Source of the DNA: Reclinomonas americana ATCC 50394
Taxonomy: Eukaryota
NCBI GenBank assembly: GCA_048213135.1
Contig: PS015203.1
Coordinates: forward strand, 118,670 to 138,669
DNA length: 20,000 bases
Reading direction: 5' to 3'
How positions within the stretch are numbered: the first letter of the stretch is position 1; each line of letters opens with the position of its first letter. The position numbers were made by a program, and so were the translations under genes. A model generated the notes under the pieces. That model saw nothing but the letters and a program-made list of their open reading frames with translations. It searched no databases and was not told the DNA's origin. Positions 1-20,000 of this stretch are shown piece by piece.

Positions 1-3000
1 CAACGCCATTCAACACACAGCACACCAGTCGCACAATCAGCCGCTGCACTCGTGACACTGCATCGCCACATCGTCCCGCAATCCACCCAGCAATCTCGTC
101 GTGCACTCGATACTCCATCACCACGTTGCTCTCCCTCACTTGCTCACCACACAACACACGAGCCACACTGTCCATGCTGCCACTGACACCCACCGCCATC
201 AGATTCGACAAGCACAGACCCTCCAGCACCTCCTCCACTCCGTCGTCACCACCGCCCACCAACTCATCACGCCGTGCACGCACTCGCTGCTCCTCCTCCT
301 CACTCAACTCGTCAAACTGCAGTCGCCCACCTACCGCCTCGGGCGCACGTCGTCGCCTCTGCCGTGCCAGCTCATGCAGTCGCAGTCGACGCACACACTG
401 ACTCAACTCCACCAGTCGACCTGCCGCTTCCTCATCTTCATCACCATCACCATCCACAACCACCGCCACATCGGGTATCACTCGCAGCACACCCAGTGCC
501 ACTCGTGCGAGTGCAGCAGTCACTGGCAAGCCGAGTTCCTTGCACGCCGTGATCAACACCAACAGACGACGCGCTGCTGCTGTCTGTGACATCACATTGC
601 GCTCCAGCAGCTGCGACAGCGCGTCGCCACCAATGCCACTCAGCACCTCCTCCAGTCGCGCGCCCACCAGGTGCGCTGGCGACTGGGACAGCAACCAGCT
701 GCATGCCAGAAGGGAGAGAGAAGAGTGAGTCTTCCCATCCACACCACTCTCCCACGCACTCAAAGCACTCACCCAATACAACCACTCACTCGCAGTGCAC
801 TCTTCTCCTGTTGTCCACTCTCCAGCGCTTCCACGATCCGTTTTCGTACATCCTGTGACACCTTGTGGAGCAGTCGCTCCTCCACCAGCTGCACAATATC
901 CTCGTTCTCCACGCTCTCCACTCGCACGCACTCGACCTCTGCCTCGTAAACCATCGAGTCACGAATCTCATCAGCCACTCGCTCATACCGACTCGTCACC
1001 ACGACGACCGGTGCCACCATTCCATCTGATGATGCACATCAAGTCAGGATCCAACATCCAAGCAAGAATGAGAGTTCTCTCTCATGAAATACACACCCTC
1101 ATCAGCACATTGAACAACATTCCTCACTTGCTCCGCCGATCCCACATTGTCCAGCACCATCACTCCACTCGATGCATGCATCAGCTGTCGCAGCAGTCGA
1201 CGTGCTGGCTCCACCTCGCCACTTGCCAGCAGCGCATCCACCTGACCGGCCATCCTTCTTCCCTCTACTTCATCCACACGCATCTGCGCCATCACAAAGG
1301 CACGAAGACACTCGCCAAGGGCACTCTCCGCCTACAGAATGTAGCAGGGAGAGAGAGTCAGAATGACAGTAGAAGGAGACGACGAAGCACGAATGACGAC
1401 ATGCATGTTCCATCAGCACACACCTTCACATGTTCCCTCGCATCGCCCACATGACCACGCATCTCCACCGACACGGCCGATCCCTTCCATCGACGAGTCG
1501 CCTGCAACTCGGTCACCAGCAGCTCCGCCAGGAACGACTTACCAGTGCCACCGTCACCCGTCAGCACCACCATGATTGGTTGATGGGCTGCACAAGAAAT
1601 CATCAACCACCAGACAACATGATGAGGCACACGAATGTGGAAGAAGGAGGGGAGAAGGAGAAGGAACACCCAACCTTCCACAGCGTCCACAATGCGTGTG
1701 GCGAGCGAGGAAGCCAGTGCACGCCGACTCGGGAAGCGGAATGTGGTCACCGGATTGACGGTGCGGGCGATAAGCGATGTCTTGGGTGGGCGGCTGCTGT
1801 CTAGTGCTGAGTGCCACAGAGGAGTGAGTGTATGAGCAGCAATGCACATTCAATGCAGATCTATCATGGCGCGCACCTGCAGCTGAGGGAGAAGAGGGAG
1901 AGATGCTCATTGTGTCAAATCGTTGGTGCATTTCCATTCGCATCTGATAAATGACAAGCAAGTGAGAAACTGATAGGTATCTGAAAGTTACCGCCTCATG
2001 AAAATCCACTCAACTTGCTCCATTTGTGCTAGCAGCAACGGCCGGTCCGCCTGACTCAGCGCACCTGCATTCACACACAACCAAGAGAGCATCAGCATCC
2101 ACATTCAATCCAAACACAAACAAGCATCAGCCATCTGTCTCTCTCCACTCACCATCACGAGCCTCGTTCAGCTGCACCACCAATTCTTCCTCCACATCCC
2201 TGCCAATCTGCAGCTGCCGCACAAGCTGATGCAGCTCGCCCTCTCCTCCTCCTCCTCCGAGCAGAGGCACAAAGAGTGCACGTGCTCGTGCTGGACTCGC
2301 TTGCTCAAACACCTCCCTCATTCGGTCAATCGCATTGCGCTGAGGCAATGAGAGAGTGAGAAACATAATCACACAGAGAGGGAGATCACACTCTTCCTCC
2401 TCCTTCCCATCTCGCCTCCCTCTACACACTCACCACATCACCAGCTGGAATCAGACGATCCGGCTCGTCTCGCGGGTGCTCTCGATGACCCGCCAGCAGC
2501 AAGATCGAGCAGCACAGCATCGCACCAAATGAACTGCAGTCGTGCAGCAGGCCTCGCTGACGCCACTCGCGCACCAGCTGACGCTCCTTCTCGTTCAACT
2601 GGACACATTTGGCCACTCCGTCTGGCATGGTGCTGCGCGTGGGGAAAGGGACAAACAAAGAGAGGATGCTGGCGAGTGAGGGAGATGTGCGACAAGAAAA
2701 AGGGGATTCATCAGGGATGGAATGTGGAGTCGTGTGGTGAAATAATGAAGAGTGAGAGATGGGGAGAAAGGGTGACCAGTGCAGTCACTATCTGCCACTT
2801 TCTAGCAATCTTCTCTCTTCTCTCTCTCACTCATTCACATCTCCATCTGCATCCTGCCATCGTGTGCTTCCACATCATCCCCACACACTCACCGCACATC
2901 ACGCTCACTCGGCGCCTTGCACCACTCGGCAACATGATTCACACCGGGATATGAATCGAGAAACGCCGGCAGCACTTGCTCGAGTTTGGATTGCAAAGCG

Positions 3001-3273
3001 CGGGTGCATGGATGAGACAGTGCCTTGGCAAGGCGAATCACGCATTCCTCATCACCAGCATCGTGATCATGACTGCACGGGAGAGGAGAGTGACAGGGAA
3101 CGGATCACACACACACACACACACACATACACATACACACACACACATACACATACACACACACATACACACACACAGTGTGAGAACGATGATGATGATG
3201 ACGATGATGCATCTGACAACAACATAATGAGGGAGACACGCAACTCACGCGGCACTCCACTCCCACTCGCCAT
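1..3273 (-). CDS. NLR-like STAND NTPase paralogue B (3' end outside window) with an N-terminal putative HEPN_DZIP3-like module
   Basis: Hand-spliced exons with consistent phases: 3273-~3245, 3072-2893, 2632-2434, 2339-2153, 2064-2015, 1943-1877, 1800-1675, 1587-1424, 1331-1097, 1025-773, 698-<1. Walker A VVLTGDGGTGKS, Walker B GVMVLDN, sensor-1 VVVVTSR. From 1800 downward it is colinear with paralogue A. The exon-1 donor is uncertain. Confidence 0.8.
3106..3177. repeat. (CA)n/(CATA) microsatellite in intron 1 of paralogue B
   Basis: Directly visible. Confidence 0.95.
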
Positions 3274-3334
3274 GATGATGTGTCACAATACAAGAACAAC
3301 ACCAGCACGATGCACCGAGGAGCACGCTCTCTTT

Positions 3335-3373
<39 letters not shown>

Positions 3374-3520
3374 TTGTCACAATACGAAGCGGAGAAATGC
3401 AACAACTCACTCTCCTTCCTTTCCTCTCTCACACACGCACGCACAGTGGAAAAAGGCACTTACACAGAGCAGAAACAAGAACAAACACGCACTGCTCACA
3501 CGCTGGTTATTTACACAATT

Positions 3521-3539
3521 GTGGGACATGACTTCGTCG
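3521..3539. promoter_or_regulatory. Conserved upstream element of paralogue B
   Basis: The 19-mer gtgggacatgacttcgtcg is identical at 8184-8202; both lie ~250-300 bp upstream of the paralogue ATGs within diverged flanks. Confidence 0.5.
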
Positions 3540-3745
3540 GTGTGTGCATTGCTTGCCTACAACACAGAGCAGCGAGCCGACGAGGAGAGATACTTGGTAC
3601 CCGATACTTGTGCTCACAGATGTGGCATGGTGCACGCGCCGGTGGAATCATCGGGGTAACACGACGACGTCGCAAAGGCGTTCACGGAGAAGAGAGGATC
3701 GGCTTGTAACAAACAAAACACTTCATTCACCGGTACCACAATTAT

Positions 3746-6700
3746 TCACTGCTTCACGCCGGCTTCTCTAGCACGCCGCCGGCACTCGGCCAGTGCAGCA
3801 ACGGCCGCCATTGTATCGGAATGGCCTTCATCAAGGACCTTTTCCATACCACGCACACACTCCACCAGCAGCGCCTCCGCCTCGGCCCACCGCTGGTGCC
3901 TCATGAGCATGTCACCATAGTTACACATCGTCTCCAAAGTCTCTACATGCATTCTTCCAAGTACCACTCTATGTCCCTCCAAGCACTCTCGGTACAAATC
4001 TGCAGCTTCTGCCAGTGATTCCGGCGTGTTTTGTCGTTCCAGAGCATCAGCAAGATTGTTCATCGAGATGAGAGTGTCTGGATGCCGATCTCCCAGTTTC
4101 GAACGCGACAACTGCAAAGACTGTCTCTCAAGTTGAATCCTTTCCGCCAGACGACTGTCATCTTGAATAGATGCAGCAAGATTGCCCATGGACACCAAAG
4201 TGTCGAGATGCTCATCACCGAGAACCGATTGTCGCATGTCAAAGCATCGTCGGAAGACAGCTTCCGCATCGGTATATCCGCCGATATTAAAGTGATATTT
4301 GCCCTGCCAGTACATGGCCAATAGCGAGTCCGGATGACTGTCACCCAGTGTCGCACGCTGCCGCTCATGACACAGCACCAGTTGAGACAAGTTGTTTGAA
4401 TAGAATGCACACCACATCAAGCACCGCAACGTGTCAATCTTATCTAGCACAGTCATCTCGTCACCGTGATCTCTCTCCCACTCTTCGCACAGACGCCACG
4501 CCTGCTGCCACGCCGCTTTGCAATCAGCAGCCCGACGGAGCAACAACCAAGCTTGGCACTTTTCTGAAGCAATCGCTAATCGTCGTCGCAGTGGACTGAT
4601 CTCAACATCACCATCTTCACCTTCTCCACATTCTGACACTCGTCGCACAAGCAATGAGGCCACTGCGTCGTCAAATCCAACAGATGGCAATTTTCCTCCG
4701 ACACACTGCAAACCGATCCATCCCAAAGCTACACACTGTCCCAGCAACCCATTCACACCAACAGTATCACTCGCCCACATGTCGTCGTCGTCGCCCAACC
4801 TTCGCCACACAGTGTTCAGTACACTAAGCAAGTCACGCGACACCAAAAGCACACCATCACTGTCGTTTAGTGTATCAATGCCATTCAGCACACAACACAC
4901 CAGTCGCACAATCAGCCGCTGTGTCCTGGATACAGCATACTCCCACCGTCCAACAATCCACCTAGCAATCTCGTTGTCAACTTGATACTCAACAACAACA
5001 CCGCTCCGTTGCTCAATCGAGCCACACAGTATTTGGGCCAAACTATCCATGCTGCCACTGACTTCCACCGTTACCAGATTCGAGACGCACAGACCCTCAA
5101 GCACATCCTCCACTCCGTCGTCCTCACCACCACCACCACCCACCAACTCATCACGCCGTGCACGCACTCGCTGCTCCTCCTCCTCACTCAACTCGTCAAA
5201 CTGCAGTTCCTCACCCACCACCTCACGCGCATACCGTCGCCTCTCTCGAGCCAGCCCATGCAGTCGCAGTCGGCGAACACACTGACCCAACTCTACCAAC
5301 CGGGTTGCCGCCTCCTCATCTTCATCCGCAGCAGCCTGCCTACTATCACCACCGTCATCAGGAATCGCCAAATCGGGAATTACCCGCAACACACCCAGAG
5401 CCACTCGTGCAAAGCCTGGTGTCACTGGCAAGCCGAGTTCCTTGCACGCCGTGATCAGCACCAACCGACGACGTGCTTCTGCTGTCTGCGACATCACATT
5501 GTGTTCCAGCAGCTGCGACAGCGCCTCTTCACCAACGTCACGCAGGACTTCTTCCAGTCGTGCGCCGACCAGCTTTCCTGGAGACTGCGCATGCGACAGC
5601 AACCAGCTGCACCACAAGGAGAAGAGAGAAGAGTTAGGCATCACATCCACACCACTCTTACTCACCCAATCACTTACTTAACACAAGCGCTTACTCGCAA
5701 GGCACTCTTATTCTGCTGTCCGTTCTCCATCGCCTCCACAATCCGCCGTCGCACCGCTCCCGAAACCACTCCACGAAGTCGCTCTTCCACCAATTGCACA
5801 ATATCTTCTTTCTTCACATCCTTCACTTGCTCGCACTCCACAATTGCATGATGTTCCATCGAGTCACGAATCTCATCCGCCAACCACCCATGTCGACTCG
5901 TAACCACCACAATCGGTGCAACCAGTCCATCTGCACGTAGAAACACAGACACACACACGATGGACAAAAGGTCAGGACCAAACATCCAAGCAAGAATGGA
6001 TTTCTCTCTCACGCACACGCACCCTCGTCAGCACATTGAACAACATTCGTCACTTGCTCTGACGATCCCACATCGTCCAGCACCAATACTCCACTCGATG
6101 CATGCATCAGCTGTCGCAGGTGACGACGTGCTGGCTCCACCGCACTACTCGCCAGCAGCGCATCTACCTCACCGGCCATCCTTGGTCCCTCCTGTGTATC
6201 CACTCGCATCTTCGCCGTCACAAACGCACGCAGACACTCGCCCAGAGCACGCTCCGCCTGCAGCGCATGTCAAGAGAGACCAAGTCAGAAAGGCAACAGA
6301 AGGATCTCAGATGGTGCTTCAGGAAAGACAACATGCACCTTCACATGCTCTCTCGCATCACCCACATGGCCTCGCATCTCCACCTGCACGGCAGATCCTG
6401 TCCACCGACCGGTGGCCTGCAACTCGGTCACCACAAGGTCGGCCAGGAACGATTTGCCAGTGCCACCATCACCCGTCAGCACTACAATAATTGGACGTCT
6501 TGCTATAGACGTACATCGTCATCAAAGACAATTTGATAAGACAAATGAGTGTGGAAAAGAAAGAAAGACGGAAACGACCAACCTTCAGCAGCACACACTA
6601 TGCGTTCTGCAAGTGAGATTGCCAATGCACGGCGACTGGGGAATCGGTAAGTAGTCACTGGATTGATGATGCGGGCAATGAGCGGTGACCGAAGTACTGT

Positions 6701-7888
6701 GGCATCGAGTCAGTAACTGAGCACTGTAGAGTCCGTGCACCAGTGCAAATGTTGCTTGATACATGTACAGATAGTTTCTCTGCTGCTCACCTGGATGCAA
6801 GCGCAACCGAAACACGTTGAGCGCATACTCGGACAACCTGTGCCGCTGTACGGGTTCTTGTTGTCGGTCCAGTGGTTGCGCGTTGGGAATCAGAAGCCTG
6901 ACTTGTTCGTGCCAATCATGCAGCGGCAAGTGCCCGTGGCTATTGATGGCCGCAACGAGCGCTTGCGCATATGGCGATGTGTAAACTGCAACGCACCGAA
7001 CTTGCGCACGTCAGAAAAACCAGTAAACGGTACGACGGAATTCTAGTCGTGACGCACCGCCCTCGTATGCTTCCCAGCCGTGATAGCAAGCAAAACTAAC
7101 AAACACGTTTTGTGCCAGAACGCTCTCCTCAATCGGGCCCACACCTTGTTGGAAGATGCTTCGCCCAGGCGCACAGAGAACAAGTGAGAAACAACAACAC
7201 AAGCATCGCTCTGCAAAAACGTCTCACACCTATCGAAGGAACGACAACAGTTCGTTAACAAGACGATTACTGTGCGCGTTGACGCTTTCTGGCGCAGTTG
7301 GTTCATGCAGTTCGCGATAAGCTTTAGCGACGTTTTCCCTTTCATCTGTGCAGCTCGGGTCAATCCAAGACCCAGACAAAAAATCTGGGGAGGAAACAAA
7401 CTCACCAAACTATCTTTTGAGACACTGTTGACGTTGCTCGGAAGAAGCAGCAGGTCGCCGTTGATCGCAAGACCATGACCAGAGAAGAACAGCAGCACGC
7501 ATTCGCACTCCCCATTCACCTCCGTGGCTACGAACTCGTCAAGCACAGAGTTCATGGCATTGCCTTCCACATCGATACAAGGTGGGCTGACATGAAAGCC
7601 AATTCCAGCAAGCACTGGCTGCAACAGAGCTGCGCGATGCCAAGCAAATGTCAAGCACTGTCGGCTGACTGACATTCGAACGATTACGCACCCACATCAT
7701 GCGGGGGGTTACTCAGGGACCCAAACTCTCCTTCACCGTCGCAAGTGTTGCCAATGAGTAATGCCACACGCTTGTGTTGCCTGAAACAAAGACAGAGATC
7801 GTGTGAATACATAGCTCGCACAGAGATCTGACAACAACACAACGACAGTGACACGCAACTCACGCGGCACTCCACTCCCACTTGCCAT
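3746..7888 (-). CDS. NLR-like protein A: caspase-fold (peptidase C14) domain + STAND/NB-ARC-like NTPase + kinesin-light-chain-type TPRs
   Basis: Exons: 7888-~7860, 7780-7692, 7629-7406, 7345-~7229, ~7150-7058, 6985-6791, 6696-6583, 6502-6339, 6257-6023, 5930-5678, 5606-3746 (TGA). Caspase motifs KRVALLIGN, LSNPPHDV, LFFSGHG, LLLLP, VLLTNCCR, FVSFAC..G..AYEG, SPYAQAL, QQEP. NTPase motifs GDGGTGKS, VLVLDD, IVVVTSR. C-terminal LG..HPDTL repeats. The exon-1 junction and one internal junction are ambiguous. Confidence 0.88.
3790..4348 (-). repeat. About 4.5 coding TPR units of ~42 aa (KLC / TPR_10-12 type)
   Basis: LGDSHPDSL, LGDEHLDTL, LGDRHPDTL, LGRMHVETL and LDEGHSDTM recur at 42-45 aa spacing in ORF 3746..5665. 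Confidence 0.9.
6791..7780 (-). other. Caspase-like (C14, orthocaspase/paracaspase-type) domain of protein A, spread over 5 exons
   Basis: Catalytic His codon 7477-7475 (FSGHG) and Cys codon 7246-7244 (NCCR); p20-like and p10-like motifs occur in the expected order after splicing. Confidence 0.85.
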
Positions 7889-7938
7889 GATGATGCGTCA
7901 CAACAAGAATAACAGCAGCACCGGTGCACAGGGGGAAT

Positions 7939-7974
<36 letters not shown>

Positions 7975-8183
7975 CTCTCTCTCTCTCTCTCTCACTCAAT
8001 AACACACTGGGAAATCAAAAAACACACTGAATGCTCTCCTTTTCTCTCTTGCGCACACGCACGCAGTTGGGAATGCCAGTGAGACAGACAGGCAGAGAAC
8101 ACGCAAGCTCACTGCTGCTCAACAGCAGCAAACCAGTCGACCAAGTCGCAAACGACTCGAGTCTCGCAAACGAAACGACTCTC

Positions 8184-8202
8184 GTGGGACATGACTTCGT
8201 CG
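8184..8202. promoter_or_regulatory. Conserved upstream element of paralogue A
   Basis: Exact match to 3521-3539. Confidence 0.5.
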
Positions 8203-8393
8203 ACGTCGGTAGGAGCGTTGGTTCAGAAGTCAGGAACAGCACGTCGCCGAAGCGAAAAGTGATGGCGTGCTGCATCCAGCGGCCCGCGCTGGCTGTTGAC
8301 ACACACAGTCACAAACATGTCTTCTGTCGACGTGCACGACGACAACTTCGCTGGGAGTGCTGGTCATCATTTCTCCAAACAGTCTAGTTTCTT

Positions 8394-10601
8394 TCACTTT
8401 TTCACAAGCTGATCCGCCACCAACCACAACCCCGTCTCCTGCATGATCTCCACCTTGGTAATTACCCGCCCCAACACATGTACGACGGTGACGCCAAAGC
8501 CTTCCACCGACTCCGGCAGCAAATCGTTCTGCAGCAGCGACGCGAATCCCAGCGGACTGGTCACTTGCCGCATGTCGAACCAGTCGACACGCAGTCGGCC
8601 GAGTCGCGTGTGGTAGTCCAGCGAGAAGTTGAGCAGATCCTGCTCGTTCCACGTGGACCAGTGCACATCCAGGATGCCAATCATGTACGCCATCAGGCGC
8701 AATGAGTACACGGTCGGGCGTACGGCCAGCACGCCGCTGTTGATGCAAAAGTGGCGCTGATGTTCCTGACAGGCGGCGTATCGCTGAAAGGGAGACGAAG
8801 AGGAAAGAGAGTCAGAAAAGGAGAAAAGCATGGAGGAGAAGACGAAGAGGAAAGACAGTCAGAAAAGGAGAAAAGCATGGTGGAGACGACAAGGAGAGAG
8901 GTACTTCAGGGAAAGGAGAAAACCACGGAAGAGACGGGAGGTGCATCAGGGAAAGGAGAAAAAGCAAGGCGTTTGTAATCACAAACGTGTCGACAGCCAA
9001 TGAACCGGAACTCATGTGAGAGCGCAAACAATGGAGAATGCGAAACTGGTGATTCTAAAGACAGCACGCAACACACAAGAGAGTCTACGCGAATGGATAC
9101 AATGTGCAAACGGAAGCATGTTATATGACAATGCAGAAAGAAAATCGCCTTCTCCCTCACCCTCACCCTCACCCTCCCCTCCAACTCACCCACGACCCCT
9201 CCTCCGACGTACACGTCCCCGGTCCGACACTCCACGGCGCACGCACCCGCATCACCGGCGACAGCTTCACAAAATTGTCGGGATTGCAACTGCCGCAGCA
9301 GTCCGACATGACCCACACATCCGGCTGCACCGACGCCGCCGCACCGCGCAGCTGCGCCATCAACCGCAAGTCGTCCACCACCGGCGCATCGGCATCGGCG
9401 TGGAACGCCACAAAGCCACAGCGCAGGAGCAGGTACACGTAGAGCTCCTTCAGATTGATCTCGCCATGGAATCCCTCGGCCGCCATGCCCTTGCCAACGT
9501 GCCTGCCGCAAGAAAGGATGAGCAAAAAAGCACGCGCTCATCTTTCTCCTTCCCTCAGCGCACCACTGCGTCTCATCGAGAATGGCAACGGTGGGGAACA
9601 CATGACCGAGGTGCGCCACCACAATCTTGTGCGTGAACTGGTCGGCGCACACCACCAGCGGCAAGTGGCCGGGGTGCGAGCGCACGAAATGCGCCACCCA
9701 GTTAGCCAGCACCAGTACCCACGCCTGCCGCTGCTTCTCTGTCGCTGACGGCAACAAGAAGAACGTGGTGAAGACCACCATGCGCTCCCCATTTTCCAGC
9801 GTCAGCACAAAGTCGCCGTTGTGCAGGAGGTGGTGGTGGAGGCGGCGGAGGGCGTCGGCATTTTCGCGATACGCACTCGGCGGCGGGAAAAGGCCCAGCG
9901 GTTGCGGAGCATCGCTGTGGCCGAGTGCGGCTGCCGTCTCGGCGAGCACCGCGCGCGAGGTGAGTGCCGTCCACAGCACCTGCTCCGCCTGGAAGCACAA
10001 CGCCGAGGGGATGAATTCGGGTCGGAAGCGGCTGCCGGCGGGCGGCTGCATGCGATTGGGGAGGGGTGGTGGTTCGGCGATCGAGGCGCGCACCGAAAAG
10101 TCGGGGCCAATGTGTGAGCAGTCGCAGGTGGGTGGCGGGAGGCTTCCTGTGGGACATGAGGGAAAGGAGAGGGTAAGAGGGAAAGGTGGAGGGTATGAGG
10201 GAAAGGAGGGGGAGTGGGAGTGTGAGAGGGAGGGTAAGAGGGAAAGTTGAAGGGGAGGGAGAGCGGAGTGGAGAGAGGAAAGAGGGAGAGGGAGTGGGAG
10301 ATAGAAAAGGGGGGAGGGAAAAGTTAGAAGGGAGAATGAAAAGAATAAGGAGAGGGAGAGGGAGAGGGAGAGGGAGAGGGAGAGGGAGAGGGAGAGGGAG
10401 AGGGACAGTGAACAGGGTAAGAGAGACCGACAGATTGGAAAACAGAGGGTCAGTGAGGGAGCGGGAGAGAGGCAGCTACGCGTGACAGAGGGATAGACAG
10501 ACGGAGAGAGATCCATAGACGATACTGCTAGTTGTGGCAGGAGACGGAGAAAAAGAAAGAAAAGAGACACAAGGCAGGCAAATAGACGGTCAGTGAGAAA
10601 G

Positions 10602-10677
<76 letters not shown>

Positions 10678-10680
10678 GTC

Positions 10681-10726
<46 letters not shown>

Positions 10727-13624
10727 GAGGCAGGCAGTGTGTGTGTGTGTGCGCGTGAGAGAGATGGAGAGAGAGATTGAATCAAGAAGACACGAAGAAC
10801 AGTGAGTACGAAGGCACATGGTATGAGAGAAAGTGAAGCAGACAGTCCTCACTCCACGGTAATGTTGCAGGAAACACACCATCGGTGGTCGCCGACGGGA
10901 GAGTCAGACACGCCAGGTTGCACAGCGCATCGTCCTTGGTGGCGCTCGCCAACGTGGAGTGAATCATCGAGCCGCCATACATCCACTCGGAGAACACAAT
11001 GCGCGGATGTGTGACAGATGTGGGTGGTATGTGCAGCAGCGCAGCATATGGTGACTCGGCCGGTAGCACGCTTGTTGTTTGGCGTGGGGTGTGGAGGTGC
11101 TGCGGTGCAGGCAAAGGAGGTGAGAGCGGGGAAGAGGGGGAAAGAGGGAAAGGGAGGGAGGGAGGAAGAAAAGGGGAAAAGGGGAGAGGGGAAGAGGGGG
11201 AAAGAGGGGAAGGAGGGGAAGGAGGGGAAGGAGGGGAAGGAGGGGAAGGAGGGGAAGGAGGGGAANNNNNNNNNNNNNNNNNNNNNNNNNNNNNNNNNNN
11301 NNNNNNNNNNNNNNNNNNNNNNNNNNNNNNNNNNNNNNNNNNNNNNNNNNNNNNNNNNNNNNNNNNNNNNNNNNNNNNNNNNNNNNNNNNNNNNNNNNNN
11401 NNNNNNNNNNNNNNNNNNNNNNNNNNNNNNNNNNNNNNNNNNNNNNNNNNNNNNNNNNNNNNNNNNNNNGAAGGAGGGGAAGGAGGGGGAAGGGAGGGGG
11501 AATGAGGGGGAAGGGAGGGGGGAGGAGGGGAAGGAGGGGAAGGAGGGGAAGAGGGGAAGAGGGGAAGGAGGGGAAGGAGGGGAAGAGGGGAAGAGGGGAA
11601 GAGGGGAAGAGGGGAAGAGGGGAAGAGGGGAAGAGGGGAAGAGGGGAAGAGGGGAAGAGGAGAAGAGAGGATGAGGGGAAGAGGGAATGACGAATGGAGA
11701 GAAGGAGAGACAAGGAGGCAGAGAGACTTGCTGAGAGCACGAGGGCAAAAGTACAGAGAAAAGGTGCAGAAGTGACGGCAGGAAGAGGGCGACATGGAGA
11801 GGGAGAAGCAGCGGGAGATCCGCGAGGGGAAGAGTGTGTGAATGAGAAGGAAACAAACGAAAGAGACAGAGAGAGACAGAGAGAGCGAGAGAGAGAGAGA
11901 GACGGGGGAGATAAAGAGAGATAGGAGTGGGAGAGAGCGACAAAGAAGCGAGAGGCGAATATGCTTTGGAGTAGAGAAGGAGAGTGCAGAGAGGAATTGA
12001 ACATAGAAGAGCGGGAGGAGGAGGGAGAGAAGGAGGGAGGAAGAGCACACGAACACAGAACGAGTGGGCAGTTCTCTCAAAGGAGTCGAAGCACACACAG
12101 ACTTGCATTCGTGGAAAACCTCACCTTACTAAAATACGCCCGCAACATCTTCGGCATGGAGCAGTGCGCCTTGGCGATCTGCACAATACAGTGAGCAGAC
12201 CGGAGAAGCATTCGTGGGGCGAGTGGCAAACCATGTTGACATCCATGTCCAGTCTCTGAATCACCGCATCTTTCACTGCCAGAGGCAGCCCATAGTCGGC
12301 CAGAAACTTGTCAACTGTGATGATAAAAAGGGGTGAACAGCAATCACTCTTGTGCGCGAGTACTATTACGCAGCAACATATTCCACGGGAGCAGGACTAG
12401 TTGCGGCTCTCTATCTGTCTGGCAGTGCAGTGCTGCTCTCTTTCTTTGGGTTCTCTTCCCTCCATCGCCGGTGTGACAGCCGCAGGCAGATACCTGCAGG
12501 TCTTCCCTCCCTCTCTCCCCCTCCTCCCCCACCCACCTGAATCACCCACAGTCTTCCCATGATTGAGCTTCAGCTCCATCGGGAACCCCAACGCCGGAAT
12601 CGTCAGCTGCACGCCAGTGAAGAACGGCAGCGTCCACAACGGCGTGTCGTCCCGAACATACACTCGACAGTCGCTGTCGACCTGCAACAGCGGCTGCGTA
12701 GCATCGCGCTCGTGCTGCTGCTGTTGCAGCGACGGTGATGGCGGTGGCGTCAGCTTGACATTCGGATCCTGGACGACACACGACAAGAGTCAGCGATGTG
12801 ATGCATCGCAGCACAGAGTGACGAGGGGACGCACCGTAAGTTGCGCAAGGACCGAATCGCACAGACGCTGCTCTTCGGCTGCCGTCCACATGCGATGCTG
12901 TTGCAGGAAGGCGCGTGCTGTGAAGGCAAGGGGAGAGTGAGGGGAGGGCAAGGGAGAGGGAGGGGGAAGGGAAAGGAGGAGAGAGAGGGGAAGGCGGAGA
13001 GGGAGGGAGTGAGAGAGGGGAAGAGATAAAGAGGGAGAAAGAGAATGAGTGAGTGCGAGAGGGAGAGAGGAAATGAGAGAAAGAGAGAGAAGGAGACGCA
13101 GAGCAAGAGGGGAAAGAGGGGGAAGAGAGAGGAAGAGAGGGGAAGGAGGGGGAAAGAGGGAGAAAGAGGGAGAAAGAGGGAGAAAGAGGGGAAGAGAGGA
13201 TGGGAGGATGAGAGGATGTGGATATGAGGGGTAAGGGGAAGTGGACGACGAGGGAAGAGGGGAAGAGGAGAGCGAGAACGAGAGAATGAAAGAGAGAACG
13301 AAAGAGAGAAGGAGAGCGAGGGAGTGAGTGAGCGTGAGAGAGAAAGGGAATAAGCGTCACAGAGTAAAGGAAATGCAGAGTGAGTGAGAGAGTGAGGGAG
13401 TGTGTGAACGAGAGGAGGCAGAGTGCGTAAGGCAGAGCGAGAACGAGGAAGTGGATGTTTGTGAGATAGCCAGAGAGAGAAGATGAAGAACAAAGAGGGA
13501 CGGGAAGTGCGAGGGATGTACATGTGAGAGGGCAAGAGAACGAGAGAATGCATGGCACAGAGAGCGAACGAGTGAAGCAATGCAGAAAGAGCGAGTGGCT
13601 GCATGTGCGAGAGGTAGAAAGTGG

Positions 13625-13655
<31 letters not shown>

Positions 13656-13759
13656 TGCGTGGAAGCATGAGAGATAGAGGAAGACAGAAGGAGAAAGAAA
13701 GCGAACGAGTGATGGAGAAACACAAAGAGCGCAAATCAGTGAATGCTGAGTGAGTGAGG

Positions 13760-13808
<49 letters not shown>

Positions 13809-14160
13809 GACGTGGTGAAGTACGAGTGAGTGAGTGCGTGTGCGAGGGCAAGTGAGTGGAAGCACGAGAGAGGAAGAAAGAAGGAGAAAAGAAAGCGAAC
13901 GAGTGACTGAGAAGCATAAAGAGCATCAGTGAAAGAAATGCAGAGAGAGAGCGAAGGACAGAGAGAGAATGCACGCGAGGGAATGAGTGAATGACTGCAG
14001 GCGCGCTTTATCCGTCGCCTACCAATGCACATGCCTGCAGAATCTCTCTCCCATTCTCCCTTACTCTCTCTCTTTCTCACAATCCCAAAGCACTGCCTCT
14101 CTCTCTCTCTCACACACACAGTCCCAAAGCACGCCTTCCCTCACTCTTACGCACACTCTC

Positions 14161-14208
<48 letters not shown>

Positions 14209-14228
14209 NNNNNNNNNNNNNNNNNNNN

Positions 14229-14259
<31 letters not shown>

Positions 14260-14500
14260 TCTCCATCCTTCTTCCCTTCCTCCCCCTCCCTCTCTCCTCC
14301 TCTCCTCCTCTCTCTCTCTCTCTAACACACGCACATACACACACGCACACACACACACACACAGAATCATGCTCTCTCTCTCTCTCTCAGTCCATCTGCA
14401 GGTTGCTTCTCTCCCTCTTCCCCTTCCTCCCTCCTTCCTCTCTCTCTCCCTCCCTCCCTTCTTCCTCCCTCCCTCCTCTCTCCTCCTTCTCTCTCTCCCT

Positions 14501-14541
<41 letters not shown>

Positions 14542-14740
14542 TCTCACCTGCATCCGCAATCGTCTCATGCTCCTCAAACAACAGCGGCACCGACCCGAGC
14601 GAATCCGTCATGTACACCCACACTCCACTCCAGCCGCGCTCGCGAAACGGCGACAGAGAGGTGCGAGCAGAGTCACTCGAGGAGCACGAGACAGAGAGGG
14701 AAAGGAGAAAGAGGAGGAAGAGGATGGGAGGAGAACGCAT
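8394..14740 (-). CDS. Nucleotide-diphospho-sugar transferase (GT77 / PF03407-like) with predicted signal peptide and long N-terminal extension
   Basis: Exons: 14740-14548, 12917-12835, 12768-12537, 12314-12232, 12178-12125, 11099-10853, 10146-9564, 9502-9190, 8783-8394, all phase-compatible. N-terminus MRSPPILFLLFLLSLSVSCSS. GT motifs KELYVYLLLRCGFVAFHADAD (DxD), INSG, NEQDLLN and H...K..IMQETGLW. The C-terminal exons are better supported than the upstream linkage; an N gap lies in two of the introns. Confidence 0.78.
8791..8965. repeat. Intronic purine-rich minisatellite (~48-bp units)
   Basis: gacgaagaggaaaga(g/c)agtcagaaaaggagaaaagcatgg occurs twice, followed by two cagggaaaggagaaaa variants. 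Confidence 0.85.
10330..10760. repeat. Intronic microsatellites (GGGAGA)n, (GA)n, (GACA)n, (GT)n
   Basis: Directly visible. Confidence 0.95.
11125..11680. repeat. (GGAGGGGAA)n/(GAGGGGAA)n satellite spanning assembly gap 11266-11469
   Basis: Directly visible; the N run is flanked by the same repeat. Confidence 0.95.
14160..14540. repeat. (CT)n tract with small gap 14209-14228, intron 1 of the glycosyltransferase
   Basis: Directly visible. Confidence 0.95.
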
Positions 14741-15460
14741 TGCCTTGGCGCACAAGGCAACATTAAACGAAATGGAGGCTGTGCGTCGGCAAATTGCACA
14801 GAGCGGGAAGGGTGATGGTGGAGGAGGAGAAGCGCAGTGCAACGCCGTGGCGCTGAGTGCGACATTGCAGGCAAAAGCTTCACAGTGACCATCAATTTGA
14901 AATGGATCCAGTTCTCGAGGCAGCTGTTGGGGACAGGTGCCTGCCACAGTGAACCAACAAGGAGGAGGAGGAGGAGGATAAGTACAGTGCGAAGCCGTGG
15001 CGCGAGAGGGAACACTGCGCGCGCATGCAAACAATTGATACATGAAATTCAATATTAGTGTAGTCGGACGCAGCGAGCCAGAGTTCTTGTGCCACAGCGT
15101 ATGTGCCTGCCATAGCACAACAATGAGGAGGAAGAGGAGGAGAAGTACAGTGCAAAGCCGTGGCGGGAGAGGCAACACTGGCAATAAATAGCGAACAGGA
15201 GCGAGCAATATCGGAAAATTAATATTGTGTGATGCAAGCGTGCATGCAGAGAAGCAGCGAGAAGGGAAAGGAGAAATAGAAGGTCTGCATCTAGCAGTAC
15301 AGTGCATTGCCTTGGTACGGAGGGCAACACTGCATGCACATGCAACAAAAAATATGAAATGGCCATGATTGCAGCTCCAGCGCTACAGCCGGTCGCCAGT
15401 GCCACATGCCTGCCGCAGCGTGACAAGCAGGAGAAGAAGCACAGTGCGTAAGAGAGACGG
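14725..15460. repeat. Degenerate ~150-bp tandem repeat array with hairpin core
   Basis: Core g(t/c)(a/g)cagtgc at 14832, 14982, 15145, 15297 and 15439, a related copy at ~14735, and tgcctgcc(a/g)(c/t)ag at ~14938, 15104 and 15407. Confidence 0.7.
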
Positions 15461-15758
15461 GAGCAGCGAACACAAATTTAAAGTCGTGGACACCCGCCGG
15501 CCGTGACGCTTACGTCGCGATTGTGTCCTCTCCTTCTCGCTTCTGTTGGTTTTCTCTCTTCGGAGAGCAAGACATCTGGTCAGCACTCTCCTGTGGTGAT
15601 GACGAAGAGACGTCGCAGCTCGGGAGGCGACATGGCGAACCAAAACGGGTTCTAAAGATATCGATATCGGAAAAATTGTGTCACAAGTCTGCCATGGTGT
15701 CTGCTGTGGAGGCTCATGTCTCCCCTTCTCCTTGCACGTGCGTGGGAGAAGGCAGAAA

Positions 15759-15784
15759 AAATGAATAAAATAAAAAACAAAAAA
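15759..15784 (-). terminator. RNA polymerase III oligo-T terminator for tRNA-Ser
   Basis: A runs on the + strand (T runs on -) begin 8 nt past the tRNA 3' end. Confidence 0.75.
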
Positions 15785-15792
15785 GATTTGAA

Positions 15793-15873
15793 CGCGCCGG
15801 GCATGATTTGAACATGCGCGGGTCTCCCCAGTTGATTTCGAGTCAACCGCCTTAACCGCTCGGCCACCGACGC
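15793..15873 (-). tRNA. tRNA-Ser(CGA), intronless
   Basis: GCGTCGG-TGGCCGAGCGGTTAAGGCG-GTTGA-CT CGA AA-TCAAC-long variable arm-GCATG TTCAAAT CATGC-CCGGCGC-G. All stems pair, the discriminator is G, and an oligo-T tract follows. Confidence 0.96.
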
Positions 15874-16010
15874 TGATGGTGAAGACCTAGTTAAAATTAC
15901 ATACGCCACCAATGCACACCAATCAACAAGCAGGACAACTTTTTGCCTTGTTTCTCTCTGTCACTCACAAACACGCGCGCGCAGTGCCTCTCATTCTCTC
16001 TCTCTCATTC

Positions 16011-19000
16011 ATGGCAGACGACGACGACGACTATCATGGCGATCACGCGGGCGGCTCCGGCTCTCGTTCGCGCCCTCCACGCACGTTTTTCTTTCGCACG
16101 GCCTCGACCATCTACACACACGTGGCGCGAGTGCTGCGTGAGACAGCAGGCGAGTGGACAGAGGTGATCGCCACGAGCACTGGAAAATCATCGCAGCAGC
16201 GGCCTCAATCTGCTGCATTTCCCGCCAAAACCGCGCCGGTGACACTGCGCGCGGATTTGTGGTTGTTGTCGCGTTGGGAGGTTCCGTGGGCGTCGATTGC
16301 AACAGAGACGGCCGTCAATCACATTCGCGGGACGAATCAGATTACGGTGAAGGGATTGCTGATCAAATCGTTGGGATCGCTGACGGGAAGGGAGCTGTCG
16401 TTTGTGCCGGAGACGTTTGTGGTGGTGCCGGGGGGTGCGGGCTCGGAGTTGGATGAGAGGGAGGTGTTTGTGCAGGTGAGGGAAAAGGGGGGGAAGAAAG
16501 GGGAAGGAAGATGGAGGGGAAGGGAGGGTGGAGGGGAAGGGAGAGAGAGAGGAGAAGGGAGGGGGAGAAGGAGGGAGGGAGATAAGGGGGAAGGGAGGAG
16601 GGGCTGCGAGAGAAGCCGTGATCATTCGAGAACGTCTTGTCTCTCCTTGCTTAGCTGACGGACGAGTGTACAGAGAGGAGAGAGGGAGGGAGAGAAGGAG
16701 AAGGGCGGGGGGAGAGGGAGGGCTGCGAGAGAAGCCGTGTTCATTCGCGAACGTCTTGTCTCTCTCCCTCCCTCCCTCCTCTCTGTGCACTCGTCCTTCC
16801 GCTGAGTAAGGAGAGAAGAGAGATGACAGGAAGAGGTGAGTGTCGCAGGAAGAGATGAAAGACAAGAGTATGACAAGGGAAAATACGAAAAACGAAGAAA
16901 GAGAGACACGAGAGACAGAGAGAAAGAGGAGAAGAGAAGAGTCATTCTAGTGCAAAGAGATGACTTGAAGAGGGAATGGAGAGAAGGAGAAGGGAGGGGG
17001 GAGAGGGAGGGCTGCGAAAGAAGCCGTGTTCAATCGAGAACGTCTTGTCTCTCCTTACTCAGCGGAAGGGCGAGTGCACAAGGGAGAGATAAGGGGGAAG
17101 GGAGGAGGGGAAGGGAGAGAAGCCGTGTTCATTCGAGAACGTCTTGTCTCTCCTTACTCAGCTGAAGGACGAGTGCACAGAGAGGAGGGAGGGAGGGAGG
17201 GAGAGAGAAGGAGAAGGGAGGAGGGGAAGGGAGAGAAGCCGTGTTCATTCGAGAATGTCTTGTCTCCCCTTGCTCAGCGGAAGGACGAGTGCAGAGAGAG
17301 GAGGGAGGGAGGGAGGGAGGGAGGCGAAAGAACACGTCGCCATGTTGTTTCAAGTTGTCTTTCCTTGCTTCAACTGAGGGAGGGAGTGGGAGGGATGCGA
17401 GAACGACTTTTCTTTCCTTGCTTTCATGACTCGCAGCTTCGCGAGGCAGGCACGAAAGGAGGAGAAGCGAGATGGGAAGAATTGGCTGCGACTTGGAGAG
17501 AGTGAAAGAGAAGGCAGAGAGACGATGCCGTGTTGTGTTTTCGTCTTCTCCTTCTCCGTTTTTTCTTCTTCTTCTTCTCTCCAACTCCATCGCTTCCTCT
17601 TTTCCGTCTTCTTCGCCTTCTCTCTCTCTCTCTTTGTGGTTCTGAATGATGATAAGGACGGAGAGTGCAGCATTCTCTCGCCGTTGTCCTCCACCTCCTC
17701 TCATCCTTTTCTCCTTCTGCGCTTACTTTTTCTCTCTCCATCTCTGTCTCTCTCTTTCTCGCTGAGAGACAAGAAAGACTGTGACTTGACGGTGAGAAGG
17801 CAGAGAGTCGGTCGAGAGACAACACTGAGTTGATTCAAGAACGACTTGTCTTTCCTTACTTCGGCGAGACAGGAGACAGAAAGTGGGTAGAGGCGACGCC
17901 GTGTTGTGTCACGTATGCGTGTCATTTCTTGCTTCCGCTTCCGCGCGCGTGCGAGAGAGAGAGATACACACACACACACACAAACAGAAGAGAAGCGATA
18001 GGAATAGACTTTGTCTCCAGGGTGAGAGTGAAACAAGAAGAGAGGTATGAGTGTGGAGATTCTCTTTCCTTGCTTTCTCAAGCACGCCGCTGAGAGAGTG
18101 AGCGCGAGTTTGTCTTGATGCCGCAGAAGCAGAGCGACAGCAGAGAAGAGTATATCGCAGACTCTCCGTGCCAGTGTCTCAGTCGTGTTTGAGGAAGAGA
18201 GTACTCGTGAAGATGTCGTGGCTTTCTTCTTCACAAATGTTTGCTGCAGAGTCTCAACGGCGACTTGTCCTTCATGCTTTCCCCTGCGCCCTCTGCTTCC
18301 GCACCCACAAATGAAACCATCACCCTCATCTGTCCCTCCCTTTCCCCTGTCCCTTTCCCCTCTCTAACCCCATCCCCCCTTCCCCCTTCCCTTTCCCCCC
18401 TCTTCCCCCTTCTCCCCTCTCTCACCCTTTCCCCTTCACCCTTCCCTCCCAGGCCGCCTCTCGCGAAGGCTCCACCTCCGTCTGGCTCTGCAAACCCACC
18501 AACGGCGGCCACGGCACCGGCATTGAGCTGTTTCGCGACCCCGCCGCGGCCATTGCGTACGTCGAGTCGCACCTGGCCGAAGATACCACCGAGGAGACGG
18601 AGGTCACGGCCTCCGCCGCAGCAGAGTTGCACCCTCCTCTTCCTCCTTTGCTATGAACTTACCTCACTCACCTCTCCCTCTCCAGCAAACCCTGGAAGCG
18701 CCCACGACAGAAGCGCCCGCCGGCGGCCTGGGTCGTGCAGCGATGCATCGAGCGCCCGCTGCTCTTCCCACCCTCTCTCCGCAAATTCGACATTCGCTTC
18801 CTCGCCGCCATCACGCACGACATGCAGCTGCTGTGGTATCGGCGGTACATTATGCGCATGTGCTCCGAGCCGTACGACTTGTCGCAGCTGGACAATCGCT
18901 TCTCCCACATTTCGAACCACTGCGGTACGTCCTCCACCTGCTTCCCCCCTCCCCCTCTTCCCCCTTCCCTCACTACGCGCACACCGCAGTGCAAACGGCC

Positions 19001-19432
19001 AGCGAATCGTACGGCCGCGAGGAGCTCGGCAACGAGCGCTTCACCGAGCACCTCGCGCAGCACCTGCAAGAGGCGCACGGCGAGGTGCGCGGTCGCCAGC
19101 TGCTGGAGCACATTGAGCGGCAGATGCGCAACATTGTGCGCGTGACGGTCGGCGCCTGCATGGACCACATTCGTGGCGACAAGGACTACCTCGCGTTCCA
19201 GCTGCTCGGCTACGACTTTCTCATTGACGAGAATCACCACGTGTGGCTGCTGGAGGTCAACGGCAGTCCGGCGTGCGCCGACAGCATGGCCGACAAGTTT
19301 GCGTGCGATGTCATTGCCTCGGTGGTGCAGCGCGCGTTTCCGCCGATTGCCGAGGGTGTGGACCTCGGCGGCGCACCGAGCCTCTTTGAGGAGATGAGGT
19401 GGGAGGAGGAGGAGCAGGAGGAAGCGGATTAG
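16011..19432 (+). CDS. TTL: Tubulin-tyrosine ligase
   Basis: Exons 16011-16475, 18453-18625, 18686-18924, 18990-19432. Motifs VNHIRG..QITVK, FVPETF, DEREVF, WLCKP..GGHGTGI, WVVQRCIERPLL..RKFDIR, HISNHCVQ...YG.EE.GNE and FQLLGYDFLIDE..VWLLEVNGSPACA; the NHC.Q/YG..E.GNE and NG.PAC features point to TTL proper rather than other TTLLs. Confidence 0.9.
16600..17300. repeat. Intronic ~70-bp repeat family (5 direct copies plus 1 inverted half-copy) with GA-rich spacers
   Basis: agaagccgtgttcattcgagaacgtcttgtctctccttactcagcggaaggacgagtgca(c/g)aga near 16611, 16730 (5' half), 17020, 17117 and 17234; reverse complement of the 3' half at 16781-16814. Confidence 0.9.
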
Positions 19433-19575
19433 TGGTACATTCATTGTTGATGTAAGTTGTAAAAAATGGCAGGCGGTAAGCGAGCAGCACTCCACGAAAG
19501 ATTAATACAACATGATTCGCGGAGAGCGCGCGCGCGCACGCGCAGCACAGTGCATTCGGTCCTCCACGATTAACT

Positions 19576-19862
19576 TCATGAGAACGTGAGCACCGAGCCG
19601 GGCGCCGCCGCCGCCGACACAACTCCACTGCTGCCGCCGACATCCATGGGACACTCCTCGGCCGAAAAGTGCTTCACGTGCGGGTCGGGGTGGAACGACA
19701 CCCGTCGCCGGCTGCTGCCGCTGCCGATGCTGTGGCTGCCGGGGGTGGAGGGCGAGATCTCCGCCATGGAGCCCTTGCGCGAGCCCTTCAAGATGCCGCG
19801 GACGGGGGAGAGGGGGGAGGAGGAGCCCGAGCCGCGAGTTTGGAGGTGGGAGTCGGAGGAGG
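19576..19862 (-). CDS. Terminal exon of a gene extending beyond the window; low-complexity tail with PP1-docking motifs
   Basis: Polypyrimidine tract and cgcgcag acceptor at 19863; open frame ...SPVRGILKGSRK...RRRVSFHPDPHVKHF...TFS* with GC-rich codon usage. Confidence 0.6.
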
Positions 19863-20000
19863 CTGCGCGGAGGGGGGTTTAGGGGAAGGGTTAAGGGGAG
19901 GGGAGGGGAGGAGGGAGGGAGGGAGGGAGGGAGGGAGGGAGGAGGAGGAGGAGGAGGAGGAGGAGGAGGAGGAGGAGGAGGAGGAGGAGGAGGAGGAGGA

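Follow-up and report, generated by a model that had tools for sequence, protein, structure and literature searches.

Two tandem NLR-like NTPase-TPR genes with unrelated N-terminal blocks behind a shared leader exon

How do two neighboring genes come to share an upstream motif, a leader exon and an NTPase-TPR chassis when the blocks in between bear no resemblance to each other? The question is posed by a 20,000-nucleotide stretch of DNA (the window), in which genes A and B lie in tandem. The answer that we find probable, if well short of certain, is that the locus holds two intact tandem paralogues for STAND-type P-loop NTPases (NLR-like, most likely NB-ARC-like) with a C-terminal TPR_10/12 array, that the N-terminal block was replaced after duplication and that the products act as STAND switches. 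The argument begins with the following models and domains.

3746..7888, minus strand: gene A, complete; hand-built model, 11 exons, 1126 aa, joined frame open to TGA
7888-7860, 7780-7692, 7629-7406, 7345-7230, 7158-7058, 6985-6791, 6696-6583, 6502-6339, 6257-6023, 5930-5678, 5606-3746, minus strand: gene A exons, hand-built model
1..3273, minus strand: gene B, 3' end beyond the window edge; hand-built model, joined frame open, 731 aa within the window
3273-3245, 3072-2893, 2632-2434, 2339-2153, 2064-2015, 1943-1877, 1806-1675, 1587-1424, 1331-1097, 1025-773, 698-1, minus strand: gene B exons, hand-built model
7860..7888, minus strand: gene A exon 1, MASGSGVPR plus 2 nt; start context atcATGg; required donor GTTGCG at 7859; 28/29 identical to gene B exon 1
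6791..7780, minus strand: effector block of gene A (exons 2-6), a caspase-like domain in which SGHG has the His and NCCRS the Cys
1877..3072, minus strand: effector block of gene B, ~235 aa from exons 2-6, with one hydrophobic stretch, LLHDCSSFGAMLCCSILLL
5678..6696, minus strand: NTPase core of gene A, encoded by exons 7-10; LTGDGGTGKS (Walker A), VLVLDDV (Walker B) and VVVTSR
4340..5606, minus strand: first ~420 aa of gene A exon 11, helical/winged-helix-like region; AF2 mean pLDDT 40.4, too low for use
3746..4339, minus strand: gene A TPR array and stop codon (Pfam, residues ~423-600 of the exon 11 translation)

All 20 modelled introns of the two genes have GT..AG borders, and no frame break occurs across the 1126 codons of gene A or the 731 of gene B. 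The splice junctions are predictions from these hand-built models, which reproduce exactly the cassette limits proposed in an earlier, sequence-only reading of the window (7780-6791 in gene A, 3072-1877 in gene B). That reading also held that every NTPase exon and intron position is shared. This stands for exons 8, 9 and 10, which measure 164, 235 and 253 nt in both genes, and for introns 7-10, which can be aligned, but not for the 5' end of exon 7, the exon being 114 nt long in gene A and 132 nt in gene B.

The sequence shared outside these exons, and the repeats that adjoin it, are located as follows.

8184..8202, minus strand: upstream 19-mer, copy A, 296-314 nt 5' of the gene A ATG
3521..3539, minus strand: upstream 19-mer, copy B, 248-266 nt 5' of the gene B ATG and ~200 nt past the gene A stop
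7826..7929, minus strand: conserved block A, running from a 41-nt leader through exon 1 to ~35 nt into intron 1 (blastn, alignment)
3211..3315, minus strand: conserved block B, counterpart of block A (blastn, alignment)
3106..3177, no strand: (CA/TG)36 microsatellite that fills intron 1 of gene B directly beyond the 5' homology breakpoint
7940..7997, no strand: (AC)16 and (CT)13 microsatellites, both within the leader/promoter of gene A (from the sequence)
3339-3374, no strand: (CT)18 microsatellite of gene B

A blastn comparison of window positions 8400-3601 with 3600-1 on the minus strand finds three pieces common to the two genes, and elsewhere between them microsatellite matches only. The 19-mer (8202-8184 and 3539-3521) is identical at 19/19 positions; exactly two copies exist in the window with up to 3 mismatches allowed, and none of 200 shuffled sequences matched it twice or more. 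The leader and exon 1 region (7929-7826 and 3315-3211) is 87.7% identical over 106 positions, so that the earlier claim of a shared 19-mer, leader and exon 1 is confirmed. The chassis (6687-4876 and 1779-1) is 76.8% identical over 1851 positions and its protein 75% identical over 497 aligned positions. Introns 7-10 are 64.6-82.6% identical between the genes, against a mean of 43.6-45.9% and a maximum of 59.5% in shuffles (20 each). Because these introns still align at 65-83%, a duplication at the genomic level is supported by the sequence. The support extends to the pair as tandem paralogues with an effector-NTPase-TPR layout. The chassis is under purifying selection, with dN/dS at 0.291 and dS at 0.526 over 486 codons.

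Homology breaks off on the 5' side inside intron 1, ~35 nt past the donor. On the 3' side the breakpoint falls where intron 6 meets exon 7: the two copies of intron 6 are unrelated and, the 5' ends of exon 7 being unequal, homology therefore starts 9 nt (gene A) and 27 nt (gene B) within that exon.

What lies between the breakpoints differs in kind. The gene A block matches Peptidase_C14 (PF00656) in Pfam with E 5.8e-7 and 29.9 bits against a cut-off of 21.4 (profile positions 29-128), a match made on 7229-7627 by reading through the in-frame, stop-free intron 3. In that read-through translation the His of FFSGHG is residue 52, and the Cys of TNCCRS, at 128/129, falls where the Pfam match ends; by comparison with known motifs, we take the two to be the putative catalytic dyad. 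Exon 6 resembles the C-terminal (p10-like) part of Peptidase_C14 weakly (positions 180-224, E 0.31, 11.1 bits), and weaker caspase matches to the block come from NCBIfam caspase_w_EACC1 (E 0.0018) and a PADLOC caspase model (E 0.058). The block fits the codon usage of the chassis poorly (score 0.021 in frame), and its AF2 model has a mean pLDDT of 35.9, too low for use. These profile matches support the earlier assignment of the gene A effector to the caspase family.

The gene B block has no family match in Pfam, PADLOC or NCBIfam (searched per exon) and none in the Atlas. Its codon score is 0.316 in the modelled frame versus -0.28 and -0.20 in the others, and its Kyte-Doolittle maximum is 1.67 in a 19-residue window. 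No similarity between the two N-terminal modules was found by blastp, by tblastn against the whole window or by hhalign (probability 0.3%). The comparisons agree with the sequence-only reading, and support two unrelated blocks flanked by a leader exon and a chassis that the genes have in common.

What class of protein does the chassis represent? The TPR array of gene A is well matched (Pfam TPR_10 E 1.4e-25, TPR_12 E 3.9e-21). Walker A, LTGDGGTGKS in both genes, fits GxxxxGK[ST]; it is followed by VLVLDDV in gene A or VMVLDNV in gene B and by VVVTSR in both, which correspond to Walker B (pattern hhhhD[DE]) and to the strand with the sensor-1 Arg (TSR/TTR). In Pfam scans made on single exons, the exon 8 P-loop gave AAA_16 (E 5.5e-4), NPHP3_N, nSTAND3, NB-ARC and NACHT, all below cut-off (NB-ARC, PF00931, 13.9 bits versus a gathering score of 23.5; NACHT, PF05729, 12.8 versus 26.7), and exons 9 and 10 gave no match. 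We also built an NB-ARC HMM, using the NODs of 71 out of 80 bacterial NB-ARC-TPR loci. This model, which is for NB-ARC only, gave modest scores of 21.8 bits for gene B and 11.7 bits for gene A, with no decoy among 21 (20 shuffled, 1 reversed) scoring above -0.4; its matches span the P-loop and the Walker B/TSR stretch. Against bacterial NB-ARC-TPR proteins hhalign returned 74% probability over 275 collinear columns and paired the Walker B and TSR motifs with LLVLDNV and LITSR; another hhalign comparison, on thin alignments, matched chiefly around the P-loop. Where an MHD-type motif is expected, gene B has YRVHDEIA and gene A YQVDNEIA, a possible resemblance to that of plant and Apaf-1 NB-ARC domains.

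The first ~420 aa of gene A exon 11 had 0 matches among 1.84 billion representative proteins and none in a word-index search, and a PDB profile search gave nothing relevant for the winged-helix region. Because LRRs are absent from the chassis and TPRs stand in their place, the proteins are, by their predicted domains, NLR-like and not NLRs in the strict sense. Bacterial Avs proteins were considered as well; PADLOC gave only a 22-residue P-loop match (Avs2, E 0.053) and nothing in exons 9-11.

Swapping of N-terminal domains in NLR-like proteins is already known from fungi and animals. In the available text of Dyrka et al. 2014 (PMC4986451), fungal NLR-like proteins, with NB-ARC or NACHT plus TPR, ANK or WD40 repeats, carry combinatorial N-terminal effectors, NB-ARC is paired preferentially with TPR, and paralogues with NOD and repeats 80-90% identical differ in their N-terminal domains. 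Genes A and B share this tripartite layout of effector, NOD and TPR. An intron-level account of swaps was not found in the available texts of PMC9815663, where the word "intron" occurs 0 times, and PMC13449251, where it occurs once. Unlike the fungal proteins, genes A and B have a NOD below Pfam cut-offs and a swapped block that is internal, preceded by a leader exon and promoter motif that are conserved. The gene A domain matches Peptidase_C14 (PF00656) and not CHAT, and no gasdermin-like neighbor was recognized in the window by Pfam on neighboring ORFs.

In the Apaf-1/caspase-9 apoptosome and animal NLR inflammasomes, a STAND switch oligomerizes and a caspase, a separate protein recruited via CARD or death-fold adaptors, is activated by proximity. 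The logic proposed for gene A would be the same, but with the caspase fused to the NTPase; no death-fold domain was detected in either gene. Another comparable group is the NB-ARC-TPR and LRR-ROCO candidate receptors of brown algae, for which PMC11378527 cites Teng 2023 and Zambounis 2012. There, tandemly duplicated NB-ARC-TPR genes occur, exon shuffling is described for NB-ARC-TPR and LRR-ROCO candidate receptors, and uniform intron phase permits the exchange of modules (PMC11378527, in the text available). Genes A and B likewise appear to be tandem NB-ARC-TPR-like genes of a non-plant, non-animal eukaryote. The shuffled units of brown algae are single sensor repeat exons, all phase 2, in the same available text (PMC11378527), whereas the exchanged unit here is a five-exon effector block and the whole TPR array lies within one 1861-nt exon.

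Bacterial NB-ARC-TPR STAND proteins, represented by 80 loci (L001-L080; P0016), mostly from actinobacteria, have a Walker A, a Walker B that reads LVLDNV like that of gene B and an ITSR/VTSR motif, all collinear with genes A and B, and TPR_10/12 arrays 30-36% identical to theirs. Outside the TPRs similarity is weak (11.7-21.8 bits). The N-terminal GHG stretch of a Nocardia NACHT-like-TPR protein (P0020) resembles the gene A caspase (BLASTP E 0.001), and caspase-like effectors are used by prokaryotic conflict systems, as described in the available part of PMC7159879.

Could the N-terminal blocks be separate genes or non-coding, with the NTPase genes beginning farther downstream? Phase 2 at the end of exon 1 demands the weak donor GTTGCG, and a canonical GTGAGT, whose use would break the frame and truncate the protein in both genes, competes 4 nt upstream; introns 1 and 2 of gene B are long (172 and 260 nt), and its intron 5 also depends on a GTTGAG donor. 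However, GTT donors are needed at the well-conserved intron 7 of both genes as well. Exon 2 is open only through the phase-2 junction, in the single frame set by the shared exon 1, in both genes; in gene A it lacks an ATG and encodes the caspase domain's first strand. Besides the modelled starts there is no in-frame start upstream of exon 7, and codon scores favor the modelled frames. We give such an artefact little credence. Equally improbable, in our judgement, is that an ancestor carried both blocks behind exon 1 as mutually exclusive cassettes and that each duplicate deleted one. Mutually exclusive use demands equal entry and exit phases, as observed, and the gene B block agrees well with chassis codon usage, but tblastn at E up to 10 shows no relic of the other block in either gene. 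Moreover, the gene A introns are short (60-94 nt) and therefore have no space for remnants of the other block, and the arrangement is without precedent in the literature consulted.

A further proposal, close to that of the sequence-only reading, is that a larger family diversifies systematically by swapping intron-bounded cassettes, phase 2 in and phase 1 out, on a fixed leader exon and NTPase-TPR chassis. The positions of both breakpoints, the microsatellite following the first of them in gene B, the leader exon and 19-mer kept in both genes and the fungal swaps cited above speak for it. Both genes do have phase 2 at the entry to exon 2 and phase 1 at the entry to exon 7; since intact frames and shared flanking exons force this match, it is not independent evidence for exchange, and the argument from phase is circular. 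A 2/1 cassette is also asymmetric and therefore fits this gene context only. With two genes only, with neither block nor the chassis found again in the 20 kb (tblastn) and with no relatives in the protein libraries and metagenome contigs searched, we think such a family unlikely. Somewhat less remote, though still doubtful, is that the architecture is as described and serves a role other than defense, as a cell-death switch, developmental or induced by stress, or as a TPR signaling scaffold of the nephrocystin-3/kinesin-light-chain type. TPR_NPHP3 and NPHP3_N are among the weak Pfam matches, the selection on the chassis is of the ordinary purifying and not the diversifying kind, and PADLOC defense families are unmatched beyond P-loop noise. 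Against this, tandem duplication, effector replacement and a fused caspase-type protease together match the pattern reported for conflict and immune STAND proteins of bacteria and fungi, in the available parts of PMC7159879 and PMC10197012.

We return to a replaced effector block on duplicated STAND-type genes, and propose a model in which a tandem genomic duplication copied the promoter, the 29-nt leader exon and the chassis exons with their introns. An internal block, exons 2-6 with its limits inside intron 1 and at the opening codons of exon 7, would then have been replaced in one copy, leaving a Peptidase_C14 protease in gene A and an unrelated ~235-aa module in gene B. By analogy with STAND proteins, the TPR array would bind a trigger, the NTPase would exchange nucleotide and oligomerize, and oligomerization would bring the N-terminal modules together. 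Proximity may then activate the gene A protease, with gene B giving a different output from a similar chassis. This order of events, like the splicing, the switch behavior and any cell-death or immune role, is what we infer from the models and from related systems. Unrelated N-terminal blocks on one chassis fit the known tendency of NLR-type immune receptors to exchange effector domains.

It is a long shot that this eukaryotic lineage owns a dedicated plug-in receptor family, whose promoter motif, 10-codon leader exon and STAND-TPR chassis all stay fixed while multi-exon effector cassettes, bounded by a phase-2 and a phase-1 intron, can be exchanged for one another. If so, the conserved donor pair, an out-of-frame GTGAGT and, 4 nt on, an in-frame GTTGCG, would constitute a splice-level safety switch on death-effector production.

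Unlike bacterial STAND genes, A and B carry 10 spliceosomal introns each. The host is placed no more narrowly than among the eukaryotes, on the strength of these spliceosomal introns and a TTL gene among the neighboring ORFs (Pfam).

Judged by its sequence, this locus records, to the nucleotide, a single swap between two closely related paralogues: a five-exon block was replaced, and the promoter motif, the leader exon and the introns of the chassis were retained. The gene models were hand-built from three-frame displays, with all junctions predicted. They are listed here with the three pieces common to both genes in a blastn comparison of 8400-3601 with 3600-1.

7888-3746, minus strand: gene A, complete; 11 exons, 1126 amino acids, stop codon at 3748-3746, introns of 60-94 nt
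3273-1, minus strand: gene B, cut by the window edge; 11 exons seen, 731 amino acids seen, ending inside exon 11, introns of 70-260 nt
8202-8184 and 3539-3521, minus strand: upstream 19-mer, perfect match
7929-7826 and 3315-3211, minus strand: 106-nt block, 87.7% identity
6687-4876 and 1779-1, minus strand: long match, 76.8% identity over 1851 nt

All other blastn matches are noise from microsatellites, (GA)n or (GT)n. All 20 introns of the two models run from GT to AG, with GTG at 14 donors, GTT at five and GTA at one. In A and B alike, exon 2 begins in phase 2 and exon 7 in phase 1. The two genes agree in the lengths of exons 8, 9 and 10 (164, 235 and 253 nt), and the 5' end of exon 7 sets them apart (114 nt in A versus 132 nt in B). 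A continuous reading from exon 8 across intron 8 into exon 9 runs into two stop codons. Other exon 5/6 joins in gene B were dropped, as they leave an intron of 11 nt or bring the phases into conflict. The sequence-only reading had proposed that the 19-mer, exon 1 and the NTPase exons and introns are shared, with unrelated cassettes between them, and this is borne out by blastn, by the matching lengths of exons 8-10 and by the alignment of introns 7-10. The cassette limits that it proposed, 7780-6791 in A and 3072-1877 in B, are those of the hand-built models exactly.

Even when 3 mismatches are allowed, the window contains exactly two copies of the 19-mer, and two matches were seen in none of 200 dinucleotide-preserving shuffles. 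Adjoining the gene A copy is an 18-nt tandem repeat (8146-8184, 2.2 copies) with no counterpart in gene B. Nucleotide identity between A and B is 28/29 in exon 1, 81/114 in exon 7, 134/164 in exon 8, 204/235 in exon 9 and 183/253 in exon 10. Introns 7-10 show 64.6-82.6% aligned identity. In controls of 20 shuffles each, mean identity was 43.6-45.9% and the highest value 59.5%; introns 2-6 lie at 39-61%, about background. As introns 7-10 are still alignable, the duplication was genomic, introns included. The proteins share 75% identity (373 of 497 positions, starting at A254/B246), and the 486 shared codons give a dS of 0.526, a dN of 0.153 and a dN/dS of 0.291. With this ratio and frames free of breaks in gene A and gene B alike, both copies are under purifying selection.

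The edges of the replaced block can be placed closely. At the 5' side, homology ends about 35 nt into intron 1, and in gene B a (TG)36 microsatellite follows right after that point. At the other side, intron 6 is unrelated between the genes and homology restarts inside exon 7, at 9 nt in A and 27 nt in B. The two blocks themselves are unrelated as far as alignment can tell: blastp gave chance-level matches only, hhalign a probability of 0.3%, and a tblastn search of the whole window with each block found neither a relic of the other block nor a third chassis, all in keeping with the earlier claim that the N-terminal modules lack homology. The same reading took the block phases, 2 in and 1 out, as a sign that the cassettes are splice-interchangeable. 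These phases are indeed present in both genes, but intact frames and common exons 1 and 7 force them, and they are no added evidence for interchangeability. Its interpretation is supported in part: it holds for the caspase domain and the tandem paralogy, and its phase argument is circular. A family-wide, intron-guided shuffling system is a strong claim to draw from two genes, and we treat it as a candidate.

In gene A, the 60 nt of intron 3 (7346-7405) are in frame and stop-free, which allowed 7229-7627 to be scanned as a single piece. This piece matches Pfam Peptidase_C14 above its cut-off (E 5.8e-7, 29.9 bits versus 21.4) over profile positions 29-128, and the profile's C-terminal part has a weak match in exon 6 (E 0.31). 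The motifs FFSGHG and TNCCRS lie at the positions expected for the Peptidase_C14 His and Cys, which they presumably supply. Were intron 3 retained, the domain would gain 20 residues between its His and Cys parts. The caspase read-through had no matches among longer proteins, PDB sequence and profile searches with the caspase piece returned nothing relevant, and PADLOC and NCBIfam scans of single exons gave nothing beyond P-loop noise and weak caspase matches. An AF2 model of the read-through had a mean pLDDT of 35.9, too low to use. A Nocardia brasiliensis protein (P0020) with a NACHT-like/AAA_16 region and TPRs carries FIGHG near its N-terminus (residues ~48-103), and this stretch aligns with the SGHG region of the A caspase (BLASTP E 0.001, phmmer E 0.008); Pfam finds no caspase domain in the N-terminal stretch of P0020. 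P0020 may represent the gene A architecture in bacteria.

The B block, of ~235 amino acids, belongs to no family in Pfam, PADLOC or NCBIfam when scanned exon by exon, and its exon 3 reached a best score of 0.85 in the Atlas, with no cluster carrying a family. It has a single hydrophobic stretch (Kyte-Doolittle maximum 1.67). Its codon score is 0.316 log-odds per codon in the modelled frame, near the 0.437 of the B chassis, and -0.28 and -0.20 out of frame. The caspase block (6791-7780) scores 0.021 log-odds per codon, a far poorer fit to the codon usage of the chassis than that of the B block. It might be a newcomer, or the codon misfit might be due merely to amino-acid composition.

The leader exon raises a question of its own. 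Joining MASGSGVPR and two further bases from exon 1 requires GTTGCG as the intron 1 donor, and exon 2 stays open in both genes only with a phase-2 join. A canonical GTGAGT precedes this frame-preserving GTTGCG by 4 nt in either gene (7859-7864 and 3244-3249, minus strand), and the 32 nt around the donor pair are identical in A and B. GTGAGT was rejected as the intron 1 donor: with it, the frame of A would close within exon 2 and that of B after 11 codons. Intron 7, flanked by well-conserved exons, likewise needs GTT donors. Since the strong GTGAGT site would truncate both proteins, the pair could reflect splice-level control, or it could be a sign that the model start is wrong.

The chassis carries the motifs of an NTPase followed by TPRs.

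Exon 8: LTGDGGTGKS
Exon 9: VLVLDDV in A (6024-6257) and VMVLDNV in B (1098-1331), where, in B, Asn takes the place of the second acidic residue, Asp
Exon 10: VVVTSR
Exon 11, C-terminal end: TPR_10 (E 1.4e-25) and TPR_12 (E 3.9e-21), both Pfam

The Asn of the gene B Walker B matches the bacterial NB-ARC-TPR consensus, LVLDNV. Exon 11 also holds YQVDNEIA in A (4877-5605) and YRVHDEIA in B (2-697), of which the B version is MHD-like. No exon reached the Pfam cut-off for NB-ARC or NACHT in single-exon scans. A custom profile of the nucleotide-binding/oligomerisation region (NOD) was made from 71 of 80 bacterial NB-ARC-TPR loci, those with a long ORF aligned over >250 positions to the NOD of one such protein, P0016. 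On the spliced proteins it gave 21.8 bits for B and 11.7 bits for A, with matches spanning the P-loop and the Walker B-to-TSR stretch; the best of its decoys (20 shuffles and one reversal) reached -0.4 bits. By hhalign, the NOD aligned with bacterial NB-ARC-TPR proteins at 74% probability over 275 collinear columns, and against thin alignments the spliced NOD matched mainly in the P-loop region (probability 3-63%). This comparison, made with an NB-ARC profile alone, supports but does not prove an NB-ARC-like STAND core.

Exon 11 had 25 matches among longer proteins, each covering just 17-41% of the query, a TPR-only likeness, and phmmer found nothing for the NOD among these 25 proteins. Its residues 1-400 (~400 amino acids, from the NTPase core to the TPRs) had no match among 1.84 billion representative proteins or in a word-index search. 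PDB sequence and profile searches with exons 9, 10 and 11 returned nothing relevant, and AF2 of the N-terminal part of exon 11, from two sequences, gave a mean pLDDT of 40.4, too low to use. In metagenome contigs, the 29-mer of exon 1 and donor was absent, and the A/B exon 11 alignment gave 65 pattern matches, none confirmed by tblastn.

Plants, animals, fungi and bacteria are known to have NLR-like receptors whose effectors can be swapped, and the switch behaviour of STAND proteins is established; to our knowledge, little is known of such receptors in other eukaryotes or of the course of swaps at the DNA level. By analogy with STAND proteins, the TPR array would sense a trigger, nucleotide exchange would lead to oligomerisation, and the N-terminal modules would cluster and become active. 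In A the active module would be a caspase-type protease switched on by proximity, and B would give a different output from a body much like that of A. Defence or cell death is a plausible role, with ordinary regulation as a serious rival.

The locus also has a putative caspase of C14 type directly fused to a STAND-TPR body, and very large sequence libraries gave no relatives of these proteins. N-terminal domain swaps between close NLR paralogues are documented in fungi (PMC4986451; PMC13449251) and inferred for animal NLRs (PMC3879445), fungal NLRs occur with a fused caspase-related CHAT protease (PMC10197012), prokaryotic NTPase conflict systems have caspase-like effectors (PMC7159879), and in brown algae the shuffled units of NB-ARC-TPR and ROCO genes are single repeat exons (PMC11378527). 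In the accessible parts of the open literature we found no description of a swap whose unit is a multi-exon block, bounded by introns, behind a kept leader exon. If the genome holds more members with the same boundaries, they would provide a concrete mechanism for effector diversification; if there are no further members, the locus would be one more case of a known evolutionary habit.

Upstream of gene A, an open frame at 8909-10102 (minus strand) includes a non-repetitive stretch, …FVLTLENGERMVVF…, and had no Pfam matches; it may be a neighbouring gene. From 10000 to 14400, long CT/GA-rich low-complexity tracts (GC skew up to 0.78) give rise to spurious long ORFs on both strands. Assembly gaps, at 11266-11469 and 14209-14228 (224 N in total), lie far from genes A and B. 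A tubulin-tyrosine-ligase (TTL) family gene follows on the plus strand (16053-16430 and 18899-19429; Pfam TTL E 8e-14 for the last exon), with ~2.4 kb of low-complexity sequence separating its two coding pieces. An Atlas search with the TTL exon led to TTL clusters, and the few recorded taxa of the nearest cluster are haptophytes.

Follow-up and report, generated by a model that had tools for sequence, protein, structure and literature searches.

A predicted single-chain protein joining a paracaspase-like Peptidase_C14 domain to an NB-ARC-like NTPase and TPR repeats in Reclinomonas americana

Within a 20,000-nt stretch of contig PS015203.1 of Reclinomonas americana ATCC 50394 (assembly GCA_048213135.1, forward-strand positions 118,670 to 138,669; hereafter the window), profile searches confirm a genuine Peptidase_C14 domain distributed over five exons of the minus strand (positions 6791-7780), which a splice-phase-consistent gene model joins in phase to a P-loop NTPase and TPR_10/TPR_12 repeats in one predicted gene. 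The predicted polypeptide would have the tripartite effector-NOD-repeat build, and we consider it probable that the product is an NLR-like STAND protein of the all-in-one kind, composed of a C14 protease, an NB-ARC-like NTPase and an array of 42-residue TPRs. In animals, caspase-fold proteases are switched on by STAND-type platforms such as the apoptosome and the inflammasome by way of adaptor domains, and bacteria often have the protease and the STAND sensor directly fused. The fused proteases described so far in fungi are, to our knowledge, of the CHAT or subtilisin type. For the all-in-one protease-NLR build there are many bacterial but hardly any eukaryotic descriptions, and the present gene appears to be a eukaryotic, intronised variant of it. 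If this is true, the fusion of a eukaryotic C14 paracaspase-like domain with an NB-ARC-like/TPR body would represent a third, bridging case and would offer a simple system for testing proximity-induced activation.

The Peptidase_C14 domain and its predicted S1 pocket

The C14 domain claimed by the original prediction at 6791-7780 proved to be real and to coincide exactly with exons 2-6 of the gene model. The comparison with the Pfam model PF00656 that had been proposed as a check bears it out: the read-through piece 7043-7696 matched at E=4.8e-7 with 30.1 bits (cut-off 21.4), the only significant Pfam match on the caspase piece. When the 132-aa caspase piece was compared by phmmer with 1.84 billion proteins, eight matches were obtained at E<=1e-3, seven of them carrying PF00656. 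Additionally, a profile of five homologues, built without the sequence under study, gave the spliced domain 94.6 bits in an alignment covering profile positions 2-221, against a top score of 1.4 bits among 200 shuffled controls, of which 114 scored at all. Searches of solved structures with the 132-aa piece and with exon 3 alone returned only chance-level, non-C14 matches; NCBIfam and PADLOC gave sub-threshold matches to the caspase piece (caspase_w_EACC1, 16.5 bits against a cut-off of 140, and E=0.035, respectively); word-seeded searches of the piece against longer and similar-length proteins found nothing at the thresholds used, and a metagenome scan with exon 3 found no relative. Single-sequence AlphaFold2 prediction of the colinear 132-aa piece, as opposed to the spliced domain, gave a mean pLDDT of 35.1.

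Every motif named in the prediction (RVALLIGN, L.NP..D, SGHG, SP...AL and Q.P) was located on the minus strand. Exon 2 (7692..7780) holds the first C14 strand, with RVALLIGN (7747-7770) and the L.NP..D motif NPPHD (7696-7710) each inside this single exon. Exon 3 (7406..7629) encodes the C14 core matched by PF00656, including FFSGHG (7472-7489) with the catalytic His codon CAT at 7475-7477. Exon 4 (7230..7345) encodes a helix and a strand ending in TNCCRS (7238-7255), within which the Asn (AAC, 7250-7252) and a first Cys (7247-7249) precede the aligned catalytic Cys (TGT, 7244-7246) and the Arg (7241-7243). Exon 5 (7058..7158), preceded by an intron with an unusual AAG acceptor, contributes the next C14 strand and the EAYEG loop, and exon 6 (6791..6985) the C-terminal C14 helices, with TSPYAQAL (6957-6980) followed by Q-x-P. 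Intron 3 (7346..7405) is 60 nt long, GT-AG, in frame and stop-free, and its retention could amount to a 20-residue loop insertion; the domain then scores 85.8 bits instead of 94.6, with the same Cys aligned in both versions. MAFFT alignments containing the in-frame intron or short exon pieces placed exons wrongly and were left out of the profiles.

FFSGHG and TNCCRS align with the homologues' (F/Y)(S/A)GHG and D(A/C/S)C(R/H/F), in agreement with the earlier description of an intact His and Cys with N-C-C-R in place of D-x-C-R. The glycine after the His and the arginine after the Cys are likewise kept, so that the DxCR motif of paracaspases and orthocaspases is present in its Arg and altered in its Asp, which is replaced by Asn. 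The replaced residue, two positions before the Cys, was said to help form the acidic S1 pocket, and this fits the site's place in the pocket of MALT1 (Asp462) and TbMCA2 (Asp211), as given in the available text of PMC4357240. The MALT1 pocket described there consists of Asp365, Asp462 and Glu500. By alignment, the Asp of NPPHD corresponds to Asp365 and the Glu of EAYEG to Glu500; two of the three acidic positions are therefore acidic here, the third being Asn, and the pocket would be only partly changed. With both residues kept, cleavage after Arg or Lys is still the most likely P1 specificity, perhaps weakened or shifted by the Asn. The change from Asp to Asn amounts to a single base, and the draft assembly contains 224 N. 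It would provide a natural experiment on P1 preference in the para/metacaspase branch.

The same substitution could instead mark a pseudo-protease, in which Asp-to-Asn, perhaps together with other changes, ended useful proteolysis and left a module for oligomerisation or recruitment, as in pseudo-orthocaspases. The position carries Asp in 25 of 26 distinct related domains with both His and Cys, a sample made up mostly of relatives of one bacterial protein, and Asn only here; even among the dead tandem domains compared alongside, three keep Asp and one has Glu. Dead domain copies occur in the homologues P0001, P0002, P0004, P0006 and P0009, in line with the frequency of inactive variants among bacterial homologues (PMC5756287, in the portion available). 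However, the pseudo-variants described in that portion have the His and Cys themselves replaced, whereas here the dyad, its flanking Gly and Arg and the other two acidic S1 residues are all retained. In MALT1, moreover, the P1 Arg is hydrogen-bonded by Asp365, Gly416, Ala498 and Glu500, and Asp462 merely lines the pocket (PMC4357240, available text). Loss of proteolysis is on balance unlikely, and an active protease remains the preferred reading of the domain.

Gene model, NTPase-TPR body and tandem paralogue

The gene model yields a single open frame of 1126 codons once ten GT-AG introns, each 60-94 nt long, are removed. Its least certain part is the putative exon 1 (7860..7888, minus strand), 29 nt that provide the start codon and nine and two-thirds codons. 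The first-exon region is ~77% identical to the upstream counterpart of a tandem paralogue, gene B (A 7826-7997 = B 3211-3371). In both genes only a weak donor, GTTGCG, located 4 nt past a stronger GTGAGT, frames with exon 2, whereas the consensus GTGAGT donor would leave exon 2 in the wrong frame. With an exon 1 of 26 nt the donor would read TG instead of GT, and that version was rejected. Another possible start, an in-frame ATG, is located near 7811.

The junction on which the fusion depends is that between exons 6 and 7, where a 94-nt GT-AG intron joins the caspase and NTPase parts in phase (phase 1). If this intron were read through, the frame would stop at about 6585 and the product, roughly 320 residues long, would consist of the caspase part alone; the fusion could then be a gene-model artefact, with a separate small caspase gene, or an unspliced product, next to an NTPase-TPR neighbour. 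Such a product would conform to the eukaryotic p20-only homologues ('type 2 paracaspases'), which according to reviews consist so far of the p20 domain alone (PMC5756287, in the part available). Against this, exons 7 and 8 contain no Met ahead of the P-loop, so that the NTPase has no start of its own; the two parts are only 94 nt apart, and the paralogue shows the same layout, with a shared first exon, another effector domain and the same NTPase. We regard an artefactual fusion as quite unlikely and continue with the fused model.

The paralogue-shared module starts with exon 7 (6583..6696), which encodes a linker helix before the P-loop. Exon 8 (6339..6502) carries the Walker A motif GDGGTGKS (6450-6473), exon 9 (6023..6257) the Walker B motif VLVLDDV (6069-6089), and exon 10 (5678..5930) a sensor-1-like VVVTSRH (5890-5910) followed by helices. 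Exon 11 (3746..5606) contains a GLPL-like ELGLPVT (5420-5440), TPR repeats at ~3770-4540 and the stop codon. These four motifs stand in what we take to be the NB-ARC order, namely Walker A, an hhhhDD Walker B, a TTR/TSR sensor and a GLPL-like motif. All Pfam matches of the P-loop (AAA_16, NPHP3_N, nSTAND3, NB-ARC and NACHT; E 5.8e-4 to 0.2) fall under their cut-offs: a 77-aa P-loop piece scored 13.2 bits against 23.5 for NB-ARC (E=0.054), 11.9 against 26.7 for NACHT, 15.8 against 27.2 for nSTAND3 and 18.8 against 24.8 for NPHP3_N, and the paralogue gave the same sub-cut-off picture for STAND families. Spread as it is over five exons, the domain was not scored whole by any tool. With a profile built locally from six bacterial NB-ARC ORFs, the stretch from P-loop to Walker B scored 12.5 bits and 200 shuffles <=0.0; the comparison set for NACHT was one protein. 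A phmmer comparison of the spliced NTPase region with ten bacterial STAND ORFs gave no match.

The TPR repeats were matched by TPR_10 (E=1.9e-25, 88.5 bits) and TPR_12 (E=5.6e-21) in Pfam, and by NCBIfam FxSxx_TPR (E=1e-23) under its cut-off. Between ELGLPVT and the TPRs, exon 11 encodes a helical region of roughly 300 residues without a family match. A phmmer search of solved structures with exon 11 residues 1-380 and a metagenome scan with exon 11 found no relative, and a word-seeded protein search with its non-TPR part gave nothing at threshold. Of the predicted fusion to a STAND NTPase-TPR, then, the P-loop NTPase and the TPRs stand, being in the same predicted gene, whereas no STAND model reached its cut-off: the NTPase can be described as an NB-ARC-like P-loop domain that is putatively of the STAND class.

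Gene B (1..3273, minus strand, its 3' end lying off the window) can be modelled with nine GT-AG introns and 713 stop-free codons; the model starts from the same first exon and reaches the NTPase body by way of another effector domain. In the place of the caspase domain it encodes an unrelated helical domain of ~225 residues, pieces of which have no family match in Pfam. Blastn aligned A 4876-6687 with B 1-1779 at 76% and found no match in the middle part. Between the paralogues, exons 7-9 show 0 gap columns and the introns 7-46, exon 9 is 86.8% identical, and the shared exons give a dN/dS of 0.29 at a dS of 0.53. The two gene models are consistent with a tandem pair that has a common sensor body and swapped effector domains, and illustrate a way in which exon shuffling may diversify receptors of this kind. 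Two TGTAA motifs lie 3' of the caspase gene, which is about the chance expectation.

Subfamily placement and origin

For subfamily placement, a profile of exon 3 and the five homologues was used, which the homologues dominate. It matched MALT1 at 1.2e-23 with 87.3 bits over positions 2-221, compared with 3.9e-7 for caspase-1, 8e-6 for metacaspase-9 and 2e-4 for MCA2. The traits of C14A caspases, QACxG and a basic S1 pocket (caspase-7 Arg87/Gln184/Arg233), are absent, N-C-C-R-S and the Asp and Glu standing in their place; Asn at the position of caspase-7 Gln184 is the sole caspase-like trait. These comparisons support the assignment of the domain as p20-type and paracaspase/orthocaspase-like, far nearer to MALT1 than to metacaspases or caspases, and uphold the proposed affinity to bacterial p20-type caspase homologues and paracaspases over metacaspases (MALT1 1.2e-23 against metacaspase-9 8e-6).

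An ordinary, vertically inherited metacaspase of type I, II or III lying beside an NTPase might be expected, since metacaspases are the usual C14 members in non-animal eukaryotes (PMC3734836 and PMC5756287, as far as their available text goes) and Pfam cannot tell C14 subfamilies apart. Yet the Cys is followed by Arg and not by the His of the DxCH motif (PMC5756287, available text), a metacaspase trait along with a p10 region. In addition, solved metacaspases match the subfamily profile with 24-29 bits over its first ~80 positions only, against the 87 bits of MALT1 over 220 positions, and none of the eight phmmer matches among the 1.84 billion proteins bears a name that marks a metacaspase. 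A metacaspase is therefore very improbable, and the paracaspase-like assignment is retained.

The nearest relatives, ~21-27% identical, comprise one protein of demonstrated bacterial origin, one from a rotifer and five without assigned origin. That the domain was recently transferred from a bacterium, or that bacterial DNA contaminates the assembly, is scarcely credible: one top match is 100% identical to a protein in a Rhizobiaceae genome bin whose relatives sit in other bacterial bins, and another carries a bacterial-style FGE-sulfatase fusion, but identity with the nearest homologues is low, nineteen GT-AG introns are modelled across both paralogues, GC3 is 0.59 in the caspase part against 0.535 in the remainder of the gene, and the neighbourhood is eukaryote-like, with spacers rich in microsatellites and a TTL-family gene that an intron or a change of frame interrupts. 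Given the low identities and the similar GC3 of the two parts of the gene, the earlier suggestion of a horizontal acquisition, since intronised, is at most a conjecture.

Proposed mechanism and comparison with known systems

An all-in-one NLR-like protein of this build would be kept off by its TPR array until a ligand or a modified self protein binds. Nucleotide exchange would then lead to oligomerisation of the NTPase domains, which would bring the protease domains close together and activate them, as with the dimerisation of MALT1 and caspase-9. The substrates cleaved in consequence would most likely belong to a cell-death, immunity or non-self-recognition response. From this architecture we infer an apoptosome-like mechanism. 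More tentatively, the gene pair may point to a family of single-chain 'apoptosome-in-one' receptors in which a paracaspase-like S1 pocket has been remodelled and tandem paralogues have exchanged the protease for other, death-type effector domains by exon shuffling at one intron. Such a family, if true, would contradict the generalisation that eukaryotic p20-only caspase homologues never have extra domains, and would connect, in a directly testable way, the caspase-STAND immunity proteins of bacteria with the adaptor-based apoptosomes and inflammasomes of eukaryotes.

The bacterial caspase-STAND fusions share with the predicted protein the order of a C14 protease, a P-loop STAND-type NTPase and a repeat sensor in one chain. 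Its domain is also of the p20 type with Arg after Cys, and its nearest relatives include the proven bacterial protein and the FGE-sulfatase-type match. In contrast to these fusions, the present gene is eukaryotic, is interrupted by ten introns, shows only 21-27% identity to its nearest relatives and has Asn for the conserved Asp. According to the available text of PMC3501461, caspase homologues of bacteria occur in fusion with NACHT in 15 sequences and with NB-ARC in two. The bacterial matches obtained here are tandem-caspase or FGE-sulfatase proteins that look secreted and are not STAND fusions, and a C14 domain of the present type is absent from all ten bacterial STAND ORFs examined; thus, these proteins include no direct relative with the complete architecture.

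Among solved proteins the profile matches MALT1 best; MALT1 shares the Arg after Cys, and its Asp365 and Glu500 have equivalents here. MALT1 is activated by induced proximity. Unlike MALT1, the predicted protein has neither death nor Ig domains and carries Asn at the Asp462 position, and none of its exon pieces, taken singly, matched MALT1 significantly in pairwise comparison.

Some fungal NLRs begin with a protease effector (HET-Q2-like, S8 subtilisin or the caspase-related CHAT domain), and their genes often lie beside gasdermin genes (Clave et al. preprint, 10.1101/2021.06.03.446900), and 42-residue TPRs preferentially follow NB-ARC (PMC4986451, available text). The eukaryotic all-in-one protease-NOD-repeat build, the swapping of effectors between paralogues and the combination of NB-ARC with 42-residue TPRs recur in the R. 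americana model. The protease is, however, Peptidase_C14 instead of CHAT or S8, and C14 does not appear among the 12 (PMC4986451) and 19 (PMC9815663) N-terminal classes of fungal NLRs in the available text of these sources. A further difference is that no gasdermin-like domain, and no obvious substrate gene, was found among the 64 ORF pieces of the window, a set in which intron-split genes could be missed.

Like the Apaf-1/caspase-9 apoptosome, the predicted protein would combine an AP-ATPase-type switch and a repeat sensor with a putative caspase-fold protease that would be activated by oligomerisation. It differs in that the protease is part of the same chain, with no CARD adaptor, that the sensor consists of TPRs and not of WD40 repeats, and that the predicted S1 pocket is acidic and not basic. 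The Asn in this pocket would offer an amide, as does the Gln of caspases at the same place.

The caspase domain and its gene

On the minus strand from ~7900 to 3746, the DNA reads as a series of open pieces whose frame changes from one to the next, and ten GT-AG introns of 60-94 nt connect them into a single open frame, 1126 codons long (gene A, the putative caspase-NTPase-TPR gene). These introns were picked by eye and then checked by script, and their junctions are predicted ones. The caspase-domain span of the original prediction, 6791-7780, coincides exactly with exons 2-6 of this model. The window as a whole looks eukaryotic, with a GC content of 47-65% per kilobase, and includes 224 N.

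Sequence comparison shows that the caspase domain of gene A is a real C14 domain. The piece 7043-7696, taken as read-through, matches Pfam Peptidase_C14 (PF00656) with E=4.8e-7 and 30.1 bits (cut-off 21.4). The spliced domain, alignable end to end with its homologues despite low pairwise identities (21-27%), scores 94.6 bits over positions 2-221 of a profile built from five homologues without the gene A sequence, as compared with 1.4 bits at best for 200 shuffled sequences against the same profile. An exhaustive phmmer search of 1.84 billion proteins (threshold E<=1e-3) with a 132-aa query, composed of exons 3 and 4 with the in-frame intron 3 between them, returned eight matches, the best at 4.0e-6 and 43 bits; seven carry PF00656 (E 6e-26 to 1e-69) and the remaining one is an LRR protein, not PF00656. 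Language-model neighbours, taken as a lead only, fall into C14 clusters in 23 of 30 cases, mostly bacterial. Single pieces compared with solved structures by phmmer found no C14 structure, so that the link to solved structures runs through the profile only. The original observation is confirmed and its structural reading is largely right.

Similarity also supports the proposal that the domain is bacterial or paracaspase-like rather than metacaspase. A profile combining exon 3 with the five homologues finds the MALT1 paracaspase at 1.2e-23 (87.3 bits, positions 2-221), followed by caspase-1 (3.9e-7), metacaspase-9 (8e-6), GSU0716 (1.7e-4) and MCA2 (2e-4), the metacaspase matches being confined to the first ~80 positions. 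Gene A has Arg after the Cys. This fits the DxCR type that a review describes for paracaspases and for many homologues from prokaryotes, metacaspases having DxCH instead (PMC5756287). Among the seven C14 matches, one matches a Rhizobiaceae genome-bin protein at 100% identity and has relatives in Alphaproteobacteria, Bacteroidales and Burkholderiales bins; one has an FGE-sulfatase fusion, a common combination in bacterial homologues (PMC3501461); one comes from the bdelloid rotifer Adineta ricciae; and four are unnamed and lack the FGE-sulfatase fusion. The distances to these homologues are too large for similarity to separate a transferred from an ancient gene. GC3 is 0.59 in the caspase exons and similar, 0.535, elsewhere in gene A.

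The gene model is least secure at its N-terminus. In the first-exon regions of gene A (7855-7888, minus strand) and of its tandem paralogue, gene B (3240-3273, minus strand), there are two candidate donors: the in-frame one is a weak GTTGCG, 4 nt past a consensus GTGAGT that leads into exon 2 out of frame and to an early stop. The pair could reflect alternative 5' splice-site regulation or an upstream ORF. Additionally, intron 3 (7346-7405, minus strand; 60 nt) is in frame and stop-free, and its retention would add 20 residues to the catalytic His-Cys loop, leaving the protein unbroken.

Catalytic dyad and S1 pocket

Both catalytic residues, described from the outset as intact, align with the corresponding columns of the homologues: the His codon lies at 7475-7477 (minus strand) within FFSGHG, and the Cys codon, that of the second Cys of TNCCRS, at 7244-7246 (minus strand). 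The N-C-C-R reading in place of the usual Asp likewise stands. When 31 distinct C14 domains were compared, 26 had both His and Cys, and the residue two before the Cys is Asp in 25 of these and Asn in gene A only, within a small sample biased to relatives of one bacterial protein. The replacement amounts to a single base (GAC to AAC), as read in the draft assembly.

That this position lines the S1 substrate pocket, as had been proposed, agrees with residues described for MALT1 (Asp365, Asp462 and Glu500), for TbMCA2 (whose pocket includes Asp95 and Asp211) and for caspase-7 (the equivalents Arg87, Gln184 and Arg233) (PMC4357240). By alignment, gene A keeps the equivalents of Asp365 (NPPHD) and Glu500 (EAYEG), and the Asn at the Asp462 equivalent is the sole change among the three S1 positions. 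In MALT1, the P1 arginine receives hydrogen bonds from Asp365, Gly416, Ala498 and Glu500 (PMC4357240). Since two acidic S1 residues are kept and these bonds do not come from Asp462, the pocket is probably still acidic and the preference for a basic P1 residue probably retained; the Asn could conceivably shift P1 preference.

The NTPase-TPR body and its tandem paralogue

The predicted fusion to a STAND NTPase-TPR held in part. Across a 94-nt GT-AG intron, the codon left open by exon 6 (phase 1) is completed by the first two bases of exon 7, a predicted in-phase join to a body with P-loop and TPRs; no Met occurs ahead of the P-loop in exons 7 and 8, so the NTPase cannot start alone within them. 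The STAND assignment fared less well, as all STAND models remained below their cut-offs against single exon pieces, and phmmer against ten bacterial STAND ORFs gave no match. A profile of six bacterial NB-ARC proteins aligned with the stretch from the P-loop through Walker B, scoring 12.5 bits (at most 0.0 bits for 200 shuffled sequences). The motifs of gene A follow the NB-ARC order, with GDGGTGKS as Walker A, VLVLDDV as Walker B, then VVVTSRH and ELGLPVT. Its C-terminal repeats match TPR_10 (88.5 bits) and TPR_12, and in fungal NLRs 42-residue TPRs preferentially come after NB-ARC (PMC4986451). From its motifs and TPR partner, we infer that the NTPase is NB-ARC-like.

The splice model is supported by gene B, which covers 1-3273 on the minus strand. 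DNA identity is 76% between 4876-6687 of gene A and 1-1779 of gene B, and 77% near the first exon (7826-7997 and 3211-3371), with no match in the stretch between. Gap columns are absent from exons 7-9, number 7-46 in introns, and reach 4 in exon 10 and 55 in exon 11; the introns of gene B are GT-AG throughout. Over shared codons, dN/dS is 0.29 (dS 0.53), so that both genes are under constraint. Gene B can be threaded to the NTPase as well, starting with the 29-nt first exon that it shares with gene A and passing four exons that encode an N-terminal domain. This domain, of ~225 residues, is apparently all-helical, unrelated to the caspase domain and without a Pfam family match, and could represent a novel effector or adaptor of the receptor family. 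The same first exon and NTPase body with different N-terminal domains point to one sensor body with swapped effectors, the putative swap point being the intron before exon 7. In the gene B exon homologous to 6023-6257, Walker B reads VMVLDNV (~1157-1177, minus strand); its second acidic residue is lost, so hydrolysis by this NTPase may be poor, or the enzyme may be fixed in a single state.

Known systems and neighbouring features

Documented fusion partners of bacterial caspase homologues include NACHT (15 sequences), NB-ARC (2 Chloroflexus sequences), WD40 and TPR (PMC3501461), and gene A is a eukaryotic, intronised variant of this well-known kind. Fungal NLRs whose N-terminal protease is of the S8 or CHAT type adjoin gasdermin genes (preprint 10.1101/2021.06.03.446900), whereas gene A carries C14, which is not among the 12 (PMC4986451) or 19 (PMC9815663) N-terminal classes listed for fungal NLRs. 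A 2017 review, in its relevant passage, places extra domains on prokaryotic orthocaspases only and describes eukaryotic p20-only homologues as p20 alone (PMC5756287). Within the limited literature covered, no eukaryotic C14-STAND-TPR single chain was found described; supplementary tables on fungal NLRs and gasdermins could list such proteins. Gene A has an unusual S1 residue and an effector-swapped tandem partner. Judging from its architecture and from the analogues MALT1, caspase-9 and bacterial proteins, its product is most likely a ligand-gated protease, in which ligand would lead to oligomerisation and thereby to protease activation.

Upstream of gene A, an ORF piece (8394-8858, minus strand) matching Nucleotid_trans (PF03407) at 20.6 bits, below the cut-off of 22, is probably a glycosyltransferase exon. 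At 10100-14600 and 17081-17323, GA/CT-rich microsatellites and short-period repeats, together with two runs of N, occupy several kb in which no coding signal was detected; a 116-nt unit recurs there in 2.1 copies (92% identity), and the microsatellites of the window are long and purine- or pyrimidine-rich. A tRNA-Ser with anticodon CGA lies at 15793-15873 (minus strand; Rfam 57.6 bits, ARAGORN in agreement), and a tubulin-tyrosine-ligase-family gene at 18527-19432 (plus strand), matched by Pfam TTL in each of two frames (1.9e-16 and 3.1e-13), is probably divided by an intron.
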